A stretch of 64,000 nucleotides of DNA from sequence record PZ347775.1. One strand, written 5' to 3'. The DNA comes from a phage. The notes beneath the pieces are model-generated. The model saw nothing but the letters and a program-made list of their open reading frames with translations. It had not been told where the DNA came from and ran no database searches. The first letter of the stretch is position 1. Each line of letters begins with the position of its first letter. The position numbers were made by a program, and so were the translations under genes. Of this stretch, positions 1-64,000 are shown one piece after another.

Positions 1-845
1 AATTAGTAAATGCGAATTTCTTGTACAAATCTAAATAATCAAGAATAGATACGCCATCAATAGAATAAATTTCTTTGCTACCGTACATATTTTGAATTAG
101 TTTAGATTTTACTCGACCGATTGGAGAGAAGCGTTTCATACTGCGTTCGCCCAGAACCATTTTAACACGATTCATGATATACGGAACGTCAAATCCCTCA
201 ATATTCCAACCAGTAAAAATAGCAGGTCGTTTCTGTTCCCAGAGATTAATATATTCCATGAGCATATCACGCTCATTATCAAATGGCATATAAATTACTC
301 GGTCAAGAATTTCTTGAGGAACTTCATCACCACCTTCACAGTCAAGTTTAGCAGCTAACTTTGCATCCCATTTTGATACTGAACCGTACATTGAATTCAA
401 CAAATCAAAGACGTAAAAACGGTCGTCAATTGAATCATAATGAGTGATAGCATCAATTTCATATTCTGCTTTCATTGGGTCAGGAAATTTATCGCCAGTA
501 ACCTCAATGTCACAGTTAGCTACACGAACAAATTTTCGGTCATAAACAATTTCTGAACCATATGTATCACTGATATAAGCGAGTTTAAAATCGTTCATAC
601 CGAGAGCTTCGAGACCGATGTCTTCCATTCGTTTCATCCAATCTCGGGCATCTTTCATTGATGGAAATTTTTGAGGAGCACAGTTTTTACCATAAATGTC
701 TTTGTATTTTGACTCTTCCTTACAATGCCTAAACATAGTCGGAAGATATTCTACTTCGCGAGTACGTTCCTTTCCGTTTTCATCAATATAACGTTCAACA
801 ATGCTATTTCCGACTGTTTCAATAGAGATATAAAATTCTTTCATA
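1..845 (-). CDS. 43: DNA polymerase gp43, N-terminal ~281 codons (gene continues past window start)
   Basis: Hand translation of minus strand from ATG at 843-845 gives MKEFYISIETVGNSIVERYIDENGKERTREVEYLPTMF..., matching the T4 family-B polymerase N-terminus as I recall it; absent from ORF track because truncated at the edge. Confidence 0.9.
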
Positions 846-902
846 GATATTCCTTAGTTTATAGCCCGAGTTATTAGGCTCTTGATATATTATACTCCAA
901 AT

Positions 903-920
903 AAGGGGCCGAAGCCCCTT
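903..920 (-). terminator. UUCG-tetraloop hairpin (GGGGC-UUCG-GCCCC on minus-strand RNA)
   Basis: Perfect inverted repeat between regA-side ORF and gene 43. Confidence 0.5.
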
Positions 921-922
921 GC

Positions 923-1144
923 TTAAATTAATACCATTTGTCGGTGAAAAATTGTCAATCCATCTGCATTAATTGACTTAACCACTGCGGTAAAGTGTTT
1001 TTGTTCTGGGTGAACTAATTTTTGAAATTCTACCTGAAATTTTAGTTGGAGATTTTCTGGTAAATCAAAAAGTGTTTCTGTTGCAGAAAGATTATATTTT
1101 TCTTTAAGAGACGCCATGTATTCTTGCGGGGTTATAGCAGTCAT
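923..1144 (-). CDS. hypothetical small protein between regA and 43 (ORF track 923..1186; likely start at internal ATG 1142-1144)
   Basis: ATG sits directly after regA stop (TAATATG); no recognisable motif. Confidence 0.3.
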   Translation of the reverse strand: MTAITPQEYMASLKEKYNLSATETLFDLPENLQLKFQVEFQKLVHPEQKHFTAVVKSINADGLTIFHRQMVLI

Positions 1145-1145
1145 A

Positions 1146-1514
1146 TTAATTACCAATCGTATATTTTGGAACGAGTTTCCATTCATGTTTTTGTTTAAAA
1201 GAAATAACTCGGAAGTTATTGGTTAAATCTTTCATAAAAGTTCTTTGACCAGGAACGATTTCAATCAGCCCCCAATCTTCTAACAGCCATGCAATCGAAT
1301 CACGACGAACTTCATCTTCTTCTGTCATTTCAACCTGGCGACCATCCATACGAAGCATTTCTTTAAAATGAACGATATAGTATAGTCCTTTTTTCTGAAG
1401 AATATGACAGGACTGATACAGAACTTTATCTTTATTATTAGCAATTCCCATACGAGTCAGAGTTTCTTTAACTTTCAGAAAATCTTCAGGTTTTTTAAGA
1501 GTAATTTCAATCAT
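1146..1514 (-). CDS. regA: translational repressor RegA
   Basis: 122 aa, MIEITLKKPEDFLKVKETLTRMGIANN... matches T4 RegA from memory; conserved position upstream of 43. Confidence 0.9.
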   Translation of the reverse strand: MIEITLKKPEDFLKVKETLTRMGIANNKDKVLYQSCHILQKKGLYYIVHFKEMLRMDGRQVEMTEEDEVRRDSIAWLLEDWGLIEIVPGQRTFMKDLTNNFRVISFKQKHEWKLVPKYTIGN

Positions 1515-1515
1515 T

Positions 1516-2079
1516 TTACCATTCCAATGCTAGTTTTTTGAGTTGTTTCTGTTCTTTTACGTTCTTAGTCACTTCTTTCAAAAAATCATCCGTGACTAAA
1601 CCTTTTAGTTCTTTTAATACTAAAGGAAGTTTTCCATTTTTAGTAAGAATTGATTTATAGTTAATTGCATCATTTGTATTAACTTGATACCGCTTAGCAA
1701 GTAACTTAATAATCAATACTTCAGTAGAATCTTCGACCAGTTTTGCCCATTTACCATATCTTTTACCCCGAGGAACAGCAGCCATCAGGTAATTAAAATG
1801 GGCTTCATCGCTTAAACCTGATCCAATTAAATTCATAGCATATACAGCTGGCATGCATTCAGGAAATTGTGATAATGCATTCTCAACCATGTATTTTGAA
1901 TAATCTTTTTGAGCAATAGAGCATTTAGTTTTATTATTAATAGCTCCAATTATTTCAAAAAATTCATTTTCAGCTTTTTCTTTAAAAGAATCAGCAGCAG
2001 ATTGGACAGCTGTCCAATCTTTTGAATACCAAGCAACTTGATGCTCGTTTAATTGAATATCATCTTCAAATAAGCTCAT
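1516..2079 (-). CDS. 62: clamp loader small subunit gp62
   Basis: 187 aa, same length and position as T4 gp62, stop/start abuts gene 44. Confidence 0.88.
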
Positions 2080-2080
2080 A

Positions 2081-3040
2081 TCACTTCCACTGCATTTCGC
2101 ATGCTAATTGAATGAAAAGATATGCTAAATGTAATTCCGTATTAGCCGCAATTCCATGATACTGGTTATTTTCACCAACAATTTCATACATACGAATAAT
2201 ACTTTGCGGAGTTACGCGTGTATAGATTTCTTCGGCAAGTTTACCTACGAACCACGAATAATCAGCTGCATATTTTGGTGCTAAAGCTCTGAGTTGTTTA
2301 ACATCTTTATTTTTGAGAGACTCAAGAACATCATCAATAGCACCACGATCGTTAGTAACCAGTGATAAAATACCAGCATCCAAAACACCTTTAGATGAAT
2401 AACTATCGAGCTCACCAATAGTTTTACGAAAATCAGGAAAATTCTTTTTAACCAAAGCTGCTACAACTTTCATATCAGCTATAGCAATTCCTTCATGCTT
2501 ACAGATTTCAGTCAATCGACGAATCATCTGCTTCATCATTTCAATTTTATCTTCATCGGTCGGTTGACCGAACGTAATAACTCGGCAGCGTGACTGAAGC
2601 GGTTTAATAATACCATCAATATTGTTAGCAGTAATAATAATACTACAGTTTGAACTATAAGCTTCCATAAAGGAACGAAGATGTCGCTGAGACTCTGCTA
2701 ATCCTGAACGGTCAAATTCATCAATAACAATTACTTTTTGACGACCATCAAATGAAGCTGCACTAGCAAAATTAGTCAAAGGACCGCGAACGAAATCAAT
2801 TTTACAATCTGACCCATTCACAAACATCATATCAGCATTTACGTCATGACACAATGCTTTCGCTACGGTTGTTTTACCTGTTCCCGGAGAAGGAGAATGA
2901 AGAATAATATGTGGAATCTTACCTTTACTTGTAATAGATTTAAAGGTTTCTTTATCAAAGGCGGGAAGAATACATTCATCGATAGTAGATGGACGATATT
3001 TCTGTTCAAGAATGTGTTCTTTTTCATTTACAGTAATCAT
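2081..3040 (-). CDS. 44: clamp loader ATPase gp44 (ORF track extends to 3055; likely start MITVNEKEH at 3040)
   Basis: Walker [11 protein letters not shown], Walker [12 protein letters not shown] motif (LQSRCRV); matches T4 gp44. Confidence 0.92.
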
Positions 3041-3070
3041 AATTTCCTCATTCAAGTTTAGTGTAAATTA

Positions 3071-3090
3071 TAAAGGGCCGAAGCCCTTTA
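3071..3090 (-). terminator. UUCG-tetraloop hairpin after gene 45
   Basis: taaagggccgaagcccttta immediately 3' of the gene 45 stop. Confidence 0.5.
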
Positions 3091-3777
3091 TTAAAAGTCG
3101 TGGGTAGAATCAGCTTCAAGAGCTACTACATAATTCGCATGTTCACCTTCAAATTTAGCAGCGCCTTGTTTACCTTTTGCCCAGAGAAGAAGTTTATAAT
3201 TTCCTGGTTGCATTTTCATATTTGCCATATTGATAATGAAATTAAATGTATTTTCACCATCATAATCACCAAGAGTCAAAGAATATTTAACACGGGTCAA
3301 AGCAGAATCTTCTACTTTGTTAAAACCGTTAATTACAATTTTACCTTCTTTTACTGTGATAGCAATTGTATCAATCTGCAGACCGCGAGATACACGCAAC
3401 AGCTGTTGAAGGTCTTCAGCTTTAATTTCAGTAACAACAGATGCTACCGGGAATGGAATTGGTTTATTAGGAGCAACTACTGTACTCGGATCGGCTGCTG
3501 GCCAAAAAATTGTTGAACGAGCATCAGCAATTTTAATATTACCATCTTCTGACTGGGAAATTTCTGCATCATCATTAACTAGAGACAGAATACCGAGAAA
3601 ACCGTTCAAATCGTAAATCGCTACATCAAAATCAATAGTGTCAGAAATATTTGCTTCTGCATAAGTTGTACCATTAACCGCGCGAGTCATAATAAATTGA
3701 CCGGATTTAAGCATAATACCAGAGTTAATAGTAGCGAAATTTTTAAGCAGAGCAGTAGTATCTTTAGACAGTTTCAT
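3091..3777 (-). CDS. 45: sliding clamp gp45
   Basis: 228 aa, same length and position as T4 gp45. Confidence 0.92.
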   Translation of the reverse strand: MKLSKDTTALLKNFATINSGIMLKSGQFIMTRAVNGTTYAEANISDTIDFDVAIYDLNGFLGILSLVNDDAEISQSEDGNIKIADARSTIFWPAADPSTVVAPNKPIPFPVASVVTEIKAEDLQQLLRVSRGLQIDTIAITVKEGKIVINGFNKVEDSALTRVKYSLTLGDYDGENTFNFIINMANMKMQPGNYKLLLWAKGKQGAAKFEGEHANYVVALEADSTHDF

Positions 3778-3799
3778 GTAATTTCCTTCAATTCAAATG

Positions 3800-3835
3800 A
3801 GATTTAATTTTATAACTAATTTAATAAAGCAATTA
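3800..3835 (-). promoter_or_regulatory. putative MotA-dependent middle promoter for gene 45
   Basis: Minus-strand aTTGCTTTA (MotA-box-like) followed ~10 nt later by TATAAAAT. Confidence 0.4.
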
Positions 3836-4222
3836 ACGATTAAAATCAGCAGCAATTGTTTCCGCAACAATTTGAGCAGCAACAATTAGACGTTCATCTG
3901 CATTACCACAATAATCGTCTTCAAGGCGTTCACCACATGAAGTCATAATAAATTTGGCACCAGCGTTTAGAGATTCTGCCGTATGTTTGCGCATCAGTTC
4001 AATCCATTTATCACTCACTTCACGATCGATAGCTTCATAATACGCATGACGAGCAGGTGCAGATTTAATTTTATTCTGAATAACTTCCATTGCGTTATCA
4101 GAAAGAGACAAAACCCATGCTCGACGAATTTTATTTTGGTTTTGCGGATTTGATTCAGAACGCACGTGTTTTGGCTGAATATCTTTTACATCAACAGTAT
4201 AATTCACAGTAATTTTAGTCAT
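3833..4222 (-). CDS. rpbA: RNA polymerase-binding protein RpbA
   Basis: 129 aa, position between 45 and 46 as in T4. Confidence 0.75.
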
Positions 4223-4231
4223 AATACACCT

Positions 4232-4420
4232 TTAGTCATAATAATCAGTAACAGTCCAAGCTTCATTTCTGTTGGACATTATTTTCGTATATTCTGATTT
4301 AAATGCATTCTTAAGCATAGATTCAGTAACTATATGCTCTTCATTAGAAAAATTATTTCTCAGAATATATCGTTTTATTTCAGGAATAGTTAATAGATGC
4401 TGTCCAGTTGAATATTCCAT
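4232..4420 (-). CDS. hypothetical small protein (T4 45.2 position)
   Basis: 62 aa ORF, tightly packed in operon. Confidence 0.55.
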   Translation of the reverse strand: MEYSTGQHLLTIPEIKRYILRNNFSNEEHIVTESMLKNAFKSEYTKIMSNRNEAWTVTDYYD

Positions 4421-4475
4421 GTTTTTCCTCCATAGAGATTATACTCTAATAAATTAAAGCATAATCTCTTATAAA

Positions 4476-6158
4476 TTAAACCATTACAGTAAACCGACCA
4501 ACTTTCTTCATTTGAAGATGCTGACCATATTCTTGCGGGTCGTGGTCTTTATGCGAAATTATAAAAACATTAGTATTTTTCATTGAATTTATAATATTAG
4601 CTACACCTTTAATACCTTCAGCATCAAATGACCCATCAAACACTTCATCAAGAATTAATGTACTAATACTAACACCAGATACGATAGAAGCAATATCACG
4701 CCAAGTAAATAAAAGAGCAATATCGATTCGTGCTTTTTCACCTTCACTAAATGAAGCATAACTAAAATCTTCACGACCACGGGATTTAATTGTCTCATTA
4801 AATTCTTCATCTAATGTAAACACATAATCCGCTTCCATTATTTTAAGATAATGGTTAATTTGCTTATTAAATAATGGAATGTACTTTTTAATAATAGCAC
4901 CTTTAATACCAGAATCTTTGAGCATGTCAGTCAAAATTCCTCTGTGGTATTTTTCCATTACTAAATTAGTTTTTGTCTTAACAATTTTATCAAGTTCTTC
5001 TTGAAGCAGTGCTATTTCATCAGCATGGTCAATAAACTCGGATGATGCTTTTTCTATAGCTGCTTTAACTTTTTTAGCTTTATCTACAGTCGTGATTAGA
5101 GATTGCTTTTTATTGCGAATATCATTTGCCAACGTCTGCTGGGTTTTAATATTATCTCGGTATTCATCAACAAGAACTTTTAAATTATCACGATGTGTTG
5201 AAAGCTGTTCAAACGAATGCGTGCATTCAGAAACTTTATCTTTAATTTTAGAAACAACTTTATCACCGGAACTTAATTGTGACAAACAGGTTGGACATAA
5301 TCCACCTTCGTGATACATATTAATGACTTTATTATACGAGTCAATTTTTGATTTAATTAAAAATGCTTCTTGACCGATTTTATTAAATGCATCAGTCGGG
5401 TCTTCATCCAAAACAATATTAACTAATCTTTCATTAGCTTCTTCTATTTCCGATTTTAACGTTCTAGCTTCTTTTGCCAAATCATCATACATGTTCTGCA
5501 GACGAGTAAGGTTATCACCAGTTAATTTTTTCTGGCGTTCAACGTTATCATTATATATTTTAATTTGTTGGATAATACTATCTTTTTTAACATCAAGCAC
5601 TTGGTTTTGTGAATTTAATTCACGTATTAGTGCTTTATTAAGCTTATCCATTTCAGCTAATGTTCCTACCTCGAGCAGGTCTTCCACAAGCTTTCTTCGC
5701 GCAGGGGTCGACAAACCCATGAAAGGGGTATACCCTGCTGTACCAAGGACAACAATCTGCTTGAAACTGGCATATGACATTCCGATAAGCTGTTCAAATT
5801 CTGCTTGGAAATCTTTACTGCTGGCAGATTCATTAAGACGTGTACCGTTAACGGTGATTTCGAAAACGTTTGGTTTTTGTCCTCTTTTGATATAGTACTT
5901 TTTCTCATCATATTCCATCCACAGTTCAACTAAAAGTTCTTTCTTATTTGTGCTGTTTATTAATTGACCTTTCTTTACATCACGAAATGGCTTGCCAAAA
6001 AGCCCAAATGTGATGGCTTCTAACATAGTAGACTTACCGCCGCCATTTCGCCCAGTAATAAGAGTTTTTTGAACCTTATCTAGTTGAATGTCAATAGGAT
6101 TTCCACCTACTGACATTATATTTTGATACCTAACTCGGTTTAGTTTAAAATTCTTCAC
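4476..6158 (-). CDS. 46: recombination nuclease ATPase subunit gp46 (Rad50/SbcC-like)
   Basis: 560 aa; N-terminal Walker A GRNGGGKST, long central coiled coil with CPTC zinc hook, C-terminal signature/Walker B (LILDEVFDGS). Confidence 0.92.
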   Translation of the reverse strand: MKNFKLNRVRYQNIMSVGGNPIDIQLDKVQKTLITGRNGGGKSTMLEAITFGLFGKPFRDVKKGQLINSTNKKELLVELWMEYDEKKYYIKRGQKPNVFEITVNGTRLNESASSKDFQAEFEQLIGMSYASFKQIVVLGTAGYTPFMGLSTPARRKLVEDLLEVGTLAEMDKLNKALIRELNSQNQVLDVKKDSIIQQIKIYNDNVERQKKLTGDNLTRLQNMYDDLAKEARTLKSEIEEANERLVNIVLDEDPTDAFNKIGQEAFLIKSKIDSYNKVINMYHEGGLCPTCLSQLSSGDKVVSKIKDKVSECTHSFEQLSTHRDNLKVLVDEYRDNIKTQQTLANDIRNKKQSLITTVDKAKKVKAAIEKASSEFIDHADEIALLQEELDKIVKTKTNLVMEKYHRGILTDMLKDSGIKGAIIKKYIPLFNKQINHYLKIMEADYVFTLDEEFNETIKSRGREDFSYASFSEGEKARIDIALLFTWRDIASIVSGVSISTLILDEVFDGSFDAEGIKGVANIINSMKNTNVFIISHKDHDPQEYGQHLQMKKVGRFTVMV

Positions 6159-6370
6159 AAAAGATTCCTTTTAATGTATCTTTTAGACCATTCTATCATA
6201 TCATCATAATCTAAAAAGTATTCATCAAATTCAGCCATGCAAACAACACCTTGTGCTGCTTTTGATGTGATATAAATTATTCCAACATATCTAGAATCTT
6301 CTTCGGTGTATTCAATATTTGCTATGAATTCATCGTTAATGTCAAATGTCGAAAACTTCACAGTATGCAT
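6155..6370 (-). CDS. hypothetical small protein (46.1 position; likely starts at internal Met of ORF 6155..6418)
   Basis: ORF track; overlaps next ORF unless internal start is used. Confidence 0.45.
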   Translation of the reverse strand: MHTVKFSTFDINDEFIANIEYTEEDSRYVGIIYITSKAAQGVVCMAEFDEYFLDYDDMIEWSKRYIKRNLL

Positions 6371-6605
6371 CCTTAATACAAGATACAGCCATATCTTGTA
6401 ATGATTTAGGTGTGTCATTATCTAAAATGTTGAAGTTAAAAGATACTGCCCAGTCAGTGCAGACCGTGACCTTTTTAATACAATTATCTTCAACCTCTAG
6501 TGGTTCAAACCAATATTCAATAATTTCTTTATGCCCAATATCATCTTTTACTTCGCATTCAAAATGCTGACTCATCATAACATTTTTAAATTCATCAAAA
6601 GTCAT
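6342..6605 (-). CDS. hypothetical small protein (46.2 position)
   Basis: 87 aa ORF whose start overlaps gene 47 stop. Confidence 0.5.
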   Translation of the reverse strand: MTFDEFKNVMMSQHFECEVKDDIGHKEIIEYWFEPLEVEDNCIKKVTVCTDWAVSFNFNILDNDTPKSLQDMAVSCIKDAYCEVFDI

Positions 6606-7621
6606 TGTGTTGCCTCTACATATAACTGATTTGCATATTGAATAAGTGCTTCGCGGTCAGAATCAGTGATGTCTGGAATTGCATTAATGTATTCTTCCAT
6701 CAACGTCTGAAGAGATTGAACTTCAACTTCTTCACTATCATCTGACTCGACAGAGTTATCAATCTTTGACACAACTCGTAATGAATGCACAACTTTTTCT
6801 AGTTCAGATTCGAACTTCGTCAGATTTTTGTCTACCTCAGTTACTATAACACGTACTGATAGATTTGTAAAATCTTTATAGTCAATTTTTCCCTTAAATG
6901 GATATTGAATTCGACGATGCCAGGTAGTGTTGTTTGGAATAAATTCCATTCGTTCTGTTTCTGTATCAAACACCCAGAACCCACGAGGGTCATTCTCGTC
7001 ACCTGCAGTTAGTGTCCATGGTGTCCCAATATATCTGACGTTAGCAGCCTCAGAGATAGTATGGAAGTGACCAGACCACACTTCTTTATAAGTCTTAAGG
7101 AAATCAGGTTCAAGACCGTGAGATTTCATTCCTTTATAAAAATAAAATCCATTCAGTTCCCAGTGACCAACACAAAAAGAAGCAGATGAAGTTTTGATAT
7201 GTTCAAGAATTTCACCAGTATTTTCTTCGCACATCCAAGGAATTAAATCAATCAAACATCCGTCAAAATCTACTGTAGTAGGCTTATCATATACTTTAAC
7301 ATTAGGATATTTAGCCAAAAGCTCAGTAGAAGCATTTGGAGTTAAAGTATTTTTAAAGTGCATATCATGGTTTCCTACAACAGTATGCAGGGTAATACCA
7401 GCATCATCAAGCATTTGAACTATTTCACGAGCGAACTCCATAGTTTTATGCGTGATTGCTTTTCGCACATCAAAAATATCGCCGTATTGAATCCATGTAG
7501 TAATTCCATTTTTCTTAGAATATTCTATTGCTTGTTTAATTCCATCCAACTGAATGGATTGAATCCACTCATCATCGGCTTTAACACCTAAATGCCAATC
7601 ACCTAAATTTAAAATTTTCAT
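6602..7621 (-). CDS. 47: recombination nuclease subunit gp47 (Mre11/SbcD-like phosphoesterase)
   Basis: 339 aa; calcineurin-like motifs (LGDWHLG, GDIFD, GNHD, GHWE, GHFH). Confidence 0.92.
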   Translation of the reverse strand: MKILNLGDWHLGVKADDEWIQSIQLDGIKQAIEYSKKNGITTWIQYGDIFDVRKAITHKTMEFAREIVQMLDDAGITLHTVVGNHDMHFKNTLTPNASTELLAKYPNVKVYDKPTTVDFDGCLIDLIPWMCEENTGEILEHIKTSSASFCVGHWELNGFYFYKGMKSHGLEPDFLKTYKEVWSGHFHTISEAANVRYIGTPWTLTAGDENDPRGFWVFDTETERMEFIPNNTTWHRRIQYPFKGKIDYKDFTNLSVRVIVTEVDKNLTKFESELEKVVHSLRVVSKIDNSVESDDSEEVEVQSLQTLMEEYINAIPDITDSDREALIQYANQLYVEATQ

Positions 7622-7780
7622 ATATCAAGAACCGTCATTGAAATGCAAAATAAAATTATTGAAATAAATCCATCTGGAGTGCTAAAGAACCCAATCCAAC
7701 ACGCTCTAGTGAATAGATAAAACGCTAGAAAAAGTATCACATATCCAAGAAATATCATTATATCAAACTCCGTATAAAGC

Positions 7781-7800
7781 TAAAGGGCCGAAGCCCTTTA
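7781..7800 (-). terminator. UUCG-tetraloop hairpin at 3' end of a-gt
   Basis: Same 20-nt sequence as at 3071-3090. Confidence 0.5.
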
Positions 7801-9000
7801 TTTTGTAATAATGTCAAACTGTTCTTTAAAGCAGAAGCTTGAATCTTGATGCTGATACAAAAATTCATAAGCTTTTTCGCGTTCACGGTCATAAAGAGCT
7901 CGGTCAGATGACAGTTCTTTAATACGCTCAAATGTTGATTCCATGTCATTTTCATCAAACCAAACGATACCGCTATCATGAGAAATTAACGGAGTATTAT
8001 CAACACGGAATTTTAAATTTTCACCAGTAGATTTCCAAAATACTGGAATTGTTCCGCATGCACCAAGCTCGAGATGAGTGTATTCTAAAGAACGTTGTAG
8101 ATATTTTTTATCTAATTTACTCAGCTGATAACCAAATCCGGATTTACTCATACGTTCAAGCATTTCGCTATTTACATAACGGTCGAGAATTTGCGTTGGC
8201 AAATTAGGAGCAATTTTAATTTGGTCTACCTGATGAAGACGATAATACTCATATGGAATTCCTTTTTCTTTAATAGGAATGAACGCTGGAGAACGTTCCA
8301 GACCTTCCATAATAGTACTCAATCCCGCAGGTTTAAGATGTTTTTCATGAAAATCAAACATCTGATAAAAGCCTTTCCATGTAGTAGTACGACCAATCCA
8401 ACGGTTGATATTCATGTTAATTTCAGAAACATCTTTCCAGTAGGTTGATCGAACCTTCGCAATATCCATAGGAGGCTGAAAGTTATATACGGTCGGTGCT
8501 TCTTCAATATCATCAAACAGAGAAACTGTTTCTGGATACCATTCTTTCATCAGAACTTTATTAAAATCACCATTATCAGAATGACTAAAAATAACATCAG
8601 CTCGACGAACAGTTTCTTCTAATCCCAAATTTCGGCGCAAAGAAAGAGAAGAATGGTCATGTTGATAAACTACAACACGAACCGAAGGTTTAATGTTATC
8701 AATAATTTTTTTATAGTTATTAATAGTGTCTTCTTCGACTGAAGTAGCAGGAACTGAATTGATAACTAGAATATCACAATCATTTACCAGCTTAAGTGTT
8801 TTATCGTATTCTTTTGCCAATAAAACCGGAATTGAAAATGATTTATAATCATGCGCGCAATTACGGGTAAATGATTTATCTTTAGCATAAACCAAAGTTA
8901 CTTCATGACCATTTTTAATAAACCAATCACGCTGCTCAAGAGAAAATTTAGTTACACCACAACCTTCAAGACCTCGAGCCATAAAAATGCATACTTTCAT
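7798..9000 (-). CDS. a-gt: DNA alpha-glucosyltransferase
   Basis: 400 aa, same length and position (after 47) as T4 alpha-gt. Confidence 0.85.
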   Translation of the reverse strand: MKVCIFMARGLEGCGVTKFSLEQRDWFIKNGHEVTLVYAKDKSFTRNCAHDYKSFSIPVLLAKEYDKTLKLVNDCDILVINSVPATSVEEDTINNYKKIIDNIKPSVRVVVYQHDHSSLSLRRNLGLEETVRRADVIFSHSDNGDFNKVLMKEWYPETVSLFDDIEEAPTVYNFQPPMDIAKVRSTYWKDVSEINMNINRWIGRTTTWKGFYQMFDFHEKHLKPAGLSTIMEGLERSPAFIPIKEKGIPYEYYRLHQVDQIKIAPNLPTQILDRYVNSEMLERMSKSGFGYQLSKLDKKYLQRSLEYTHLELGACGTIPVFWKSTGENLKFRVDNTPLISHDSGIVWFDENDMESTFERIKELSSDRALYDREREKAYEFLYQHQDSSFCFKEQFDIITK

Positions 9001-9050
9001 TTAATATCCTCATTGTTTTGGTTTATTTTACCAAAAATTTATAAAGCAAT

Positions 9051-9070
9051 ATAGGAGCCGAAGCTCCTAT
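9051..9070 (-). terminator. UUCG-tetraloop hairpin
   Basis: ataggagccgaagctcctat. Confidence 0.45.
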
Positions 9071-9243
9071 CCGCATAATACACCATACAGAGGCTCATTA
9101 GAGCTTCTAAATTTTATACGTTTATGTGTTATAGTTCCTTCTGCTTTAGCTTTATCATGAGACTCTTTAAAGCGCCTCATCATTTCTACTTTAGAGGAAC
9201 GAATTTTATTATAATCTATTTCAGAAGTCTGGGTGTTCATCTT

Positions 9244-9450
9244 TCACAGTTGCCACCATTTTTTGACTTGATAAGAATCAACCCACACTTTCATATTAGG
9301 GTCTGCTCTTACAATAGGAGGATTAACTTCTTTAATTGAACTATCATGGTATTCTTTTTCAGAAATTTTCACACAAAGATGACCATTCAAAGATTCAGTA
9401 AATCCTGCATTAATTTTAAGACGCTTGAATTTTACGCGTGTAAGCATCAA
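9244..9450 (-). CDS. hypothetical small protein
   Basis: ORF track, same strand, tight packing. Confidence 0.4.
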   Translation of the reverse strand: MMLTRVKFKRLKINAGFTESLNGHLCVKISEKEYHDSSIKEVNPPIVRADPNMKVWVDSYQVKKWWQL

Positions 9451-9733
9451 TCATATCCTCAATCTGCGATCTAGTAGTCTTCCAAAGAATACTAATGAGT
9501 TCATCGTTATATGGCTGTTTTAGAATATCCCGACTTTTCTTGATAGCATATTCGTATTGAGCAAAATTATTGTTTTCAGCTGCAATCTGAGCGTGCTTAT
9601 AAAGACGGTTCAGTTCGCGTTTGTTTTTAGACAATAACTTATTTGCTTTTCTTTCTGCTTCAAGACGGTTCTTTTCTTCAATAGAAGAAATAAGCTTTTC
9701 CACTTCATCATTAATTTCGGGTTTATCAGTCAT
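9416..9733 (-). CDS. hypothetical protein, charged/helical
   Basis: 105 aa ORF. Confidence 0.5.
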   Translation of the reverse strand: MTDKPEINDEVEKLISSIEEKNRLEAERKANKLLSKNKRELNRLYKHAQIAAENNNFAQYEYAIKKSRDILKQPYNDELISILWKTTRSQIEDMIDAYTRKIQAS

Positions 9734-9734
9734 A

Positions 9735-9953
9735 TTATTTCTCTAATATAAAATAAAAATCATCATCTGTTAAATGATACCGATAGTTTAATTCTACACC
9801 ATTAGATTTAAAAGCGGTATCATACGGATTTTCTGGATCAATATCAATGTCAAGAGCTAAAACTTCCCTGAGATACATTTTAAGTAAATAGGGAATAGCT
9901 TCAACTTCAGGTATTTCTTCCAAGAATCCGGAGAGGTTAATCGTTAGCCTCAT
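9735..9953 (-). CDS. hypothetical small protein
   Basis: 72 aa ORF whose start overlaps gene 55 stop. Confidence 0.5.
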
Positions 9954-10494
9954 ATAAAAAATCCAAACTAGGAGAATCGTCTACAACACTTTTCTTTTCA
10001 GCCCCCGGTGTTCTATAGGTTGATTCTTCGTAATGCGTCATTTTATCGTAGATGTCTTGAATAAAAGTTTCATCTACTAACGCAACCATATCGTCGTCAC
10101 GACTGTCATAGACATTGTGAACGAAGTAACTGTATTTCTTTGCAACTTCCTTACGTTCTTTTTTAATACGTTGGACGAATGCATTAAAACAAGCTTGAGT
10201 TATATATGCATGTGGGTTTTTATATTTCGTTTCATCAAAATTATGAAGCCCCTTAATAGAAGCTTCTATACCATCTGCAATCATTTCTTGTTTCCAGGAT
10301 TGGGTGTATCCTGAAAAGTTGAAACGTTTAGATAAGCCTTCTGCGATAAGCATAATGGCTAATCCGATAGTATCATTCTGACGAACTACTTTATTTGGGT
10401 CTTTATTATTTGCTAATTCTGTTTTCCAATCAATAATAGCTTGTAAAAGCTCTTTATTGTTTACGTAATTATATTTAGGCTTAGTTTCTGACAT
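9937..10494 (-). CDS. 55: late-transcription sigma factor gp55 (ORF track to 10500; likely start [11 protein letters not shown])
   Basis: Sequence matches T4 gp55 from memory. Confidence 0.88.
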
Positions 10495-10572
10495 TTTCAC
10501 CTCTTAGCTCAATTCATAGATCTATTATATCATAATATTTGAAGATCTATCTTAAAGCATAGAGGATATCAG

Positions 10573-10842
10573 TTATCTAAGTAAGCAGTATGCTTGGAAC
10601 ACTTTTTCCATCATCTTTTTAAATTCATGAATATCTATATAATGACTAGTTAAATCAGCATGATATAAAAAGTCTAAAAACTTTTCATGTGTGCTAGCAT
10701 ATTCACTTTCATTTAATTCAGAAACATGGCTTTCCCAATATCCAACACCAGTCTTATTTGGGAAAAATGAAATTTTCATGTATTGATCAACATAGAAAAT
10801 GCCATAATTTTCAATAGTGATAGAAATATTAATAAATTTCAT
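10573..10842 (-). CDS. hypothetical protein
   Basis: 89 aa ORF. Confidence 0.45.
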   Translation of the reverse strand: MKFINISITIENYGIFYVDQYMKISFFPNKTGVGYWESHVSELNESEYASTHEKFLDFLYHADLTSHYIDIHEFKKMMEKVFQAYCLLR

Positions 10843-11060
10843 GCATTCATCAACTTAGCCGCTTCAAGAGCTGCATCTAGTGAATCAAACTGGTCAACGT
10901 ATTCAATCAATTCGCCATAATTAGCGTATAACCACCATTGGCTAAATTCATACTCAAGGATGAATCCATTTCCTTCAATTTGAGTTAAACCAATGCCATT
11001 TGTATTTACTTCATATCCGGCAAGACGCAAATCGTTAATAAGAGCTTCGTTCATATTCAT
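10839..11060 (-). CDS. hypothetical protein
   Basis: 73 aa ORF, overlapping stop/start with neighbours. Confidence 0.45.
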   Translation of the reverse strand: MNMNEALINDLRLAGYEVNTNGIGLTQIEGNGFILEYEFSQWWLYANYGELIEYVDQFDSLDAALEAAKLMNA

Positions 11061-11383
11061 ACCTTAGCAATTTTCAGGTCAGCAAATTTTTTCTTGCGTT
11101 GATTTTTCATACGACGAATAGTTTTATCAGAAATTTCATGCTTTTGATAAGCTTTAGATTCTACACCAAAAGCTTTAACATCAAATTCTGACAAGATATA
11201 TTGAACCAACAATTCACGGATAGTATTTCGTCCAATTTTTTGATCATTCTGTTTCATCGTCTGATGAAGCTCTTTTTCCCATTTATCCAAAATTTGAGGA
11301 GTAACAATATCGCCTTTTTCTAGCAGAGAAACTACTTTATCATATGCGTAAGAATTGATGGCGTTTTTAATTTGAATAGTCAT
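11057..11383 (-). CDS. hypothetical protein
   Basis: 108 aa ORF. Confidence 0.5.
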   Translation of the reverse strand: MTIQIKNAINSYAYDKVVSLLEKGDIVTPQILDKWEKELHQTMKQNDQKIGRNTIRELLVQYILSEFDVKAFGVESKAYQKHEISDKTIRRMKNQRKKKFADLKIAKV

Positions 11384-11421
11384 ACATTATCCTCAATTAC
11401 ATTAAAATTTTATTATCCAAA

Positions 11422-11437
11422 AAGGGCCGAAGCCCTT
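11422..11437 (-). terminator. UUCG-tetraloop hairpin
   Basis: aagggccgaagccctt 3' of ORF 11436..11636. Confidence 0.45.
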
Positions 11438-11636
11438 AGCTAAACTGTTTGGCACCCTTCCAGCCTTCGTACATCATTGCAGCTGATATTAATATTGCTC
11501 CTGAGCAACTTGAATATTTGTGATTCCAAAACCAGTTTAGAAAAACTTCGTCATCAATACCTTGAGCTATCATATTTTCAAAGAACTGACGACGAGCTTC
11601 GGCAATTCGTTGTGATAATTTAGATTCAGGATTCAT
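11436..11636 (-). CDS. hypothetical small protein
   Basis: 66 aa ORF followed by UUCG hairpin. Confidence 0.4.
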   Translation of the reverse strand: MNPESKLSQRIAEARRQFFENMIAQGIDDEVFLNWFWNHKYSSCSGAILISAAMMYEGWKGAKQFS

Positions 11637-11775
11637 TTAAATTTTCCAGTTACCGTTTTCATCAATGAATTTAATCCAGTCATTTACTGACCACTTGGTC
11701 GTATCGCCTTTTGGAGCAATATTTAAAGTGTATAATCCTTGTTTAAAAAGCATGCGTTTGATATTCATATTTTCC

Positions 11776-12069
11776 TCAGCTGTAACGATAGCACTCGTTT
11801 GATTTGCGCTTAGCAACTCGTTGAGAAGTATTATAATCAAAATCATCATCAATGTAAACTGATTTTTTCAACTTTCTTACTTCACCACGTAATTGGCGAT
11901 TTAGCTCATCTTTAACTTCTGAGTCAATGCCTTTCATTCTACGCCATTTATCTGAGCGAAAAATGTTTTCAACCATATCTTTATGACTTACACCATCAGG
12001 AGCTTTACGCTTTCCGAAATAGTCATAATCACGAACTTTTAAGTCTTTACGACGATACGTTTTACCCAT
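11776..12069 (-). CDS. hypothetical basic protein (ORF track 11776..12114; internal start likely)
   Basis: Lys/Arg-rich ORF. Confidence 0.4.
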   Translation of the reverse strand: MGKTYRRKDLKVRDYDYFGKRKAPDGVSHKDMVENIFRSDKWRRMKGIDSEVKDELNRQLRGEVRKLKKSVYIDDDFDYNTSQRVAKRKSNECYRYS

Positions 12070-12384
12070 TGAGTTTAATTTCCTTAGCAACTGAACTAAA
12101 TACAGCACGATCACAAATCATCTGTTTATGTAACTTGAGTATAAGATAATAAACTTCAAAACCGTTTACATAAGTAACACGAACAACATTACCATTAATA
12201 AAATAATATTGTCCCTTTTTAATTTCTTTATCAACCACAATCATATCAAATCCTCAAAGGCAATTCATATGTTAATAATACCACAGTTTGAACTTCTTGT
12301 AAACAACTTTGTGAAATTATTTTAGGGAATGATAAGAAGGGAACGATAGCTTAGAATGGTAATATACAGAATGTGTGAAAGAAA

Positions 12385-12397
12385 GGCCCAGAGGGCC
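12385..12397 (-). terminator. hairpin plus U-run terminator after nrdH
   Basis: GGCCC-UCU-GGGCC followed by UUUCUUUC on minus-strand RNA. Confidence 0.5.
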
Positions 12398-12401
12398 CGT
12401 C

Positions 12402-12710
12402 TTAGTCTTCTATGATATCTCTATCATATCCAAGTGAAATGAGAGTTTCTTTGAAGTGTTTAATGTTCTTTTGTCTAGAATCATTGATGAAAATGACTGG
12501 ATAACGAATGTTAAGAGATGTGAATCCAGCGCGTTTAGCAAGAGATACAATCAGTGGACGATCATACTCAATCTTACCATTATTTGTAAGAACTTTATAG
12601 AAAGTAAAAGGAGCATTGAGCTCCTTTAGAAGTTTTGTAACTGATTGACATCCAGGACAACGACCTACTTCATCTGGAATTCCATAGACTTCAATCTTGT
12701 TTTGTTTCAC
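12402..12710 (-). CDS. nrdH: glutaredoxin-like protein NrdH
   Basis: 102 aa with CPGCQ redox motif, directly upstream of nrdG/nrdD. Confidence 0.8.
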   Translation of the reverse strand: MKQNKIEVYGIPDEVGRCPGCQSVTKLLKELNAPFTFYKVLTNNGKIEYDRPLIVSLAKRAGFTSLNIRYPVIFINDSRQKNIKHFKETLISLGYDRDIIED

Positions 12711-12712
12711 AA

Positions 12713-12949
12713 CTATTCCTTACTAAGAGCAGCATTCAGCTTATTAGTAATTTTATCCAGACGCTCATTGAACTCACTAGAAGATAGTCCTTTTTCTGGA
12801 GAAATCAAACTAATCACGAAAAATATAGCAATAAAAGGAATAAGGAAAATAGCTCCAACTGCCATAAACAAAAAGAATGTTACGGTTGTAAGAAAATCAG
12901 CTAAACCTTTACGAAATTTATACATATTTACCCTTAATTGATTAACCAA
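12713..12949 (-). CDS. small membrane protein
   Basis: 78 aa with hydrophobic segment VTFFLFMAVGAIFLIPFIAIFFVISLI. Confidence 0.5.
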   Translation of the reverse strand: MVNQLRVNMYKFRKGLADFLTTVTFFLFMAVGAIFLIPFIAIFFVISLISPEKGLSSSEFNERLDKITNKLNAALSKE

Positions 12950-13039
12950 GCATTGATAAGCACTAAACTATATTGCGAATAAAATTCTGGACCAAAATGA
13001 AAAATCATATCATTTATAGTGTCCATAATATAATTCAAT

Positions 13040-13510
13040 TTAATCATGTTTCCACACCCCATCGGTATTTGACCAAAGTCGCTGATTATCTGAACCTCGC
13101 CACAGCTTTTTGGTCGGAAGATTTTTCTCATACTTCCCATCAATAATAACATCAACATATTTAAGCATTTCTAGTTGTTTAATATCTTCAAACTTATATC
13201 CTGTCCACAACCAAATGCTTTTATTCGGATAAAGATTTTTTACTGTTTGAACAATGCAATGAACAACATCTCGGTTATCTGGATAGAGAGGGTCTCCTCC
13301 AGTTATAGTTAATCCTTCTATATAATCATTATTCAAACATTTAATTAATTGTTCTAGTGTTTCACCAGTGAATGGAACGCCATTTCTAGCATTCCATGTT
13401 GATTTATTATAACACCCTTCACATTTATGCAAACAACCTGTAACGAAAAGAACGACCCTGCATCCAGGGCCATTCACAAAATCACAGGGATAAAATCTAT
13501 CGTAATTCAT
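13040..13510 (-). CDS. nrdG: anaerobic ribonucleotide reductase activase NrdG (radical SAM)
   Basis: 156 aa with cysteine cluster (CLHKCEGC); start overlaps nrdD stop. Confidence 0.88.
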   Translation of the reverse strand: MNYDRFYPCDFVNGPGCRVVLFVTGCLHKCEGCYNKSTWNARNGVPFTGETLEQLIKCLNNDYIEGLTITGGDPLYPDNRDVVHCIVQTVKNLYPNKSIWLWTGYKFEDIKQLEMLKYVDVIIDGKYEKNLPTKKLWRGSDNQRLWSNTDGVWKHD

Positions 13511-15324
13511 TGGTGTTTAACCCTATGCATGATTTCTTTATTTTTGCCGAGATTAAATCCGCGTTCATTCGGATTTCCCAAATAACCACAAGTTCTTCTT
13601 ATTGTGTTCATCTTTTTAGGATCAGTTTCTCCACAAATAGAACAAACAAATCCGTTTTCAGTAGGAGTCATTTCATGGGTACTTCCACACGTAAAACATT
13701 TATCTACTGGCATGTTAACACCAAAATAATCTAAATGTTGTGCAGCATAATCCCATACAGCCTCAAGACCTTTTAGGTTATTTTTCATATCAGGAAGTTC
13801 AACATAAGAAATGTGACCGCCTGTCGCAATGAAATGATATGGGGCTTCGCGAGAAATCTTTTCAAACGGAGTAATATTTTCTTCTACTGAAACGTGGAAA
13901 CTATTAGTGTACCAGCCTTTATCAGTAACATCTTTTACACTTCCATATTTCTCAGTATCAAGTTTACAGAAGCGATAGCACAGGTTTTCAGCAGGAGTAG
14001 AATACAAGCTAAAAGCAAAACCAGTTCTTTCAGTCCACTGCTTAAGACGAGCATTCATTTTAGTTAAAATTTCCTGTCCAATATCACGCCCGACAAGAAT
14101 ATTCAATTCGTGAATACCAATGTATCCTAAGGACACTGAACTTCTACCGTTTTTAAATAACTCAATTATATCGTCATCAGGTTTAAGACGAACCCCGAAT
14201 GCACCTTCTTGGTAAAGAATAGGAGCAACAGTAGCTTTAACTCCTTTTAAGGAACTAATTCTACACATCAATGCTTCAAAACATAAATCCATTCTCTCAT
14301 TGAACAATTCGGCAAATTTCTGTTCATTGAACTGTGTTCCAATATAAGAATCTAGTGCAATGCGAGGAAGATTCAGTGTTACAACACCAAGATTATTACG
14401 TCCATCAAGAATTTCATTACCAGTCGAATCTTTCCATACACCCAAGAAACTACGACAACCCATTGGAGAAACAGGAATAGATGAACCGGTGATAGCTTTA
14501 TTGTTCTTAGCCGAAATGATGTCAGGATACATTCTTTTACTTGCACACTCTAGAGCAAGCTGCTTAATATCATAGTTCGGATCGTCTTTATAAAGATTAA
14601 CACCTTCTTCAACGAACATAACAAGTTTAGGGAAAATAGGAGTTATCCCATCACGACCAAGGCCTTTAATACGATTTTTCAGAATTGCTTTCTGAATCAT
14701 TCGTTCAGTCCAGTCAGTTCCCGTACCAAATGTAATTGTTACAAAAGGCGTTTGTCCGTTTGAACTAAAGAGAGTATTTACTTCATATTCATAAGCTTGG
14801 AATGCATCGTATACGTCTTTTTCTGTTTTAGATTGGGCATAATTCAACGCATCAGCGATTTGCCATTTTTCTGCATCCTCAATATGTTTTGCATAGGTGC
14901 GTTTAACATAAGGAGAAAGGACTTTATCTACATTCGCAAAAGTCGTTCCACCATATTGATGGGAAGCAACCTGTGCAGTAATTTGTGCCATAATTGCAGT
15001 AGCAACACCGATTGATTTAGGAGTTTCAATCTGTGCATTACCGAGCTTAAATCCGTTCTCAAGCATTCCTTTTAAATCTACTAAACAGCAATTAGTAAAT
15101 GGAAGAGCAGGGGAATAATCAATATCATGGAAATGAATAATTCCGCTTTCATGCGCTTTCATAATAAAAGACGGGACCATATTTTTGGCAATGTGTTTAG
15201 ACACAATACCAGCCATAAGGTCCCGTTGAGTTGGAAAAACACGAGAATCTTTATTAGCATTCTCGTTTAAAAGGTCTTTATTAGTTTTATGAATCAATCC
15301 TTCAATTTCTTTTTCAATTGTCAT
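13507..15324 (-). CDS. nrdD: anaerobic ribonucleotide reductase NrdD, uninterrupted
   Basis: 605 aa; C-terminal zinc ribbon and glycyl-radical motif RRTCGYLG; one continuous ORF. Confidence 0.92.
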   Translation of the reverse strand: MTIEKEIEGLIHKTNKDLLNENANKDSRVFPTQRDLMAGIVSKHIAKNMVPSFIMKAHESGIIHFHDIDYSPALPFTNCCLVDLKGMLENGFKLGNAQIETPKSIGVATAIMAQITAQVASHQYGGTTFANVDKVLSPYVKRTYAKHIEDAEKWQIADALNYAQSKTEKDVYDAFQAYEYEVNTLFSSNGQTPFVTITFGTGTDWTERMIQKAILKNRIKGLGRDGITPIFPKLVMFVEEGVNLYKDDPNYDIKQLALECASKRMYPDIISAKNNKAITGSSIPVSPMGCRSFLGVWKDSTGNEILDGRNNLGVVTLNLPRIALDSYIGTQFNEQKFAELFNERMDLCFEALMCRISSLKGVKATVAPILYQEGAFGVRLKPDDDIIELFKNGRSSVSLGYIGIHELNILVGRDIGQEILTKMNARLKQWTERTGFAFSLYSTPAENLCYRFCKLDTEKYGSVKDVTDKGWYTNSFHVSVEENITPFEKISREAPYHFIATGGHISYVELPDMKNNLKGLEAVWDYAAQHLDYFGVNMPVDKCFTCGSTHEMTPTENGFVCSICGETDPKKMNTIRRTCGYLGNPNERGFNLGKNKEIMHRVKHQ

Positions 15325-15794
15325 TTTAAACTCTTTCTAAGCTGCTTCTTAAATGAAGCTATTAATTGTGTTTTAGTGTCAGATTCATTATATTCAAATC
15401 CTCTTTGAAGCATCTCAGCCATCATTTCCTCTTTTCCTAAACGAGAAAATTCCTTTGATTTATCTCCAACGAAGTTAGGGTGAATATTATTTTGGGTGTA
15501 ATCGGATTTTAAATAAGTAAGTAAATTTTCTAGCCATTCAAGATAATCAACACCTTGTCCCTTTAAGCCAGAACGATTGAATTTATGCTTCATTTGACCT
15601 TCTGCAGCATTACAGAGATTACATAGCAACCCACGTACCTTTCCTGCTTTTGGTCCATTTAATTCATGGTCATGGTCAAGGTGATTAGCTTGAACATCAG
15701 GATTTAGTTCTCGTTGGCAAATTAAGCATTTACCGTTTTGTGCATCATAAAATTTTTGTTTTTCTTCTTTGTATAATTTGCCAGTCAATAACAT
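15321..15794 (-). CDS. 49: endonuclease VII (Holliday junction resolvase) gp49
   Basis: 157 aa, MLLTGKLYKEEKQKFYDAQNGKCLICQ... with HLDHDHEL motif, matches T4 endo VII. Confidence 0.92.
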   Translation of the reverse strand: MLLTGKLYKEEKQKFYDAQNGKCLICQRELNPDVQANHLDHDHELNGPKAGKVRGLLCNLCNAAEGQMKHKFNRSGLKGQGVDYLEWLENLLTYLKSDYTQNNIHPNFVGDKSKEFSRLGKEEMMAEMLQRGFEYNESDTKTQLIASFKKQLRKSLK

Positions 15795-15843
15795 AATAAA
15801 ACCCTTACCTTGAATAGATAAGGGTATTTATTATTTTCAAGTA

Positions 15844-16308
15844 TTAAAACGCTCGGTCAGAAAAAGAAATTTGAGTTTCAAGCCATTCAATATATTCTGC
15901 CGCAGCTTGCATCAAATTTCCTTCGTAATCATCAATTTCTTTTTTCAACGCCGATTTAGATAATGCATATGAAATGCGTTCACCTTGAAAAGCGGCTTTA
16001 GGTTTATGAATAGCTTGATCAACTCGTTCTACGACTTCTTCAATTTCGCCGTTTTCTGCGGATTCAGTATTCCACAAGCACCAATATGTAATTGGCTTAT
16101 CGTAAATGTTAATAATCTTTCCATCAGAAAGTTCAATTTCAATAATTCCAGTATCAGGTTCTATATCATCTTCGCATTCTTTTGTAAGTTCACGAACTTT
16201 AAAGACAGTACCTGCACTAAGTTCCGGCCAGTAATTACACAGCCCTGTATCAGCACGATTAATTCTAAACCACTTATCTACTGTAATCATGTCCCATCTC
16301 CATATCAA
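15844..16308 (-). CDS. hypothetical protein (occupies the position of T4 pin; identity not verified)
   Basis: 154 aa ORF between 49 and nrdC. Confidence 0.45.
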   Translation of the reverse strand: MIWRWDMITVDKWFRINRADTGLCNYWPELSAGTVFKVRELTKECEDDIEPDTGIIEIELSDGKIINIYDKPITYWCLWNTESAENGEIEEVVERVDQAIHKPKAAFQGERISYALSKSALKKEIDDYEGNLMQAAAEYIEWLETQISFSDRAF

Positions 16309-16413
16309 TTAAGTCATTTATCGTTGGTTCATTATATACTGTTTCTTCATCAGTGTAAACCGGTTCTTCCGGCTCTGGCTCTACTGTTTCCCATCTAGCC
16401 GCCCACCAAGGTT

Positions 16414-16734
16414 TTATAGCGTAATCCATTCTCGTATTGTCTGAGTTACTACACGTTCATGGGGCTCGACTAGTTCAACAGTTGGAACTGCATAATACCA
16501 GTCAGAATGGTAAGAACCTGAGCGAGATTCATTTACGGAAACATGTACATTATGTTTTGGACTAAAATAAACGCACTGCCGATATTGGCATTTGCCATCT
16601 TGTACCCAATCTTCTATTTCGACAGGTTTAAGATAATCCGAAAAATCGAAATCATAATTTTCTGAAAATGCATCATGGTCTTCGATGATTTCACTCAGAA
16701 CTGCATCAACATCTAATTTATTTTCAATAGTCAT
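16414..16734 (-). CDS. hypothetical protein
   Basis: 106 aa ORF. Confidence 0.45.
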   Translation of the reverse strand: MTIENKLDVDAVLSEIIEDHDAFSENYDFDFSDYLKPVEIEDWVQDGKCQYRQCVYFSPKHNVHVSVNESRSGSYHSDWYYAVPTVELVEPHERVVTQTIREWITL

Positions 16735-16744
16735 TTGTCACCAA

Positions 16745-16954
16745 TTAATTTCGCAATTTATTAAGTTCTTCATAATCAATCCAGGATTCTAATCCTGATG
16801 GCAAATCAGATTCAATTTCCCAAAGAAGCTCTTCAATTTTCTGAAGACGATCTAATTCTTCGGCTGGAATAGTAACCATTGACGGAGTTCTTGATACACT
16901 AATATCGTAAATCATATTTACCCCAGTTTGACCATGCAATCGCCATATTTCCAT
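16745..16954 (-). CDS. hypothetical small protein
   Basis: 69 aa ORF. Confidence 0.4.
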   Translation of the reverse strand: MEIWRLHGQTGVNMIYDISVSRTPSMVTIPAEELDRLQKIEELLWEIESDLPSGLESWIDYEELNKLRN

Positions 16955-17133
16955 TTAGAAATAGACTTTTCACCGTTAGAATAATAAACTTCGAGTTTAG
17001 CACGATTATTTTTAATTTGAATAACCTTTGCTGTCATCAAAGTTCCATACCCGTAATAAACTGCAACCTCATCACCTACATATACCGCGCTTCCGCGGTA
17101 GTCATGGATATAATCAGTTCCTTCGAGCATCAT
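16918..17133 (-). CDS. hypothetical small protein
   Basis: 71 aa ORF, start overlaps nrdC stop. Confidence 0.4.
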   Translation of the reverse strand: MMLEGTDYIHDYRGSAVYVGDEVAVYYGYGTLMTAKVIQIKNNRAKLEVYYSNGEKSISKWKYGDCMVKLG

Positions 17134-17393
17134 TTAAAGTATTCCCGCAATTGGTCAAATCCACCAATATGACTTCCATCAGGAGCAAATACTTGTGGCA
17201 TTGTCAAACCAATTTGAGTATCACGACCCAGTTTAGTTAGAAGCTCAGCGATTTTCTCATCATCAAAAACACCTTTTTCCGGCATAATATTGATAAATTC
17301 AAACGGCTGTTTCTTCACAGTCAAAAGACGTTTTGCATTATCGCAATACACACATTTATGGATGCTGCTATCATAACCATATACTTTAAACAT
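17130..17393 (-). CDS. nrdC: glutaredoxin/thioredoxin NrdC
   Basis: 87 aa with CVYC active site, matches T4 NrdC. Confidence 0.9.
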   Translation of the reverse strand: MFKVYGYDSSIHKCVYCDNAKRLLTVKKQPFEFINIMPEKGVFDDEKIAELLTKLGRDTQIGLTMPQVFAPDGSHIGGFDQLREYFK

Positions 17394-17394
17394 A

Positions 17395-17637
17395 TTATTC
17401 CTTAATTCCTAGTACTTGTTTAAAAGTCTCGTCGTAATCAAGACTTTGACCTGTTTGTTCTTTATGTTTGTATATAATATCACTTACTTCTGATAGCATA
17501 TTTTTATATGAACGAGTTAAAGCAGATTTAAGCACGCTGTATCTATCAGGAAATTTACCATGTTCATTATAATACGCTATTGCTAATTCACGGACTGCCT
17601 TTTCAGCAATCTCCATATATTCTTTACGCTTTGTCAT
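17395..17637 (-). CDS. hypothetical small protein (ORF track 17395..17772; likely starts MTKRKEYME)
   Basis: Internal ATG resolves the overlap with the upstream ORF. Confidence 0.4.
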
Positions 17638-17638
17638 T

Positions 17639-18028
17639 TTAATCCAAAATATTATTAGGCATTGGTTGAACACTCGCAAGTTCTTTAAAGAACTCAGTAG
17701 AGTCAGGTAATTTAACCATTTCCGGAGCATGCTTGCTAAATTTGTGTTTACAATGACGGCATTTATATTCAAGTTCCGGTTTACGCCAGTTAATCAATTG
17801 AACCTGTTCAGTACCGCATTCAGGACAATTAGGAACGTTTTTAGAAGCCCTTTCGCGACGTTCAACCATAGCCATAATAGCATCCCAGGCTGGAGGTTTA
17901 AAATCTAAATCGTCACAACCATGAATCTTTCCACGCATTTCTAAATCGTCTTCTTCACCAGCCATAATAATTTTAATTAGACTGGAATTACTTGAAGCTG
18001 CAATATCTTCTAATAGACGCTTTTTCAT
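17639..18028 (-). CDS. hypothetical protein with putative zinc ribbon (CPEC...CRHC)
   Basis: 129 aa; two CxxC pairs ~20 aa apart. Confidence 0.5.
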
Positions 18029-18954
18029 TTCAGTACCTCAATAGCATTACGTAAACCATTTGCTTTTGCATTAAGAGCTTTTAACAATTTAGTGTGTTCG
18101 GCAATTTGGGCTTCAACTTCAATCAAACGAGCATTGAGATATTCGCGTTCTTCGCTCAAGCTATCAACCTTTTCTACTTTAGGTTCTTTTACAACTGGCT
18201 TATATGTATTAGGGTTCTTCAGTTTAATTAGAATACGTGAACTGTATAACATTGAACCATTATTTTCGATTTCGTCATACATTTCTACTACGTCCATGAT
18301 TTTTAACATCATGCGGAGTTTATAAGATAACGAACGAATAGTTTTGTTGTGCTTATTAATTTCTCTAGCTGTCATGGTGCCGAGATTACGTGAGTAATAA
18401 TAAGGAACCTGGATATTAATTAATACTGATGAACCACCTGGCTTGTGTGTTACTTCATCAGCAATAACCCAGTCCTTAACATGAACTGTATTTGTACGGT
18501 CATCGCCCGCGGTAAATAGTTTACGAGCATGCTTAAAAAGCATATTCACTTGGTCATTGAAATGACAAGCAAATTTATCAGCAAATTTAGTTTCAGGAAT
18601 GGTAGATAACCAATCAGCCAAATGGGTCTTTTTAACATCGTTAACAATAGTAAATTCAACCAAATCAGTTATAGATGTCTCAGATTTAATAAAGCTCGGC
18701 TTCATAAAGTTTTTAATGTTATCGCGAGCTACAGTAGAAGATAACATACGAGAACGTTTAAACCATTCAAGCAAATTGCCTAACGAATAAGAATAAGCGT
18801 TTTGAGTATCTTTACAGATATGATTTTCCTGGCCAACATATTGAAGGAAATCACGAAGAATATTATTAATTACTGCTCTGTGTCCGATCTGATAATTACG
18901 GTGTTTAGTAATAAGACTGTCAAAATAATCAATATAATGTTTACGAGTTTTCAT
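18025..18954 (-). CDS. hypothetical protein, paralog family A member 1 (C-terminal coiled coil)
   Basis: 309 aa; shares basic/Leu-rich central motif and C-terminal heptad tail with the next three genes. Confidence 0.6.
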   Translation of the reverse strand: MKTRKHYIDYFDSLITKHRNYQIGHRAVINNILRDFLQYVGQENHICKDTQNAYSYSLGNLLEWFKRSRMLSSTVARDNIKNFMKPSFIKSETSITDLVEFTIVNDVKKTHLADWLSTIPETKFADKFACHFNDQVNMLFKHARKLFTAGDDRTNTVHVKDWVIADEVTHKPGGSSVLINIQVPYYYSRNLGTMTAREINKHNKTIRSLSYKLRMMLKIMDVVEMYDEIENNGSMLYSSRILIKLKNPNTYKPVVKEPKVEKVDSLSEEREYLNARLIEVEAQIAEHTKLLKALNAKANGLRNAIEVLK

Positions 18955-19006
18955 GTTCTTCTCACTTGGTTAATGATTTATACTCCGAGCCATCCTTGGC
19001 TTTAAA

Positions 19007-20059
19007 TTACTTAATTAACTGTAAAGCTTGTTCAAGACGATTCAGGCGATTAACAGATTCTTCCCAAATACTTTTAGCCTGCTCATATTCTTTCTGCGCT
19101 TTATTAGAAATTTCTAGAACTTCTTTATAAGCTTTTTCTAGTGCAATAACTTCTGGACGAATTTCTACCGGTTCAGGCGAATCGTCAAGATTATCCATTA
19201 GTTCCTCAAGGGTAGTTTCTTCTTTAGGAGTATTCACAATTTCTTCACATTTTTGTTGGTAAATTTCTTTATCAGTCGGTAAATAAGCACATTTCACTTC
19301 ACGAAGACTAACTACAATTTTATATCCTTCCCAACCGCATATATTCTTAAAAGGATACGTATGAATATTTTCTACTGTTTCCATACAAAGTAATGCGGTT
19401 TCTAATTGACGAGTTATAGTGCTAGCAATTGAGAAAAATTTATTAATGTTCTTTTGGTTAGTTTCTGGTGTAAAAAATCCATAATTCACAAAAATAGATA
19501 CTTTATTTTTATCAAGTTCATATTCTTTTACGATAATCATATCAGAAGCCAAAGGATGAATTTGACGATAATCGCCATAACATAATTTAGAAGCTGATTT
19601 TAGAATTTGCTTTTTGAAAAGTCTGAAATTACTAATCCAACGACGAGTAAAAATATTCTCAGGGTCTTCTTTATTATTAAGATGATAAGAATTAACATCA
19701 CCGAACCAATTATATCCTACTACATCTTTGGTTCGTTTAATTTCTTTCCCAAAATTACCAAGAATATCCCGATTAACCAAATATGAAAGAAGACGAGACT
19801 CTTTAAAGGTTTTCTTGATAACATCTTTATCTACACGACTAGAAATTTTACGAATTTCATGAATAAATTTAGTAGAAGAAACAATACCTGCATCAACACT
19901 ATTGAGCCATTGATTGATAATAGAAATAACGCTATTTTGACCAAACATCGGTATAGCTTTATCATCAATAACACTATTGAATGATTTGATATATTCGTTA
20001 CGAGTCATATTAATCTCCTCAGTAGAAAGTAAGAACATTATACCACATCCTTGTGGCAA
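19007..20059 (-). CDS. hypothetical protein, paralog family A member 2
   Basis: 350 aa; RRWISNFRLFKKQILKSASKL aligns with member 3. Confidence 0.6.
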   Translation of the reverse strand: MPQGCGIMFLLSTEEINMTRNEYIKSFNSVIDDKAIPMFGQNSVISIINQWLNSVDAGIVSSTKFIHEIRKISSRVDKDVIKKTFKESRLLSYLVNRDILGNFGKEIKRTKDVVGYNWFGDVNSYHLNNKEDPENIFTRRWISNFRLFKKQILKSASKLCYGDYRQIHPLASDMIIVKEYELDKNKVSIFVNYGFFTPETNQKNINKFFSIASTITRQLETALLCMETVENIHTYPFKNICGWEGYKIVVSLREVKCAYLPTDKEIYQQKCEEIVNTPKEETTLEELMDNLDDSPEPVEIRPEVIALEKAYKEVLEISNKAQKEYEQAKSIWEESVNRLNRLEQALQLIK

Positions 20060-20065
20060 AGTAAA

Positions 20066-21094
20066 CTAGTTCAGTGCATTTAGTGCATTGTTCAGTTTAG
20101 AACGTTGCTTCGTAAGATTTTTGACTTTTTCTTGAGCTTTTTCTAGTATCTTTTCAGCTTCTAGCACTTCATTAGTTGCTTTAACGAGTTCATCATCTAC
20201 TGCCTTGATAGACTTCTCAATCGCATCGGCATGCCATTTTTCAACAGGTTTAAGACTCGGATTTTCAACAGGAAGAAAATTCACTTTATTGAATTTCCAT
20301 GCATCCTTATTACCTGAACTATACATCCAAAATTTAGGATCGTTTGATGAGTAATTGGATAAATTTAAATTTAAGTTATCTTGTACTTCTTGCTTTTTCT
20401 CTTGTGGGACTTCGTCCTTTCTCAAAAAATCGTATTTAAATGAAACGATCATATCAAGTTCATATGTTGTTGTGTCTAATTTAAATCGCTCAAAACGAGG
20501 TAAAATCTTAGACTGAACTGCAGCAACAACGTCCATATACTTAAATGCTTCTGTCAACTGCGATTTAAGGCATTCGCAAATTGAAAGAGAATTTTTTGTA
20601 TTAGGTTTAAAGCTAATTCGTGCAGTTCTGTTATTTTCTTTTAATGGTCTTACTTCCATCTGAAGAGTATAACCATCAAATTTCAGGTTCTTTAAGTTAA
20701 TATCAGAACCTTTTAATCGACTCGCAGTTGATAAAATTTGCTTTAATTGTCTACGGAACAGAGCAATAAATCTCCATTCAATACGATAATGATTTGGATT
20801 GAAAAATCCAGATGATAAATCGACCTTACTTTGACCAACGCCTTGAACAAATAAAGGATTTTTATAATCAATAGTTTTACAGAAATCGGTGAGTTGCTCA
20901 CGAGCAGTCATTTGTGTAATATAACCCGCTTTACTAAAATTACGCACCCATTCACTGCTATTCGTATACTTAAAGTGATGAATAACACGATTAACTTTAT
21001 CAGGGTCTAAATTATTTTCACACAAAAATGTCATAACATCACGAGTATAGCTGGCGTTACGAACCATATCTTCAATTTGAGAACGAGTTTTCAT
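20066..21094 (-). CDS. hypothetical protein, paralog family A member 3
   Basis: 342 aa; IEWRFIALFRRQLKQILSTASRL. Confidence 0.6.
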   Translation of the reverse strand: MKTRSQIEDMVRNASYTRDVMTFLCENNLDPDKVNRVIHHFKYTNSSEWVRNFSKAGYITQMTAREQLTDFCKTIDYKNPLFVQGVGQSKVDLSSGFFNPNHYRIEWRFIALFRRQLKQILSTASRLKGSDINLKNLKFDGYTLQMEVRPLKENNRTARISFKPNTKNSLSICECLKSQLTEAFKYMDVVAAVQSKILPRFERFKLDTTTYELDMIVSFKYDFLRKDEVPQEKKQEVQDNLNLNLSNYSSNDPKFWMYSSGNKDAWKFNKVNFLPVENPSLKPVEKWHADAIEKSIKAVDDELVKATNEVLEAEKILEKAQEKVKNLTKQRSKLNNALNALN

Positions 21095-21102
21095 GGTGTT
21101 CC

Positions 21103-22014
21103 TTAAGATTTAAGTAAATCGACAATTTTAATTAACTTTTCACGCTCAGATTTAGCTTTACTACTCAGTCCAGATAGTCTGAAAATTTCATCATCATATT
21201 GTTGAATAGAAATATTCAGCTCTTCAATCTGCTTATTAAAATAATCAATTTGTTCAGAATGTTTTTCGTTACTACGAACTGGTACAGGTTTTGTAGGCAA
21301 TGTAGTTGAACTGGATTCATCCGGGCGATAAATTAAAATACAACTTGAACCAATAGGGCATTTTGCACCAGATGAATATTCTAATGTTCCAGCTTCTTTT
21401 AAAACTTCAAAAGCTAAACAGAGATGATGTCCCATATTAACATAATCTGTAGAGTGAGCTCTGATGTAATAATCATCTCCACGAATACTAAATTTAAAGC
21501 ATTTAAGGTCTTCTGTATTATTGGTCTTAAAAATCATTTGTTTATCTAGACCTTTAGCTAATCGAGCGCCCAATGCTAATAATCGTCGTTGATTTTCCCA
21601 CAAATCCGCAATCATTTGATCGAATGATAATTTCGGCATTAGTCGACCATAAAGGTCATATCCTTTATTATAATTACGAAGAATTTCACTCGCATTAATA
21701 CGAGACAACGCTCCAATTTTATTAAGGGCTTTCATAATGCGATTAGATAAACTCATTCCAGACCCATTTGTTCGCTGTAAATGTTTTTCTAATCCAAAGC
21801 CAATATCAACTTTAAACTTATCTAAAATTTCGGCATGAACATCTCTGTCAATAACATTCAAATCCAAAGTTGGGTTAAATCTATGAAAAAATTTATCTGG
21901 CTCTCCACGACGAAATACAGTCCATTCATTCATCATTTTTTTATTAACTAAAGATTTAATTACTGCATTGACATTATTAATTGCTACTGACATATTTTCC
22001 TCACTCAATTTCAA
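21103..22014 (-). CDS. hypothetical protein, paralog family A member 4
   Basis: 303 aa; NQRRLLALGARLAKGL and C-terminal coiled coil. Confidence 0.6.
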   Translation of the reverse strand: MKLSEENMSVAINNVNAVIKSLVNKKMMNEWTVFRRGEPDKFFHRFNPTLDLNVIDRDVHAEILDKFKVDIGFGLEKHLQRTNGSGMSLSNRIMKALNKIGALSRINASEILRNYNKGYDLYGRLMPKLSFDQMIADLWENQRRLLALGARLAKGLDKQMIFKTNNTEDLKCFKFSIRGDDYYIRAHSTDYVNMGHHLCLAFEVLKEAGTLEYSSGAKCPIGSSCILIYRPDESSSTTLPTKPVPVRSNEKHSEQIDYFNKQIEELNISIQQYDDEIFRLSGLSSKAKSEREKLIKIVDLLKS

Positions 22015-22408
22015 TTTTACTAAATATACAGAATAAGATGGAACAGACTACATAAGCACCACACACAGATTGAACTAATACCATCCCAAAGAACCAAACA
22101 ATATTATCAAACAGTGTCTGTTTTACGTCGAAAGGACGTAAACTTACAGTAATATTATCACCTTTTTCTATTGAAGAATACATCTCTGGGGAAATATATT
22201 CACTAAATCTATAACCGTCTTTGAGTTCATATACGGCAATAAACGATAAACTAGACCCTTTTCCTTGTGTTCCTGTAATGGTATTAACTACAGTAACATC
22301 ATAATCTTTATAATGCATATAATCATTAATTGCGTAATAACCGTATGCAACTACTACACATAAACAGCATATCAATAAATTCAATCTTTTAATTATCAAC
22401 CGTTTCAT
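22001..22408 (-). CDS. membrane protein (two hydrophobic helices)
   Basis: 135 aa with N- and C-terminal hydrophobic segments. Confidence 0.5.
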   Translation of the reverse strand: MKRLIIKRLNLLICCLCVVVAYGYYAINDYMHYKDYDVTVVNTITGTQGKGSSLSFIAVYELKDGYRFSEYISPEMYSSIEKGDNITVSLRPFDVKQTLFDNIVWFFGMVLVQSVCGAYVVCSILFCIFSKIEIE

Positions 22409-22463
22409 AATAATCTCAATTAAAATGGCTTAGAACCATTATACCATCCTTGGTATAAAGCGG

Positions 22464-22991
22464 TTATGCGAGTACCGTCTTTAACCGTTCTTCAAACTTC
22501 CGAAGAGTATTTTGGCGTTCAGCTCTTTGCTTTTTGTAAGTTTCAATACGCTCTGAAATGAGAGTGTATCGTTCATTTACTGATTCTTTCATAAAATCAG
22601 GAATTTCACGAGAAGCTTTAATCTCGTCAAATTTATCAATAACAGCTTGCTCTTCAGCAATTAAGTTATCATACATTAAAATATCTTTCTTGATAAACTC
22701 AATATCTTCTTGAGTTACACGAGATAACTTAGATGCTTTATCCTTTTTGTACTGTTCATTAGTATCACGAGACCAATGTAATGTACGATTTTTATTCGTA
22801 TTTTTGTAAATTTCGACAATACCAATCTCATCAATAATAACGATCCAATTCCAACGGGATTTGTAAATTTGTCCTCCATCAACAGTGATTTCACCTCCGA
22901 TTGAGATGTCGTTAAAGAACTTGCTTTGTGCTTCAGATTTAAATTTACCATCATTGTAATTTACCAAGTTGAAAATATCTTTAGCGTTCAT
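22464..22991 (-). CDS. hypothetical protein
   Basis: 175 aa ORF. Confidence 0.5.
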   Translation of the reverse strand: MNAKDIFNLVNYNDGKFKSEAQSKFFNDISIGGEITVDGGQIYKSRWNWIVIIDEIGIVEIYKNTNKNRTLHWSRDTNEQYKKDKASKLSRVTQEDIEFIKKDILMYDNLIAEEQAVIDKFDEIKASREIPDFMKESVNERYTLISERIETYKKQRAERQNTLRKFEERLKTVLA

Positions 22992-23051
22992 TTTCTGTTC
23001 CTCCGTAGTTGATAGTTGTATAGTACCACAGAGGAACAGTCTTGTAAACCA

Positions 23052-23366
23052 CTAAAAGAAACTTCTTTCGCAATTTTTTCCACTGAACCATGCGCTCACT
23101 GCTTTCTTAGTCTCAGGAGCAGTGTTATCCATAAACCATTCAAAGGCAGCCTTTTTATGATTCTGGAGGGCTTCTCGGGCTTTAATCTGCTCACGGTCTA
23201 TTAACACTAACATATGAGCCTTTCTTGTCACCATGGGCTTCTTATGATTTTTTGAATACTCCCAGTCATTTGTCCATCGCATTGTCGTTGCGAACTGAAA
23301 TACAGCTTCTTTAATCTTAGTTTCGTAAATTTCACGAGCCTTTGAGTATAACATCACTACCTCCAT
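23052..23366 (-). CDS. hypothetical protein
   Basis: 104 aa ORF. Confidence 0.45.
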   Translation of the reverse strand: MEVVMLYSKAREIYETKIKEAVFQFATTMRWTNDWEYSKNHKKPMVTRKAHMLVLIDREQIKAREALQNHKKAAFEWFMDNTAPETKKAVSAWFSGKNCERSFF

Positions 23367-23436
23367 TCACCAGTTTAATTCTAGTCATCTTTTTGATGGC
23401 AGTCCATATAATCTATTTCTGAACTGTCTTTTTGTC

Positions 23437-24156
23437 TTAGGATTCTTCTAAATGTCTTTTCTGAAAAGTTGATACCATACTACGATACGGTTCATTTGGA
23501 TACCCGTGTTTTATAGCTTCCTTTGTAAATTTTCTCCATCCATATTTAGTTTCTTTCCAAAGCTCGAATAATTCATCTTCATATTGCCATATAGTTAAAT
23601 GAGAACGCTTTGCAGCTTTAATTCCATTAATATGCTTTTCTTTTACTACAGGATTACTTAGTTTCTTTTTAATAATATTACTAACTTTTCTAACAAAAAC
23701 TGGGTCCTTATATCGTTGCGAAGTTTTTATTGAAGTGTTTAATTTAGCTTCCGGTGTGGATGTGACCTCTTTCATCTTTTTCTTCATATGCTGTATATGA
23801 TTAGGATTTTTCCATAAATTTATAGAATGCTTTTTGCATTTTATCCTAGTTTCATCTGCAACCTTTCCTCCTTCACCTCCGTATGACAGGTTAACACAGT
23901 TTTTTCCATATTTCAATTTACCTGCCATGATATATAATATTTCAGCTTGTACCATTTTATCATAATTATCAAAAACTTCTAAAACCGTTTTTGTTAATAT
24001 GTGGTCATTTGACACTTTTACACGTTCTATATAATTTCCACTACCAACATACGAATCATTGATGTTATTAGTTATATGTCGACCATAATAGTATTTCTTA
24101 ATACCTGTCTTTAAATTTAATATTTCAGTTTTATAGATAGTAAAATATTTTTTCAT
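23437..24156 (-). CDS. putative free-standing homing endonuclease, GIY-YIG/Seg-like (occupies the T4 mobD position)
   Basis: N-terminal TIYKTEILNLKTGIKKYYYGRH...SYVGSG resembles a divergent GIY-x10-YIG module; Lys-rich C-terminal half resembles the DNA-binding repeats of Seg/I-TevI-type enzymes. Confidence 0.45.
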   Translation of the reverse strand: MKKYFTIYKTEILNLKTGIKKYYYGRHITNNINDSYVGSGNYIERVKVSNDHILTKTVLEVFDNYDKMVQAEILYIMAGKLKYGKNCVNLSYGGEGGKVADETRIKCKKHSINLWKNPNHIQHMKKKMKEVTSTPEAKLNTSIKTSQRYKDPVFVRKVSNIIKKKLSNPVVKEKHINGIKAAKRSHLTIWQYEDELFELWKETKYGWRKFTKEAIKHGYPNEPYRSMVSTFQKRHLEES

Positions 24157-25133
24157 TTTAATAATACCGTTTCAGCAATTTCTTCCCAACCGTTTTTGTC
24201 GGTCATAATAAAGTCAGCAAGATAAAGAGCAGTACGCAGTGAAACATTGCGTAAACGATTAACATTAACTTTCATCCATGATAATGCTTTATAAGTTTCT
24301 TCATCAGAAAGACCGCGCTTTTGCATCATGTCAGTTGAAAGAATAACATCTTCAACCCTGACCATAATTTCTTCATTAGTGTGAACACCCAAATCCAAAT
24401 AAACTGAGCGGGACACCAATGCTTGTAAGTGTGGAGCAAGTTTAGTACCACGGTCTAATTCGCGGTCAATGTCAACGTTTGTGATAAAAACAATCGTTCC
24501 TTTAAATTCAAACTCACGGTCAATGCCTTTTTCTTCTAAGTAAGAAGATGCAGTGCTCCAGCAGACTTTACGGGTCTCTCCAGTGTCCAGAGCAGCTTTT
24601 AGAAGATTAAGAATGTCCATATCAGAGAAAACATCCACATCATCAATCAAAAGGACAGAATTCTCTTCACGATTATTCCAAAGCTGTTCATAAAGACCAA
24701 TACCAGAGATTTTACCATTAATGCTTTTATATTCAATGTATCCATTATCATTTGCTTTATTTAAAGCTTTATCTAAAGAATACGTTTTACCAATACCTGC
24801 TGCGCCAGAGATAATTAATGAACGAATATTTCCATTAATAATACCATTCGTCATCATTCCCATAACATTAAATCTTTTATTAATGCGGGTTTTCATATCT
24901 TCATATGATTCTTTAACTTCTTCAACTTTTACACCATCATATGAAATATCTGATTTGTAAACCCAAACACCGCGACGTTTACCGTCAATTTCAACAAAAA
25001 CTTTACCATCTCCTTGTGCATCTACCGGAGCATTATCTGGGAACCATTCGCCTAAGAGCTCAAAAGTTCCAGAGATTTCTTTACCGAAGTAGATACCCTT
25101 ATTGATAGTTACAGTTTTCATTTTATTCTCCAA
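24153..25133 (-). CDS. P-loop ATPase, AAA+-like
   Basis: Walker A ISGAAGIGKT, Walker B VLLIDDVD, candidate sensor-1 IVFITNVD. Confidence 0.6.
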   Translation of the reverse strand: MENKMKTVTINKGIYFGKEISGTFELLGEWFPDNAPVDAQGDGKVFVEIDGKRRGVWVYKSDISYDGVKVEEVKESYEDMKTRINKRFNVMGMMTNGIINGNIRSLIISGAAGIGKTYSLDKALNKANDNGYIEYKSINGKISGIGLYEQLWNNREENSVLLIDDVDVFSDMDILNLLKAALDTGETRKVCWSTASSYLEEKGIDREFEFKGTIVFITNVDIDRELDRGTKLAPHLQALVSRSVYLDLGVHTNEEIMVRVEDVILSTDMMQKRGLSDEETYKALSWMKVNVNRLRNVSLRTALYLADFIMTDKNGWEEIAETVLLK

Positions 25134-25182
25134 ATCCGTATCAGTTGATAGTTGTATAGTACCATACCCCCTTTGTGTTGAT

Positions 25183-25668
25183 TTATTCCATTTCTACTAT
25201 ATGCATGTTCTTTTTGCTATCAAAATATATGTTTTTAACTATTAACTCAGAATTAATTGGCAGTAAAAACTCTCTTTCATAATCTACCATACAAAGATTA
25301 TCATAAAGCTTGTTAAGCTTATCATCGTCAGTTTGGCCAGATTCTTCAATTGCGATTAAATTTTCTAAAATGTCAATCATAGCAGTCGAATAGTCAAAAA
25401 CGTTTGCATTTTTTAACACTACTAAAACATTAGTCATATAGCGTTCTGCCGCAAACGTTTCAGCTATATGAGACTCACTGCTAAAGGAAGTTATTCTTTT
25501 AAATTTGATTCTCCTATTAACTTCAAACTTATAAGATAACACTTCCTCTATTGTAAGTCCTCTAAAAAGTGTGTCTTTAATCTCAAGTTTGTCTTTAATG
25601 TAATCATTAACACGCTTATGATTAAAATCATTAATTTTGTTGCCAAGGCATTGCATTAAAATATGCAT
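25183..25668 (-). CDS. hypothetical protein
   Basis: 161 aa ORF. Confidence 0.45.
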   Translation of the reverse strand: MHILMQCLGNKINDFNHKRVNDYIKDKLEIKDTLFRGLTIEEVLSYKFEVNRRIKFKRITSFSSESHIAETFAAERYMTNVLVVLKNANVFDYSTAMIDILENLIAIEESGQTDDDKLNKLYDNLCMVDYEREFLLPINSELIVKNIYFDSKKNMHIVEME

Positions 25669-25773
25669 TGTATTCTCCTCAATTTTTAAAGAGCAATTAA
25701 TTAACTACACATATATTATAATATGCTTTGCGATAGAAGTAAACAACTTTGTGACGTCATTTTAAACAAAAAA

Positions 25774-25791
25774 GGGAGCCCGAAGGCTCCC
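25774..25791 (-). terminator. intrinsic terminator after nucleotidyltransferase gene
   Basis: GGGAGCC-UUCG-GGCUCCC followed by UUUUUUG on minus-strand RNA. Confidence 0.6.
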
Positions 25792-25793
25792 TA

Positions 25794-26807
25794 TCATTTA
25801 TAATAACTTCGGTGGTTTTCAAGATAAACCCTCTCAAGGAAGTCATCCCAGAAACCCATGTCTACTTTTTGCTGCATACCGTTCTTAGAAGCTTCAATGG
25901 ATGCTGCTTCTACTTGATCGACCACATCTTCCAAAAACTCTTGAACAGTTTTAAATGGATGCTTACCCAACTTCACGTCGAGAATAAACGGAGCATCTTG
26001 GAGTGGATAAACCAAGTCACCAGTTTTGTAAATTTCCAATAGTTGGAGTCCACCACGACAAGCATGGCTCAAAGCTTTCCAGTCAATGCCCTCATTCGCT
26101 TCAGCTTTACGAGCGCGTTCACCGTATTCGGCATCAAGTTTATTCAAAGACTGCTTAAGCTCAATAAGAGAAAGTGTTGTCTGATATTTACGACCCAACA
26201 CGGTATAGAACGTTTGAGGGCCTGTTTTCTCATGATTATGGAATACCCATTCGCAGAATTCGTTCTCTGGAAGACGATGCTTAATATCTTCAACTTTAGT
26301 GCGACGTTGCTTAATAGAACCATCTTCTTGGTAATCAACCCACTGGTCAGGGATTTGATTAACTACTTTCAATACATCACGTAATGCGGCCAAACGAGAA
26401 CCCTTAACACCATATTTAGAAGCTTGCTTGCGAACATATCCTAAATAGGATTTCATGTTAGTTGTATAAAACCGTGAACGATTGTCTTGAATAAACTTCC
26501 ATACATCAGGCAAATCAGATTTAACTACCAGTTCAGGTGGAGTGTGGAGCATATCCAATGCTACGGTTTCACCATCTGCTGCTAATTTAAAGAAATACTT
26601 AAGACTGTATAGTTCATGGTCAATATCATTTTTAGTGTTTTTAGATGATGTGTTGTTAGTGTTTTTACTCATATGCTCTTTAACATTTCCGATAAGAATA
26701 TCGCGAGCAGGAGGAACAAAGATTTCTTTAAAATCTACATCAGATTCTGGTGTAGAAGTTCCATAAAGATGACTACCAAAATAGCTTTTCATTACTGTTT
26801 TCATCAT
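25794..26807 (-). CDS. putative nucleotidyltransferase (Pol-beta superfamily fold)
   Basis: N-terminal YFGSHLYGTSTPESDVDF (GS-x9-DxD) plus downstream TVALDML third acidic residue; ~200 aa helical C-terminal region. Confidence 0.55.
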   Translation of the reverse strand: MMKTVMKSYFGSHLYGTSTPESDVDFKEIFVPPARDILIGNVKEHMSKNTNNTSSKNTKNDIDHELYSLKYFFKLAADGETVALDMLHTPPELVVKSDLPDVWKFIQDNRSRFYTTNMKSYLGYVRKQASKYGVKGSRLAALRDVLKVVNQIPDQWVDYQEDGSIKQRRTKVEDIKHRLPENEFCEWVFHNHEKTGPQTFYTVLGRKYQTTLSLIELKQSLNKLDAEYGERARKAEANEGIDWKALSHACRGGLQLLEIYKTGDLVYPLQDAPFILDVKLGKHPFKTVQEFLEDVVDQVEAASIEASKNGMQQKVDMGFWDDFLERVYLENHRSYYK

Positions 26808-27265
26808 TCAGCCTTATATTCAATAACAGGACATACTTTAGCTTTACGCGCTTTTAAAAATTCGACGATAATAGATTTCTTTGGTTGAATAGGAGGTAAA
26901 CCTTTATACGCCCTATCAATATTTTCTACATGTAAAGCATAATCCTTTTTCCATTTATAATCTTTATATTTTTCATGCAGTTGTGCAGGAATAACAAATG
27001 AACCGATAATAAGTAAAACAAGCAAAATGGCAAGTATAAATGCCGATGGAATAAGAGTCCATAAACTACCAAAAATAAGCCATTTCTGCATGATTTCTGC
27101 GCAGATGATAGTTAGACCTGCGAGTATAGTACATCCGAAAAAAGAAACAAAAAATGTAGGAATAACAATAGACCAAAAGTATGCACACAGTGTCTTAGGT
27201 CGTTTCCATTCATCATTAAACATTTTGAATAATTTATAGTGCCAAGAGCTTTCATTAATAATCAT
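26804..27265 (-). CDS. membrane protein
   Basis: 153 aa with three or more hydrophobic helices. Confidence 0.5.
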   Translation of the reverse strand: MIINESSWHYKLFKMFNDEWKRPKTLCAYFWSIVIPTFFVSFFGCTILAGLTIICAEIMQKWLIFGSLWTLIPSAFILAILLVLLIIGSFVIPAQLHEKYKDYKWKKDYALHVENIDRAYKGLPPIQPKKSIIVEFLKARKAKVCPVIEYKAE

Positions 27266-27267
27266 AA

Positions 27268-27789
27268 TTATCCTTTCATTGAAGGTGTAACGGTTGTTAA
27301 ATACTTAATCATGGCTTCAGCTTCTGATTTTGATAATGAAATTTCTCCATTGTTTTGACGAATAGAAATAAAATCCGGATGACGGTCACCACCAGCTTTT
27401 AAAACACACATATAAGTATCAGTTTCATCTTCAATATTTGAAATGATTGAAGCAGTTCCGCATGAATGTGGTTTTTGATAAATCAATACAGCTTTTCTTC
27501 CACCGTTTGACTGTTCATAAACTTTTAACACATCAAACAAATCGCTTCTTTTATCAATAGCTAAGATGTTGTTTTCATCTTCAATGTTAAATCCTTCGGA
27601 TACTTCATAAAGTGTCACCCATAAATCGCCAATATCGATAGTAGTATTTTCCTTTCCATGACTTTCAAGAGCGTGACAAATTTTCTTAATTTCGTCATAA
27701 CTCATTTTAACAATATCATCTCCTTGAATAAGGAAGATGTCATTTTTAAATTCAACACGAATTAAACCGCTTTCACTTGAAATAAACAT
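27268..27789 (-). CDS. hypothetical protein, paralog family B member 1
   Basis: 173 aa; GFNIEDE motif and C-terminal SLSKSEAEAMIKYLTTVTPSM shared with next gene. Confidence 0.55.
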   Translation of the reverse strand: MFISSESGLIRVEFKNDIFLIQGDDIVKMSYDEIKKICHALESHGKENTTIDIGDLWVTLYEVSEGFNIEDENNILAIDKRSDLFDVLKVYEQSNGGRKAVLIYQKPHSCGTASIISNIEDETDTYMCVLKAGGDRHPDFISIRQNNGEISLSKSEAEAMIKYLTTVTPSMKG

Positions 27790-27795
27790 ATTTCC

Positions 27796-28362
27796 TCACT
27801 TTGAAATCATAGTTGGAATGACAGAATCAAGATAAGTCTTTAGCGCAATAGCTTCATCTTTGGTAAATGTGACAATATGCGCTCGAAAATCATCAATTTG
27901 ACGAATAGTTAAGACATCTCCTTCTTCATAACATTTTGATACATTTAAAACAGTTTCATCATTCTGATCGCACTGATCGCAAGCGTTAGTAATAATAGCA
28001 TTGCAATTTTTAAGCCATTTTAAACTATGTTTTCTTTCATTAGAATAATAAAAATATTTAATGTAAGTTATAAAATTATCCCAATTATTAATTGATAAGC
28101 ATATTGACTCGCTTTCAATATTAAATCCTGGGCATAAAGAATAAAAATGAATTTTATGCTCATCATTAATGCTTACAATTTTATCGGTGTAAGGTTTTTC
28201 AATTTGGGTTAAATGAATAATTTCGCTAGGCGTAAAATATAGCATATCGTCTTCTTGCGTCAAACGATACATATTATTTACTTTTTCTATAGCCAATTCA
28301 CCAAAAAGTGAACTAACTTCTAGTACTAATCGTTTCATATTGATTCTCTTCGACTCACTCAC
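27796..28362 (-). CDS. hypothetical protein, paralog family B member 2
   Basis: 188 aa; GFNIESE and C-terminal TFTKDEAIALKTYLDSVIPTM. Confidence 0.55.
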   Translation of the reverse strand: MSESKRINMKRLVLEVSSLFGELAIEKVNNMYRLTQEDDMLYFTPSEIIHLTQIEKPYTDKIVSINDEHKIHFYSLCPGFNIESESICLSINNWDNFITYIKYFYYSNERKHSLKWLKNCNAIITNACDQCDQNDETVLNVSKCYEEGDVLTIRQIDDFRAHIVTFTKDEAIALKTYLDSVIPTMISK

Positions 28363-28692
28363 AATTACATACTCCTTTGAATAATATCAATAATATTGTT
28401 CACCAGATTATAAGTAAACATCGGGTGATTATATTGAATCATCACATACACAACAAACAAAACTTTCATTCTCTTCTCCTTGGCAGTTGACAAGATTACT
28501 ATACCATAACCTTGCCAACTTGTAAACTGTTAAATGACGTTTTCAATAAAATTCTGGAGTTTTGTGTGAGCATCAACCATGATTTTCATTTCTTCCTTTG
28601 CGAAAGCTATACCTCTTTCCCGAGAAGAACACTCATAGTCAGAAACTGCATTAGCATATTCTTCAATTAGCTTCATTAAAAACATCTGCTTT

Positions 28693-28923
28693 TCAGTTTT
28701 CATTATTCCACCTAATCATTTCAAGATATTGAACTAACTTAGCTTTGGATTTATCTAAATCCTTTTTAGCTGCTTCTATACCGTCGTATGAATATCCTTC
28801 ACAATGCTCAACTGCTAATTGATATGAATCTATTTCAATATCACGTGCTAATTTAATGATTTTTTCAAACTGTTCGCCTGTCAGCATACTAAACTCTCGT
28901 ATTGTGATCGATAATTTCATCAA
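28693..28923 (-). CDS. hypothetical small protein
   Basis: 76 aa ORF. Confidence 0.4.
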   Translation of the reverse strand: MMKLSITIREFSMLTGEQFEKIIKLARDIEIDSYQLAVEHCEGYSYDGIEAAKKDLDKSKAKLVQYLEMIRWNNEN

Positions 28924-29107
28924 GAAACATATCTAAAGCTTCTAAAGCATTATCAACTTTAGCTTCAAATTCTTCAATACCTGATAAGGCAAAGTTAATG
29001 CGTTCCTCATCTGCTTTGCGAATTAAAGCTACCAATTCTTTAATTTTATCTGCTTGTTCGATACTAATCATTATTCCACCACATATGAAAGAGAGAATAT
29101 TGCACAC
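28889..29107 (-). CDS. hypothetical small acidic protein
   Basis: 72 aa ORF. Confidence 0.4.
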
Positions 29108-29304
29108 GCCATATGAGTTGCAGCTTCATCACACATACTATAGCGTTTCTTAAGAAGTTCTACAAGTTCTTCACTAGTAACTTCATCCATGTCGACGAAA
29201 AAATCACCATTAATGATGACGTAGATATTTCCTTCTTGATTAAGTGCTTCAATTTTCATGATGTTCTCCTCTTTATCCGATGGTTGTATAGTATCACAGC
29301 TCAA
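29071..29304 (-). CDS. hypothetical small acidic protein
   Basis: 77 aa ORF. Confidence 0.4.
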
Positions 29305-29332
29305 ATGGAAAGTAAACCGGTAAAATGAAAAA

Positions 29333-29350
29333 AGTCTCCCGAAGGAGACT
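29333..29350 (-). terminator. intrinsic terminator after rI operon
   Basis: AGUCUCC-UUCG-GGAGACU followed by U-run. Confidence 0.6.
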
Positions 29351-29354
29351 AATG

Positions 29355-29741
29355 TTATTCGAGGGAAAGAAGATACTTACTCTGGTAAAACATTCCAGTA
29401 ATATCATCTATCGTGCTTTGAATGGCTGGAGGCATTTCTTTATAAATGCTGTTAGATTGGTCTAGTATACGATCAATCATTTTAATTGTGTCGGTAGGAA
29501 GTTTACTAGCATCTGGAATTGAAGGCGTGTATTTTCTACCAGAATACCCCAAATACTGCTCACCAAATTTGTCAATCAAATCTGGCAACTCAGAGAAAAT
29601 AAAATCGTATGCTTTGTGTCTAGCATAACTTTTAGTTTCAAAATGCGCAGAATGAAAATAAGCTTGTGCAGCCATTAATAAACCTAAGTATTCATCTGCC
29701 TTTGAAGGTTTTCCACTTTGTGAAAAGTCGCTGAATTTCAT
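29355..29741 (-). CDS. hypothetical protein (rI.-1 position)
   Basis: 128 aa ORF immediately upstream of rI, followed by hairpin terminator. Confidence 0.5.
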
Positions 29742-30031
29742 TCAGTCTCCAATTTAATGTTCATAATTCTAGCGTATGATTGTGCCATCTCCGCGCCTCG
29801 CTCTATACATTCAAAATCAGAAGAGCACGGGTCATTTTTATAGGTCGTTCTCATAAAACTATAAAATCGTTCAGACGATTCTACGCTTTTATTTTCAAAA
29901 AGTGTATAAACGTGCCTAATACCAGATTCCATAAATTTATCAAAATGAGGATCGACGTTCGCTTCAATCGGCGGAGATAAAACAAACGCTAATCCTAGCA
30001 TGGCGAATAATGCCGCTGCTTTTAAGGCCAT
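29738..30031 (-). CDS. rI: lysis-inhibition regulator RI
   Basis: 97 aa with N-terminal signal-anchor MALKAAALFAMLGLAFVLSPPIEA and periplasmic domain; matches T4 RI in length and position. Confidence 0.8.
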   Translation of the reverse strand: MALKAAALFAMLGLAFVLSPPIEANVDPHFDKFMESGIRHVYTLFENKSVESSERFYSFMRTTYKNDPCSSDFECIERGAEMAQSYARIMNIKLETE

Positions 30032-30043
30032 AAAGGCCTCCTA

Positions 30044-30256
30044 TCATTTTTGTCCTGTATTTACTTTATGCCGATGCACGGCCTTAACTTTATCAAGGTA
30101 TTTTTCAAAATTTCGCAATCTAGTATAGTCTGCCGGAGATTGGTTGAGTGATACTTCTCGACGCAAAGCTGAAATGATATTTCCAACTTCCCTACGAATT
30201 TCATCTAATTGAAGAACAGTAAGATTGCGAAGTTGCTTTTCAGTTAATTGTAGCAT
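30044..30256 (-). CDS. hypothetical small protein (rI.1 position)
   Basis: 70 aa ORF. Confidence 0.45.
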
Positions 30257-30298
30257 ATATACCCCTTTAGTTAGATAAACCTATTTATAACTTTTGTA

Positions 30299-30880
30299 CT
30301 AACCAAGCTTTTTAGTTAATTCATTCCAATGTTTTCTACACAAAGAAACATAAATTTCATCACCAATACAGATTTGATTACCTTCTTTAACTGGTGTTCC
30401 ATCTTCCATTAATCGAGCTGTCATAATCGCTTTTTTACCACAATGACAAACTGCTTTTAGTTCAATAAGTTTATCTGCAATCGCCAAAAGTTCTTTAGAA
30501 CCTTCAAATAATTTTCCAGCGAAATCAGTCCTTAGACCATAAGCCATAACAGGAACATTATATGTATCGACAATTCGGCTTAATTGATGTACCTGTTCAG
30601 TTTTTAAAAACTGGGCTTCATCTACAAATACGCAATGAATATCTTTTTGTGCTTCAGCCCATTTATAGAACTCAAAAATATCCATATCATCCGTAATAAT
30701 ATTCGCTTCCTGCTTAATTCCAATGCGAGAAACGACTTCACAGACAGAATCGCGAGTATCAATAGCAGGCTTAAGAACTAATACACTCATTCCACGTTCT
30801 TTATAATTATGTGCAGCAGTCAAAAGAGAAGCAGATTTTCCAGCATTCATTGCTGCATAAGTAAAAATTAAACTCGCCAT
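30299..30880 (-). CDS. tk: thymidine kinase
   Basis: 193 aa; P-loop AAMNAGKS, zinc-ribbon cysteines (CHCG...CRKH) typical of type II TK. Confidence 0.9.
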   Translation of the reverse strand: MASLIFTYAAMNAGKSASLLTAAHNYKERGMSVLVLKPAIDTRDSVCEVVSRIGIKQEANIITDDMDIFEFYKWAEAQKDIHCVFVDEAQFLKTEQVHQLSRIVDTYNVPVMAYGLRTDFAGKLFEGSKELLAIADKLIELKAVCHCGKKAIMTARLMEDGTPVKEGNQICIGDEIYVSLCRKHWNELTKKLG

Positions 30881-30881
30881 C

Positions 30882-31070
30882 TTAGTCCTTAGTTAAATTT
30901 TCTAAATATGTTTCTAAATCATTTTCAGCTTTATCGATAGATTTTACTAATTCGTAGTATGTTTCAGCATCTCCATAATCCGAAGCCAATTCAAAAGATA
31001 AATCTCGTTCTAAACTAATAATTTCGCTGATTAAAAATCGTATTTCATTCTTTTGTTCGCGAGTAATCAT
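30882..31070 (-). CDS. hypothetical small protein (tk.1 position)
   Basis: 62 aa ORF. Confidence 0.4.
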   Translation of the reverse strand: MITREQKNEIRFLISEIISLERDLSFELASDYGDAETYYELVKSIDKAENDLETYLENLTKD

Positions 31071-31273
31071 AAGGAATTTATATAATCAATAAGTTCTTGT
31101 TCTTTATCGTCGAAATCTTTACACAGTTCTTCGTATTCGTCGGTATTAAAAGGACCGCATTCATCGCAAACTTTTTCCAATTCACTATTTTTATCAATAA
31201 CTTCGTGAATAAGAGAAAACAGTCTGTCTTTTTGTTCTTTACTTAAACTCATAACCATGTAACCTTTAAGCAA
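31067..31273 (-). CDS. hypothetical small protein (tk.2 position)
   Basis: 68 aa ORF. Confidence 0.4.
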   Translation of the reverse strand: MLKGYMVMSLSKEQKDRLFSLIHEVIDKNSELEKVCDECGPFNTDEYEELCKDFDDKEQELIDYINSL

Positions 31274-31461
31274 TATTCTTCTACATGTTGTTTACGACCT
31301 TTCTTATCAATAAAGGTATATTCAACGAATGTTCCGATGTAGTCTTTATCTACATCATGTAGACTATTAATTGGGCATTTAGTACGGCAAATGCGTTCCC
31401 ATTGACGAATAATTTCCACTTTATTTTTAGGGTCAAACGGATGTGGGTAATGTGCTTTCAT
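31249..31461 (-). CDS. hypothetical small protein (tk.3 position)
   Basis: 70 aa ORF. Confidence 0.4.
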   Translation of the reverse strand: MKAHYPHPFDPKNKVEIIRQWERICRTKCPINSLHDVDKDYIGTFVEYTFIDKKGRKQHVEEYCLKVTWL

Positions 31462-31912
31462 AATCCACCACTATTAAATCAATATCAGGAGTAAACATGT
31501 CGATTAATTTAGAAACCTTATCCCAATCACCGCCAGCAATACCACAACCTATGCGTGGAATGTAAATTACTGGTTTAAACAAAAGGGTTTCTGCCTGTAG
31601 ATTTAATTCTATCATGCAATTTACTAAAGCACCATAATCAAGATTAGGACCCGGTTCGTATTGCGTATACAGGTTATAGCATATACCAAATCCCGTAGGA
31701 CTATGCTTAAAAACAATAGACATATCGCCTAATTTATCACGAGAACCGTATTCGGTAGTGGTTTTATCTATTTCTAAAATTTTGGGATAGGCTCTTGCTA
31801 ATTGACCCGCTACGCCAGAGCCCATTGTGTGGAAGCAATTGCATCCGTGCGCAATAATATTACCTTGAAGAAATAGGGCGACAATATCGCCCTTGATATA
31901 TTTTACAATCAT
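31433..31912 (-). CDS. macro-domain-like protein (putative ADP-ribose binding/hydrolysing)
   Basis: HGCNCFHTMGSGVAGQLARAYP and PRIGCGIAGGDW resemble the two glycine-rich ADP-ribose-binding loops of macro domains. Confidence 0.55.
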   Translation of the reverse strand: MIVKYIKGDIVALFLQGNIIAHGCNCFHTMGSGVAGQLARAYPKILEIDKTTTEYGSRDKLGDMSIVFKHSPTGFGICYNLYTQYEPGPNLDYGALVNCMIELNLQAETLLFKPVIYIPRIGCGIAGGDWDKVSKLIDMFTPDIDLIVVDYESTLPTSV

Positions 31913-32250
31913 CTAGTACTCAATCCTCGATTATAAGAATCTACCAAACGGTCAACCATTGAATGACAAGCGGCTTTATCTTTCTCCTCCGCAACTGAAC
32001 ATTCTAAGGTATTCCACTTTTTAGCATATCGTTTTAATAAAGTATCATTTTTGTATCTGCTTGATTTATCTCTTTCTCCGTCTTTATATGCATATATTAA
32101 TTTCTGCGCAAATTCAGCTTGGCATGCTTTATTTTTCCCACAATAATCCGCGGCAGTACGGTTTACATACTCTCTAATTTCAGTGTATGATGTATTTGCT
32201 AACGCAGAAAATGAAATTAATCCTACACATAAAACCAAAATTTTAGTCAT
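31909..32250 (-). CDS. small secreted protein with signal peptide (vs position)
   Basis: 113 aa, N-terminal MTKILVLCVGLISFSALA signal-like sequence. Confidence 0.45.
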   Translation of the reverse strand: MTKILVLCVGLISFSALANTSYTEIREYVNRTAADYCGKNKACQAEFAQKLIYAYKDGERDKSSRYKNDTLLKRYAKKWNTLECSVAEEKDKAACHSMVDRLVDSYNRGLSTR

Positions 32251-32788
32251 TTACTATTTCCAACAGTTTATTATTTTTAAGGTAGTTAGCCTTTTCTAGG
32301 ACTTCAGAAGCATATTTAGAACCTGCTTTAACATTCCATCCCGAATTATAAGAGGATATTGCTTTTCTTATATCGCCCTTATGTATATTTAACCAATAAG
32401 AAAGTTCAATGTACGCCCAGGAAGCTGAATTGGACCGTTTATTCAACATTCTTTTTATTTCGGCATCGGTCATATTATAACCAAGTTCCTTAACTCTTGC
32501 ACGCATGGTTGGCAAATAATTTTGGAACATTCCGTAGGCATGATGTTTTGGTTTAGATTTTAAATTAACTCCGGCAGAGCTTTCTTGCCATAAAATGGCA
32601 GCCATTATATGACCTAATCCGCTCTTGTGGATATTTTTGTGTGTTTTATATTTTCCATCCTTAGAAAATTGTTCCCCGAATTGATACGCGTAACGCATGT
32701 TATCGAGTTGGACATTACTGAAAGTATGCTCGGAGCTATGTGCCATCATAGAAATGGCCAATAGACCAGCGAGTAGTGCTTTTCTCAT
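32243..32788 (-). CDS. secreted lytic-transglycosylase-like protein (vs.1 position)
   Basis: 181 aa, signal peptide MRKALLAGLLAISMMAHS, then ILWQESS...YGMFQ resembling the SLT catalytic Glu-Ser motif. Confidence 0.55.
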   Translation of the reverse strand: MRKALLAGLLAISMMAHSSEHTFSNVQLDNMRYAYQFGEQFSKDGKYKTHKNIHKSGLGHIMAAILWQESSAGVNLKSKPKHHAYGMFQNYLPTMRARVKELGYNMTDAEIKRMLNKRSNSASWAYIELSYWLNIHKGDIRKAISSYNSGWNVKAGSKYASEVLEKANYLKNNKLLEIVND

Positions 32789-32795
32789 GCTTACC

Positions 32796-33257
32796 TCATT
32801 GAGTTTTAATTACTGCTTTAGAAGCCTTTCCTGGTAAACGACGACTGTTGATAATTGCCATCCTGCATTGAAGCGACGGGTCTTTGAACTTCGCATTAGG
32901 TTTACAAACTGTAAATCCAAGCCAAAGATTTCCATCTGTGATTTCTAAACGCCCAGGACGATATTCAACACCATCAATAAAATCTTCGTCAATATCAGGG
33001 CGTGGAGGCATACTCAGGAATTCATTAACTTCTAAAACATGGTCTTTTATTTTATGGAATAATTCAAAAACATATGTCTCATCAATCTCCCGTTGAATTG
33101 CACGATCAAGAAGATGTTGAGAATATTTTAGATGAAACGATGAGACCCCTGCTGCTTTTGATGCCTCACGAATCTCATTGTTAATTTGACGAAACTCCGA
33201 CTCAAAGTGACGACGGAGCTTATTTCGACGGATAAAAACTTCTGTGTTGATAGTCAT
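32796..33257 (-). CDS. regB: endoribonuclease RegB
   Basis: 153 aa, MTINTEVFIRRNKLRRHFESEFRQINNE... matches T4 RegB. Confidence 0.85.
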   Translation of the reverse strand: MTINTEVFIRRNKLRRHFESEFRQINNEIREASKAAGVSSFHLKYSQHLLDRAIQREIDETYVFELFHKIKDHVLEVNEFLSMPPRPDIDEDFIDGVEYRPGRLEITDGNLWLGFTVCKPNAKFKDPSLQCRMAIINSRRLPGKASKAVIKTQ

Positions 33258-33316
33258 GTTATTCTCCTCTTAACTGATAGAAAAATTATACCACAGTCAA
33301 GAGGAAAAGTAAACAG

Positions 33317-33637
33317 TTATTCTTTAAATCTAATCAATTTATTCATAGACTTTGAAACTTCTGCACGAACCTCATGTAGGTTTTTAAGCTGTTCAAGACG
33401 TTGCTCATAGTAAGCAATTTCATCTTCTTCGAGACAGTCCTGTGAATCTTCTTTAAGATAACGTGCATAATCCTGGAAAGCTTTACGGACTACTTCCTGG
33501 AAGTCATCAAGACTTTGAATTTTCTTAGGAGCAACAGATACACGACGAGGGGCAGTATAATACTCATAACCAAACCCTGCGCTTAATTGAGCCATTAATA
33601 TTTTTCCTCTGGTTGAAACACAGCACGACAAGCCCAC
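33317..33637 (-). CDS. hypothetical protein (vs.3 position)
   Basis: 106 aa ORF. Confidence 0.45.
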
Positions 33638-33861
33638 ATACTAGCTTCTTTGAGTTTCGTTTTAGCAATAGTTAACTGATCGATGCTTTCAGCATAATTC
33701 TTCGCGAATTCATAGTCTTCACAATTATTTAGCACTTCCCAGAATTCGTCGTATAAAGCATCAAAGATAAGTCCTAAACGAACTTCAGCGTCTTTGATTG
33801 CATTCACTTTACCGATTTTCTCTTCAGTATGGGGCTTATAACCTTTAATGTCTTCAATCAT
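33595..33861 (-). CDS. vs.4: probable Acb2, anti-CBASS cyclic-oligonucleotide sponge (vs.4 position)
   Basis: 88 aa ORF at the vs.4 position downstream of regB; from memory T4 vs.4 encodes Acb2; sequence recall is approximate. Confidence 0.6.
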
Positions 33862-34075
33862 ATTCTACTTCCTCACCAGTACATAAATCATATTCAACTA
33901 AACGAATAGGTTCATGAATGCCATATCCTTGAACAGAAATTTCTGTCGTAGGATAAATTCCACTAATATCACCCATATTCCACGCTTCATTAAATTGCTG
34001 TTCGCCTGAATTACTAAACCACTCGGCGAAAGCATTTAGCACATCTTTAGAACCTTCAATAATTATCTTTGCCAT
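33854..34075 (-). CDS. hypothetical small protein (vs.5 position)
   Basis: 73 aa ORF. Confidence 0.4.
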   Translation of the reverse strand: MAKIIIEGSKDVLNAFAEWFSNSGEQQFNEAWNMGDISGIYPTTEISVQGYGIHEPIRLVEYDLCTGEEVEYD

Positions 34076-34449
34076 TACAGACTCTCGGTAAAGGTACGAG
34101 CAATAACGTCGCGCTGCTGTTCCGGAGTCAGAGAGTTAAAGCGAACTGCATATCCGGATACACGGATGGTCAGCTGCGGATATTTTTCCGGATGCTTAAC
34201 TGCATCTTCCAGAGTTTCGCGACGCAGAACGTTAACGTTCAGGTGTTGACCACCTTCAATTTTAACTGTAGGTTGTGGTTCAATTTCAATTTCACGGGCA
34301 TGCAAACCGTAGAAAATTTCCGGGTCTACAAAAGAGTCCTCTTTAAAAGTTTTAGAGACAATAATTCTTGCTTGAATACCGTCTTCAAAATAAATAGTAC
34401 CTTTATGCGTGCCTTCAAGAATTTGATATGCTTTCATATAACCTCTCAA
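34075..34449 (-). CDS. autonomous glycyl-radical cofactor, GrcA/YfiD-like (T4 Y06I-type)
   Basis: C-terminal [61 protein letters not shown] is essentially the E. coli GrcA glycyl-radical domain (RVSGYAV loop). Confidence 0.85.
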
Positions 34450-34826
34450 TTAGAAAATAAATTTATCCAAGATTGCTCTTTAATTAAAAATGGCTCAGAA
34501 TCATATGCCATTAAACTTTGGGTGATTAGTCCTTTAAAAGGCCCATCAATAAATTCCATGGTAAAATATGGAATTTTATTCATTAATCTTGCATTAGGAG
34601 CAGTGCACAAAACTCTGCATCCTTTGAATACGCCTTTTTGTAATTTGTATTGCTTAGGGTAAAATTCGCTCAAGACGTTGTTATTTGCCAAAATTTCAAA
34701 ATGATTCACCAATTTATTTTTAATAGTTTTTGGCGAAAAATAAAGATATTCGAAAAGTTGCGTGTCTGTCATCATTGCATTCCGATTACGAAAAACTGTG
34801 GACGAGTAATACCACCAATGCAACAT
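34446..34826 (-). CDS. hypothetical protein
   Basis: 126 aa ORF, start overlaps neighbour. Confidence 0.4.
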
Positions 34827-35359
34827 TTACTATTGCAGCAGTAATGTACAGTGTCAATATGGACACTATAAATTTTATCCATATCGGGAGCTTTAACAGG
34901 CTCATCGATTATATACAAAATCCGCGAAAGCGATAAACCTCTGAACTTGCTTCCTTTATTACCGATAAAACTACGGACAGAATCGGTAAATAAGCGGAAT
35001 CGAATATCATCGCCAGAATAACGAGAAAATTCTTTTTTAATGTGGCCTGCAGAAATTTTAGCGTAAGCTGAAGTATTAGAAAGAACAATAACTGTTCCAC
35101 CATCATACAGCCAATTAGCAGCAAAGTTAGTCACAGCAGTTGATTTACCGGATTGTCTGCCACCATCTAATCGAAGTGTGCAATACTGCTTGAGTAAGTC
35201 TTCAAATGGTGGGATATAATCGTTTTTACAAATTTCTTCTACTCTAGCATCAGAATGGTGTGTAAAAGCATTCATCAGGGATAGATAAGGACCAGTTAAA
35301 AATGTTCTCATTTTATTCTCTCTAAATTTGGGCCATTCCATGGCGCATGAATTGTCCAT
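34772..35359 (-). CDS. hypothetical protein with P-loop-like motifs
   Basis: GGRQSGKST (Walker A-like) and ILYIIDEP (Walker B-like); true start uncertain. Confidence 0.45.
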   Translation of the reverse strand: MDNSCAMEWPKFRENKMRTFLTGPYLSLMNAFTHHSDARVEEICKNDYIPPFEDLLKQYCTLRLDGGRQSGKSTAVTNFAANWLYDGGTVIVLSNTSAYAKISAGHIKKEFSRYSGDDIRFRLFTDSVRSFIGNKGSKFRGLSLSRILYIIDEPVKAPDMDKIYSVHIDTVHYCCNSKCCIGGITRPQFFVIGMQ

Positions 35360-35464
35360 TTCTGTATTTACCCATTACCGCACTTGGGCTCGACCTTATT
35401 ACAGGTTGGCGGGAATCCCTCATAGAACCATGAGGTCCAGCTTGTTCCCATATTTCTTATTTGC

Positions 35465-35938
35465 TTATTTGAATGATTTGACGTACTGAATAGAGCCTTT
35501 GCTATTCACGAAAGCGATTTTACCATTTTTATTATACATGGTAGCAGTACGCTGATAGCCATAAGTTTGCTTACCAGATTGATAACCAACTAATGCAAAA
35601 TTATCTTCACCCATTTTATTCTGTTTAGCACGAATGCGTTCATGCCCATGCGCCATAAGAACCTTAGCATCACCAGTTGCAATGGATCTACGAGTTTTTT
35701 CATCTTCAACTGTATTAACAAAGTCGTCAAATGAATCAAATTTAGCATGGGATTTATTATACAGTTTTCCATCTACTGCATAATTGTATCCTTGTACATC
35801 CATCTCAACTTCTGTACCATCATCTAATACAGCAGTGATTTTTTGACCTTTTTTAAATTTCAAAAGATCAGTAAAAGATTCAGCAATAATTTGAGAATTA
35901 ATAGCTGCTTCAGTAATAAATTCTTGATATGTTTTCAT
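35465..35938 (-). CDS. internal-protein-like capsid-targeted protein (N-terminal CTS MKTYQEFITEA)
   Basis: 157 aa beginning with the conserved capsid targeting sequence of T4 internal proteins. Confidence 0.65.
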   Translation of the reverse strand: MKTYQEFITEAAINSQIIAESFTDLLKFKKGQKITAVLDDGTEVEMDVQGYNYAVDGKLYNKSHAKFDSFDDFVNTVEDEKTRRSIATGDAKVLMAHGHERIRAKQNKMGEDNFALVGYQSGKQTYGYQRTATMYNKNGKIAFVNSKGSIQYVKSFK

Positions 35939-35954
35939 GTGTATCCTTTAATTT

Positions 35955-36272
35955 TTATTCTTTAGGGAAGTTTTTAGAATATGCATCATAAAGCTTATTT
36001 CCAATACGGCGGAAAACTCTAGCCGCAAAACGATTTTCTGGGTTTTTAATCATGATTTGCATCATATAAGTACCCGCGTCAGAAAGAGCTTCTTCATAGT
36101 ACCCGTTAATTTCTTTAAGAGTCCTACGTTTACCACCAGGACCATCAACAGTGATTTTCCATTTACCTGTAGAAGTGCGACTTGGCGGCTCAACTTGTTC
36201 AATCCAGATATAACCGCCTTCTACACGTTGTCCTTGGGCAGATTCTGCAATAAATTCTTTAAACGTTTTCAT
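35955..36272 (-). CDS. internal-protein-like capsid-targeted protein (CTS MKTFKEFIAES)
   Basis: 105 aa with CTS-like N-terminus, adjacent to e as are T4 ipII/ipIII. Confidence 0.65.
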   Translation of the reverse strand: MKTFKEFIAESAQGQRVEGGYIWIEQVEPPSRTSTGKWKITVDGPGGKRRTLKEINGYYEEALSDAGTYMMQIMIKNPENRFAARVFRRIGNKLYDAYSKNFPKE

Positions 36273-36343
36273 ATGGTTCCTTTAAATATTTTAATTAGTA
36301 ACTATGAATATACTATCACAGTTCTAGGAGAAAGTAAACAACT

Positions 36344-36874
<531 letters not shown>

Positions 36875-37330
36875 TTAAAAGAGGCTGTTCATTATTCGGT
36901 AAAGTGAAGGACCCATCACATATTGCCACTGAGTACGAGGAATAAGAGCAAAAGCATCCATCTCTGGAATCATAACACCATCTTTATTTTCAAAATAAGA
37001 CTCGCAATGGCAATTTCTAAACATCTCATGCTCTACTGGAATCGTATAATAAAATAACTGTAAGTCTTTATTACTAGAATATTTAAATACACCTAGGTCT
37101 TCTAGAAGGTCTGGATTATAATTATTAAAACCAGTCTCTTCTAAGCATTCTCTTCGTGCTGCATCTAGTGCGTTTAAATCAGAATTTTCTACGCGGCCCT
37201 TTGGAATATCCCAGCGATGTGCCATCATTCCAGGCTTACGAGAACCAGTAACTCGTCCCATAAATAAATCTTTATCTTCTGTCATAAAGATAATACCAGC
37301 TGATAATGTTTTCATTTTAATTTCCTGCAT
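36875..37330 (-). CDS. nudE: Nudix hydrolase
   Basis: 151 aa with Nudix box GRV...AARRECLEETGF. Confidence 0.8.
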   Translation of the reverse strand: MQEIKMKTLSAGIIFMTEDKDLFMGRVTGSRKPGMMAHRWDIPKGRVENSDLNALDAARRECLEETGFNNYNPDLLEDLGVFKYSSNKDLQLFYYTIPVEHEMFRNCHCESYFENKDGVMIPEMDAFALIPRTQWQYVMGPSLYRIMNSLF

Positions 37331-37800
37331 TCAGTGATAAAGTTATTTAAATTTTGAGTATATTTCTTTTCATCAAAAATCTTTTGCTGCCTACGTAACC
37401 GCCATGGCATTTCAATGAACACGCACCATATTCCTGATAGTACTGCTGCTGTAAAAATATTAACAAGTATGATTAAAAGAATCCAATCTCCCGTTCTGCC
37501 TACTGGACTTTCTCCAAAGAAGCAAAATACAAATGATGTCACAGGAAAACTAATGATATACCACAGAATAACCTTCTTATCTGTGAACCAATCAGCGTTC
37601 GTTAATTTAGCGCGACCATTATGAATACACACGAATTTATCATCTGTTGCAGTAGATGGCTTAACTGGTTGATATCCCATTCTAAACTCCCTAATCAGCA
37701 AATTTTTCATATCTTCGGAACAGCCGCTCCAGTCAACTCTATCGACTGAAATGCCATCGTCCCCATCATCTAAATCATACCAGCGAGTTTTTAAAATCAT
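37312..37800 (-). CDS. membrane protein
   Basis: 162 aa with hydrophobic helices. Confidence 0.5.
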   Translation of the reverse strand: MILKTRWYDLDDGDDGISVDRVDWSGCSEDMKNLLIREFRMGYQPVKPSTATDDKFVCIHNGRAKLTNADWFTDKKVILWYIISFPVTSFVFCFFGESPVGRTGDWILLIILVNIFTAAVLSGIWCVFIEMPWRLRRQQKIFDEKKYTQNLNNFITECRKLK

Positions 37801-38159
37801 TTGATTTTCCTACAATCACTCACAAACTCTTTCATTGATTCATTTTCAATATAAGACATGTAGCTATTATATTCTTTTAATTGTATTTTGTAATCCTTTT
37901 TTCTTTGCCAATTTATTTTAAAATTATCATAATGAAAATATAGCATGGTACCAAAGAATGAAAATAATGAAATAATTTTAGTATAGTGAAGTTCACTCCA
38001 AACTTCTGTTATATTTACTGTGCCGTCGATGTTTAAAATAAGACAGTCAATTAACAATCCAAAAAGACTACCCGCAAGAGCTGCAGCCAACGCCACAGCA
38101 AAAATTAAAAATGACTCAGGAAGCGAATATTTGACTTTATTTAGTTTTGGCTTTTGCAT
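37797..38159 (-). CDS. membrane protein
   Basis: 120 aa, two hydrophobic helices. Confidence 0.5.
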   Translation of the reverse strand: MQKPKLNKVKYSLPESFLIFAVALAAALAGSLFGLLIDCLILNIDGTVNITEVWSELHYTKIISLFSFFGTMLYFHYDNFKINWQRKKDYKIQLKEYNSYMSYIENESMKEFVSDCRKIK

Positions 38160-38554
38160 CGTGATTCCTTAACAAATTTCATAATTTCATCAAATTCATA
38201 CGCAGCAAGTTTAAGCTGATGTTCCTTTTTAATCTTTTTACACTGTGCTTTCCAATCACGTACGCGTTTACGATAATGCCTTCCTTGATACCAGTATCCT
38301 ACCCAATTTACAGGTACTAATAAAAGTGGAACTATTAATGGAAGAATTAGCATTAACACAAGTATTTCGCCAGAATCAATATCAGTCATAACATCTAAAA
38401 CACCTCCAATAATCAATAGAATTACAAATGATATGAGTATAACAGGACCTATTAATACATCAGTAGGAATTAGCTGGCGCTTTAATTCATACTTCAACGG
38501 TTTACTTGGAAGGTATAGTGATGGTTTTGACATATTCTCTACATTCCTTAACAA
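38141..38554 (-). CDS. membrane protein
   Basis: 137 aa, two hydrophobic helices, basic C-terminus. Confidence 0.5.
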   Translation of the reverse strand: MLRNVENMSKPSLYLPSKPLKYELKRQLIPTDVLIGPVILISFVILLIIGGVLDVMTDIDSGEILVLMLILPLIVPLLLVPVNWVGYWYQGRHYRKRVRDWKAQCKKIKKEHQLKLAAYEFDEIMKFVKESRCKSQN

Positions 38555-39110
38555 ATTTTTCTAGTAATAAATCACTTTCAAAATTAGGATTTTCCACTAA
38601 TTTATCAAAAAGATCATCAACAATATTCAAGATATTTCTTTTACTAAGAATACGTTTATTTTCATGTTTCGTTTCAGAATCAACTATAAGAGTAAAGAAA
38701 TATTTCTTTCCCTGAAATTTTACTGTAGTATCAATATAGAATAAATTTGACTTTTGTAAGTTACGTTTAAACCATGCGTCACTTAAACTATAAACACCGA
38801 GATAATCAAAATCGTCGTTTAAATAACATACTGTCCATTCAGGAGAAATGAAATCAGTAAATTCAACATCAAAATCACACGTCAATGAATGAATTGATTC
38901 AATACTGTTAATAAGTATTCCAGGGCGTATTAAAGACTTTTTACCTCTAGAAAATCTTCCAGAAAGACTTTCATCAGTTTCATATGAAGACCCCCAATAG
39001 TAATTACGTCCTTCTGCCATACGTTTAAGAGCATTTAGTAATTGGTCTGGAACATCAACCTGTCTTTGGAACTCTTCAAACATTGAATTGAAATCACTTT
39101 GCATTTTCAT
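38502..39110 (-). CDS. hypothetical protein
   Basis: 202 aa ORF. Confidence 0.5.
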   Translation of the reverse strand: MKMQSDFNSMFEEFQRQVDVPDQLLNALKRMAEGRNYYWGSSYETDESLSGRFSRGKKSLIRPGILINSIESIHSLTCDFDVEFTDFISPEWTVCYLNDDFDYLGVYSLSDAWFKRNLQKSNLFYIDTTVKFQGKKYFFTLIVDSETKHENKRILSKRNILNIVDDLFDKLVENPNFESDLLLEKFVKECREYVKTITIPSK

Positions 39111-39128
39111 TCCTATTTACTCCAAGTA

Positions 39129-39148
39129 ATAGGGGCCGAAGCCCCTTA
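39129..39148 (-). terminator. UUCG-tetraloop hairpin after PspA-like gene
   Basis: aaggggccgaagcccctta. Confidence 0.5.
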
Positions 39149-39151
39149 TCA

Positions 39152-39745
39152 TTATTTCAGAGAATTAATGTATTCCTGAACATCGGCAGAGGTAGTTTCA
39201 ACCCCAGAAATATTACCATTAAAGGTTTCAACTCGAGCAAGGGTATCTTCAATATCAACCTTAGTCAGTGCTGCAATTTCAACTACATCATCAGCAGTAC
39301 TAATTCCAAGGGCATTTGCCGCACGAGTTTCACGGATATATTCCAATTTAACTGCAAGTTCTTGGCGAGCATCATCTAACTCAACTACTTTCTTGGCGAT
39401 TTCAATTCGCATTTCAGCATAACCGTCAGCTTTAGTAGTCAACTGTTCAGCTGTTCGACGATATAGTAAACCGAGTTTAGCATGCATTGTTACATCTTGA
39501 CCTTCGGAAAGAAGTTTTCGAATTTCACGCTCTTTTGATTCAGCCTGTCGATTCTTTTCGATAACAAGTTCACGAATACGTTTTTCTTCATTAATAGATT
39601 TAACAGAAGCAGTTTTTAGATCTTTAATTTTATCAAGCAGTTTTGCTGCTGCAGCAGTATACTGTTCTTCAACAGATAGATTTTTAGCCATAGCAGAACC
39701 AAGTTTAGTGCGAATAAACTCAACAATTTTCTTCAGTGTGTTCAT
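39152..39745 (-). CDS. coiled-coil protein, PspA/IM30-like
   Basis: 197 aa, almost entirely helical with charged heptad repeats; N-terminal pattern loosely resembles PspA. Confidence 0.4.
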
Positions 39746-39792
39746 AGTATTTCCTTAGGTTAATTGAGATTTAAAATCCGTGGGAGTATTAT

Positions 39793-39966
39793 ACTCCAAA
39801 GAGTTTATAAACTATTTCGACATCGCCTTTTGCTGCTTTATAACCTTCAGCCCAGGATACAACCGAATTTTTATCTGAAGATTCAAACTCTGGCATTGGG
39901 CTTTCACCAATATTCACGCAGTATGTTTCTTCATTCTCGTCGAACCAAATAATTAAAGTAGTCATT
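39793..39966 (-). CDS. hypothetical small protein (57 aa; below ORF-track cutoff)
   Basis: Hand translation from ATG at 39964-39966: MTTLIIWFDENEETYCVNIGESPMPEF...; fills an otherwise empty interval. Confidence 0.3.
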
Positions 39967-40039
39967 TATTTCTCCGTTTCTGTATTTGTTTTGATAAGTC
40001 TATAATAACACCATCCTTGGTGTTTGTACATCATTATTT

Positions 40040-40372
40040 TTAATTTTTCCAACTTAACAACTTGTAGTGTCCTTCATTCATACGTGGTTTATCCCAAGAA
40101 ATACTAATATATGATTCACTGTCAATAGAAGTCGCCGGGTTTTTCTCTACCGTAAGACCTTCACTTTCCAGCCATTCAATAGTATTTGCGCATAAATCTG
40201 AAGAACACCTCATCGGAAACCGGCAAGATTTTTCACCTTTAGCTGCAGTGTTATACATCTTTTCTAAAATACGCTTTTGCACGTTTTTAAAAATAGTTTC
40301 AGCAGATTCTTCAGATTTTTTATTCAGTTCAATATAAAGACTCATAACATTCTTCTCATTAATAGGGCTCAT
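40040..40372 (-). CDS. hypothetical protein
   Basis: 110 aa ORF. Confidence 0.45.
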   Translation of the reverse strand: MSPINEKNVMSLYIELNKKSEESAETIFKNVQKRILEKMYNTAAKGEKSCRFPMRCSSDLCANTIEWLESEGLTVEKNPATSIDSESYISISWDKPRMNEGHYKLLSWKN

Positions 40373-40400
40373 AATATCTCAATCATGAGCCTGTGTAAAC

Positions 40401-40727
40401 TTATTTCATATTATTGAAATATTCTTCTGCGATTTCGTCGTTATCATGGTAAACTTTAGAAGACAGTTTAACATAACCTTCAGCAGTGAACATGTTAATC
40501 ACAACCTTTACAGTATACCACTGACCATCTTCATTACCCATTACTGCATAGGTTTCAAACATCGGATGGTCAGGACCGATAACTTTAATATCATTCACTG
40601 TACGACCGAAATCTTCTGAAACGCATTTCATAAAGAAGTTGAACAGTTCGCCGTAATTATCCATTTTATTCTCCAAGTTGTTTTCTGTATCAGTAGTTGA
40701 TAGTTGTATAGTACCACGGAAAAACAT
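40401..40727 (-). CDS. hypothetical protein
   Basis: 108 aa ORF. Confidence 0.45.
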   Translation of the reverse strand: MFFRGTIQLSTTDTENNLENKMDNYGELFNFFMKCVSEDFGRTVNDIKVIGPDHPMFETYAVMGNEDGQWYTVKVVINMFTAEGYVKLSSKVYHDNDEIAEEYFNNMK

Positions 40728-40874
40728 GGATGTAAACAGTTTTGTGAAAAAATTTTAAAAAGTTTTAGGGAATTCTAGGGAAGGGATGGGCAATTAAAGG
40801 ATAGGATAATATATTATAAAGGGTATAAACTAAATGATGCCTAGAGAGGCGCGGAAAGGCCTAGATACCAAAAA

Positions 40875-40896
40875 GCCCCAACCTTTTGGTCGGGGT
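40875..40896 (-). terminator. hairpin plus U-run terminator (repeat copy A)
   Basis: CCCCGACC-AAAA-GGUUGGGG then CUUUU on minus-strand RNA, 3' of the IP-like gene. Confidence 0.5.
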
Positions 40897-40904
40897 TAAG
40901 AATG

Positions 40905-41378
40905 TTATTTGATTTGTTTAGCAGACCAAATGCGGTCTTTAATAATTTTTTGGATGTCTTCAACATACTCAAGAGAGTGAACATGTGGATTATCTTTGAA
41001 ACTATAGGCACGGGCTAACTTTTGGCCTTCGGTTTTGATTACTAAAAGCTCTTTAAGGATAGCTTCATACTTAGCGATAATTCCTTTAACAATATTTTTT
41101 TCTTGTGTAGCTTTAGGATCTGCTTTAGGAGCAGGTTTACCCGAAGCCTTTGCAAAAGCAGCACCAGTAGCAACTAAACTTTTCCAGGCCATACTAACCG
41201 CATTTCCCGTAAATCCTTCGGCTTTCATATCACGAGCAAATTGGAATCGTGATTCATCGGAAGCATCTTTATAGGAATATTTACCCGCGGCAATGGCAGC
41301 TTTTGCAACAGCTTGAATTTCAGTGCTAGATGCTTCATTTAACACCGCTTCATTTAAAAATTGAGCATATGATTTCAT
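40905..41378 (-). CDS. internal-protein-like capsid-targeted protein (CTS-like MKSYAQFLNEA)
   Basis: 157 aa, Ala/Lys-rich, CTS-like N-terminus; flanked by two near-identical hairpins. Confidence 0.55.
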   Translation of the reverse strand: MKSYAQFLNEAVLNEASSTEIQAVAKAAIAAGKYSYKDASDESRFQFARDMKAEGFTGNAVSMAWKSLVATGAAFAKASGKPAPKADPKATQEKNIVKGIIAKYEAILKELLVIKTEGQKLARAYSFKDNPHVHSLEYVEDIQKIIKDRIWSAKQIK

Positions 41379-41429
41379 CTTATTTCCTGTTTTAATTCGT
41401 GGTTTTAATATACTTATTTATACTAAAAA

Positions 41430-41451
41430 GCCCCAACCTTTCGGTCGGGGC
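41430..41451 (-). terminator. hairpin plus U-run terminator (repeat copy B)
   Basis: Near-identical to copy A (two transitions). Confidence 0.5.
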
Positions 41452-41459
41452 TAAGCCTT

Positions 41460-41760
41460 GCGGCAACCTTGTCGGGGTTCCACCTGCTAAGGCAAGTGTT
41501 TGTACGAAACGCCGGGATTCGAACCCGGTTATTAAGCAGTTGACGCTACTTAATATTTTTAAAAGGCCATATCTCGACCATATCCGAACGTTCCGTCAAA
41601 AACGCTACTCGGCTTACGGCAAAGATATTTCCTCGAATCGATAATTCTGTGCGCCGTTTCTGCTGTGATGTAAGGGGATATTAATAAATCATAAAGATTT
41701 ATTAAGACCAGTCCTTACACAGGGAACATCAGTCCGACGACTTACCGGTAGCGACCCGGT
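41460..41760 (-). ncRNA. candidate stable RNA region with tRNA-like T-arm (possible counterpart of T4 species 1/2 RNAs); boundaries uncertain
   Basis: No ORF of 60 aa or more; contains ccgggttcgaatcccgg (perfect T-stem-loop consensus on minus strand) and further hairpins; T4 has small stable RNAs in its tRNA region. Confidence 0.3.
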
Positions 41761-41763
41761 TTC

Positions 41764-42114
41764 TTAATATTCTTTTAAAGCATCAATCTGTTCACGACGT
41801 TTACGCCATAAATCAATTGCTTCATACGCAGATTCAGCATTTCGAATTGGACGGCATTTATATAAAGACTCGTGATTTTGATATTGCGTAGATAACGTAA
41901 TTTTATCTAAAAGGTCTTTACGTTCAAAGTATTCGTAACCATCTAAGCCAAATGAACGATTTTTGAGAAATTGCCAATGACCATATTCGTTTTCGACATA
42001 AACATAATCCGCGTGTTGATAAAGCAAATTAATTACACGTTCAGAAATAACAGTGTCATTGTGATTAAAATAAAATGTTAAATCATGAACTACTAAATAA
42101 ACATTACCTTTCAT
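41764..42114 (-). CDS. hypothetical protein
   Basis: 116 aa ORF immediately downstream of the tRNA cluster. Confidence 0.45.
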   Translation of the reverse strand: MKGNVYLVVHDLTFYFNHNDTVISERVINLLYQHADYVYVENEYGHWQFLKNRSFGLDGYEYFERKDLLDKITLSTQYQNHESLYKCRPIRNAESAYEAIDLWRKRREQIDALKEY

Positions 42115-42130
42115 ATTTTCCTCACTTAAT

Positions 42131-42206
42131 TGGTCGAGGCAGTAGGGATCGAACCTACGACCTAGGACTTAGAAGGTCCTTGCTCTTCCTTCTGAGCTAT
42201 GCCCCG
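42131..42206 (-). tRNA. tRNA-Arg (anticodon UCU)
   Basis: Hand-folded cloverleaf on minus strand: acceptor CGGGGCA/TGCCTCG, anticodon loop CTTCTAA, T-loop GGTTCGATCC, encoded CCA. Confidence 0.8.
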
Positions 42207-42210
42207 TAAT

Positions 42211-42286
42211 TGGGGTGACCGATGGGAGTCGAACCCATGACTACGAGAATCACAATCTCGAGTTCTACCAACTGAACTACGGCCAC
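42211..42286 (-). tRNA. tRNA-His (anticodon GUG), no encoded G-1
   Basis: Acceptor GTGGCCG/CGGTCAC, anticodon loop TTGTGAT, discriminator C, CCA; resembles E. coli tRNA-His. Confidence 0.7.
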
Positions 42287-42400
42287 ATTAATACCTACTC
42301 CAACAATCAAGATGTCTTCACACGAAATTAAGAGAAGAGTGATCAGTTCAACCCCGATAATCGCGTCAAGTAGATATTAATGTGACAGTTGTCACAAATT

Positions 42401-42475
42401 TGGCGGACGTGATAGGATTCGAACCTATAACCAATCGCTTAACAGGCGATCGCTCTGCCATTGAGCTACACATCC
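42401..42475 (-). tRNA. tRNA-Asn (anticodon GUU)
   Basis: Acceptor GGATGTG/CACGTCC, anticodon loop CTGTTAA, T-loop GGTTCGAATCC, CCA. Confidence 0.75.
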
Positions 42476-42479
42476 AAAT

Positions 42480-42566
42480 TGGTGGGGAGTGATGGAGTCG
42501 AACCACCCGAGTCGCAATGACAATGGATTTACAGTCCACACCGCTACCTCTACGGGATAACTCCCC
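42480..42566 (-). tRNA. tRNA-Tyr (anticodon GUA), class II with long variable arm
   Basis: Acceptor GGGGAGT/ACTCCCC, anticodon loop CTGTAAA, long variable arm TGTCATTGCGACTCG, CCA. Confidence 0.75.
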
Positions 42567-42579
42567 TTAATTCTTAATT

Positions 42580-42654
42580 TGGTGGCCCTGGGTGGAATTG
42601 AACCACCATCTGGCGATTATGAGTCGCTTGCTTGAACCTTCCAGCTACAGGGCC
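42580..42654 (-). tRNA. tRNA with anticodon CAU (Met, or Ile if C34 is modified as reported for T4 tRNA-Ile)
   Basis: Acceptor GGCCCTG/CAGGGCC, anticodon loop CTCATAA, T-loop GGTTCAATTCC, CCA. Confidence 0.7.
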
Positions 42655-42655
42655 T

Positions 42656-42732
42656 TGGTGCTGATTGACGGAATCGAACCGCCGACCTTCTCATTACAAG
42701 TGAGTTGCTCTACCTACTGAGCTAAATCAGCA
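42656..42732 (-). tRNA. tRNA-Thr (anticodon UGU)
   Basis: Acceptor TGCTGAT/ATCAGCA, anticodon loop CTTGTAA, T-loop GGTTCGATTCC, CCA. Confidence 0.8.
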
Positions 42733-42736
42733 AAAC

Positions 42737-42826
42737 TGGCGGAGGCGATAGGATTTGAACCTATGAGTCGCCGGAGCGACTGCCGGTTTTCAAGACCGGT
42801 GCATTAAACCACTCTGCCACGCCTCC
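42737..42826 (-). tRNA. tRNA-Ser (anticodon UGA), class II
   Basis: Acceptor GGAGGCG/CGCCTCC, anticodon stem CCGGT/ACCGG with loop CTTGAAA, long variable arm, CCA. Confidence 0.8.
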
Positions 42827-42828
42827 AG

Positions 42829-42902
42829 TCTCCATACAAGGATTTGAACCTTGGACCTCCTGATCCCAAATCAGGCGCTCTACCAAACTGAGCTACACGG
42901 AG
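42829..42902 (-). tRNA. tRNA-Pro (anticodon UGG), CCA not encoded
   Basis: Acceptor CTCCGTG/TATGGAG, anticodon loop TTTGGGA, T-loop GGTTCAAATCC; 3' end is A-CU not CCA. Confidence 0.75.
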
Positions 42903-42912
42903 TAAATTAAAT

Positions 42913-42986
<74 letters not shown>

Positions 42987-42991
42987 AAATT

Positions 42992-43078
42992 TGGTGCGAG
43001 AAGTGGGACTCGAACCCACAAGGAAATCATTCCGCAGCATTTTAAGTGCTGTGCCTTTACCAATTTGACCATTCTCGC
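42992..43078 (-). tRNA. tRNA-Leu (anticodon UAA), class II
   Basis: Acceptor GCGAGAA/TTCTCGC, anticodon stem CAGCA/TGCTG with loop CTTAAAA, long variable arm, CCA. Confidence 0.8.
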
Positions 43079-43079
43079 G

Positions 43080-43152
43080 CTGGGAATAAAGGACTCGAAC
43101 CTTTGCATCCTGGAATCAAAATCCAGTGCCTTACCAACTTGGCTAATTCCCA
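43080..43152 (-). tRNA. tRNA-Gln (anticodon UUG), CCA not encoded
   Basis: Acceptor TGGGAAT/ATTCCCA, anticodon loop TTTTGAT, T-loop GGTTCGAGTCC; first gene of the cluster. Confidence 0.8.
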
Positions 43153-43153
43153 A

Positions 43154-43190
43154 TTATTAACAAAGGCTCTCAAGCAAGAACCCTTGATGA
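43154..43190 (-). promoter_or_regulatory. putative middle promoter for the tRNA cluster
   Basis: Minus-strand cTTGCTTGA then ~11 nt then TAATAAT ending a few nt upstream of tRNA-Gln. Confidence 0.35.
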
Positions 43191-43249
43191 TAGAGGGTAT
43201 TAATCAGTGCGATATGAGTTAATAATAACAAATAATTCTTAAAGCATAT

Positions 43250-43537
43250 TTACCATTTATGATAATACATATTTATGATGCATTCAAGACCCAAAGGATT
43301 CTTGAAAATATCATATTCAAGAGGACCTTTTTCTGTTTCAATAAAGAAATCAAAGTTAACTGTATTAAATTTACGATCTTCCTTTACTAATTTAACCTGC
43401 GAAGATGAACGATCAATGTAAACCTTTTCAACTTCAAAACATGTTAAAATGCCATAATCATTAATCAAGGCTTTAGCTGCTTCTTGATCATATTTATATC
43501 CATTTTCAACAGACGATACTTTTGCATAAAGAATCAT
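43250..43537 (-). CDS. hypothetical protein
   Basis: 95 aa ORF upstream of tRNA cluster. Confidence 0.45.
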   Translation of the reverse strand: MILYAKVSSVENGYKYDQEAAKALINDYGILTCFEVEKVYIDRSSSQVKLVKEDRKFNTVNFDFFIETEKGPLEYDIFKNPLGLECIINMYYHKW

Positions 43538-43539
43538 TA

Positions 43540-43944
43540 TTAACCTTTATCAACAATAGTGTGAGTATGGACATTTACAATTTGCCACCAATCGAAACTA
43601 TCGCCAAATCGTTTTGATTTATTGTCTTCAATAATTTGACGTAATTCATCTTCTGTTTCAGCATACGCAATCAAATCATCATATCCACCGCAAGGATAAT
43701 AATTATCGCCTGCAAACAAAAGAAAATTTACTTTAGATGGGTCTACATAATAATGCTCTTTAGGATATTTAGTTCCTTTCCAATCAGTTACTTCAACATA
43801 ACGGTAAGAAAATCCATTTTTACTTTCAACCCAACTCCACGCTTCAAAAGGAGTATTAAAAACTCTATCAGGTATTAAATTACCTTCAAAATGAGAAGGA
43901 TTTGCATAATCCCCAGCATAAACATAATATTCGTTAATATTCAT
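43540..43944 (-). CDS. hypothetical protein
   Basis: 134 aa ORF. Confidence 0.5.
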   Translation of the reverse strand: MNINEYYVYAGDYANPSHFEGNLIPDRVFNTPFEAWSWVESKNGFSYRYVEVTDWKGTKYPKEHYYVDPSKVNFLLFAGDNYYPCGGYDDLIAYAETEDELRQIIEDNKSKRFGDSFDWWQIVNVHTHTIVDKG

Positions 43945-44130
43945 TTATTCACCTTTAGAAATTTTATCCATAACGATAGCAATTAAACCAATTAAAAATG
44001 CTACTACAAGTGAAAATACATTTTCTGCTGTAGTTAATAATCCGCATATAAATCCAACAAACATTGAAAAACTAAAAGCGGAAGCAGAAATTGCAATAGC
44101 AACATTTCGAATTAATTCACAACGTTTCAT
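43945..44130 (-). CDS. small membrane protein
   Basis: 61 aa, largely hydrophobic. Confidence 0.45.
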   Translation of the reverse strand: MKRCELIRNVAIAISASAFSFSMFVGFICGLLTTAENVFSLVVAFLIGLIAIVMDKISKGE

Positions 44131-44198
44131 TTTATTCTCCTCAGTAGTTGATAGGGTAATAATATCACTACCCCATCTAAAAGTAAACGGTTTATAAA

Positions 44199-44507
44199 CT
44201 ATTTTATTCCGCGTGATGCAATTGTGTTCTGCCGTTTAACACCAGTTTGTTTAAAGTCATGATTGTCGATTTGATCGGTACGAGCAACACCGAATGATGA
44301 TTTAATCTTAGCTTTAGATCCTTTAGTTATAGAAATAAACATCTCGGAAGCCCCTTTCTTAAAGTCCGAGGCGATTACTTCAACGCCGTTCTTAGCAAGT
44401 GACCTCAGAATTGCCTCCGCGTACTCATCATCAAGACTCGCCTGAGTATTAATAACGAATGTCTTTGGTGCAGTCGCTTCATTGATAAATTCTTGATATG
44501 TTTTCAT
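44199..44507 (-). CDS. internal-protein-like capsid-targeted protein (ipI locus; ORF track to 44519; CTS MKTYQEFINEA from internal Met)
   Basis: CTS motif 4 codons into the ORF; position upstream of 57B matches the T4 ipI locus. Confidence 0.6.
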   Translation of the reverse strand: MKTYQEFINEATAPKTFVINTQASLDDEYAEAILRSLAKNGVEVIASDFKKGASEMFISITKGSKAKIKSSFGVARTDQIDNHDFKQTGVKRQNTIASRGIK

Positions 44508-44574
44508 TTTGATTTCCATTTAGTTTTGTTTTGATAGGGTAATAGTATCACAACTAAACCACCGTGTAAACAAT

Positions 44575-44847
44575 TTATTTTAAATAAATTGCATATTTTT
44601 TATAACCAGCCGTCTCGTGACGCAGACCTTTTTCATTAGCAAAGCGTTCAATATTATTAATTTGATTCTGATCAAGTTCTGAAATATCAAATACAAAAAA
44701 GTTTCGTTTATTTCCTAACGTTACATGATTCGTCAAATCAATGTTATAAAGATGATTTATATTATCAATCATAGTCTTAACAGATTTGCTAATTTTTACT
44801 TCTTCATTAAGAGCAGATTCAACGATAAACTCTTTGAAAGTTTTCAT
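44575..44847 (-). CDS. internal-protein-like capsid-targeted protein (CTS MKTFKEFIVES)
   Basis: 90 aa with CTS N-terminus. Confidence 0.6.
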   Translation of the reverse strand: MKTFKEFIVESALNEEVKISKSVKTMIDNINHLYNIDLTNHVTLGNKRNFFVFDISELDQNQINNIERFANEKGLRHETAGYKKYAIYLK

Positions 44848-44919
44848 TTTATTTTCCTAATTAATTTTGATGAGGTAATAGTATCACTACCTCATCAACG
44901 TGTAAACAACTTTGTGAAA

Positions 44920-45616
<697 letters not shown>

Positions 45617-45617
<1 letters not shown>

Positions 45618-46330
45618 TATAGTACCTTTAGTGTATTTTTAATTTTAGAAAAAAGTTCTTCAAGAGAACCATCGTTTGTAATTACTAAATCGCCATCACG
45701 AATTGGCAATCCAGCTTCTGTAATATGAGTATCATTGGATTTTTGACCAGGACGAACTACATGAATTACTGTAGCACCCATCGCCCTAGCCGCATCCATT
45801 TCATGATCTTGACGAGTATCAGGAACGATATAATAATCATAACCTGAGTTAAATTTATCAAGATAATCTAAAGCAAATAATTTTACCCAATACATGCGGT
45901 CGAAGTTATTAACAATCAAATCCGTACCTAGGGCTTGCATCAGACGACGGACTGACCATTGATCTTCAATATTATTTATAACGTCAGTAATCTTGTTAAA
46001 TGCTACGAAATTAACTGCGTCATCAAAAACAAACACACCTTTAATTGGGCTTTTACTATTAAGATAGCAAAATGCTTGTTCCATAATCGTAATTACTTCT
46101 AATTTAGTCAGATTTAAATTAGTTTCACGATCATAGTCAATTCCTTCAAACTCTTTACGAGTTAAACAAGGATAGCCAGTGTTTGCTGCAAATACGCCCC
46201 ATGCATAAGCCAATGCATCTTTAATAGGACCAGCAAGTTGATATTTAACTGCAGAATAATTATTCATGATAAAATCTGCAGTAGTATCTTTTCCACTACG
46301 CTTTACACCACTTAAAAAGATTAGTTTCAT
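45617..46330 (-). CDS. 1: deoxynucleoside monophosphate kinase gp1
   Basis: 237 aa, N-terminal P-loop FLSGVKRSGKDT; T4 position. Confidence 0.85.
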
Positions 46331-46379
46331 ATGTTTCTCCTCAAATTTAGTTAAGATTATAACACATGAAACTGAAGCA

Positions 46380-46910
46380 TTAAACTTCTGCTATAATTTT
46401 GCCATCTTTTTCTACTTGAAAATACGTATAAGGAATCGTTGCTGTGCATACTAAGGCTGGGTCTGAATCTTCTGTGTAGCTAAATTCTACTTCAGACAGG
46501 TCAGAAACCCAGGGCTTATAAAAATTTATTGACATCACGATTTCAGTTTTACTATTATCTAAAATGTAAAGCGTAATGTATTCAGGACCTGTTTTTTGGG
46601 CAGTATTTTCGCCTGTAAGATAGTTGCTAGTTCCTAGCATCCATTCATACATTCCTATCCACGACTTAAGTTCTTCATCAACTATAAATCTCACAATGAG
46701 TGGGTCGTACTCAAATGTAACACCTGGACGTTGTGCTCGGCCTAGTCCAAACGGCCCAGTCACGGTATCAGTAACAGGTATCCTAATTCCCGGAATAGGA
46801 ACTGACTGAGCATTTAAAGTAAAAGCAGATGTAGTATTACTATGCGGTATTGATACTACAAAGTTAGTTGTATTTGCTTGGTTAAAAATTTGTTGTAGTG
46901 CTTGCGACAT
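46380..46910 (-). CDS. 3: tail completion/sheath stabiliser gp3 (ORF track to 46991; likely start MSQALQQIF)
   Basis: Internal start gives 176 aa as in T4 gp3; gene order 3-2-4. Confidence 0.8.
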   Translation of the reverse strand: MSQALQQIFNQANTTNFVVSIPHSNTTSAFTLNAQSVPIPGIRIPVTDTVTGPFGLGRAQRPGVTFEYDPLIVRFIVDEELKSWIGMYEWMLGTSNYLTGENTAQKTGPEYITLYILDNSKTEIVMSINFYKPWVSDLSEVEFSYTEDSDPALVCTATIPYTYFQVEKDGKIIAEV

Positions 46911-47016
46911 ATATTCCTCATAATGCTTCATAGATGTTAGTGGTATAATGGGTCTAAGTCTCTTCCATTCAATTCCAATTAGAACAAACAATAGAAAAGA
47001 ATGGAAGATAATAGAA

Positions 47017-47841
47017 TTAGATATTTGACCAGACTTTGTTTGCAGAGAAACGTTTTCCTTTTGAAACGAACTGCTGAAGTGGCATTAACACAACGTTCGC
47101 CCAGTCTTTCGGGGCGATTTCAACAAGGCTACCCATAATATTACCAGGTATATATGCCTTAATCATTTGGTCTGCACCCCTAAATCCTTTCACTTGACTC
47201 CAATCAATTTTTAATTTCGTTTTATTAGTAATAGTAGGTGTATTCGAATATTGCTTTAAAAGCTCTTCTAGAAATTGCTGACGAGCTTTAGGTGGAATAT
47301 AGTGCAAGTTCAATCCGTACATTAAATTATGTTTACCTAAACCAAGGTAAATTATCAAAGGAAATTTATCCCAGTAAGGAAGAGTTTCCTTGTGTTTAGC
47401 ATCATAAGCAAAAGCATATATTCGTCCCGGCTGCGGGCGAACAACTTTATGTCCTTTTACCTGCTTAATAGTTTCAGCAAACCACTTTCTGGTTTTATTA
47501 TTAATTGCTGCACCTTCATTACGAATTTTATCACGCAATGTTTGCCTGAATGAATTTATCATAAGCAGTTGTCTTTCTTGCTTATTGAGTTTATTCATTG
47601 GTTTTGATTCAAGCTTTTGAATCTTTTCAGCCGTTTTAATTCCTGAAGCATATTTTGACATTGCCGAAGTAAACGTAGAGTATTTGATTCCTCTTTCTTC
47701 AGCAAATTGCTTTCCTGTCATTCCTTTTGCTTTGGCCTTTCTGTATTCAAGACCTATCTGAATCCATTTCTTTTCATTTAATGATTGCTTAACCTTTGGA
47801 ACTTGGGGAGTGCTTTCATTAATTATTTGAAAAATAGCCAT
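47017..47841 (-). CDS. 2: DNA end-protector gp2
   Basis: 274 aa, same length and position as T4 gp2. Confidence 0.85.
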
Positions 47842-48293
47842 TATGCCCCCTTAAAGCCAAGAGCTCTTAATCCATCTTCTGTTAGAATTCTAAATTTTAT
47901 TCCACGCTTTTCAGCTAAAGCTTGAGCTGCTTTCCATTTGTCAGTATTAACGGAATATGTATAAATTTCATTCATAAATCTTTTCTTCGCTGCAGTTGTT
48001 AGATGTGCTGGTTTAACTGGTGGTTGTGTTTCTTTTTTAGGCTTTATTTCAATAAAAAATTCTTGTCCAGAAGAATCTTTCATCCAAATATCCATGAAGT
48101 ATCTACGTTTTTTCCCTTCTGCATTACAAAAATAAGGAATTACTGCTGTTTCACTACCCCATGCAATAATTTCTGGATTTTTATCTAACCATTCAAAAAA
48201 GAATTTTTCCCAATTTGATCTATACGTAATTTTTTTAGGGTCACCTCTATATTTTGATATATTTTTAGGAACCCATTTTCCAGAATATGCCAT
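47841..48293 (-). CDS. 4: head completion protein gp4
   Basis: 150 aa, same length and position as T4 gp4; start overlaps gp2 stop. Confidence 0.85.
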
Positions 48294-48304
48294 TGGATTC
48301 TCCT

Positions 48305-48312
48305 TATAAATA
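48305..48312 (+). promoter_or_regulatory. late promoter TATAAATA for gene 53 operon
   Basis: Exact T4 late -10 consensus ~30 nt upstream of gp53 ATG. Confidence 0.65.
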
Positions 48313-48319
48313 GATAATA

Positions 48320-48327
48320 TATTTATA
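48320..48327 (-). promoter_or_regulatory. late promoter TATAAATA (minus strand) for gene 4/2/3 operon
   Basis: Reverse-complement TATAAATA ~27 nt upstream of gp4 start; divergent with the gp53 promoter. Confidence 0.55.
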
Positions 48328-48340
48328 AACAGGAGGGCCC

Positions 48341-48931
48341 ATGCTCTTTACATTTTTTGATCCGATTGAATATGCGGCCAAAACGGTGAATAAAAACGCG
48401 CCGACTATTCCTATGACAGATATTTTTAGAAACTATAAAGACTATTTCAAACGTGCTCTTGCAGGATACCGCTTACGTACTTATTATATTAAAGGTTCAC
48501 CACGCCCGGAAGAATTAGCAAATGCTATATATGGAAATCCGCAGTTGTATTGGGTTTTATTGATGTGTAATGATAATTATGATCCGTATTATGGATGGAT
48601 TACTTCGCAAGAAGCTGCTTATCAAGCATCTATACAAAAATACAAAAACGTAGGTGGAGACCAAATAGTATATCATGTGAATGAGAACGGTGAAAAATTT
48701 TATAATTTAATATCATACGATGATAATCCATATGTTTGGTATGACAAAGGCGATAAAGCTAGAAAATATCCTCAATATGAAGGAGCACTTGCTGCGGTCG
48801 ATACGTATGAAGCTGCTGTTCTTGAAAATGAAAAACTTCGTCAAATAAAAATAATAGCAAAATCAGACATCAATTCATTTATGAACGACCTTATACGTAT
48901 AATGGAGAAATCTTATGGAAATGATAAGTAA
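48341..48931 (+). CDS. 53: baseplate wedge protein gp53
   Basis: 196 aa, first plus-strand late gene, preceded by TATAAATA and AGGAGG. Confidence 0.88.
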   Translation: MLFTFFDPIEYAAKTVNKNAPTIPMTDIFRNYKDYFKRALAGYRLRTYYIKGSPRPEELANAIYGNPQLYWVLLMCNDNYDPYYGWITSQEAAYQASIQKYKNVGGDQIVYHVNENGEKFYNLISYDDNPYVWYDKGDKARKYPQYEGALAAVDTYEAAVLENEKLRQIKIIAKSDINSFMNDLIRIMEKSYGNDK

Positions 48932-50642
48932 TAACCTTAATTGGTTTGTTGGTGTTGTTGAAGATAGAATGGACCCATTAAAATTAGGTCGTGTTCGTGT
49001 TCGTGTAGTTGGTCTGCATCCACCTCAAAGAGCACAAGGCGACGTAATGGGTATTCCAACTGATAAATTACCATGGATGTCGGTTATTCAACCTATAACT
49101 TCTGCAGCAATGTCTGGAATTGGAGGCTCCGTTACTGGTCCGGTAGAAGGAACTAGAGTTTATGGTCATTTTTTAGACAAATGGAAAACTAACGGAATTG
49201 TCCTTGGCACATATGGCGGAATAGTTCGCGAAAAACCTAATAGACTTGAAGGATTTTCTGACCCAACTGGACAGTATCCTAGACGTCTAGGAAATGATAC
49301 TAACGTATTAAACCAAGGCGGAGAAGTAGGATATGATTCGTCTTCTAATATTATCCAAGATAGCAATCTAGACACTGCGATAAATCCTGATGATAGACCA
49401 CTATCAGAAATTCCAACTGATGATAATCCAAATATGTCAATGGCTGAAATGCTTCGCCGTGATGAAGGATTAAGACTAAAAGTTTATTGGGATACTGAAG
49501 GATATCCGACAATTGGCATTGGTCATCTTATCATGAAGCAACCAGTTCGTGATATGGCCCAAATTAATAAAGTTTTATCAAAACAAGTTGGTCGTGAAAT
49601 TACCGGAAATCCAGGTTCTATTACAATGGAAGAAGCGGTAGCTTTATTTGAACGTGATTTGGCTGATATGCAACGTGACATTAAATCGCATTCTAAAGTT
49701 GGCCCAGTTTGGCAAGCAGTTAATCGTTCTCGTCAAATGGCATTAGAAAATATGGCATTTCAGATGGGTGTTGGCGGTGTAGCTAAATTTAACACAATGT
49801 TAACTGCTATGTTAGCCGGAGATTGGGAAAAAGCATATAAAGCTGGTCGTGATTCATTGTGGTATCAACAAACAAAAGGCCGTGCATCCCGTGTTACCAT
49901 GATTATTCTTACAGGGAATTTGGAATCATACGGTATTGAAGTGAAAACACCGGCTAGGTCTTTGTCAGCAATGGCTGCTACTGTAGCAAAGTCTTCTGAT
50001 CCAGCTGACCCTCCTATTCCGAATGATTCGAGAATTTTATTTAAAGAACCTGTTTCTTCATATAAAGGTGAATATCCGTATGTTCACACAATGGAAACTG
50101 AAAGCGGTCATATTCAGGAATTTGACGATACCCCGGGACAAGAACGATACAGATTAGTTCATCCGACTGGAACATATGAGGAAGTATCACCGTCAGGAAG
50201 AAGAACAAGAAAAACTGTTGATAATTTGTATGATATAACAAATGCTGATGGTAATTTTTTGGTAGCTGGCGATAAAAAGACTAACGTCGGTGGGTCAGAA
50301 ATTTATTACAACATGGATAATCGTCTCCACCAAATAGATGGAAGCAATACAATATTTGTACGTGGCGATGAAACTAAGACAGTTGAAGGTAATGGAACTA
50401 TCCTAGTTAAAGGTAATGTTACTATTGTAGTTGAAGGTAATGCTGACATTACAGTTAAAGGGGATGCTACTACTTTAGTTGAAGGAAATCAAACTAATAC
50501 AGTAAATGGAAATCTTTCTTGGAAAGTTGCTGGGACAGTTGATTGGGACGTTGGTGGTGATTGGACAGAAAAAATGGCATCTATGAGTTCTATTTCATCT
50601 GGTCAATACACAATTGATGGATCGAGGGTTGACATTGGCTAA
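48915..50642 (+). CDS. 5: baseplate hub/cell-puncturing protein gp5 with lysozyme domain
   Basis: 575 aa; OB-fold N-terminus, central lysozyme domain (MAEMLRRDEGLRLKVYWDTEGYPTIGIGHLI, paralogous to e), C-terminal VxGxxxxx beta-helix repeats. Confidence 0.92.
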   Translation: MEMISNNLNWFVGVVEDRMDPLKLGRVRVRVVGLHPPQRAQGDVMGIPTDKLPWMSVIQPITSAAMSGIGGSVTGPVEGTRVYGHFLDKWKTNGIVLGTYGGIVREKPNRLEGFSDPTGQYPRRLGNDTNVLNQGGEVGYDSSSNIIQDSNLDTAINPDDRPLSEIPTDDNPNMSMAEMLRRDEGLRLKVYWDTEGYPTIGIGHLIMKQPVRDMAQINKVLSKQVGREITGNPGSITMEEAVALFERDLADMQRDIKSHSKVGPVWQAVNRSRQMALENMAFQMGVGGVAKFNTMLTAMLAGDWEKAYKAGRDSLWYQQTKGRASRVTMIILTGNLESYGIEVKTPARSLSAMAATVAKSSDPADPPIPNDSRILFKEPVSSYKGEYPYVHTMETESGHIQEFDDTPGQERYRLVHPTGTYEEVSPSGRRTRKTVDNLYDITNADGNFLVAGDKKTNVGGSEIYYNMDNRLHQIDGSNTIFVRGDETKTVEGNGTILVKGNVTIVVEGNADITVKGDATTLVEGNQTNTVNGNLSWKVAGTVDWDVGGDWTEKMASMSSISSGQYTIDGSRVDIG

Positions 50643-51171
50643 TATACTTCCAATGAGCGCTGATTTAGGAGAATCCATGGAAGGTTCTTCTATCGACGTC
50701 ACCTTTACCGCTCAATTAGAAACAGGTGAAACGTTAGTATCTATAAATATAACTAGTTACGAAGAAACTCCTGGGGTTTTAGTAGAAGAAAATCGTTTAT
50801 ATGGAACGTATGAATCTGTATTTGGATTTGGAAATGATGCGTTGAAATATCGTTTAGATAATGAATTTAAAACCGCTGCTTCATGGGAAGACCTTCCAAC
50901 TGATTCTAATACTCAGTTATATTTATGGAAAGCTCCTCAAAACCTCCAGAAGACATTCACTTACGAAGTAACATTAATATATGACTACCAAGAACAAGGT
51001 GAATCTGGAGGTTCTGGCAGTAATTCTAGGTCATCTTCTGATACTACTGAACCAACGAATCCTCCAGCTCCAATAAGAAAAACTCTTGTTAAAAATTACA
51101 CAAAAACTATAGTTGGAAATTGGAGTCGTTGGGCTAATAAATTGAGAAGCTATGTGTATGAGAGGCCATAA
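50614..51171 (+). CDS. gp5.1-like baseplate-associated protein
   Basis: 185 aa ORF between 5 and 5.4. Confidence 0.6.
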
Positions 51172-51465
51172 ATGTCAGGATTAAGTTATGATAAGTGTGT
51201 TACTGCCGGCCATGAAGCATGGCCTCCAACAGTTGTGAATGCTACGCAAAGTAAAGTATTCACTGGAGGAATTGCTGTTCTCGTAGCAGGTGATCCAATT
51301 ACAGAACATACAGAAATTAAAAAGCCATATGAAACACATGGCGGAGTGACACAACCTAGAACTTCTAAGGTATATGTCACTGGAAAGAAAGCTGTTCAAA
51401 TGGCTGATCCAATATCATGCGGTGATACTGTGGCTCAGGCATCATCTAAAGTATTCATTAAATAG
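51172..51465 (+). CDS. 5.4: PAAR-repeat spike tip protein gp5.4
   Basis: 97 aa with PAAR-like repeats, position after gp5. Confidence 0.8.
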
Positions 51466-51473
51466 GATTTAAA

Positions 51474-53456
51474 ATGGCAAATACCCCTGTAAATTATCAA
51501 TTAACAAGAACAGCAAATGCTATTCCCGAGATATTCGTCGGGGGCACATTTGCTGAAATAAAACAAAACCTCATTGAATGGCTTAATGGTCAAAATGAAT
51601 TTTTGGATTATGATTTTGAAGGCTCAAGATTAAACGTTCTGTGTGACCTTTTGGCTTATAATACATTGTACATTCAGCAGTTTGGTAATGCTGCCGTGTA
51701 TGAAAGCTTTATGCGTACTGCTAACTTACGTAGTTCAGTAGTTCAAGCGGCACAAGATAATGGATATTTACCTACTTCAAAATCAGCTGCTCAAACTGAA
51801 ATTATGCTAACTTGTACAGACGCATTGAATAGAAATTACATTACTATTCCTCGTGGTACTCGCTTTTTAGCATATGCAAAAGATACTTCAGTTAATCCTT
51901 ACAACTTTGTATCTACTGAAGATGTTATTGCTATTCGTGATAAAAATAACCAATATTTTCCACGTTTAAAATTGGCCCAGGGACGTATAGTAAGAACTGA
52001 AATCATTTATGATAAATTAACACCTATTATCATTTATGACAAAAATATTGATAGAAACCAGGTTAAATTATATGTTGATGGAGCGGAATGGATTAACTGG
52101 ACAAGAAAGTCAATGGTTCATGCTGGTTCTACATCAACAATTTACTACATGCGTGAAACTATTGATGGAAATACTGAGTTTTATTTTGGTGAAGGTGAGA
52201 TTTCTGTTAATGCGGCAGAAGGAGCATTGACTGCTAATTATATTGGGGGTCTTAAACCTACCCAGAACTCTACGATTGTTATTGAGTACATCAGTACTAA
52301 CGGCGCAGATGCGAATGGCGCAGTCGGATTTTCATATGCAGATACATTGACAAATATAACTGTCATCAACATTAATGAAAATCCAAACGATGACCCAGAT
52401 TTTGTTGGGGCAGATGGCGGCGGCGATCCAGAAGATATTGAACGTATTCGTGAATTGGGTACTATTAAACGCGAAACCCAGCAACGCTGCGTAACTGCGA
52501 CTGACTATGATACATTCGTTTCAGAGAGATTTGGTTCTATTATTCAAGCCGTTCAGACTTTCACTGATTCTACTAAACCTGGTTATGCATTTATTGCTGC
52601 TAAACCTAAATCAGGATTGTATTTAACTACTGTGCAGCGTGAAGATATTAAAAATTATCTCAAAGATTATAATTTAGCACCTATTACACCATCAATTATT
52701 TCTCCTAATTATCTTTTCATTAAGACTAATTTAAAAGTCACATATGCTTTAAATAAGCTGCAAGAATCTGAACAGTGGCTTGAAGGTCAAATAATTGATA
52801 AAATTGACCGCTATTATACTGAAGATGTAGAAATTTTTAACTCGTCTTTTGCCAAGTCTAAGATGTTAACTTATGTAGATGATGCAGATCATTCTATCAT
52901 TGGTTCATCAGCGACTATTCAAATGGTTCGTGAAGTACAAAACTTCTATAAAACGCCTGAAGCAGGTATTAAATACAATAATCAAATAAAAGATCGTTCT
53001 ATGGAATCTAATACGTTTTCATTTAATTCTGGACGAAAAGTTGTGAATCCTGATACTGGTTTAGAAGAAGATGTATTATATGACGTTCGCATAGTATCAA
53101 CAGACCGAGATTCTAAAGGAATTGGTAAAGTTATTATTGGTCCATTTGCTTCTGGCGATGTTACAGAAAATGAAAACATTCAGCCGTATACAGGCAACGA
53201 TTTTAACAAATTAGCAAATTCTGATGGACGCGACAAATACTATGTTATCGGTGAAATAAATTATCCAGCTGATGTGATTTACTGGAATATCGCTAAAATT
53301 AATTTAACATCTGAAAAATTTGAAGTTCAGACCATTGAATTATATTCTGACCCAACAGATGATGTTATTTTTACTCGCGACGGTTCACTGATTGTATTTG
53401 AAAATGACTTACGTCCACAATACTTAACTATCGATTTGGAGCCTATATCACAATGA
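51474..53456 (+). CDS. 6: baseplate wedge protein gp6
   Basis: 660 aa, T4 length and order. Confidence 0.9.
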   Translation: MANTPVNYQLTRTANAIPEIFVGGTFAEIKQNLIEWLNGQNEFLDYDFEGSRLNVLCDLLAYNTLYIQQFGNAAVYESFMRTANLRSSVVQAAQDNGYLPTSKSAAQTEIMLTCTDALNRNYITIPRGTRFLAYAKDTSVNPYNFVSTEDVIAIRDKNNQYFPRLKLAQGRIVRTEIIYDKLTPIIIYDKNIDRNQVKLYVDGAEWINWTRKSMVHAGSTSTIYYMRETIDGNTEFYFGEGEISVNAAEGALTANYIGGLKPTQNSTIVIEYISTNGADANGAVGFSYADTLTNITVININENPNDDPDFVGADGGGDPEDIERIRELGTIKRETQQRCVTATDYDTFVSERFGSIIQAVQTFTDSTKPGYAFIAAKPKSGLYLTTVQREDIKNYLKDYNLAPITPSIISPNYLFIKTNLKVTYALNKLQESEQWLEGQIIDKIDRYYTEDVEIFNSSFAKSKMLTYVDDADHSIIGSSATIQMVREVQNFYKTPEAGIKYNNQIKDRSMESNTFSFNSGRKVVNPDTGLEEDVLYDVRIVSTDRDSKGIGKVIIGPFASGDVTENENIQPYTGNDFNKLANSDGRDKYYVIGEINYPADVIYWNIAKINLTSEKFEVQTIELYSDPTDDVIFTRDGSLIVFENDLRPQYLTIDLEPISQ

Positions 53457-56400
53457 CAGTAAAAGCACCTTCAGTCACTAGTCTCAGAATTTCCAAGTTA
53501 TCCGCAAATCAGGTGCAAGTACGCTGGGATGACGTTGGTGCTAATTTCTACTATTTTGTAGAAATCGCTGAGACAAAAACAAACTCGGGGGAAAATCTCC
53601 CGAGTAATCAATACAGATGGATTAACTTAGGATATACTGCAAATAACAGCTTCTTTTTTGATGATGCTGACCCGTTGACATCATACGTTATTAGAGTAGC
53701 TACAGCTGCGCAAGATTTTGAGCAGTCTGATTGGATTTATACCGAAGAGTTTGAAACTTTTGCTACAAATGCTTATACATTTCAAAACATGATTGAAATG
53801 CAATTAGCTAATAAATTCATTCAGGAAAAATTTACTCTTAATAATTCTGATTATGTCAATTTTAATAATGACACTATAATGGCTGCATTAATGAATGAAT
53901 CATTTCAGTTCAGCCCATCATATGTTGACGTTTCATCAATAAGCAATTTTATTATTGGTGAAAATGAGTATCATGAAATACAGGGTTCTATTCAGCAAGT
54001 ATGTAAGGATATTAACCGAGTTTATTTGATGGAATCAGAAGGGATTCTATACCTTTTTGAGCGTTATCAACCTGTAGTTAAAGTATCCAATGATAAAGGA
54101 CAAACTTGGAAAGCTGTAAAGCTCTTCAATGACCGCGTAGGATATCCTTTATCTAAGACAGTATATTACCAATCTGCGAACACAACATACGTTCTAGGAT
54201 ACGACAAGATTTTCTATGGCCGCAAATCGACTGATGTTAGATGGTCAGCTGACGATGTCAGATTTAGTTCTCAGGATATAACATTCGCTAAACTTGGCGA
54301 CCAATTACATTTAGGATTTGATGTAGAAATTTTTGCTACTTACGCAACTTTGCCAGCGAATGTATATCGCATTGCAGAAGCTATTACTTGCACCGATGAT
54401 TACATTTATGTTGTCGCCAGAGACAAAGTTAGATACATAAAAACAAGCAATGCACCCATAGATTCTGATCCATTATCTCCAACATATTCGGAAAGGCTTT
54501 TTGAACCTGATACAATGACTATAACCGGAAATCCTAAAGCAGTATGCTATAAAATGGATTCTATCGGTGATAAAGTTTTTGCTCTTATTATTGGTGAAGT
54601 TGAAACATTAAATGCTAATCCTAGAACATCAAAAATAATTGATTCTGCTGATAAAGGAATATATGTTTTAAATCATGACACAAAAACATGGAAAAGAGTT
54701 TTTGGCAACACTGAAGAAGAAAGAAGACGTATTCAACCAGGGTATGCGAATATGTCAACTGATGGTAAATTAGTTTCTCTATCATCGAGCAATTTTAAAT
54801 TTTTAAGTGATAATGTTGTTAATGACCCTGAAACTGCAGTAAAATATCAGTTAATCGGTGCTGTTAAATATGAATTTCCTCGTGAATGGTTAGCTGATAA
54901 GCATTATCATATGATGGCATTTATAGCAGATGAAAAGTCTGATTGGGAAACTTTTACTCCTCAGCCGATGAAATACTATGCAGAACCATTCTTTAACTGG
55001 TCTAAAAAATCTAACACACGTTGTTGGATAAACAACTCTGATAGGGTTGTAGTAGTTTATGCTGATTTAAAATACACTAAAGTTATAGAAAATATTCCGG
55101 AAACATCACCAGATAGATTAGTTCATGAATATTGGGATGATGGCGATTGTACTATAGTAATGCCAAATGTTAAATTCACTGGATTTAAAAAATATGCATC
55201 TGGGATGCTTTTCTATAAAGCCTCTGGCGAAATAATTTCTTACTATGATTTTAACTATCGTGTTAGAGACACTGTCGAAATTATTTGGAAGCCAACTGAA
55301 GTATTTTTAAAAGCATTTTTACAAAACCAAGAGCATGAAACTCCTTGGTCGCCCGAAGAAGAGCGTGGATTAGCTGACCCTGATTTAAGACCATTGATTG
55401 GCACAATGATGCCTGATTCTTATTTGTTACAGGATTCGAATTTTGAGGCATTTTGCGAAGCATATATTCAGTATCTTTCTGATGGATATGGAACCCAGTA
55501 TAATAATTTACGAAATTTAATTCGTAACAAATATCCACGAGAAGAGCATGCATGGGAATATTTGTGGTCAGAGATATATAAAAGAAACATTTATTTAAAT
55601 GCTGACAAACGCGATGCTGTTGCAAGATTTTTCGAATCACGTAGCTATGATTTTTATTCTACTAAAGGAATTGAAGCATCATACAAATTTCTTTTTAAAG
55701 TTCTTTATAATGAAGAGGTTGAAATTGAAATTGAATCTGGGGCTGGTACTGAATATGATATAATCGTTCAATCTGATTCTTTGACTGAAGACTTAGTAGG
55801 ACAAACGATTTATACAGCCACAGGAAGATGTAATGTTACTTATATAGAAAGAAGCTATTCTAATGGTAAATTGCAATGGACCGTAACTATTCATAATCTT
55901 TTGGGAAGATTGATTGCCGGTCAAGAAGTTAAAGCAGAAAGACTTCCTAGTTTTGAAGGCGAAATTATTCGTGGCGTTAAAGGAAAGGATTTGCTTCAAA
56001 ACAATATAGACTATATTAATAGAAGTAGATCATACTATGTAATGAAAATTAAATCCAATTTACCTTCTTCCCGCTGGAAATCTGACGTTATTCGTTTTGT
56101 TCATCCAGTAGGATTTGGATTTATAGCAATTACCCTTTTAACAATGTTTATTAATGTTGGTTTAACTCTTAAACATACAGAGACTATAATTAATAAATAC
56201 AAAAACTATAAATGGGATTCTGGATTGCCTACTGAATACGCTGATAGAGTAGCTAAATTGACTCCAACTGGAGAAATTGAGCATGATTCAGTAACAGGCG
56301 AAGCAATTTATGAGCCTGGCCCAATGGCTGGCGTAAAATATCCTCTTCCTGGTGACTATAATGCTGAAAATAATAATTCAATATTTCAAGGTCAATTGCC

Positions 56401-56551
56401 GTCTGAACGACGTAAATTAATGAGTCCTTTATTTGATGCATCTGGAACAACATTTGCACAATTTAGGGATTTAGTTAATAAACGTCTAAAAGATAATATA
56501 GGAAATCCAAGAGACCCTGAAAATCCAACACAGGTTAAAATAGATGAATGA
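53453..56551 (+). CDS. 7: baseplate wedge protein gp7
   Basis: 1032 aa, T4 length and order. Confidence 0.9.
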   Translation: MTVKAPSVTSLRISKLSANQVQVRWDDVGANFYYFVEIAETKTNSGENLPSNQYRWINLGYTANNSFFFDDADPLTSYVIRVATAAQDFEQSDWIYTEEFETFATNAYTFQNMIEMQLANKFIQEKFTLNNSDYVNFNNDTIMAALMNESFQFSPSYVDVSSISNFIIGENEYHEIQGSIQQVCKDINRVYLMESEGILYLFERYQPVVKVSNDKGQTWKAVKLFNDRVGYPLSKTVYYQSANTTYVLGYDKIFYGRKSTDVRWSADDVRFSSQDITFAKLGDQLHLGFDVEIFATYATLPANVYRIAEAITCTDDYIYVVARDKVRYIKTSNAPIDSDPLSPTYSERLFEPDTMTITGNPKAVCYKMDSIGDKVFALIIGEVETLNANPRTSKIIDSADKGIYVLNHDTKTWKRVFGNTEEERRRIQPGYANMSTDGKLVSLSSSNFKFLSDNVVNDPETAVKYQLIGAVKYEFPREWLADKHYHMMAFIADEKSDWETFTPQPMKYYAEPFFNWSKKSNTRCWINNSDRVVVVYADLKYTKVIENIPETSPDRLVHEYWDDGDCTIVMPNVKFTGFKKYASGMLFYKASGEIISYYDFNYRVRDTVEIIWKPTEVFLKAFLQNQEHETPWSPEEERGLADPDLRPLIGTMMPDSYLLQDSNFEAFCEAYIQYLSDGYGTQYNNLRNLIRNKYPREEHAWEYLWSEIYKRNIYLNADKRDAVARFFESRSYDFYSTKGIEASYKFLFKVLYNEEVEIEIESGAGTEYDIIVQSDSLTEDLVGQTIYTATGRCNVTYIERSYSNGKLQWTVTIHNLLGRLIAGQEVKAERLPSFEGEIIRGVKGKDLLQNNIDYINRSRSYYVMKIKSNLPSSRWKSDVIRFVHPVGFGFIAITLLTMFINVGLTLKHTETIINKYKNYKWDSGLPTEYADRVAKLTPTGEIEHDSVTGEAIYEPGPMAGVKYPLPGDYNAENNNSIFQGQLPSERRKLMSPLFDASGTTFAQFRDLVNKRLKDNIGNPRDPENPTQVKIDE

Positions 56552-57548
56552 TTCAAGTGTTATCTATCGTGCGATAGTTACTTCAAAATTTAGAACAGAA
56601 AAAATGTTGAATTTTTATAATTCAATTGGAAGTGGTCCGGATAAAAACACTATCTTTATCACATTTGGAAGATCAGAACCATGGTCATCAAATGAAAATG
56701 AGGCGGGCTTTGCCCCGCCTTATCCCACTGATTCTGTATTAGGTGTAACTGATATGTGGACACATATGATGGGAACAGTAAAGGTTCTTCCATCAATGCT
56801 TGATGCTGTTATTCCTCGCAGAGATTGGGGAGATACTAGATATCCGGATCCATACACATTTAGAATTAACGATATTGTAGTGTGTAACTCAGCTCCTTAC
56901 AATGCTACTGAATCAGGCGCAGGCTGGCTAGTATATCGTTGTTTAGATGTTCCTGATACTGGAATGTGTTCAATAACATCTTTAACTGATAAGGATGAAT
57001 GCCTCAAATTAGGTGGAAAATGGACTCCTTCTGCTAGGTCAATGACTCCTCCTGAAGGTCGAGGAGACGCGGAAGGAACAATCGAACCCGGCGACGGATA
57101 TGTTTGGGAATATCTTTTTGAGATTCCGCCTGATGTATCTATAAATAGATGCACGAATGAATATATCGTGGTTCCTTGGCCTGAGGAATTAAAAGAAGAC
57201 CCGGCTAGATGGGGGTATGAAGATAATCTCACTTGGCAACAAGATGATTTTGGATTAATTTACCGTGTTAAGGCAAATACTATCCGTTTTAAAGCATATT
57301 TAGATTCAGTTTATTTTCCTGAAGCTGCACTGCCGGGAAATAAAGGATTTAGACAAATATCAATAATCACGAATCCTCTTGAAGCTAAAGCTAATCCAAA
57401 TGACCCAAACGTTAAAGCTGAAAAGGATTATTATGATCCGGAAGATTTAATGAGGCATTCGGGCGAAATGATTTATATGGAAAATAGGCCACCTATTATC
57501 ATGGCAATGGATCAAACAGAAGAAATCAATATTCTGTTTACATTTTAA
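56544..57548 (+). CDS. 8: baseplate wedge protein gp8
   Basis: 334 aa, T4 length and order; followed by hairpin terminator. Confidence 0.9.
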   Translation: MNDSSVIYRAIVTSKFRTEKMLNFYNSIGSGPDKNTIFITFGRSEPWSSNENEAGFAPPYPTDSVLGVTDMWTHMMGTVKVLPSMLDAVIPRRDWGDTRYPDPYTFRINDIVVCNSAPYNATESGAGWLVYRCLDVPDTGMCSITSLTDKDECLKLGGKWTPSARSMTPPEGRGDAEGTIEPGDGYVWEYLFEIPPDVSINRCTNEYIVVPWPEELKEDPARWGYEDNLTWQQDDFGLIYRVKANTIRFKAYLDSVYFPEAALPGNKGFRQISIITNPLEAKANPNDPNVKAEKDYYDPEDLMRHSGEMIYMENRPPIIMAMDQTEEINILFTF

Positions 57549-57553
57549 CTTAA

Positions 57554-57576
57554 GGGAGCCCATGGGCTCCCTTTTT
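57554..57576 (+). terminator. intrinsic terminator after gp8
   Basis: gggagcccatgggctccc followed by tttttc on plus strand. Confidence 0.6.
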
Positions 57577-57579
57577 CTT

Positions 57580-57587
57580 TATAAATA
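57580..57587 (+). promoter_or_regulatory. late promoter TATAAATA for gene 9 operon
   Basis: Consensus ~25 nt upstream of gp9 ATG, directly after the gp8 terminator. Confidence 0.65.
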
Positions 57588-57611
57588 CTATAAACTCATA
57601 AGGAAACCGCT

Positions 57612-58478
57612 ATGTTCATTCAAGAACCAAAGAAATTGATTGATACCGGCGAAATTGGTAACGCTTCTACTGGTGATATCTTATTCGACGGTGGTAATAA
57701 AATTAATAGTGATTTTAACGCAATTTATAACGCGTTTGGCGATCAACGCAAAATGGCAGTAGCAAATGGCACTGGAGCAGATGGCCAAATTATCCATGCT
57801 ACTGGATATTATCAAAAACACTCTATTACAGAGTACGCAACTCCAGTAAAAGTTGGCACTAGGCATGATATTGATACCTCTACTGTAGGTGTTAAAGTTA
57901 TCATTGAAAGAGGCGAACTCGGCGATTGTGTTGAATTCATTAACTCAAATGGATCAATATCAGTTACTAATCCTTTAACAATTCAAGCTATTGATTCAAT
58001 TAAAGGTGTTTCGGGTAATTTAGTAGTAACTAGTCCATATAGTAAAGTTACTTTACGCTGTATTTCATCTGATAATTCTACATCGGTTTGGAACTATTCT
58101 ATTGAAAGTATGTTTGGGCAAAAGGAATCACCAGCTGAAGGTACATGGAATATTTCTACAACCGGATCAGTTGATATTCCACTATTTCATCGCACTGAAT
58201 ACAATATGGCTAAATTGTTAGTTACATGCCAATCAGTAGATGGAAGAAAAATTAAAACAGCAGAAATAAATATTCTTGTGGATACTGTTAATTCAGAGGT
58301 AATTTCTTCTGAATATGCTGTCATGCGAGTTGGTAATGAAACCGAAGAAGACGAAATCGCTAATATTGCATTTAGTATTAAAGAAAATTATGTAACGGCG
58401 ACTATAAGTTCTTCAACTGTCGGTATGAGAGCAGCAGTTAAAGTTATCGCTACGCAGAAAATCGGGGTGGCTCAATAA
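57612..58478 (+). CDS. 9: baseplate protein gp9 (long tail fibre socket)
   Basis: 288 aa, preceded by late promoter TATAAATA. Confidence 0.9.
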   Translation: MFIQEPKKLIDTGEIGNASTGDILFDGGNKINSDFNAIYNAFGDQRKMAVANGTGADGQIIHATGYYQKHSITEYATPVKVGTRHDIDTSTVGVKVIIERGELGDCVEFINSNGSISVTNPLTIQAIDSIKGVSGNLVVTSPYSKVTLRCISSDNSTSVWNYSIESMFGQKESPAEGTWNISTTGSVDIPLFHRTEYNMAKLLVTCQSVDGRKIKTAEINILVDTVNSEVISSEYAVMRVGNETEEDEIANIAFSIKENYVTATISSSTVGMRAAVKVIATQKIGVAQ

Positions 58479-60286
58479 TGAAACAAAATATTAATATCGG
58501 TAATGTTGTAGATGATGGTACCGGTGACTACCTGCGTAAAGGTGGTATAAAAATAAATGAAAACTTTGATGAGCTTTATTATGAACTCGGTGATGGTGAT
58601 GTTCCATATTCAGCCGGTGCCTGGAAAACTTATGATGCTTCATCAGGACAAACATTAACAGCAGAATGGGGAAAATCATACGCTATTAATACATCTTCTG
58701 GAAGAGTGACTATAAATCTTCCAAAGGGTACAGTTAATGATTACAACAAGGTAATTAGAGCCAGAGACGTATTTGCTACATGGAACGTTAATCCAGTTAC
58801 ACTAGTAGCTGCTTCCGGTGATACGATTAAAGGGTCTGCAGTACCAGTTGAAATTAATGTTCAATTCAGTGATTTAGAACTAGTGTATTGTGCCCCAGGA
58901 CGTTGGGAATATGTCAAAAATAAACAAATTGACAAAATTACCAGTTCAGACATTAGTAATGTAGCTCGTAAAGAATTTTTAGTCGAAGTCCAAGGACAAA
59001 CGGACTTTTTAGATGTTTTCCGTGGAACTAGTTATAATGTAAATAACATCAGAGTAAAACATCGCGGTAACGAATTGTATTACGGTGATGTATTTAGCGA
59101 AAACAGCGATTTTGGCTCTCCGGGCGAAAATGAAGGTGAATTAGTTCCTCTTGATGGATTTAATATTCGATTAAGACAGCCTTGTAATATTGGTGACACT
59201 GTTCAAATCGAAACATTTATGGATGGTGTATCGCAGTGGAGAAGTTCATATACAAGACGTCAAATTAGATTGTTAGATTCAAAATTAACGTCAAAAACTT
59301 CTCTAGAAGGAAGTATTTACGTTACTGATTTATCAACAATGAAATCAATTCCATTTTCTGCTTTTGGATTAATTCCAGGAGAACCTATTAATCCTAACTC
59401 TCTTGAAGTTCGTTTTAATGGAATTTTGCAGGAATTGGCTGGCACAGCTGGAATGCCATTATTTCATTGTGTTGGTGCCGATTCAGACGATGAAGTAGAA
59501 TGCTCTGTTTTAGGTGGAACTTGGGAACAATCTCATACCGATTATTCAGTTGAAACTGATGAAAACGGCATACCGGAAATTTTACATTTCGATAGAGTAT
59601 TTGAGCATGGTGACATTATCAATATCACCTGGTTTAATAATGATTTGGGTACATTATTAACAAAAGATGAGATTATTGATGAAACCGATAATCTCTATGT
59701 ATCGCAAGGGCCGGGAGTAGATATTTCTGGTGATGTAAATTTAACAGACTTCGATAAAATTGGTTGGCCAAATGTAGAAGCAGTTCAATCTTATCAACGC
59801 GAATTTAATGCTGTTTCAAATATCTTTGATACGATTTATCCTATTGGAACTATATATGAAAACGCTGTTAATCCAAACAACCCTGTTACATATATGGGAT
59901 TCGGCTCATGGAAATTATTTGGGCAAGGAAAAGTTTTAGTTGGATGGAATGAAGATATTTCGGACCCTAACTTTGCTCTAAATAACAATGATTTAGATTC
60001 TGATGGAAATCCTTCGCATACTGCAGGTGGAACAGGTGGTTCTACTTCTGTTACATTGGAAAATGCTAATCTTCCTGCAACTGAAACAGATGAAGAAGTT
60101 CTAATAGTTGATGAAAATGGATCAGTCATTGTTGGTGGGTGTCAATACGATCCAGATGAATCCGGTCCAATTTACACTAAATACCGTGAAGCTAAAGCAT
60201 CTACTAACTCTACTCATACTCCGCCAACATCAATAACTAACATTCAACCATATATTACAGTTTATCGTTGGATAAGGATTGCATAA
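58478..60286 (+). CDS. 10: baseplate protein gp10
   Basis: 602 aa, T4 length and order. Confidence 0.9.
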
Positions 60287-60945
60287 TGAGTTTACTTAAT
60301 AATAAAGCGGGAGTTATTTCCCGCTTAGCAGATTTTCTTGGTTTTAGACCTAAAGCTGGTAATATAGACGTAATGAATCGTCAATCAGTTGGGTCAGTGA
60401 CAATTTCTCAATTAGCGAAAGGATTTTATGAACCTAACGTAGAATCAGCTATTAATGATGTTCATAATTTTTCTATAAAAGACGTTGGTACAATTATTAC
60501 TAATAAAACTGGTGTTTCTCCTGAGGGTGTTTCTCAAACTGATTATTGGGCATTTTCAGGAACTGTGACAGATGATTCGCTTCCTCCTGGTTCTCCTGTT
60601 ACTGTATTAGTATTTGGTCTTCCAGTTTCAGCAACAACCGGAATGACAGCTATCGAGTTTGTTGCCAAAGTTCGCGTTGCACTGCAAGAAGCTATTGCGT
60701 CATTTACTGCTATCAACTCATATAAAGACCATCCAACAGATGGTAGTAAATTAGAAGTTACTTATTTAGATAATCAAAAACATGTATTAAGCACATATTC
60801 TACATATGGAATAACTATTTCGCAGGAAATTATTTCTGAGTCTAAACCTGGCTATGGTACATGGAATTTATTAGGCGCACAAACTGTAACTTTAGATAAT
60901 CAGCAGACTCCTACAGTATTTTATCATTTTGAGAGAACAGCATGA
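60286..60945 (+). CDS. 11: baseplate protein gp11 (ORF track from 60268; start MSLLNNKAG overlaps gp10 stop)
   Basis: 219 aa from ATG at 60286, T4 length. Confidence 0.88.
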
Positions 60946-62525
60946 GTAATAATACATATCAACACGTTTCTAATGAATCTCGTTATGTAAAATTTGATCC
61001 TACCGATACAAATTTTCCACCAGAGATTACTGATGTTCAGGCTGCTATAGCAGCCATTTCTCCTGCTGGCGTAAATGGAGTTCCTGATGCATCGTCAACA
61101 ACAAAGGGAATTTTATTTCTTGCCACTGAACAGGAAGTTATAGATGGAACTAATAATACCAAAGCAGTTACACCAGCAACGTTGGCAACAAGATTATCAT
61201 ATCCAAACGCAACTGAAACTGTTTACGGATTAACAAGATATTCAACCGATGATGAAGCCATTGCTGGAGTTAATAATGAATCTTCTATAACTCCTGCTAA
61301 ATTTACTGTCGCCCTTAATAATGCCTTTGAAACTCGTGTTTCAACTGAATCATCAAATGGGGTTATTAAAATTTCATCTCTACCACAAGCATTAGCTGGT
61401 GCAGATGATACTACTGCAATGACTCCATTAAAAACACAACAGTTAGCTGTTAAATTGATTGCGCAAATTGCTCCTTCTAAAAATGCTGCTACAGAATCTG
61501 AACAAGGCATAATTCAGTTAGCTACAGTAGCACAGGCTCGTCAGGGAACTTTAAGAGAAGGATACGCAATTTCTCCTTATACGTTTATGAATTCTACTGC
61601 TACTGAAGAATATAAAGGCGTAATTAAATTAGGAACACAGTCAGAAGTTAACTCGAATAATGCTTCTGTTGCGGTTACTGGCGCAACTCTGAATGGTCGT
61701 GGTTCTACGACGTCAATGAGAGGCGTAGTTAAATTAACTACAACCGCCGGTTCACAGAGTGGAGGCGATGCTTCATCAGCCTTAGCTTGGAATGCTGACG
61801 TTATCCACCAAAGAGGCGGTCAAACTATTAATGGAACACTTCGCATTAATAACACACTTACAATAGCTTCAGGTGGAGCAAATATTACCGGAACAGTTAA
61901 CATGACTGGCGGTTATATTCAAGGTAAGCGTGTCGTAACACAAAATGAAATTGATAGAACTATTCCTGTCGGAGCTATTATGATGTGGGCCGCTGATAGT
62001 CTTCCTAGTGATGCTTGGCGTTTTTGCCATGGTGGAACTGTTTCAGCGTCAGATTGTCCATTATATGCTTCTAGAATTGGAACAAGATATGGCGGAAGCT
62101 CATCAAATCCCGGATTACCTGACATGCGTGGTCTTTTTGTTCGTGGTTCTGGTCGTGGCTCTCACTTAACAAATCCAAATGTTAATGGTAATGACCAATT
62201 TGGTAAGCCTAGATTAGGTGTAGGTTGTACCGGCGGATATGTTGGCGAAGTACAAAAACAGCAGATGTCTTATCATAAACATGCTGGCGGATTTGGTGAA
62301 TGGGATGATGCTGGAGCATTTGGTAATACCCGCAGATCAAATTTTGTCGGTACACGCAAAGGACTTGACTGGGATAACCGTTCATACTTCACTAATGACG
62401 GATATGAAATTGACCCAGCATCACAACGAAATTCCAGATATACATTAAATCGTCCCGAATTAATTGGAAATGAAACACGTCCATGGAACATTTCTTTAAA
62501 CTACATAATTAAGGTAAAAGAATGA
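60942..62525 (+). CDS. 12: short tail fibre gp12
   Basis: 527 aa, T4 length and order. Confidence 0.9.
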
Positions 62526-63985
62526 CAGATATTGTACTGAATGACTTACCATTCGTTGACGGCCCTCCTGCAGAGGGCCAGAGCCGCATTTCCTGGATTA
62601 AAAACGGCGAAGAAATATTAGGAGCTGACACACAATATGGAAGTGAAGGCTCAATGAATAGACCTACAGTTTCTGTACTAAGAAATGTTGAAGTTCTTGA
62701 TAAAAACATTGGAATACTTAAAACATCTTTAGAAACCGCAAATAGTGATATTAAAACAATTCAGGGCATCTTAGATGTATCTGGTGATATTGAAGCTTTG
62801 GCCCAAATAAGTATCAATAAAAAGGATATTTCTGACCTCAAAACGCTAACCAGTGAACACACAGAAATATTAAATGGAACTAATAATACGGTTGACAGTA
62901 TTCTTGCCGATATTGGTCCATTTAACTCCGAGGCCAACTCTGTATACAGAACAATCAGAAATGATTTACTGTGGATAAAGCGTGAACTTGGACAATACAC
63001 TGGTCAAGATATTAATGGTCTTCCTGTTGTAGGAAATCCTAGTAGTGGAATGAAGCATCGTATTATTAATAATACCGATGTCATTACTTCACAGGGAATA
63101 CGTTTAAGCGAATTAGAAACAAAATTTATTGAATCTGATGTAGGTTCTTTGACTATTGAAGTTGGTAATCTCCGTGAAGAGCTTGGACCTAAACCACCAT
63201 CATTTTCACAAAACGTTTATAGCCGCTTAAATGAAATTGACACTAAACAGACAACAGTTGAGTCTGACATTAGCGCTATTAAGACCTCAATAGGATATCC
63301 AGGAAATAATTCGATTATCACGAGTGTTAATACAAACACTGATAATATTGCATCTATTAATTTAGAGCTAAATCAAAGTGGAGGTATTAAACAGCGTTTA
63401 ACCGTTATTGAAACTTCTATTGGTTCAGATGATATTCCTTCGAGTATTAAAGGTCAAATCAAAGATAATACGACTTCAATTGAAGCTCTAAATGGAATCG
63501 TCGGTGAAAACACTTCATCCGGTTTAAGAGCGAATGTTTCGTGGTTAAACCAAATTGTTGGAACTGATTCTAGCGGTGGACAACCTTCTCCTCCTGGGTC
63601 TCTTTTAAACCGAGTTTCTACAATTGAAACTTCTGTTTCAAGCTTGAACAACGATGTTCAGAACCTACAAGTAGAGATTGGTAATAACAGCACAGGAATT
63701 AAAGGGCAAGTTGTAGCATTAAATACTTTAGTAAATGGAACTAATCCAAACGGTTCAACTGTCGAAGAACGTGGATTAACCAATTCAATAAAAGCTAACG
63801 AAACCAACATCGCATCAGTTACACAAGAAGTGAATACAGCCAAAGGTAGTATATCTTCTCTGCAAGGTGATGTTCAAGCTCTACAAGAAGCAGGTTATAT
63901 TCCTGAAGCTCCAAAAGATGGTCAAGCTTACGTTCGTAAAGACGGCGAATGGGTATTACTTTCTACCTTTTTATCACCAGCATAA
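62522..63985 (+). CDS. wac: fibritin (whisker) Wac
   Basis: 487 aa; heptad coiled coil and C-terminal foldon [27 protein letters not shown]. Confidence 0.92.
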
Positions 63986-64000
63986 CATGGGGCCGCAAGG

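Follow-up and report, generated by a model that had tools for sequence, protein, structure and literature searches.

Why does a virulent gut phage carry a small protein whose second half copies a repair protein of its host, and how did that half come to match the host's so closely? The locus lies in a window of 64,000 nucleotides (sequence record PZ347775.1; the whole stretch of DNA that was analysed) from a Tequatrovirus, where the 10 kb surrounding the gene match many T4-like phages of Escherichia and Shigella at 95-97% identity. In T4, its orthologue is vs.6 (Y06I; NP_049730), which is already characterised and widely annotated. It is found in the order vs.7-vs.6-vs.5 in the tk-regB-e early region of the Tevenvirinae, as in T4, KIT03 and RB69, and shares with its T4 counterpart a length of 363 nt, the vs.7 and vs.5 neighbours, and the overlapping stop and start codons. 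The two proteins are identical at 119 of 120 residues when aligned, the single difference being R73H. Vs.6 also matches the profile phrog_1209 (E 1.2e-62) with residues 1-120 on profile positions 1-121, its phage-type N-terminal half included; this match and the synteny make it a full member of that phage family, Vs.6/Y06I. As a gene, vs.6 is ordinary: it is annotated in hundreds of T4-like genomes, it was found in 789 phage records at megablast sensitivity, and the exact protein is already public on 187 contigs, where it is named autonomous glycyl radical cofactor.

The sole domain matched in Vs.6 is Pfam Gly_radical (E 2.8e-18), and the protein matches the NMR structure of E. coli GrcA (PDB 6owr) with an E value of 8.6e-42. 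A first-pass annotation of this DNA had described the C-terminal ~60 residues as almost identical to GrcA, including the RVSGYAV radical loop. The alignment bears this out: residues 61-120 agree with GrcA 68-127 at all 60 positions, and the loop, at residues 92-98, keeps its radical glycine (Gly95). Over residues 22-60, only 14 of 40 positions (~35%) are identical to GrcA 28-67, and this N-terminal half is 7 residues shorter. Because that half is both divergent and shorter, Vs.6 scores 153.3 bits against the NCBIfam GrcA equivalog TIGR04365, under the cutoff of 170; despite such a score, phage Vs.6 orthologues are named GrcA in RefSeq. The core of Vs.6 also aligns with the C-terminus of PflB (residues 697-759; PDB 1h16), with 49 of 63 residues identical (78%; E 5e-26). 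PflB is a 759-residue enzyme with an identical RVSGYAV loop, and a spare part takes the place of its C-terminus. E. coli GrcA, like Vs.6, is a stand-alone protein of ~14 kDa with the same radical-glycine loop, but the genes differ in setting: grcA sits between ung and eamB, whereas vs.6 belongs to an AT-rich early cluster of a virulent phage. Vs.6 fits the structural definition of a GrcA-type autonomous glycyl-radical cofactor: it is small, consists of one domain, has the radical loop and ends like PflB.

The extent of the gene, which had been given as 34075-34449, needs one correction. The end at 34075 stands, while position 34449 is an upstream in-frame TTG overlapping the vs.7 stop codon; we place the start at the ATG at 34437 instead, because GAGAGG precedes that codon at a 4-nt spacing (Table 1). 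The T4, KIT03 and RB69 orthologues are annotated as genes of the same length, matching this start. At the other end, the TAA of vs.6 overlaps the vs.5 start (TAATG), and a GAGAG in the 3' tail of vs.6 is probably the vs.5 ribosome-binding site. A promoter and terminator scan around vs.6 returned sites no commoner than in shuffled sequence.

Table 1. Features of the vs.6 locus and of the anaerobic ribonucleotide reductase genes in the window
Feature	Position	Strand	Remarks
vs.6 (Y06I) CDS	34075..34437	-	120 aa + stop; 363-nt gene, 13.8 kDa product; autonomous glycyl-radical cofactor
Shine-Dalgarno-like GAGAGG	34442..34447	-	4 nt 5' of the vs.6 ATG; overlaps the vs.7 stop TGA (34446-34448)
Phage-type 5' half, codons 1-60	34258..34437	-	AT-rich; phage-lineage; distant kin of the GrcA N-terminal half
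Host-identical core, codons 61-116 (EGGQHLN...ARTF)	34090..34257	-	Glycyl-radical domain proper; putative gene-conversion tract from E. coli grcA
Gly95 codon GGA, radical glycine	34153..34155	-	Equivalent to GrcA Gly102 and PflB Gly734
Phage-type 3' tail, codons 117-120 (T-E-S-L) + TAA	34075..34089	-	Synonymous differences from the host concentrated here
nrdD, anaerobic ribonucleotide reductase	13507..15324	-	Pfam NRDD, E 4.7e-171
nrdG, NrdD activase (radical SAM)	13040..13510	-	Pfam Fer4_12 (E 1.7e-48) and Radical_SAM

Several observations concern the surroundings of the gene and its annotation elsewhere. Two genes downstream of vs.6, the T4 vs.4 homologue (33595-33861, minus strand) contains a Pfam Acb2/Tad1 hairpin domain (E 1e-19), the family of nucleotide sponges with which phages counter CBASS and Thoeris signalling. 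Upstream of vs.7, in the vs.8 position, a 195-aa ORF (34772-35359, minus strand) has no Pfam match at E <= 0.001; the gene in this position measures 660 nt in T4, 543 nt in KIT03 and 504 nt in RB69. In the record of Escherichia phage T2 (AP018813.1, 61057-61430), features for a tail sheath, a baseplate tail tube initiator and a tail tube lie under the vs.6 match. Tail features cannot fit the vs.6 locus, and the annotation of that record looks shifted.

The biochemistry of the protein is the settled part of the question. Andorfer et al. 2021 (PMC8683613) and a 2026 review (PMC13450708), both citing Wagner et al. 2001, name T4 Y06I and E. coli YfiD/GrcA as the only two validated spare-part proteins and formate-lyases as the only enzymes for which spare parts have been validated. 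According to these papers, PFL-AE installs a glycyl radical on both ~14 kDa proteins, and their complex with O2-cleaved PFL is catalytically active again (Wagner et al. 2001, via PMC8683613 and PMC13450708). The C-terminal half of YfiD (residues 61-127) is described as duplicating the PflB C-terminus, while binding to cleaved PFL and efficient activation depend on its N-terminal half (PMC8683613). The first-pass annotation had proposed that a phage-borne spare radical domain could rescue oxygen-damaged host pyruvate formate-lyase; T4 Y06I, nearly identical to Vs.6, is reported to do so in the same sources. By analogy with the T4 protein, this reading of vs.6 is supported as correct but already known, its biochemistry having been published in 2001. 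In the open-access literature we found no documentation of an in vivo role of vs.6 during infection.

If the behaviour of the T4 and E. coli proteins carries over, oxygen would cleave active host PFL at Gly734 and Vs.6 would bind the cleaved enzyme. The host activase PflA (PFL-AE) would then put a radical on Gly95, and the C-terminal domain of Vs.6 would substitute for the lost PflB C-terminus, restoring the output of acetyl-CoA and formate under transient oxygen. For the phage, the benefit could lie in keeping up the supply of energy, acetyl-CoA and formate. PFL makes formate, and formate reduces class III ribonucleotide reductase; the repaired enzyme could in this way provide the reductant for the class III reductase NrdD that the phage encodes. 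Vs.6 may nevertheless behave unlike GrcA, because its divergent and shorter N-terminal half corresponds to the part of YfiD on which binding to cleaved PFL and efficient activation depend.

The presence of nrdD and nrdG in the same phage, which had been pointed out from the letters alone and which the Pfam matches confirm (Table 1), invites a more direct connection. The first-pass annotation had allowed that the spare domain might rescue NrdD as well, so that Vs.6 would be a spare part for the phage reductase, activated by NrdG, or would serve both PFL and NrdD. The co-occurrence of the three genes suits this idea, as does the fact that Pfam Gly_radical matches both NrdD and Vs.6, and a role in nucleotide metabolism was speculated by Nolan et al. 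2006. A comparison of the two proteins tells strongly against it, however. BLASTP of Vs.6 against the NrdD of the same phage gives E = 2.6, which is not significant, and leaves the radical loops unaligned; the NrdD loop reads RRTCGYLG and follows a Cys-rich segment, whereas the core of Vs.6, with its RVSGYAV loop, is entirely identical to GrcA and 78% identical to the PflB C-terminus. The restriction of validated spare parts to formate-lyases, as given in PMC13450708 and PMC8683613, points the same way. We regard direct service to NrdD as very improbable and have rejected it for lack of any similarity between the two proteins, which on this comparison are unrelated in their radical domains beyond the level of the Pfam superfamily. 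An indirect link to NrdD through formate is more plausible than its direct repair.

The second question, how the radical domain came to be so like that of the host, has an answer at the DNA level. A codon alignment of vs.6 with E. coli grcA breaks sharply at codon E61. Downstream of the break, the core is identical to the grcA allele of E. coli UMNK88 at 167 of 168 nt, with an exact run of 131 nt; upstream, the 5' half is identical to E. coli grcA at 80 of 180 nt (44%, about chance), and the difference between the two parts is extreme (Fisher p ~1e-35). The last 12 nt agree with the UMNK88 allele at 9 positions. GC content follows the same division, at 0.50 in the core and 0.34 in the 5' half, against 0.35 for the whole window. 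The 5' half has its relatives among phages, being identical to Klebsiella phage orthologues at 128-130 of 180 nt. The one nucleotide by which the core departs from the E. coli allele is a synonymous change, and so is each of the four differences in the final 180 nt. Against the other enterobacterial genera compared, no more than 154 of 168 core positions are identical.

The near-identity to the host had earlier been put down to recent acquisition or strong constraint, and these comparisons separate the two: recent exchange of DNA stands, while constraint fails, as the identity extends to synonymous sites and to the alleles of particular host species. The radical-domain protein is, to be sure, highly conserved across Enterobacterales, as expected if purifying selection alone had held an ancient phage gene to the GrcA sequence with no recent transfer of DNA. 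Protein constraint cannot explain the identity, however, because it reaches synonymous sites. The core differs from the E. coli allele only synonymously, bacterial genera whose protein sequence is the same as that of E. coli differ from it at 14-40 of 180 nt, the GC content of the core is that of the host rather than of the phage, and Klebsiella phages carry Klebsiella synonymous states (see below). On the synonymous-site and GC data we rejected constraint as the only cause, which we consider hardly credible at all.

The direction of transfer is from host to phage, because the bacterial gene diverges evenly along its length and the phage core has the GC content of the host. E. coli and Citrobacter grcA, for example, are 88% identical in the 5' part and 92% identical in the core. 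Transfer from phage to host was rejected on the even divergence of bacterial grcA in both halves and on the host-like GC of the phage core in both host groups examined. As a possible donor, pflB was rejected as well, with ~80% DNA identity to the phage core against 99% for grcA.

Among the E. coli phages, the affinity of the core is specifically with Escherichia. Their cores are identical to Escherichia alleles at 173-177 of 180 nt; the best other genus reaches 162-166 of 180, whether compared with the phage cores or with E. coli itself. Of 5,426 complete E. coli genomes, at least 2,419 have a grcA that agrees with the T4 core at 175 of 176 nt, and the cores of three T4-like contigs from IMG/VR are identical at 168 of 168 nt to Escherichia-type alleles from metagenomes. 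The resemblance extends to polymorphisms within the host species. E. coli grcA varies at a Gly codon (GGA or GGT) and at an Ile codon (ATT or ATC), the first two alleles compared being GGA...ATT and GGT...ATC. T4, P8 and RB69 carry GGT...ATC, the majority haplotype, and RB18 carries GGT...ATT; the phage studied here has GGA...ATT, the minority haplotype in E. coli, and its core differs from that of T4 at four nucleotides. Of 652 phage records, none has the exact 73-nt stretch with its GGA...ATT haplotype, which 97 E. coli genomes do carry. From P8, its nearest relative, the phage differs at three core sites, two of which (GGA and ATT) match the linked minority haplotype of E. coli. Across 12 phages and 16 Escherichia alleles, 7 of the 13 variable phage core sites share both site and base with an Escherichia polymorphism (binomial p ~5e-4), a result that holds when restricted to third-codon positions; part of this sharing at third positions could reflect parallel mutation.

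The T4-like phages of Klebsiella offer a second comparison. The metagenome loci L096-L099 encode GRCA_KLEP7, of the K. pneumoniae complex. Used as a query, the GRCA_KLEP7 gene matches 106 phage records at 95-99% identity (97-98% in the rows listed) from grcA nt 202 to ~370, nearly all of them Klebsiella T4-like phages of the genus Jiaodavirus, and the left junction at nt 202 is common to the Klebsiella and the E. coli phages. Compared with alleles of the K. pneumoniae complex, the core of phage Nispero is identical at 166 of 168 nt (to L099) and that of SmallBear at 163 of 168 (to L096). Both have cores with a Klebsiella-like GC content of 0.58 beside 5' halves at 0.36. The Nispero core holds only states seen in two K. 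pneumoniae-complex alleles, as a recombinant of both. Between E. coli and Klebsiella phages, the cores are identical at 144-147 of 168 nt, and between the two hosts, E. coli and K. pneumoniae, at 147-149 of 168; the phage 5' halves are 71% identical, as expected of two phage genera. One Klebsiella phage, KPV15 (NC_055715; locus L176, 222-583), has its vs.6 orthologue split into CDS 222-371 and 428-583 where sister phages have an intact gene of 363 nt; either the gene is a frameshifted pseudogene or the record contains a sequencing error.

Host-tracking is documented, from these comparisons, for two host genera only, Escherichia and Klebsiella. Two other host genera served as negative controls: Salmonella grcA as a query found no phage copy above 90% identity, and Enterobacter grcA found none above 95%, with a single unlisted phage record at 90-95%. 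Thirty IMG/VR loci yielded only further E. coli-type cores and lineages with no close host in our allele panel. The Pseudotevenvirus, RB49-like, Aeromonas, T5-like and several uncultivated groups of phages have no host-identical core, their identity to panel alleles being ~68-85%; the panel contains no grcA of Cronobacter, Citrobacter freundii, Vibrio or Aeromonas. Either these lineages were not recently converted, or their host alleles lie outside the panel.

The GrcA-like genes of these other phages, namely T5-like Tequintavirus and relatives, RB49-like Krischvirus, Pseudotevenvirus and the Aeromonas phages, likewise encode small proteins with the same radical loop, and show that spare parts as a strategy are common in virulent phages of enterobacteria. 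In the T5-like, RB49-like and Aeromonas phages, among them the T5-like AKFV33 (L009, 1320-1688) and the RB49-like kvi (L010, 1267-1683), the cores are ~68-78% identical in DNA to the host alleles compared. The labels given to such genes in T5-like, RB49-like and Aeromonas phages are inconsistent and include acetyltransferase-related, 2-ketobutyrate formate-lyase, pyruvate formate-lyase and ribonucleotide reductase subunit. In the IMG/VR T4-like contig L189 (481-660), the vs.6 homologue is three codons short, ending in RTFT and a stop where its relatives read RTFTKEM.

The pattern in the Escherichia and Klebsiella phages is best read as repeated import of the radical-domain half of vs.6 by gene conversion from host to phage, with the phage N-terminal half retained. 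Codons 1-60 would be the phage lineage's own, old version of the N-terminal half of GrcA, and codons 61-116 host grcA DNA, copied in more than once, presumably by homologous recombination. T4-type recombination could act on fragments of host DNA wherever the homology is long enough, and a host-identical patch, once present, would be self-reinforcing. The 168-nt core is probably a standing target of such conversion, overwritten between fixed junctions by the grcA allele of the infected Escherichia or Klebsiella while the gene keeps its own N-terminal half and 3' tail. E. coli phages would take up Escherichia alleles and Klebsiella phages Klebsiella alleles, so that a phage would always carry the radical domain of its current host. 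In open-access full text, we found no published description of a mosaic structure or of host-tracking in vs.6.

A simpler history would have the core acquired once, or once per host genus, and spread afterwards only from phage to phage, with host and phage no longer exchanging DNA. When T-even phages co-infect a cell they recombine freely, and one segment of the locus looks like such recombination, involving the entire gene. The T4 group and RB69, a Mosigvirus, share an island of high identity (34075-34560 in the window, 1400-1871 in locus L003) that takes in the 3' end of vs.7 and the whole of vs.6; even the 5' half of vs.6 is 91% identical there and the core 97%, against ~70% in the flanking vs.7, vs.5 and vs.4. 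The island points to transfer of the entire gene between phages, or to its unusual conservation, and exchange of this kind could explain part of the pattern within the E. coli phages. As the full explanation we find it unlikely. At least two donors are needed, Escherichia and Klebsiella; the phage variants coincide with host polymorphisms at the 7 of 13 sites counted above in the E. coli group; the Nispero core is made up only of states from two K. pneumoniae-complex alleles; and two of the three core differences from P8 fall on a linked minority haplotype of the host. Recurrent conversion from the host accounts for each of these.

The retention of the phage N-terminal half bears on a further possibility, namely that Vs.6 acts as a takeover factor or decoy, for instance by titrating PFL-AE or by binding intact or cleaved PFL with altered regulation, and so redirects fermentation. 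The half in question shares only 14 of 40 aligned residues with GrcA and is shorter than its counterpart, the corresponding region of YfiD controls binding to cleaved PFL and activation (PMC8683613), and its having been kept through every conversion event suggests selection for something specific to the phage. Yet T4 Y06I is reported, in PMC8683613 and PMC13450708, to reconstitute the catalytic centre of O2-fragmented PFL as YfiD does, and an exact copy of the host's catalytic half suits a functional replacement rather than an inhibitor. We consider the decoy role improbable. The explanation as a whole, that vs.6 encodes a PFL spare part of the T4 type and is a mosaic into which host grcA has been imported recurrently, appears to us likely.

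Exchange of this sort has a precedent. Host and phage copies of cyanophage psbA reportedly undergo intragenic recombination (Zeidner et al. 2005; Sullivan et al. 2006); that gene, like vs.6, is a metabolic gene held by both a host and a virulent phage, with segments exchanged between the two gene pools. The cyanophage case differs in gene, host and phage group, and vs.6 is distinguished by the exchange of one fixed segment with the same junctions and by its retained 5' half. Because recombination at cyanophage psbA is known, conversion of vs.6 would add a new case to a known type of process and would not establish another type.

The wider meaning of vs.6 is that a fermentation enzyme of the host has a repair part in virulent gut phages, which fits with their possession of NrdD and NrdG and points to infection at oxic-anoxic boundaries. 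With a catalytic half whose synonymous sites follow the host species and even particular host alleles, the gene offers a simple natural system for measuring recombination from host to virulent phage, and its mosaic structure allows one to ask what the phage N-terminal half does beyond that of the host. If recurrent conversion is true, a strictly virulent phage would be drawing, through homologous recombination, on the pool of alleles present in its host, and the N-terminal half that it retains would carry a phage-specific function.

Follow-up and report, generated by a model that had tools for sequence, protein, structure and literature searches.

A vs.8 ortholog with a probable terminase-type ATPase domain and structured RNA leader in a T4-like phage region lacking denV

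As phage T4 carries denV, the gene of the pyrimidine-dimer glycosylase endonuclease V, beside its vs genes, we were interested which gene stands at this place in a T4-like (Tequatrovirus) genome segment of 64,000 nt (PZ347775.1; the window, below, is this whole stretch), for which an earlier note had placed a P-loop protein in the denV slot. The 195-codon ORF in question (34772..35359, minus strand), with GGRQSGKST and ILYIIDEP, is present in the ORF list and its translation. The T4 gene order given in that note agrees with the annotated T4 record, which reads e, ipIII, ipII, denV, vs.8, vs.7, vs.6 (GrcA), vs.5, vs.4, vs.3, regB in the direction of transcription. The ORF, however, does not occupy the denV slot but is vs.8 itself, which in T4 lies directly downstream of denV. 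Residues 26-219 of T4 Vs.8 (NP_049732.1) matched the window with 90% identity over 194 aa (tblastn, E = 4e-119), the ORF covered positions 2-177 of the 177 of the phrog_1488 profile (function 'unknown'; E = 1.7e-78), and phage PP01 annotates the counterpart gene as vs.8. From these matches and the gene order, the ORF is the ortholog of T4 vs.8 and not a substitute for denV; a conserved vs.8-type protein adjoining denV, the outcome which the note had set against its own proposal, is what was found. That a non-homologous P-loop protein displaced denV, perhaps with a role in DNA repair, as the note had read the locus, would fit the absence of denV and the location of the ORF close to the T4 denV position. 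As vs.8 adjoins denV on the downstream side in T4 itself, both genes occur together in Serratia phage CBH8 and in 29 IMG/VR genomes and are neighbours in many further phages, the ORF is so close to T4 Vs.8, and Pfam and profile searches detected no similarity to any glycosylase family, such a displacement is refuted for practical purposes.

The surroundings of the ORF are those of T4. Matches to the 3.1 kb around it were obtained in 896 phage records, the best with ~96-97% identity, and no phage record identical to the window over 20 kb was found. On the downstream side, vs.8 is the first gene of a vs.8-vs.7-vs.6...vs.3 string, of which T4 Vs.6, Vs.4 and Vs.3 matched the window with 99%, 95% and 98% identity, respectively (tblastn). 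The adjoining vs.7 (34446..34775, minus strand; 109 aa, 98% identity to T4 Vs.7 by tblastn) overlaps the vs.8 stop with its start (ATGA), and in 31 of 35 loci, which come from several genera, the gene after vs.8 encodes a Vs.7 homolog, mostly with a stop/start overlap, making vs.7 a likely translationally coupled partner of vs.8. Structure prediction for Vs.7 reached a pLDDT of 42, from 3 usable sequences. The orthologs of vs.3 and vs.4 are found just downstream in the string (33320-33861, minus strand). Since vs.3 is TadIV-1, which acts as a sponge on the signal of type IV Thoeris (PMC13243611), and vs.4 is acb2, encoding an anti-CBASS sponge (PMC12657218), vs.8 heads a counter-defence cluster. 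In phage JLBYU22, the vs.3 ortholog (L002 1018-1296) carries the label 'putative pyrimidine dimer DNA glycosylase', which looks wrong, given the identity of vs.3 with TadIV-1 and the presence of the real denV at another place in this record. Between these genes, vs.5 of the window (33854-34075, minus strand) is an intact 73-aa ORF, likewise in JLBYU22, and the N-terminal ~70 aa of its product resemble an ORF downstream of vs.7 in Klebsiella phage KP179; T4 Vs.5 (58 aa) matches it in two different frames, and the T4 copy therefore looks frameshifted. On the upstream side follow an ip4-like (35465-35938) and an ip10-like internal-protein gene (35955-36272) and the lysozyme gene e (36344-36838; 97% identical to T4 e, tblastn), all on the minus strand. 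The two internal-protein genes matched phrog_3155 (internal virion protein, E = 6e-102) and phrog_3966, and PP01 annotates the counterparts of the three genes as ipIV, ip10 and e. Farther away, the tRNA cluster of the window (42131-43152, minus strand) comprises 11 tRNA genes compared to 8 in T4, with His, Asn, Tyr and Met as additions and without the Ile tRNA of T4.

A search of the whole 64-kb window with T4 endonuclease V led to no match (tblastn, best E = 1.5), so that the earlier observation of an interval free of any glycosylase holds and its alternative explanation, a missing denV, is correct within the window. Two slots are empty. The T4-type slot is reduced to 12 nt (35453..35464, unstranded) between the stop of the ip4-like gene and a conserved RNA element described below, the first helix of which is abutted by the denV stop codon in T4; the second (36273..36343, unstranded) lies between e and the ip10-like gene. 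It is there, exactly between e and ip10 and not adjoining vs.8, that JLBYU22, the closest denV-bearing relative, carries denV, and alignment of JLBYU22 with the window revealed a clean cassette difference at this site. PP01 has the same e/ip10 slot without denV, Serratia phage CBH8 has denV at the T4 position and Klebsiella phage KP179 lacks it from the locus. Of the 30 GenBank records closest to the window, 25 share its collinear arrangement without denV, and the other five have ~400 bp more, with an annotation as endonuclease V; of 35 IMG/VR contigs with vs.8, 29 have denV and six have none. Therefore denV is a movable and often missing cassette: some relatives have it between the internal-protein genes and vs.8, some between those genes and e, and others have no copy. 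As the window covers every place in which relatives keep denV, the phage is most likely without it. A copy outside the window would have ~100 kb of genome to reside in, but in all 29 denV-bearing T4-like IMG/VR contigs denV is inside the 4.5-kb locus of vs.8, within ~3 kb of that gene, and the region around vs.8 is fully inside the window and empty, which renders a distant copy very improbable. In both known positions of denV, one and the same early-promoter-like sequence stands ahead of the cassette, GTTTAC...GATAGTATATT in JLBYU22 (L002 3972-4460) and TTTACA...GATACTATAG in T4 (L001 7357-7420); in the window, this sequence directly precedes ip10 (36273-36343). Loss of denV is a common polymorphism and predicts only a greater UV sensitivity than that of T4.

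The extent of vs.8 required a correction at its 5' end. A search of 5.8 billion proteins gave homologs of 173-181 aa, a few of ~194-196 aa starting from the same upstream ATG as the 195-aa ORF, and some fragments, and the family alignment begins at the methionine that is residue 17 of this ORF. An AGAGAG motif is located 7 nt upstream of the corresponding ATG. The preceding 16 codons (MDNSCAMEWPKFRENK; 35312..35359, minus strand) comprise the 3' part of the RNA leader and the Shine-Dalgarno region; they fall in a non-coding element, the frame of which is broken by indels in relatives, and judging from this pattern their translation is very unlikely. From the homolog starts, the AGAGAG motif and a DNA alignment of T4 with the window, vs.8 is therefore read as 34772..35311 (minus strand), and the true product probably has 179 aa plus stop, with a predicted terminase-type P-loop ATPase domain, and not 195 aa. 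The annotated T4 product is longer still (219 aa, with 41 extra N-terminal residues), with residues 1-32 matching the window in another frame (tblastn). Alignment of the T4 vs.8 5' end (L001 6790-6913) with positions 35312-35423 of the window traced the extension to a 9-bp tandem duplication (CTTATAGAG twice) and a 1-nt difference, which open a frame through the RNA element. This frame is interrupted by an in-frame TAG in PP01, shifted by one extra base in the window and in JLBYU22, and missing from the window and most relatives, and the N-terminal extension of T4 Vs.8 is probably an annotation artefact. The vs.8 start codons that give the 219-aa product of T4 and the 195-aa product of many automatic annotations are thus probably wrong, which matters for protein expression, for example in work on Avs2.

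A second result of the alignment concerned the DNA before vs.8, as the ~135 nt upstream of its start are nearly identical in the window and T4. This stretch contains a conserved pseudoknotted RNA of ~125 nt (35328..35452, minus strand; NC_000866 64817-64941 in T4), which lies between the upstream gene and vs.8 and overlaps both the first codons of the 195-aa ORF and the annotated N-terminus of T4 Vs.8. A covariance model found it once in the window, at 35328-35452 (118.5 bits, E = 5e-30). Even phages with no more than 33-45% identity in Vs.8 have a 32-nt core upstream of the gene, accompanied by frame-breaking indels. By blastn, the element was detected in 1117 GenBank phage records, and it is conserved across the Tevenvirinae; in 40 records sampled across the ranking of these hits, the region was unannotated or labelled 'hypothetical protein', and none carried an RNA label. 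The blastn matches include 18 Campylobacter phage records, which may hold copies. The exact core pattern occurred once per genome in 38 viral contigs, almost all of them T4-like genomes of 116-178 kb, and also in 19 metagenome contigs, and was absent from all 185,579 bacterial and archaeal genomes. Further copies were located at L186 2469-2556 and L187 2467-2562, and six extra loci suggested by a relaxed DNA pattern for distant copies turned out to be chance matches inside coding sequence. In some Enterobacter/Karamvirus-like phages, two tandem copies precede vs.8 (L016 1713-1971, L027 1720-1977, L096 307-564), the second being more degenerate (61-76 bits compared to ~110). The 5' core was also found in two unrelated coliphage groups. 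In the rV5-like phage Murica, it lies in a gap of 335 nt before the tRNA cluster, on its upstream side, whereas in phage Ivi (44.9 kb) and in L072, a metagenomic contig, it is located directly downstream of the endolysin gene; in L072, an intrinsic-terminator-like hairpin follows the core. PHROG scans of the genes beside the RNA in these non-T4 phages resulted only in 'unknown function' and endolysin. A 33-codon upstream ORF of T4-type phages (MRDSRQPVIRSS...) was considered as a peptide gene and rejected because nucleotides and base pairs are kept and the frame is not, being lost in other genera by 1-nt and 21-nt indels.

The structure was derived by manual reading of covariation, which led to seven helices (Pa, Pb, Pd, Pe, Pf, Pg and Ph) and one pseudoknot, and was then tested in two ways. 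In a MAFFT alignment of 41 sequences that had not been fitted to the structure, 92.7% of the cells were paired and 15 pairs showed compensatory change, compared to 26-44% paired cells for slid partners and none of 500 shuffles as good. In a covariance-model alignment of 59 distinct sequences, 93.8% of the cells were paired, with compensatory change in 21 of 30 pairs and at most 46% pairing for slid partners. The pseudoknot is formed by at least twelve different complementary pairs, e.g. CUG/CAG, CCG/CGG, AAACCG/CGGUUU, CUCGA/UCGAG and CACAC/GUGUG. Scoring a Watson-Crick pair as 1 and G.U as 0.5, duplexes of at least 4 were obtained for 61% of the cognate and 15% of the non-cognate combinations. 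As G.U pairs occur on the vs.8-sense strand, the folded strand is the mRNA. Folding of the single leader sequence gave z = -0.08, and RNAalifold on the first MAFFT alignment returned only 10 pairs. The core of ~90 nt consists of four helices and the pseudoknot around the nearly invariant ACCUGUAAUAAGGUCGAGCCCAAGUGCGGUAA, to which the T4-like version adds two 3' hairpins, with a GGA in each loop, ~19 nt apart, that may, from the sequence pattern, resemble CsrA sites.

Searches of Rfam 15 gave no meaningful match to the T4-type copy (E up to 10) or to seven other variants (E up to 1), a relation to the T4 stable RNAs rnaC and rnaD was looked for and not found, and literature searches returned no RNA described at the vs.8 locus, which is not proof that it is undescribed. 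As an annotated feature, the vs.8 leader RNA seems to be new and never annotated before. Most likely it would control or insulate vs.8 expression. Candidate functions are those of a cis-regulatory leader binding a ligand or a protein, of a processing or insulating element at the border where cassettes are swapped, or of a stand-alone RNA. The chances are about even that it represents a new class of structured phage RNA, be it a riboswitch-like sensor, a self-processing or insulating element at this cassette-swapping edge, or a stand-alone RNA acting on a host factor. It is in any case a folded RNA with strong conservation, found in the phage family that has been studied best and standing before genes that include two validated immune-signal sponges, and if it were a sensor or a processing element, it would offer a direct handle on how T-even phages control counter-defence genes.

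Regarding the protein, the assignment as a P-loop NTPase made in the earlier note is supported by conserved motifs, an AlphaFold model and structure search. The Walker A or P-loop motif GGRQSGKST (35138..35164, minus strand) aligns to SRQLGKTT of T4 gp17 and the Walker B motif ILYIIDEP (34898..34921, minus strand) to MIYIDE (hhalign). In 17 homologs, D49-G-G-R-Q-S-G-K56 is invariant, as are I134, I135, E137 and P138 of Walker B (D136 at least 90% conserved), R113 and a C-terminal G-x-Q. An Arg-Gly motif, R124 G125 (34937..34942, minus strand), is likewise invariant in the 17 homologs, aligns to VRG of gp17 and sits 12 residues before the Walker B Asp; by analogy with the terminase literature, we take it to be a candidate arginine finger. 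Walker A is kept in all family representatives with E < 1e-10, and the invariant motifs in every such member. Only very remote relatives (P0056, P0058, P0060, P0064 and P0066-P0069, overlapping phrog_2586) have His in place of the Walker A Lys (R[QR]SGH[ST]) and D-C/V-A in place of the Walker B DE; by these substitutions, they seem to form a sister family in which catalysis is altered or lost. The AF2 model is confident (pLDDT 81, pTM 0.82) and consists of a single alpha/beta domain with five strands, i.e. Vs.8, with its ~179 aa, is one RecA-like (ASCE) nucleotide-binding domain with the fold of ATPase subdomain I of the large terminase. Foldseek scores against the PDB were weak, matches in BFVD were similar small uncharacterized proteins of many large myoviruses, and a PDB sequence search with the Vs.8 profile yielded nothing significant. 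A link to terminases was also seen at the profile level, with 4e-6 for phrog_2 (terminase large subunit) against Vs.8, E = 0.0026 for hhalign with T4 gp17, in which Walker A, Arg-Gly and Walker B were all aligned, and a weak match of 14 of the 17 family members to Terminase_6N (best E = 6.8e-5). For Vs.8 of the window, the Terminase_6N score of 15 bits stays below the Pfam PF03237 cut-off of 22. Lid subdomain II, coupling motif and C-terminal RNase H-like nuclease are all absent from the 179 aa, which end after the fifth strand. An SF2 helicase is defined by two RecA-like lobes with motifs Ia, II (DExx), III and VI, whereas Vs.8 has one domain only, and the Pfam DEAD model matched one of the 17 members (E = 0.077). 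Vs.8 is accordingly best described, from its predicted features, as a stand-alone terminase-type P-loop ATPase domain and not a terminase.

This nature of Vs.8 is already known from a study of 2026, in which the uncharacterized, ATPase-like protein is described as homologous in sequence and similar in structure to the ATPase of T4 terminase, as toxic on co-expression with the immune (terminase) sensor EcAvs2 and, by prediction, as sitting in the EcAvs2 pocket (PMC13601566). The gene was detected in 1010 phage records of GenBank, spread over Tevenvirinae genera, and the family, with 51 representatives at 50% clustering among 1.84 billion proteins, is small and phage-restricted. In T2 and some other phages, vs.8 looks split, with fragments of 57 aa and 110 aa and others of 104-121 aa, and is therefore accessory and dispensable at least in some hosts. 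We propose that Vs.8 would bind and probably hydrolyse ATP, as an oligomer or together with Vs.7; the hydrolysis is probable from the intact motifs, and alone the protein would not be able to translocate DNA. Because it is shaped like a terminase ATPase, it may take part in phage-host conflict, and we infer that it acts either there or with Vs.7 on a substrate. An anti-defence or decoy role and a catalytic role on a substrate are each a serious possibility and equally so, though neither is the probable one. As triggering Avs2 harms the phage, this activity is no explanation for the retention of vs.8.

A narrower form of the anti-defence role would make Vs.8 a non-catalytic decoy, an ATP-bound terminase mimic produced early that occupies Avs, Upx or other sensors before terminase appears. 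Its gene string is shared with two proven anti-defence sponges (PMC13243611; PMC12657218), it mimics the terminase ATPase in structure and sequence, it is predicted in the EcAvs2 pocket and toxic on co-expression (PMC13601566), and it is accessory and lineage-restricted; in the sole published test, however, the sensor was activated and not blocked, and the catalytic Glu and the Arg-Gly are invariant, neither of which a pure binding decoy would need, so that we consider this form rather unlikely, though well above negligible. The homology to gp17 subdomain I raises another explanation, that Vs.8 modulates the packaging motor of its own phage, for example by joining gp17 in mixed rings or through binding to gp16 or gp20, and the retained Arg-Gly motif, acting between subunits in some terminases and reportedly so in work on P74-26 TerL, would agree with it. 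The dispensability of vs.8 in some phages and its location among early accessory genes away from genes 16 and 17 speak against a packaging role, which we hold to be improbable. To the same degree doubtful is a helicase-like remodeller of RNA or DNA, perhaps with its own leader RNA as target and Vs.7 as partner, as there is a single RecA domain without second lobe and without helicase motifs Ia or III, and the RNA core also occurs in phages without vs.8.

Therefore, from the orthology, the domain assignment, the searches for denV and the covariation, we are fairly confident that the locus is best explained by a vs.8 ortholog with a terminase-type ATPase domain, an absent denV and a structured RNA leader. 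Compared to known systems, the ORF has only the neighbourhood in common with T4 endonuclease V (DenV, pyrimidine-dimer glycosylase), to which there is no sequence similarity anywhere in the window. With T4 Vs.8 it shares the motifs and the neighbours vs.7 and vs.6, whereas upstream T4 has denV and the window the ip4-like gene. The likeness to T4 gp17 and subdomain I of Terminase_6N comprises Walker A with its Arg-Gln, Arg-Gly, Walker B of the form hhhhDE and a five-stranded RecA-like core; unlike a large terminase, Vs.8 has only ~180 aa, no lid, no coupling (C) motif and no nuclease, and its chain ends with G-M-Q after the last strand. Ksap1 and Ksap2, non-terminase activators of Avs2, are similarly small, lineage-restricted phage proteins in which the sheet resembles that of the terminase ATPase and which, when co-expressed, trigger Avs2, but Vs.8 differs from them, on the account of the same study, by real sequence homology to terminase and intact Walker motifs (PMC13601566).

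In the leader RNA, the strands follow one another as in HDV-like ribozymes, with the 5' strands of the first helix and of the pseudoknot, a hairpin, the 3' strand of the first helix, a second hairpin domain and finally the 3' strand of the pseudoknot, and its first helix begins directly after the upstream stop codon. In contrast to these ribozymes, it has no pairing partner for P1.1, the T4-type joining strand UAAAUA is without the conserved C, and conservation is strongest in the very domain that HDV-like ribozymes can do without. With neither P1.1 nor a catalytic C between P4 and P2, and no HDV-type hit in Rfam, membership in this class is not supported. A precedent for an autoregulatory leader is the gene 32 mRNA leader of T-even phages with its conserved pseudoknot. 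Both are conserved pseudoknots in the 5' leader of a T-even gene, but the vs.8 leader is much larger, with ~125-146 nt and seven helices, and it is built around an almost invariant core of 32 nt and is also present in unrelated phages.

Follow-up and report, generated by a model that had tools for sequence, protein, structure and literature searches.

Internal-protein genes ip10 and ip4, with predicted capsid targeting sequences, occupy a variable locus beside lysozyme gene e in T-even phage DNA

We analysed a stretch of 64,000 nucleotides of phage DNA (sequence record PZ347775.1), called the window throughout. Two open reading frames (ORFs) lie on its minus strand directly downstream of gene e, a T4-type lysozyme gene with 95.8% DNA identity to T4 e; both are present just where the initial annotation had placed a pair of internal-protein genes. 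The coordinates of all features are collected in Table 1. An AAGGA Shine-Dalgarno sequence stands 6-8 nt 5' of the start of each ORF. Compared with phage PP01, ip4 carries 19 synonymous codon changes and no non-synonymous one, and is thus a protein-coding gene under purifying selection; for ip10, three changes are synonymous and three non-synonymous. The lengths of 157 and 105 aa, first taken for those of the mature domains, are in fact precursor lengths. Once the 10-residue targeting sequences are subtracted, 147 aa remain for Ip4 and 95 aa for Ip10, and both predicted mature proteins are basic (pI 9.1 and 9.6, respectively).

Table 1. Features of the ip10-ip4 locus and of the ipI locus in the window.
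Feature	Position	Strand	Remarks
Late promoters TATAAATA	36852-36859 and 36865-36872		upstream of e
Gene e, T4-type lysozyme	36344..36838	-	upstream neighbour of ip10; Pfam Phage_lysozyme match
e-ip10 intergenic region	36273..36343	-	conserved promoter-like element GTTTAC...TAGTATATT and AAGGA ribosome-binding site
45-bp ribosome-site and targeting-sequence module of ip10	36243..36287	-	right-hand junction of the cassette swap
ip10 coding sequence	35955..36272	-	105-aa precursor, stop included; MKTFKEFIAES start
Capsid targeting sequence of Ip10	36243..36272	-	MKTFKEFIAE; predicted gp21 cleavage after Glu10 (I-A-E|S)
ip10-ip4 spacer	35939..35954	-	contains AAGGA ribosome-binding site
45-bp ribosome-site and targeting-sequence module of ip4	35907..35951	-	blastn 91% to T4 ipII and ipIII modules
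ip4 coding sequence	35465..35938	-	157-aa precursor, stop included; MKTYQEFITEA start
Capsid targeting sequence of Ip4	35909..35938	-	MKTYQEFITE; predicted gp21 cleavage after Glu10 (I-T-E|A)
Ip7-like targeting-sequence gene	44199..44507	-	ipI locus; 102 aa; phrog_2667; 94% identical to T2 'Ip7'
Ip9-like targeting-sequence gene	44575..44847	-	ipI locus; 90 aa; phrog_7673; 86% identical to VR26 'ip9'

Judged by their sequences, the 157-aa and 105-aa products are the named T-even internal head proteins Ip4 and Ip10, respectively. Ip4 matches Pfam DUF7412 with 319.4 bits (gathering cut-off 27; E-value 5.7e-96) along residues 1-157 of the 158-position model, and phrog_3155, 'internal virion protein', with an E-value of 6e-102. 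It is 100% identical to the 'IpIV internal head protein' of PP01 and to the proteins of T2, RB18 and RB33, 99.4% identical to 'Ip4' of RB51 and 99% identical to the BFVD entry 'Ip4 [phage K3]'. Over the 157 residues, identity to this whole group of K3, T2, RB18, RB33, RB51 and PP01 is thus 99-100%, and there, too, the gene lies downstream of e. T2 has ip4 directly after e, whereas in the window ip10 is placed between them.

Ip4 is present in 471 phage records, with an identity of at least 99% in 291 of them and of 60-71% in phages of Klebsiella, Salmonella and Serratia. The protein is near-invariant among Tequatrovirus-like records, and 53 positions are invariant across genera, D47, H64, D79, D90, H99, E111 and D112 among them. 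Its conservation is as high as that of lysozyme e. An AlphaFold2 model (pLDDT 72) has an N-terminal helix followed by a beta-rich body; a structure search with this predicted fold gave weak matches only, mostly to generic small beta-barrels, and no functional clue. Ip4 matched no enzyme family in Pfam, NCBIfam or the PDB sequences.

Ip10 matches phrog_3966 (2.4e-33) over residues 1-105 and is about 97% identical to the 'Ip10 internal head protein' of PP01. The two differ in three residues (Y4F, Q5K and A13Q), by which the window protein acquires the MKTFKEF leader of T4 IPI type. Among the 190 phage records with Ip10 are Dhakavirus 'ip10' (71%) and Karamvirus proteins (about 50%); the Ip10 of SP18 and of VR25, with 70-71% identity, is also encoded beside e, and in Karamvirus-type records the match lies beside the lysozyme gene or overlaps it. 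Most records name it 'hypothetical protein'. Against 1.84 billion representative proteins, the Ip10 profile retrieved a single true relative, of 97 aa and with the leader present. We rejected the four other matches, all large repeat proteins (FG-GAP, RTX and SdrD-like), as artefacts of summed weak repeats. The AlphaFold2 model of Ip10, with a pLDDT of 49, is unusable.

For both families, PDB sequence searches with the family profiles returned chance-level matches only (E of at least 0.06), PADLOC and NCBIfam scans nothing meaningful, and a literature search on IpIV, Ip10, or Ip4 together with GmrSD nothing relevant. Both genes belong to families that are already known, named and widespread, and the window contributes no new family.

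The N-termini of the two precursors can be compared with that of T4 IPIII, whose first ten residues suffice for capsid targeting; its positions 4 and 7 are needed for targeting, positions 8 and 10 for processing, and the prohead protease gp21 cleaves after the Glu of an L/I-X-E motif (PMC9026906). All four of the positions mapped in IPIII are kept in Ip4 (Y4, F7, I8 and E10) and likewise in Ip10 (F4, F7, I8 and E10), which bears out the earlier claim of a T4-type capsid targeting sequence on both ORFs. The Ip4 leader differs in one residue from the MKTYQEFIAE of T4 IPII and IPIII. In a six-frame scan of the 64-kb window, the pattern MK[TS][FY][KQ][ED]F has four matches, each of them at the first ATG of an ORF; since all four fall at ORF starts, the leader motif is no chance match. 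Homologues of Ip10 keep the leader down to 50% identity in three genera, for instance MKTYQEFITE|S in SP18 and MKTYQEFLTE|T in P0018. The predicted mature N-termini are Ala11 for Ip4 (AAINSQIIAESFTDLLK) and Ser11 for Ip10 (SAQGQR...), where cleavage after Glu10 is predicted from the L/I-X-E motif.

Virion data are available for an orthologue of Ip4. In a 2026 proteomics study of purified virions of Klebsiella phages ValerieMcCarty03/04, the protein gp127/gp119, labelled 'internal virion protein', was assigned 66/66 peptide-spectrum matches (PMC13119998). In ValerieMcCarty03, gp127 is encoded beside the lysozyme gene and is 70% identical to the window Ip4 over its full length. Its peptides (Supplementary Data S2 of PMC13119998) cover residue 11 onward, and two matches, with low scores, are to the semi-tryptic peptide E.SRLATVGVMTESVGSNLLK.F, which starts at Ser11 after Glu10. 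No virion peptide of gp127 in the same table starts within residues 1-10, though TYQEFLNESR is a good tryptic peptide. This published peptide table of a 70%-identical orthologue, re-read here, points to packaging of Ip4-family proteins and to their cleavage behind Glu10. Absence from virions, named in the initial annotation as evidence that would count against it, does not apply to the Ip4 family, whose orthologue is abundant in the purified particles. For Ip10, we found no proteomic record in the literature.

Because E20 of Ip4 is nearly invariant, we considered I-A-E20|S as a second site for gp21. It is disfavoured by position -3, where just half of the homologues have L or I, and cleavage there is not supported in the orthologue, since a virion peptide runs intact across residue 20.

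The virion peptide tables of PMC13119998 hold further, unremarked evidence on mature N-termini of internal proteins (ValerieMcCarty03 locus 4298..5272). In the part of Supplementary Data S2 covered here, the most N-terminal peptide of the IpII orthologue of this phage starts at Val13 (R.VSAGKLEAAINK.K), which is consistent with cleavage after Glu10.

The locus as a whole matches 768 phage genomes, headed by that of Escherichia phage ADUt (97.4% identity); nearly all are from T4-like phages that infect Enterobacteriaceae. In blastn alignments with T4, the window is collinear up to position 35453 (about 95% identity) and again from 36240 (about 93%), which corresponds to T4 position 66383 and falls within the ipIII targeting sequence. 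Between these collinear flanks, T4 has denV-ipII-ipIII (1440 bp) and the window has ip4-ip10 (786 bp). The sole homology to T4 inside the swapped block is the 45-bp module of ribosome site and targeting sequence, 89-91% identical and repeated before every ip gene. As aligned, the locus is a recombination cassette, with its right-hand junction in the repeated 45-bp module.

Thus ip4 and ip10 sit in a variable ip locus, one of those known (the one beside e; another lies between trna.4 and 57B). Other arrangements at the site are e-ip4 in T2, e-denV without an ip gene in Bas37 and e-ip4-ipII-ipIII in ValerieMcCarty03. Repoila 1994, as cited in PMC3012670 and PMC12373910, is the source for interchangeable internal-protein cargo in T-even phages and for the cassette behaviour of ip loci. 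The window is a well-documented example of this ip-locus organisation.

The gene denV (endonuclease V) is absent from its T4 position (35424..35464) and from the whole 64-kb window, as it is in T2. In some close relatives (JLBYU22, ESh33 and PinkRuby) the region is matched in two pieces, is about 414 bp longer and has a denV-type gene listed there. Next to the locus, the homologue of T4 vs.8 is distributed over two ORFs (34772..35423, minus strand): residues 1-32 of T4 vs.8 match 35423..35328, and residues 26-219 match 35359..34775. The pattern points to either a frameshift or a genuinely split gene; short ORFs are annotated in the corresponding vs.8 interval of the T2 record, too.

The stretch 5' of ip10, its GTTTAC...TAGTATATT element included, can be aligned with two intergenic regions of T4, e-ipIII and ipIII-ipII. 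We found no late-promoter consensus TATAAATA immediately 5' of either gene. Two late promoters precede e, and the minus strand from e to ip4 shows no terminator-like site, which makes read-through from e plausible. The two genes are probably transcribed with, or just after, late gene e.

Further leader-bearing genes occur elsewhere in the window. Between 57B and the tRNA cluster, at the ipI locus, are the Ip7-like and Ip9-like genes, so that the window has at least four internal-protein genes; T4 IPI, IPII and IPIII are all absent. The tRNA cluster itself (42131..43152, minus strand) comprises eleven tRNA genes (Arg, His, Asn, Tyr, Met, Thr, Ser, Pro, Gly, Leu and Gln) versus eight in T4, and has no segB homing-endonuclease gene inside it.

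Another ORF, of 157 aa (40905..41378, minus strand; upstream region to 41460), belongs to phrog_2280, 'unknown function', and starts with MKSYAQFLNE|A, in which all four key targeting residues (Y4, F7, L8 and E10) are present; its Dhakavirus homologue starts with MKTYNEFLTE|Q. The family has 512 records and is hypothetical in every record sampled. A late promoter TATAAATA (41415-41422) stands on the 5' side of the ORF, as does a terminator formed by a conserved GC hairpin with a T-run. The corresponding T4 interval holds no homologue, and that of Bas37, bas37_0244, is non-essential in the HIDEN-SEQ table. From its N-terminus, this protein may be an unrecognised capsid-targeted internal protein.

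Very probably, the two ORFs beside e are ip10 and ip4, interchangeable internal-protein genes of T-even phages (genus Tequatrovirus), acting by the following route. Each gene would be translated from its own ribosome-binding site, on transcripts made with, or just after, those of late gene e. The ten-residue leaders would steer the precursors to the prohead scaffolding core, as the leader of T4 IPIII does. There gp21 would cut after Glu10, and the basic mature proteins would remain in the head with the DNA, as mass spectrometry of the orthologue indicates for Ip4 and as we infer for Ip10. Both would be injected along with the genome, as in T4. In the cell, they may inhibit, stoichiometrically, a host nuclease that attacks glucosyl-hydroxymethylcytosine DNA, i.e. 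a type IV restriction enzyme.

Of the roles considered for Ip4 and Ip10, inhibition of a type IV restriction enzyme ranks first, with about an even chance, by analogy with four characterised leader proteins. Ip1 blocks the GmrSD of CT596, Ip2 the GmrSD/BrxU of ECOR21 and Ip3 the GmrS1/GmrSD2 pair of ECOR17, each with strict specificity (PMC12373910). The fourth, Bas37_0260, blocks McrBC, so that T-even internal proteins can hit type IV enzymes beyond GmrSD (bioRxiv 10.1101/2025.11.20.689424). The idea that the present proteins may be variant cargo with different targets agrees with the established view of T-even internal proteins in general. No phage product reaches the cytoplasm earlier than the injected internal proteins, and because the four characterised ones all disarm type IV enzymes, each uncharacterised one may point to a new host defence or a new mode of inhibition.

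Some observations speak against an anti-restriction role. In a panel of GmrSD systems, Silas et al. 2025 saw no reproducible inhibition by ip4-10, constructs that we matched to the window genes by name. Phage T2 is restricted by GmrSD-ECOR21 and GmrSD-ECOR17 (PMC12373910); since its Ip4 is identical to that of the window, Ip4 at its native dose fails to block either. The conservation of Ip4 fits better with a conserved target or a structural role than with a fast arms race.

A mainly structural role is rather unlikely, but it is the alternative that fares best. Ip4, and perhaps Ip10, would then be basic, DNA-associated head components that aid core assembly or DNA condensation and ejection, without a specific host target. 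The basic pI of both mature proteins, shared with IPII and IPIII, speaks for it, as do the purifying selection on ip4, the 60-70% identity of Ip4 across several Tevenvirinae genera, the abundance of its orthologue in virions (66 spectra) and the negative GmrSD panel; moreover, T4 with mutant IPIII assembles its heads more slowly and has a reduced burst (PMC9026906). However, T4 IPIII itself, formerly held to be structural, proved to be a GmrSD inhibitor. The proteins are also dispensable at family level, for Bas37 has no ip gene at the locus, T4 lacks both Ip4 and Ip10, and T2 lacks Ip10, and such cassette-like presence and absence is the typical pattern of accessory counter-defence genes.

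It is less probable again that Ip4 is not a one-to-one inhibitor at all but an injected enzyme or effector that acts on the phage DNA itself or on some conserved component of the host; in a milder form, Ip4, Ip10 or both would neutralise a defence outside the type IV families of GmrSD and McrBC. The effector idea is drawn from the near-invariance of Ip4 in hundreds of T-even phages, its conservation in several Tevenvirinae genera, with invariant His, Asp and Glu residues, and the negative GmrSD panel. We consider it very unlikely that Ip4 follows the logic of the capsid-packaged ADP-ribosyltransferase Alt, as an enzyme or take-over effector that is injected and acts catalytically on a conserved host component instead of inhibiting a nuclease one-to-one. 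The seven invariant polar residues listed above are potentially catalytic, conservation equals that of lysozyme e, and the mature protein, at 147 aa, exceeds most single-target inhibitors in size (IPI*, for example, has 76 aa); yet Ip4 has no match among the enzyme families searched, and its model is of moderate confidence only.

Finally, that the 105-aa ORF is not packaged, its targeting-like start being a recombination relic at the repeated module and its product cytoplasmic or not made, is highly improbable: the lack of a proteomic record, the label of hypothetical protein or unknown function in most GenBank records and in PHROGs, the poor AlphaFold model and the clustering of differences from PP01 in the leader (Y4F, Q5K and A13Q) are outweighed by the retention of leader and I/L-X-E site in homologues of three genera, a Phe at position 4 as in T4 IPI, a good ribosome-binding site and a gene consistently beside e.

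As candidate inhibitors of type IV restriction, Ip4 and Ip10 can be set beside the characterised internal proteins. In profile comparisons, the mature parts of the two show no homology to IPI, IPII, IPIII, Bas37_0260, Bas37_0261, Ip7 or Ip9, nor to each other, and hhalign probabilities are 1% or less. In three of the four BLASTP comparisons with T4 IPII and IPIII, the first 12-14 residues alone align; the fourth, of Ip4 with IPII, spans 77 residues at 31% identity and is led by the common leader. The mature domains are hence distinct from those of T4 IPII and IPIII, as had been surmised at the outset, with BLASTP matches led by the leader only.

Bas37_0260, the McrBC inhibitor described in the HIDEN-SEQ preprint, follows the same leader logic as Ip4 and Ip10, but is unrelated in sequence, comes from a different locus and is absent from the 64-kb window. 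T4 IPI, which as IPI* inhibits the GmrSD of CT596, is capsid-targeted, cleaved by gp21 and injected, and it starts with MKTFKEF as Ip10 does; it differs in its 19-residue propeptide, in its location at the other ip locus and in a mature domain unrelated to those of Ip4 and Ip10. While the mature domains of T4 IPII and IPIII are likewise unrelated to Ip4 and Ip10, and their targets are the GmrSD of ECOR21 and ECOR17, they occupy the same locus 3' of e, carry a near-identical targeting sequence and ribosome-site module, and are small and basic, like Ip4 and Ip10.

Follow-up and report, generated by a model that had tools for sequence, protein, structure and literature searches.

A strongly diverged PspA/IM30 homologue in the e.6–e.2 early gene block of a T4-like phage, and a tail motif common to its neighbouring gene products

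Identity of the e.6–e.2 gene block

The gene block e.6–e.2 has remained 'hypothetical' ever since the T4 genome was sequenced. The question raised by this locus is what its products do, and whether one of them belongs to the PspA family of membrane-repair proteins. It was addressed in a window of 64,000 nucleotides (the whole stretch of DNA analysed, from sequence record PZ347775.1) of a T4-like Tequatrovirus. The region at 37312–39745 is the T4-type early gene cluster e.6-e.5-e.4-e.3-e.2, with all five ORFs on the minus strand and products sharing 84–98.5% identity with the T4 proteins (98.5% for e.6). These ORFs are real, the T4 orthologues of e.2–e.6 having been detected as proteins (PMC9697503 supplement). 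The features of the block are as follows.

39152..39745, minus strand: e.6, 197 aa, by computation a diverged PspA/IM30 (ESCRT-III superfamily) homologue, phrog_1203
39131..39146, unstranded: hairpin rich in G+C (mRNA-strand sequence GGGGCUUCGGCCCC), located after the e.6 stop and before the e.5 start
38502..39110, minus strand: e.5, 202 aa, soluble protein with tail motif, no hydrophobic helix
38141..38533, minus strand: e.4, 130 aa from ATG, predicted inner-membrane protein with two transmembrane helices, phrog_2604 aligning from residue 8
37797..38159, minus strand: e.3, 120 aa, predicted membrane protein with one strong and one weaker hydrophobic helix, phrog_2330
37312..37800, minus strand: e.2, 162 aa, predicted membrane protein, phrog_2203 'membrane protein'

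The coordinates given for five ORFs (162, 120, 137, 202, and 197 aa) in an initial annotation were confirmed. Their placement downstream of nudE holds in plus-strand coordinates only, as the transcription order is e.6 > e.5 > e.4 > e.3 > e.2 > nudE > e and the block thus precedes nudE. The 137-aa ORF at 38141–38554 is present, but the start of e.4 is most likely the ATG at 38533, giving 130 aa; this codon has a Shine-Dalgarno sequence and agrees with the T4 annotation and the PHROG profile, whereas the alternative start, a TTG at 38554, lacks a Shine-Dalgarno sequence. The description of three two-helix membrane proteins stands for e.2 and e.4, which have two clear helices each, while e.3 has one clear helix and a weaker one (residues 62–76).

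Within the membrane proteins, e.4 combines two strong hydrophobic helices with an acidic loop and a K/R-rich tail, and e.2 is predicted to have a soluble N-terminal part of ~75 aa, two transmembrane helices and a basic tail. The e.2 gene is intact in the window and frameshifted in the T4 reference. Acidic loops and K/R-rich ends fit an N-in/C-in topology, i.e., cytoplasmic tails. The e.5 product has no match in Pfam, PDB or NCBIfam, its family is narrow, and its alpha/beta model is of low confidence (pLDDT 57.6). The possibility that e.5 is a RelA/SpoT small alarmone synthetase was considered and rejected, with Foldseek on this low-confidence model giving a TM of only 0.24 at a probability of 0.66, and with no Pfam or PDB sequence match.

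Scans of the five window proteins against Pfam, NCBIfam and PHROG returned no functional name. Sigma-70-like promoter matches in the region are not commoner than in shuffled sequence. There is no U-run 3′ of the hairpin at 39131..39146. Some related GenBank records have a terminator annotated within the matched region or at the e.6 gene.

Homology of e.6 to the PspA/IM30/Vipp1 family

The initial annotation had described a loose resemblance of the 197-aa protein to PspA/IM30 and called it weak. Membership of e.6 in this family is supported by four kinds of evidence, namely profile-to-sequence searches, profile-to-profile comparison, Pfam matches of distant members and Foldseek. Two alignments were used, A1 with 30 close T4-like e.6 homologues and A2, a diverse family alignment of 38 sequences; e.6 itself matches phrog_1203 at E=1.6e-87. 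Searched against the PDB, the A2 profile found Vipp1 chains of Synechocystis and Nostoc (E=9e-5 to 4e-3) in matches collinear from residue 1, with profile 1–146 on chain 1–147 in the one at E=9.3e-5, and E. coli PspA at E=1, likewise collinear.

For the profile-to-profile comparison, the relatives retrieved with E. coli PspA as seed all had at least 86% identity, which left the template profile for PspA shallow; the Vipp1 1–147 sequence was added. The comparison of A2 with PspA by hhalign gave 91.6–91.9%, with columns 1–197 aligned to 1–214, and still 81–84% when the Pfam-positive members were removed. The distant members P0186 and P0185 exceed the PF04012 gathering score (39.0 and 35.1 bits vs. 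33.9), while P0187 and P0188 reach 22 bits. All four (P0185–P0188) match the T4-type e.6 profile over its full length at E=1e-19 to 1e-21, and P0186 matches the window e.6 by BLASTP at 4e-12. A Foldseek search of the e.6 model against 350,542 PDB chains returned Vipp1 for all of the top eight matches, followed by the archaeal ESCRT-III protein CdvB2.

The signal depends on the addition of distant family members, since A1 gives only weak matches: its profile reaches Vipp1 at only E=1.8–4.4 and hhalign 7–11%, and its comparison with the single PspA sequence yields a short local match only. In addition, the window e.6 alone has no PF04012 match at E≤1, and PF04012 is among the top families of none of its 30 close relatives.

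It could be argued that e.6 is merely a coiled coil, its likeness to PspA and Vipp1 arising from helical composition and heptad periodicity and not from descent. Consistent with this, e.6 and its close relatives weakly match assorted coiled-coil Pfam families, and the Foldseek E-values for e.6 are only 2e-3 to 4e-2. However, reversed and shuffled PspA templates keep the composition and yet fall from 92% to at most 1.3% (≤1.3% for the reversed template, ≤0.8% for 20 column shuffles), and independent methods give collinear alignments from residue 1 through to the C-terminal helix. Two family members also lie above a curated Pfam threshold, and the eight best Foldseek matches come from one family. 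We consider the coiled-coil explanation very improbable.

These computations place e.6 in a branch of the PspA/IM30/Vipp1 family, within the ESCRT-III superfamily, that is specific to phages and strongly diverged, and we hold its homology to PspA/IM30 with high confidence. The resemblance first noted is supported, and more strongly than expected (Vipp1 at E=9.3e-5; hhalign at 92% with controls ≤1.3%).

Architecture of e.6

The AlphaFold2 model of e.6 has helices at residues 3–20, 25–80, 86–145, 165–175, and 186–196, bearing out the earlier description of an "almost entirely helical" protein. Three parts can be distinguished.

39686..39739, minus strand: residues 3–20, predicted N-terminal amphipathic helix (alpha0 equivalent), from the model at low pLDDT
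39311..39673, minus strand: residues 25–145, long helical hairpin (alpha1, alpha2/3), aligning to Vipp1 and PspA
39158..39253, minus strand: residues 165–196, two short C-terminal helices (alpha4/alpha5 equivalents; helices 165–175 and 186–196)

The two hairpin helices (25–80 and 86–145) are modeled with a pLDDT of 82–95, while that of helix 3–20 is about 40 and residues 148–163 are also below 50. The hydrophobic/charged pattern of the first helix parallels those of E. coli PspA and Synechocystis Vipp1; its hydrophobic moment is 0.45, compared to 0.42 for PspA and 0.57 for Vipp1, with 7% of same-residue shuffles equalling e.6. Within the hhalign alignment, e.6 TLARVETF is placed on PspA AMARFESF and a further 11-residue stretch of e.6 on PspA DAISEQLAQLK. 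The protein has a near-invariant ending, Y-x-x-S-L-K, in which Y192, S195, L196, and K197 are each found in at least 90% of A1, with only Y192 staying above 90% in A2.

In the model, alpha4 and alpha5 come after the alpha1/alpha2-3 hairpin, as they do in ESCRT-III proteins, and the computations show that e.6 keeps the whole PspA layout of an amphipathic helix (predicted at low pLDDT), a long alpha1/alpha2-3 hairpin and two short C-terminal helices. E. coli PspA (PF04012) aligns with e.6 collinearly over its full length at profile level and has an N-terminal amphipathic helix of the kind predicted for e.6, but the two share only ~14% identity, and the phage protein has 25 residues fewer and a reduced alpha4 region. 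Cyanobacterial Vipp1/IM30 (sll0617; PDB 7o3w, 8qfv, 6zvr) gives the best matches both by sequence and in Foldseek; these are collinear over residues 1–147, and the order of the helices is the same, but the extra helix at the Vipp1 C-terminus is absent from e.6. The Bacillus subtilis PspA-family protein LiaH shows a weak collinear match from family member P0186 (E=0.005). The relation to PspA/Vipp1 is much closer than that to ESCRT-III/archaeal CdvB. There is no Snf7 Pfam match, and neither a Vps4-type ATPase nor a MIM-type motif turned up among the block proteins and the three scanned ORFs beside e.6.

Relatives of e.6 in other phages

The e.6 family is represented in at least 1107 phage records and in many Ackermannviridae, Vi01 among them, with homologues of the window e.6 itself coming from T4-like phages. 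In a literature search on T4 e.6 and phage-encoded PspA or ESCRT-III, only one report was found (Gendre et al., 2022; PMC9409062). There, Gp_125 of the Salmonella Kuttervirus SeF3a, which falls in the same PHROG as the window e.6 (phrog_1203), was assigned PspA homology by HHpred against pdb70 and was proposed to act against abortive infection through protection of the proton-motive force. As this report already covered the PHROG in a Salmonella phage, the PspA-likeness of phrog_1203 is not new. The report concerned one Ackermannviridae phage, for which it was called a singular feature, made no link to T4 e.6, and included neither the partner genes nor the tail motif described here for the window block. 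The new elements are the connection with T4 e.6, the wide distribution of the family and the tail motif of the partners.

Expression and possible function of the block

All five T4 orthologues of e.2–e.6 have early RNAs and, except for e.3 (late), proteins in the early-to-middle classes, and knocking them down leaves fitness on a laboratory host unaffected. Neither a late promoter nor a MotA box lies inside the block. The HIDEN-SEQ preprint and the CRISPRi-ART main text do not mention e.2–e.6. Early expression together with the lack of a knock-down fitness effect suggests that the role is conditional and not a core one in lysis timing. Our best guess is that the block serves in membrane protection or against abortive infection, and a membrane-protective role of e.6 in particular is a credible but tentative proposal, falling a little short of an even chance.

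In early to mid infection, e.6 would bind the cytoplasmic face of the inner membrane via its predicted amphipathic helix and polymerise there as PspA and Vipp1 do. The polymer could then stabilise or reseal the membrane, sustaining the proton-motive force during phage replication. Such a benefit would be visible only under membrane insult, such as that caused by membrane-targeting abortive-infection effectors, superinfecting phages or premature holin lesions.

The initial annotation had linked the module to lysis inhibition or to the blocking of superinfection, an idea that extends to a control of lysis timing. The block does adjoin the endolysin gene e, and it encodes membrane proteins together with a PspA-like protein. 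As both superinfection and holin lesions are insults to the membrane, the idea also overlaps with the explanation preferred here. On the other hand, the five early RNAs and most of the T4 proteins (e.3 being late) appear well before lysis, the block is served by no late promoter, and knock-down leaves fitness unchanged. The genes known to act in T4 lysis inhibition and exclusion (t, rI, rIII, imm, and sp) map elsewhere. Such a role seems to us improbable.

We judge it similarly improbable that e.6 is a PspA mimic acting on the host and not on the membrane, where it might co-polymerise with host PspA and so poison it, bind PspB/PspC or PspF, or serve as a decoy for host defence machinery built on PspA as its platform. 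The homology does span the whole PspA protomer, including the self-assembly regions, and the genes are expressed early and can be dispensed with on a laboratory host poor in defences. Moreover, a CBASS cyclase has been found conjugated to PspA rods in Bacillus (PMC11153139), and PspA can therefore take part in antiphage signaling. However, the ~14% identity to E. coli PspA (hhalign) is low for co-assembly with the host protein, and the family occurs in phages of many hosts and is best matched by cyanobacterial Vipp1, not by enterobacterial PspA.

A tail motif shared by the neighbours of e.6

The neighbours of e.6 end in a common tail, F-[IV]-x-x-C-R, with the following occurrences in the window.

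38538..38555, minus strand: e.5 tail motif F-V-K-E-C-R, residues 186–191, inside a predicted helix (180–196)
38159..38176, minus strand: e.4 variant tail motif F-V-K-E-S-R(-C)
37809..37826, minus strand: e.3 tail motif F-V-S-D-C-R, residues 112–117
37324..37341, minus strand: e.2 tail motif F-I-T-E-C-R, residues 154–159

In its fuller form the consensus of this C-terminal helix reads hydrophobic-[D/E]-x-F-[I/V]-x-x-C-R. The strict form F[IV]xxCR occurs three times in the window (all frames) and three times in 124 kb of T4, in every case in the tails of e.2, e.3, or e.5. Among 38 IMG/VR loci, the ORF directly after e.6 bears the motif in 34 and at least two motif ORFs are present in 32, compared to 1/602 and 1/703 for control ORF tails. 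As A2 was too divergent for the locus search, these loci were gathered with A1 and are all T4-like, representing related phages and not independent samples. When the tails are removed, the motif carriers fall into 16 clusters, making the tail their most conserved part; e.5 and the proteins at its position in other genera form a single cluster. The common tail motif, which the initial annotation did not mention, ties e.2–e.5 together and, by position, to e.6.

In the window, the codons for the x-x residues of the motif also serve as ribosome-binding site for the gene that follows. A nucleotide-level signal (ribosome-binding site or repeat) was nevertheless rejected as the main cause of the motif, because the codons at its conserved positions vary synonymously across genera, including AGR vs. 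CGN for Arg.

Two readings of the tail have to be weighed. It could act as a docking peptide common to these proteins, by which e.6, or some other partner that they share, is positioned or regulated at the membrane; in the two-helix membrane proteins it would lie on the cytoplasmic side. Alternatively, it may be unrelated to e.6, with e.2–e.5 being fast-diverging tandem duplicates in a plastic region and the adjacency of e.6 an inherited gene order; what preserves the tail might then be something separate, for instance a membrane-proximal helix, another partner or the overlap with the next gene's ribosome-binding site. In line with the latter, e.5 and e.4 share at their ends an identical 16-base string (AAATTTGTTAAGGAAT), within which lies the Shine-Dalgarno sequence for the gene that comes next. 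The 34 of 38 loci are not 34 independent events, since gene order is inherited among these related phages, and e.6 homologues without strict-motif neighbours are found in 230-kb Aeromonas phages (L051, L052), in Ackermannviridae and in Pseudotevenvirus (loose variants only). Against an unrelated tail, the motif residues are kept across genera despite variation in their codons, in the x-x residues and in the spacing from the stop, several examples of the motif have no ribosome-binding site, and the tail is the best conserved part of its carriers. In Aeromonas phage ZHF, e.6 has moved beside nrdD and the next gene still bears the motif; in the Pseudotevenvirus phages EC-F1 and GAP161, e.6 adjoins the anaerobic ribonucleotide reductase gene and only a looser F-I-x-x-C-K is found. 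We regard a tail unrelated to e.6 as possible but doubtful, and docking of e.6 by the tail as an equally tentative suggestion.

Docking of e.6 would be analogous to that of PspA with PspB/PspC, or of LiaH with LiaI. Small inner-membrane proteins are encoded nearby both in pspABC and in the e.6 block (e.2–e.4), but the phage block is without a PspF-type regulator, and e.2–e.4 are unrelated to PspB/PspC and have a shared tail motif of their own. In Bacillus subtilis, LiaH is recruited by LiaI, a small two-transmembrane-helix protein encoded by the adjacent gene. LiaI has no sequence relation to e.2–e.4, and the phage differs in having several alternative small proteins and a soluble one with a common tail. 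Pfam and NCBIfam scans of the partners gave no homology to PspB/PspC or LiaI. Membrane proteins are also encoded after the e.6 homologue in Vi01 and in a related metagenomic contig (L003).

Overall, the explanation we favour, by a modest measure of confidence, is that a diverged PspA/IM30 protein, e.6, protects the membrane together with motif-tailed partners. It is a more speculative and rather unlikely extension that the F-[I/V]-x-x-C-R tails are docking peptides which recruit or trigger the e.6 polymer, so that a changeable set of proteins would form a modular viral membrane repair system countering membrane-attacking host defences, conserved in T4-like phages and simpler in Ackermannviridae.

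Significance

PspA, Vipp1, and ESCRT-III are universal cellular polymers of membrane repair and remodelling. A diverged copy of PspA in T4 and in well over a thousand related phage genomes gives the block a function that can be named and tested, and the shared tail motif offers a simple handle on the role of the small T4 membrane proteins. If e.6 does protect the proton-motive force, it would counteract the numerous defence systems by which bacteria kill through a breach of the membrane and, if true, this would be relevant to phage host range and to the choice of therapeutic phages.

Gene content of the e.2-e.6 block

The block of ORFs at 37312-39745 reported in the initial annotation was confirmed, and comparison with the annotated T4 reference identified it as five minus-strand ORFs, e.2, e.3, e.4, e.5 and e.6. 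Identity to the T4 proteins is lowest for e.2 (84%) and highest for e.6 (98.5%), and the sequence of the block is 96-98% identical to that of many Tequatrovirus genomes (G+C of the window ~35%). Each ORF matched a PHROG of its own (E=1e-60 to 1e-109), the five being annotated as function unknown or merely 'membrane protein'. The principal features are:

36344-36838, minus strand, gene e (T4 lysozyme), adjoining the block
36875-37330, minus strand, nudE, adjoining the block
37312-37800, minus strand, e.2
38502-39110, minus strand, e.5
39152-39745, minus strand, e.6

Because transcription runs e.6 > e.5 > e.4 > e.3 > e.2 > nudE > e, the earlier placement of the block downstream of nudE holds in plus-strand coordinates only; along transcription e.6 comes first and nudE follows e.2. 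The start of e.4 is most likely the ATG at 38533 (130 aa), which has an AAGGA ribosome-binding site, none being present at the TTG at 38554. Three two-helix membrane proteins had been described, and e.2 and e.4 do possess two strong hydrophobic helices each, while in e.3 only one of the two helices is strong and the other is weaker. The acidic inter-helix loops and K/R-rich ends of these proteins fit a predicted N-in/C-in topology, in which the tails would be cytoplasmic.

The family of e.5 is narrow and its structural model poor. The top Foldseek matches of this low-confidence model were the small alarmone synthetases RelP and RelQ (E=1.3e-3, TM 0.24), a likeness which may be meaningless; no sequence support for e.5 as a small alarmone synthetase was found. 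PF26876 is listed in public data for e.5 relatives and is absent from the Pfam copy scanned here.

Elsewhere in the window, a minus-strand tRNA cluster (42131-43152) comprises 11 genes (Arg, His, Asn, Tyr, Met, Thr, Ser, Pro, Gly, Leu, Gln), compared to 8 in the T4 reference, with no segB-like gene called among them. Three minus-strand ORFs (35465-35938, 35955-36272 and 40905-41378), one of them with a late promoter upstream (41415-41422), begin with MK[TS][YF]xxF[IL]xE, a pattern like that of the capsid-targeting N-terminus of T4 internal proteins. All three seem to code for internal proteins distinct from those of T4 ipI, ipII and ipIII.

Relationship of e.6 to the PspA/IM30 family

Scanned alone against Pfam, e.6 of the window gave no PspA match. 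Its homologues belong to T4-like phages (48 clusters in the first search), and HMMER, run exhaustively against 1.84 billion representatives, returned only 45, nearly all full-length at ~200 aa. A profile of 30 close relatives (alignment A1) reached Vipp1 chains at E=1.8-4.4 only, yet collinearly, over residues 4-143 in both proteins. Enlarged by distant members from the exhaustive search (alignment A2, 38 sequences), the profile matched Synechocystis Vipp1 in the PDB at E=9.3e-5 (profile 1-146 to chain 1-147), several further Vipp1 entries at 3e-4 to 4e-3 and, likewise collinearly, E. coli PspA at E=1. The sole A2 match ranking above Vipp1, a designed TIM barrel with a repeated short peptide, was rejected as an artefact of four weak repeats. 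The distant members were also scanned singly against Pfam.

Matches of distant e.6 family members to PF04012 (threshold 33.9 bits)
P0186: 39.0 bits, residues 6-146 to profile 2-143
P0185: 35.1 bits, residues 7-146 to profile 3-143
P0187: 22.3 bits, residues 6-154 to profile 2-151
P0188: 22.1 bits, residues 2-140 to profile 3-142

All four are matched over their full length by the T4-type e.6 profile (E=1e-19 to 1e-21), and P0186 aligns with window e.6 by BLASTP (E=4e-12, 25% identity, 194 residues). When A2 was compared profile to profile with a PspA alignment, the local alignment reached 91.6% and the global one 91.9%, pairing e.6 1-197 with PspA 1-214; a reversed template reached no more than 1.3%, and none of 20 column shuffles exceeded 0.8%. 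Vipp1 1-147 alone gave 88%. The shallow A1 alignment gave 7-11% only, and A2 still gave 81-84% after removal of P0185-P0189 (four of the five with PspA_IM30 Pfam matches), so the signal is real but depends on family diversity.

The AlphaFold2 model of e.6 (A1 input, pLDDT 74.8) contains helices at 3-20, 25-80, 86-145, 165-175 and 186-196, the order of alpha0, alpha1, alpha2/3, alpha4 and alpha5 in PspA and Vipp1. When the model was compared by Foldseek with 350,542 PDB chains, the first eight matches were Vipp1 (E=2e-3 to 4e-2, probability 0.99-1.00), followed by archaeal ESCRT-III CdvB2. The first helix, where model confidence is low, has the hydrophobic/charged pattern of PspA and Vipp1 and a similar hydrophobic moment. 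That e.6 is a mere coiled coil is unlikely in view of the collinear matches, the low control values and the eight leading Foldseek matches from one family. Mainly on sequence profiles, with the fold evidence agreeing, e.6 very probably represents a phage lineage that has diverged within the PspA/IM30 family, and the PspA-like reading proposed initially is supported as remote homology.

One publication had already described this homology for the PHROG that e.6 matches. There phrog_1203, seen in Salmonella Kuttervirus SeF3a, was found by HHpred to be homologous to PspA, and an anti-abortive-infection role was suggested for the SeF3a protein (Gendre et al., 2022, PMC9409062). Literature searches found no paper linking it to T4 e.6, which T4 tables at present still enter as unknown. 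In several GenBank/UniRef records, homologues of e.6 go by the name 'host specificity protein'; no basis for the name was found in this analysis, and it has the look of an annotation error passed from record to record.

The family is broad, with 1107 phage records found by tblastn with window e.6 and 488 with P0188, the latter including Ackermannviridae (Vi01, Klebsiella phages); the contig of P0186 has the gene order of Vi01. In two Ackermannviridae-type loci (metagenomic contig L003, 7391-8124, and L011, 4628-5379) the next gene after the PspA-like one encodes a ~190-aa protein with a single N-terminal transmembrane helix, and a 55-60-aa ORF comes after it. Vi01-like phages therefore resemble T4-like phages in having a membrane protein after the PspA-like gene, although it does not align to e.2-e.5.

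A C-terminal motif shared by the neighbours of e.6

The motif F[IV]xxCR is shared by the tails of e.2, e.3 and e.5, with a variant in e.4.

C-terminal tails of the block proteins
e.2, C-terminus: NNFITECRKLK
e.3, C-terminus: KEFVSDCRKIK
e.5, near C-terminus: EKFVKECREYVK...
e.4 (variant), C-terminus: MKFVKESRCKSQN

Among all 344 long frames of the window the strict form has exactly three occurrences, each in one of these tails; the 124 kb of T4 genome searched also contain three, in the same genes. At the F, I/V, C and R positions the codons differ synonymously, including AGR versus CGN for Arg, so the constraint acts at the protein level. Window copies of the motif overlap, at their x-x codons, the ribosome-binding site of the following gene. 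The 3' ends of e.5 and e.4 share 16 bases, AAATTTGTTAAGGAAT, at 38543-38558 and 38164-38179 respectively on the minus strand; this string codes for K-F-V-K-E of the tail motif and contains the next gene's Shine-Dalgarno sequence, hinting at duplication or recombination between gene junctions.

In Aeromonas, Serratia, Klebsiella and Enterobacter phages, too, proteins whose genes follow e.6 end in the motif; the rest of their sequence gave no BLAST alignment to e.5. In 38 IMG/VR loci of related phages with an e.6 homologue, scored over the last 32 residues, the ORF immediately after e.6 carried the strict motif in 34, and 32 had at least two motif ORFs (up to five in some) within 6 kb downstream, many with two transmembrane helices. 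Control tails with the motif numbered 1 of 602 upstream and 1 of 703 on the opposite strand. With the tail cut off, 111 distinct carriers formed 16 clusters, one being e.5-type (42 members including window e.5), alongside e.2-type, e.3-type and several small-protein groups. A tail motif bearing no relation to e.6 would agree with the 230-kb Aeromonas phages, where no motif neighbour of e.6 was found, and with Pseudotevenvirus (F-I-x-x-C-K only) and Ackermannviridae (loose E-S-I-[VL]-x-R-A-R only); the census and its controls, on the other side, tie the tail tightly to the position after e.6. The motif was not reported in any paper found by literature searches.

Expression, dispensability and proposed role

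Neither a late promoter (TATAAATA) nor a MotA-box middle promoter was found inside the block. A perfect hairpin without a U-run, GGGGCUUCGGCCCC (GGGGC-UUCG-GCCCC, 39131-39146), lies between the e.6 stop codons and e.5, and may make the e.6 transcript more stable or reduce read-through to e.5. The RNAs of all five genes are of the early class in T4, with the e.4 and e.5 proteins detected early, e.2 and e.6 in the middle period and e.3 late (PMC9697503 supplement). CRISPRi-ART knock-down of nudE and e.2-e.8 caused no fitness defect in a laboratory host (PMC11879866 supplement) and the T4 reference e.2 is broken by frameshift; the function of the block therefore seems to be conditional. The earlier idea that the block serves lysis inhibition or exclusion is less likely, given the early RNA class, the lack of a late promoter inside the block and the knock-down result.

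The T4 reference e.2 (NC_000866 67472-67960; L001, the T4 locus, 2973-3461) spans 489 bases, equal to the intact window gene, and differs from it by the loss of one base near 288 and the gain of one near 365. Its annotation accordingly covers a 102-aa fragment and omits the C-terminal frame with the tail motif. This is either a true laboratory-strain lesion or an old sequencing error.

PspB/PspC and LiaI handle their PspA-family protein, and a similar relationship is proposed for e.6 and the tail proteins. That e.6 is instead a host-directed PspA mimic or decoy would draw on the same homology, and is less likely, its matches to cyanobacterial Vipp1 being better than that to E. coli PspA. New here are the connection to T4 e.6, the finding that the family is so widespread, and the partner motif. 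In the role proposed, e.6 would attach to the inner membrane via its first helix and polymerise in the manner of PspA/Vipp1, the tails would be docking peptides for e.6 or another common partner, and e.6 would keep the membrane tight while infection proceeds.

Follow-up and report, generated by a model that had tools for sequence, protein, structure and literature searches.

The interval described here lies between the homologues of the T4 genes rnaC and e.8, in a 64-kb window of phage DNA (the whole stretch that was analysed). It contains a single gene, here called gene X, flanked by two copies of a hairpin-forming direct repeat. The features and their coordinates are collected in Table 1. 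All of the genes around the rnaC–e.8 interval are on the minus strand, and comparison with the annotated genomes of AR1 and T4 gave the transcription order tRNA cluster, an extra ORF of 116 aa, rnaD, rnaC, the X cassette, e.8, e.7 and e.6. An Rfam search returned tRNAs only; rnaC and rnaD are absent from Rfam, and their positions were therefore taken from an alignment with the annotated T4 sequence. With Escherichia phage ECO07P3 the region shares 99.8% identity, and with many Tequatrovirus genomes, e.g., AR1, RB18, wV7 and HY01, 93–96%. The e.8 gene is 96–99% identical across the Tequatrovirus loci, and its early-type promoter lies about 130 nt beyond the downstream hairpin.

Table 1. Features of the rnaC–e.8 interval and related loci, with positions in the 64-kb window
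Feature	Position	Strand	Remarks
tRNA cluster	43152-42131	-	first part of the transcription order
rnaD (species 2 RNA) homologue	41649..41764	-	103 matches over T4 rnaD positions 2-116 of 119
rnaC (species 1 RNA) homologue	41503..41641	-	last stable RNA of the tRNA operon; 136/139 identity to annotated T4 rnaC
36-nt direct repeat, upstream copy T(A)	41420..41455	.	repeat and pattern search
Predicted terminator of the tRNA/rnaD/rnaC unit	41425..41452	-	stem 41452-41443 / 41438-41429, GAAA loop 41442-41439, U-run 41428-41425
Putative late promoter, T4-type consensus TATAAATA	41415..41422	-	first three bases inside the repeat; straight after the U-run of the upstream hairpin
Ribosome-binding region, acAGGAaata	41381..41390	-	upstream of the ATG; read from the sequence
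Capsid-targeting-like leader, X codons 1-10, MKSYAQFLNE	41349..41378	-	L-x-E site of gp21 type
Gene X, 157-aa protein, phrog_2280	40905..41378	-	ORF and profile match
Predicted terminator of gene X	40870..40895	-	stem 40895-40888 / 40883-40876, AAAA loop, C, U5 (40874-40870)
36-nt direct repeat, downstream copy T(A')	40865..40900	.	repeat and pattern search
Early-type promoter of e.8, TTTACA-17-TACTAT with TG	40708..40736	-	bounds the cassette array downstream; predicted early promoter at the same place in the fPS-90 record
e.8 homologue, conserved downstream neighbour	40401..40664	-	phrog_2678; T4 annotation
Classical internal-protein locus, ipIII/ipII side	35465-36272		in the same window
Classical internal-protein locus, ipI side	44199-44847		in the same window

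The preliminary description had quoted two 28-nt strings on either side of the gene. Both were found, at 40870-40897 and 41425-41452, with differences at two positions, and no further copy was present in the 64-kb window when up to three mismatches were allowed. Terminator calls and RNA folding agreed with the earlier reading of each copy as a hairpin followed by a U-run on the minus-strand transcript. Folded as RNA, T(A) has a stem of 10 bp, closed by a GAAA loop and followed by a U5 tail (−24.9 kcal/mol, z = −5.2); the stem of T(A') is 8 bp long and its loop is AAAA (−17.3 kcal/mol, z = −2.2). The hairpin of T(A) is located 50 nt past rnaC, and that of T(A') starts 9 nt past the stop codon of X. 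The upstream copy is identical at 24/24 positions to a T4 hairpin, which carries the annotation "pot. stem-loop structure; pot. terminator" in record X03016.1 and lies 52 nt past the species 1 RNA. The upstream copy is thus assigned as the terminator of the tRNA/rnaD/rnaC unit. Both copies combine a GC-rich hairpin, an immediate U-run and a position at the end of a transcription unit, as intrinsic terminators do, and we infer that both are active.

Intrinsic terminators often have a GC-rich stem and a GNRA-like loop, and the likeness of the two hairpins could in principle come from convergence or chance between unrelated terminators. This explanation is scarcely conceivable, and we regard it as effectively refuted: the two copies are identical at 33 of 36 positions, with a start-to-start spacing of 555 nt, the identity takes in the unpaired flanks CTTA and GTAT, 100 shuffles gave no match to the 28-nt string, and in AR1 the two copies are identical to each other. 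The preliminary description would also have been undermined if the repeat had proved to be a generic terminator found at many unrelated positions. A loose GCCCC...GGGGC search of the window detected nothing besides the two known copies. A 33-nt hairpin probe matched 684 phage records at 1127 places, which corresponds to one or two (rarely three) per genome, and the hairpin is single-copy in T4, T2 and PST. Every copy that was checked for position was at the rnaC–e.8 locus, and the totals fit one additional copy per X-bearing genome. The hairpin is locus-specific, and a generic dispersed terminator was rejected.

The late promoter consensus TATAAATA is 37 nt upstream of the ATG of X. It was found at the same offset in 10/10 of the Tequatrovirus X-bearing loci examined, in Klebsiella phage KpV477 and in Mosigvirus JS09, and it is thereby conserved across three genera. 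In the fPS-90 record, it is annotated as a predicted late promoter. The 8-mer alone occurs at about chance frequency in this AT-rich window (seven minus-strand copies), and it is the position and conservation of the motif, not the 8-mer itself, that suggest an active late promoter. From the succession of terminator, late promoter, ribosome-binding region, ORF and second terminator, the interval would therefore be a complete insulated late transcription unit.

The ORF starting with MKSYAQFLNEA, as reported in the preliminary description, was present and encodes 157 aa. Its product matched only phrog_2280, a family of unknown function. Scans of X, Y (a second gene of the locus, described below) and the neighbours against Pfam and NCBIfam gave nothing usable, with X in neither library, and no match of X to an internal-protein family was obtained in PHROGs, Pfam or NCBIfam. 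A search of 5.8 billion proteins returned 14 clusters from T4-like phages only, all unnamed or 'hypothetical', and X was annotated as 'hypothetical protein' in every record listed (spread samples of 512 records and of the 14 protein clusters). The AlphaFold2 model of X (pLDDT 75) is all-helical. Of its two domains, the N-terminal one has three helices and the C-terminal one is a helical hairpin, and a Pro/Lys/Ala linker connects them. Foldseek comparison of the model with BFVD and PDB gave no meaningful match, and neither did a PDB sequence search with X; the function of X is therefore not inferable from its fold.

Several relatives of X were identified. Y is a paralogue of 187–188 aa with the leader MKTYAEFLTEA, and Z, from JS09, has the leader MYTFNEFLAET. 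The homologues from Klebsiella (leader MKFKEFLAEA) and Yersinia (leader MLEYSEFLKEL) phages are 38–42% identical to X, while the mature parts of Y and Z are unalignable to X by BLAST; the leader is kept in all of them. X, Y, Z and the two homologues are all full-length members of phrog_2280. The pattern M-x-x-[YF]-x-E-F-L-x-E is common to X, Y, Z and the Yersinia homologue, and the Klebsiella form (MKFKEFLAE) is one residue shorter.

Gene X lies between rnaC and e.8, and therefore outside both classical internal-protein loci. It had been described as a third gene with a leader like a capsid-targeting sequence, apart from the other internal-protein genes, and this was confirmed: the six-frame translation of the window contains five ORFs with the leader pattern, and the other four are at 35465-36272 and 44199-44847, with leaders of the MKTYQEFIAE type. 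About 0.03 matches would be expected by chance in the window from a rough composition-based estimate. In the capsid-targeting sequence of IPIII, residues 4 and 7 have been mapped to targeting and residues 8 and 10 to processing (PMC9026906). The X leader keeps Y4, F7, L8 and E10, all four of the mapped positions. X also has a second LNE/A at residues 13–16, which comes from a 15-nt tandem duplication, so that L-x-E is found at residues 8–10 and 13–15.

Since the leader resembles the capsid-targeting sequence of T4, X probably enters the prohead, is cut by gp21, and is packaged and injected with the DNA. This assignment rests on the leader, the late promoter consensus and the basic charge of the mature protein (pI 9.5), which is like that of the four proteins encoded at the canonical internal-protein loci in the window. 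Alternatively, X may be a cytoplasmic late protein that is neither packaged nor injected, and its leader may be a relic or a family-specific N-terminus. X lies outside the two loci to which internal-protein genes are restricted according to the literature (PMC2839356, PMC12373910), it does not belong to an annotated head or virion family, and the Foldseek (BFVD and PDB) and PDB sequence searches provided no structural analogue. For three of the four canonical ORFs, the PHROG match is to a family that has the annotation internal head or virion protein. The literature coverage, which was incomplete, contained no virion proteomics of X, no names of the ORFs and no earlier description of the locus as an internal-protein locus. 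On the other hand, the four functionally mapped positions are kept, and X, Y, Z and the homologues from Yersinia and Klebsiella phages have retained the leader in spite of the divergence of their mature parts. The excess of leader-pattern ORFs over chance, four of them at internal-protein loci, the late promoter consensus kept across three genera and the basic mature protein also argue against the cytoplasmic explanation, which we consider unlikely.

The loci fetched from related phages have a constant order, rnaC–T(A)–(late promoter–X–T(A'))–(Y–T(B))–e.8, in which T(B) is a hairpin different from T(A). Y has no T(A) repeat downstream; it ends in T(B), which has in common only GGGCTTTTT and the downstream flank. 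In T4, the site is empty and consists of the rnaC trailer, one hairpin and the e.8 upstream region. The left flank of the T4 hairpin matches that of the downstream copy in the window, and its right flank matches that of the upstream copy. Gene-less relatives with a single repeat copy, which the preliminary description had proposed to look for, include T4, T6, RB6 and PST, and amount to about 83 records. The opposite outcome, an identical gene and identical flanks in all relatives, was not observed: the interval is empty or contains X, Y or X+Y, and JS09 has Z.

Because an anchor scan of IMG/VR gave just six loci, the haplotype census was run on the GenBank phage collection (about 680 genomes), using 98-nt junction probes with at least 80% coverage. 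The empty junction, from rnaC through the hairpin to the e.8 upstream region, was found in 83 records. The junction of X, hairpin and e.8 upstream region was found in at most 357 records, or about 280 after Y-bearing cross-hits were discounted. The X–hairpin–Y junction was found in 129 records and the rnaC–hairpin–Y junction in 46. By tblastn, X was detected in 512 records and Y in 165, each at one place per record, in agreement with the junction census, and X is present in roughly 400 of the approximately 680 sequenced T-even-type genomes. No movement of the X or Y genes between the rnaC–e.8 site and the classical internal-protein loci was seen in this tblastn search. Four phages isolated on a single host strain, ECO07P1–P4, represent three haplotypes.

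Relatives in other genera have a gene of the family at the same site. In Mosigvirus JS09, T(A) and TATAAATA are followed by the divergent phrog_2280 member Z (MYTFNEFLAE...). In Klebsiella phage KpV477, the same place has the arrangement terminator–agTATAAATA–MKFKEFLAEA..., and the two flanking hairpins are unrelated. From these hairpins, and from Y without the T(A) repeat, it follows that the repeat is not required for the presence of a gene at this site. X may be old at the rnaC–e.8 site, and the T4-type empty site may be derived.

Other observations also point to the hairpins as joints. Partial BLAST alignments start or end within the repeat. Tequatrovirus VIPECOOM01 and Mosigvirus PhAPEC2 are 97–100% identical through rnaD/rnaC, the identity drops at T(A) to 52–62% in the 5' half of X, and it is 92–100% again in Y after T(A'). 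In PhAPEC2, both of the X-flanking copies have the variant GCCCCTTCCGAAAGGTTGGGGCT, with the stem CCCCTTCC, and in Tequatrovirus both copies have the stem CCCCGACC. This co-variation of both copies within Mosigvirus is concerted evolution. One phage has another stem variant that preserves the pairing, AGCCCCAGCC, in its upstream copy, and other phages have it in the downstream one. Whether or not Y is present, the indel of X always consists of X and exactly one repeat unit. X and Y occur in all four possible combinations with the hairpin alone between the cassettes, so that recombination or repeated gain and loss at the hairpin is required.

Within the genus, the boundaries are different. Between the window and SP21535, the promoter, the leader codons and the terminators are 96–100% identical, and the mature coding part is 50–90% identical. 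The divergent block begins past the leader codons, its end lies ahead of the stop codon, and neither limit is at a hairpin. Because the divergent block is the mature coding part, allele replacement appears to use a frame of promoter/leader and 3' end/terminator, not the hairpin alone.

These boundaries inside the gene are part of the case for another explanation, in which the repeats are terminators only, the cassette came once, and the haplotypes arose from recombination in the flanks (e.8 and rnaC/rnaD) during mixed infections, together with rare illegitimate deletions. Exchange would then not take place at the 36-nt repeat, which would be a by-product. A repeat of 36 bp is short for efficient homologous recombination in T4, the long flanks are 94–100% identical among phages, and crossovers within these long conserved flanks would also fit the comparative patterns. 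The downstream end of Y without a T(A) repeat, and the gene of KpV477 without repeated hairpins, fit this explanation as well. Against it stand the exactness of the X indel whether Y is present or absent, the four combinations of cassettes separated by nothing but the hairpin, the co-variation of the two copies within a lineage, the stem variant found in either copy, and the sharp switch of identity at T(A) between genera. We judge exchange through the flanks alone to be distinctly unlikely.

The third explanation is that a homing endonuclease of the tRNA region, of the SegB or SegD type, drives gain and loss of the cassette by co-conversion of flanking DNA. Marker exclusion driven by seg genes in the tRNA region is well established, and seg genes are located within about 1–2 kb of the site in T4, AR1, PST and fPS-90. 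Nevertheless, no seg gene is present in the tRNA cluster of the window, and the haplotypes do not track the presence of seg: T4 and PST have segB and an empty site, and fPS-90 has a homing endonuclease and X+Y. In addition, co-conversion does not explain the repeat-exact joints. As the main cause, endonuclease drive is very improbable and was rejected.

The preliminary description proposed that the direct repeats could mediate cassette exchange, and the polymorphism of empty, X, Y and X+Y sites with joints at the hairpin supports this proposal; recombination at the repeats would be the cause of the presence/absence polymorphism. The explanation that we consider likely overall is a swappable late cassette, flanked by terminators and exchanged via the repeats, with a protein of the injected type as its cargo. 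The upstream hairpin would act as the intrinsic terminator of the tRNA/rnaD/rnaC operon, followed by the late promoter, the ribosome-binding site and X. The second copy of the terminator would insulate X from the early-transcribed e.8 unit downstream. The X protein would enter the prohead, would be cleaved behind Glu10 (or Glu15) by the gp21 protease and would be injected with the DNA. The 36-nt terminator copies would double as short patches of homology, and recombination between them would delete 555 bp, namely X and exactly one repeat, and so produce the T4-type empty site. Gain of the cassette, or a swap of its cargo, would come from the reverse reaction or from crossovers in the conserved flanks in mixed infection, and Y, a further cassette with a gene of this family, could follow X.

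The principle of swappable cassettes is already published (Repoila 1994; PeSLs, Arbiol 2010). Repoila 1994, as it is presented in later papers, is the origin of the idea that internal-protein genes are exchanged through regulatory sequences conserved in their flanks (via PMC2839356, PMC4122927, PMC12373910). According to these accounts, the non-essential genes of the T-even internal-protein loci have in common only a capsid-targeting leader of about 10 residues, their number and identity vary between close relatives, and the conserved bordering regulatory sequences were proposed as recombination linkers. The X locus resembles them in these respects. The ipI locus of the window itself has this layout, with two internal-protein genes and a 48-nt early-promoter repeat found three times around them. 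The linker at X differs in being a GC-rich intrinsic terminator joined to a late promoter, whereas the internal-protein loci have an early promoter and a weak AT-rich stem-loop. The cargo also differs, since it is of one divergent family, phrog_2280, which has never been annotated as internal protein.

Shuffling by recombination between conserved regulatory linkers was generalised as the PeSL/PmSL cassettes of T4-type phages, which are known from RB49/phi1, PST/T4 and nt-1/KVP40 (Arbiol 2010, PMC2839356; Comeau 2014, PMC4122927). As in those systems, a terminator stem-loop with a stem of the GGGG...CCCC type is joined to a promoter and flanks single accessory ORFs. Like the PeSL/PmSL sites, the X hairpin, when tested, was located at the indel and replacement joints between close relatives, and the mechanism proposed for those systems, excision between two tandem copies, is likewise proposed here. 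PeSLs give rise to mini-circles by such excision, and the circle predicted for the X locus would be 555 bp. Two differences separate the X locus from a PeSL. Its upstream copy is followed by the late-type TATAAATA and not by a strong sigma-70-like early promoter, and its hairpin is confined to one locus, whereas PeSLs are dispersed in many copies over hyperplastic regions. The X locus works like the PeSL systems, yet the definition of a PeSL does not cover it.

The terminator of T4 tRNA subcluster II (X03016.1) is the same element as the upstream copy; in T4 it is single, with the e.8 upstream region directly after it, and in the window it is present twice, once on each side of an inserted gene. 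The cassette also resembles the morons of Hendrix et al. 2000, in the description given in PMC2839356, in that a lone accessory gene, equipped with a promoter and a terminator, is placed between two transcription units. Morons are thought there to insert without conserved flanking homology, whereas the flanks of X are repeats of a resident element, with repeat-exact joints.

Internal-protein genes have been said to be absent outside two loci (PMC2839356), or to occupy "two distinct loci" (PMC12373910), and the X locus contradicts this statement if X is in fact packaged. A third locus of genes with capsid-targeting leaders, and linkers made of terminator and late promoter, appear to have been unlabelled before. 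T4 Ip1, Ip2 and Ip3 each disable a different restriction enzyme of the GmrSD type (PMC12373910), and unrecognised genes with such a leader are therefore direct candidates for injected anti-defence proteins; X, Y and Z would be widespread, unannotated candidates of the same logic. We put forward tentatively, as a possibility that we hold in some doubt, that the rnaC–e.8 site of Tequatrovirus, Mosigvirus and Jiaodavirus is a third, unlabelled injected-protein locus. It would contain one or two fast-diverging phrog_2280 genes (X, Y, Z) with a capsid-targeting leader, shuffled via terminator/late-promoter linkers as a late-promoter counterpart of the PeSLs, and their products would be new injected counter-defence proteins, e.g., inhibitors of variants of type IV (GmrSD-like) restriction. 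As the general principle is already in the literature, the locus is a useful lead and no surprise. With its two-slot array, four haplotypes and 36-nt repeat, it provides a compact natural test bed for short regulatory repeats as recombination linkers.

The two neighbouring cassettes of the array between rnaC and e.8 were compared by their predicted proteins. For Y, the second cassette, in loci L001/L005, which belongs to the same family as X, the protein identity was 95% or higher in all but one of 165 records (164 of 165); Mosigvirus PhAPEC2, with 97.9%, is among these 164. On the other hand, the product of X falls into several divergent classes with 75–100% identity, and the identity decreases to about 50% in Klebsiella phages. 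X and Y evolve very differently. The predicted cleavage site in X is doubled by a 15-nt tandem duplication, resulting in FLNEA-VLNEA, while a single copy of this unit is present in some of the X homologues, i.e., those of SP21535, Mosigvirus and Klebsiella phages.

Features of the cassette array and related loci
Feature	Location	Strand	Remarks
ORF at the e.7 position	window 40040-40372	-	DNA comparison with fetched loci
15-nt tandem duplication, GCTTCATTTA x2, 15 nt apart	window 41332-41356		X codons 8-16
ORF, 116 aa, phrog_3355	window 41764-42114	-	between tRNA-Arg and rnaD
48-nt early-promoter-containing repeat, three copies, 69-81% identical	window 44146-44912		around two CTS genes, ipI locus
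X-family gene	L006 (Klebsiella phage KpV477) 2495-2731		premature TAA; annotated as two small ORFs
rnaC terminator, CCCCTTCC stem variant	L019 (Gaprivervirus VR7) 2500-2560		conserved

The premature TAA in the X-family gene of KpV477 was recognized relative to the 177-aa version from Klebsiella phage KP01 (P0011), and this gene is likely a pseudogene or the product of a sequencing error. A chimeric ORF of 94 aa (P0014) was also observed on a 2898-bp metagenomic contig. Its N-terminal part resembles the trna.3-like protein of the window (43540-43944), and its last 30 residues are identical to the C-terminus of X, which implies that some phage has lost the tRNA/rnaC region entirely by deletion.

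The 116-aa ORF, also found in AR1, R5505 and VIPECOOM01, is a further indel in the tRNA/rnaC region; T4 lacks it, and its rnaD directly abuts tRNA-Arg. The ORF at the e.7 position showed 97% DNA identity to its RB69ORF146c-type counterpart in Mosigvirus PhAPEC2, whereas the identity dropped to about 70% for e.7 of the other fetched Tequatrovirus loci. The ORF is a cross-genus mosaic patch adjoining the cassette array.

In VR7, an early-type promoter directly follows the rnaC terminator, and a gene without the capsid-targeting sequence (CTS) comes next. Therefore, the terminator is older than, or independent of, the cassette in Gaprivervirus. The repeats bracketing the CTS genes at the ipI locus represent the classical Repoila-type arrangement; these repeats contain an early promoter, in contrast to the terminator repeat flanking gene X.
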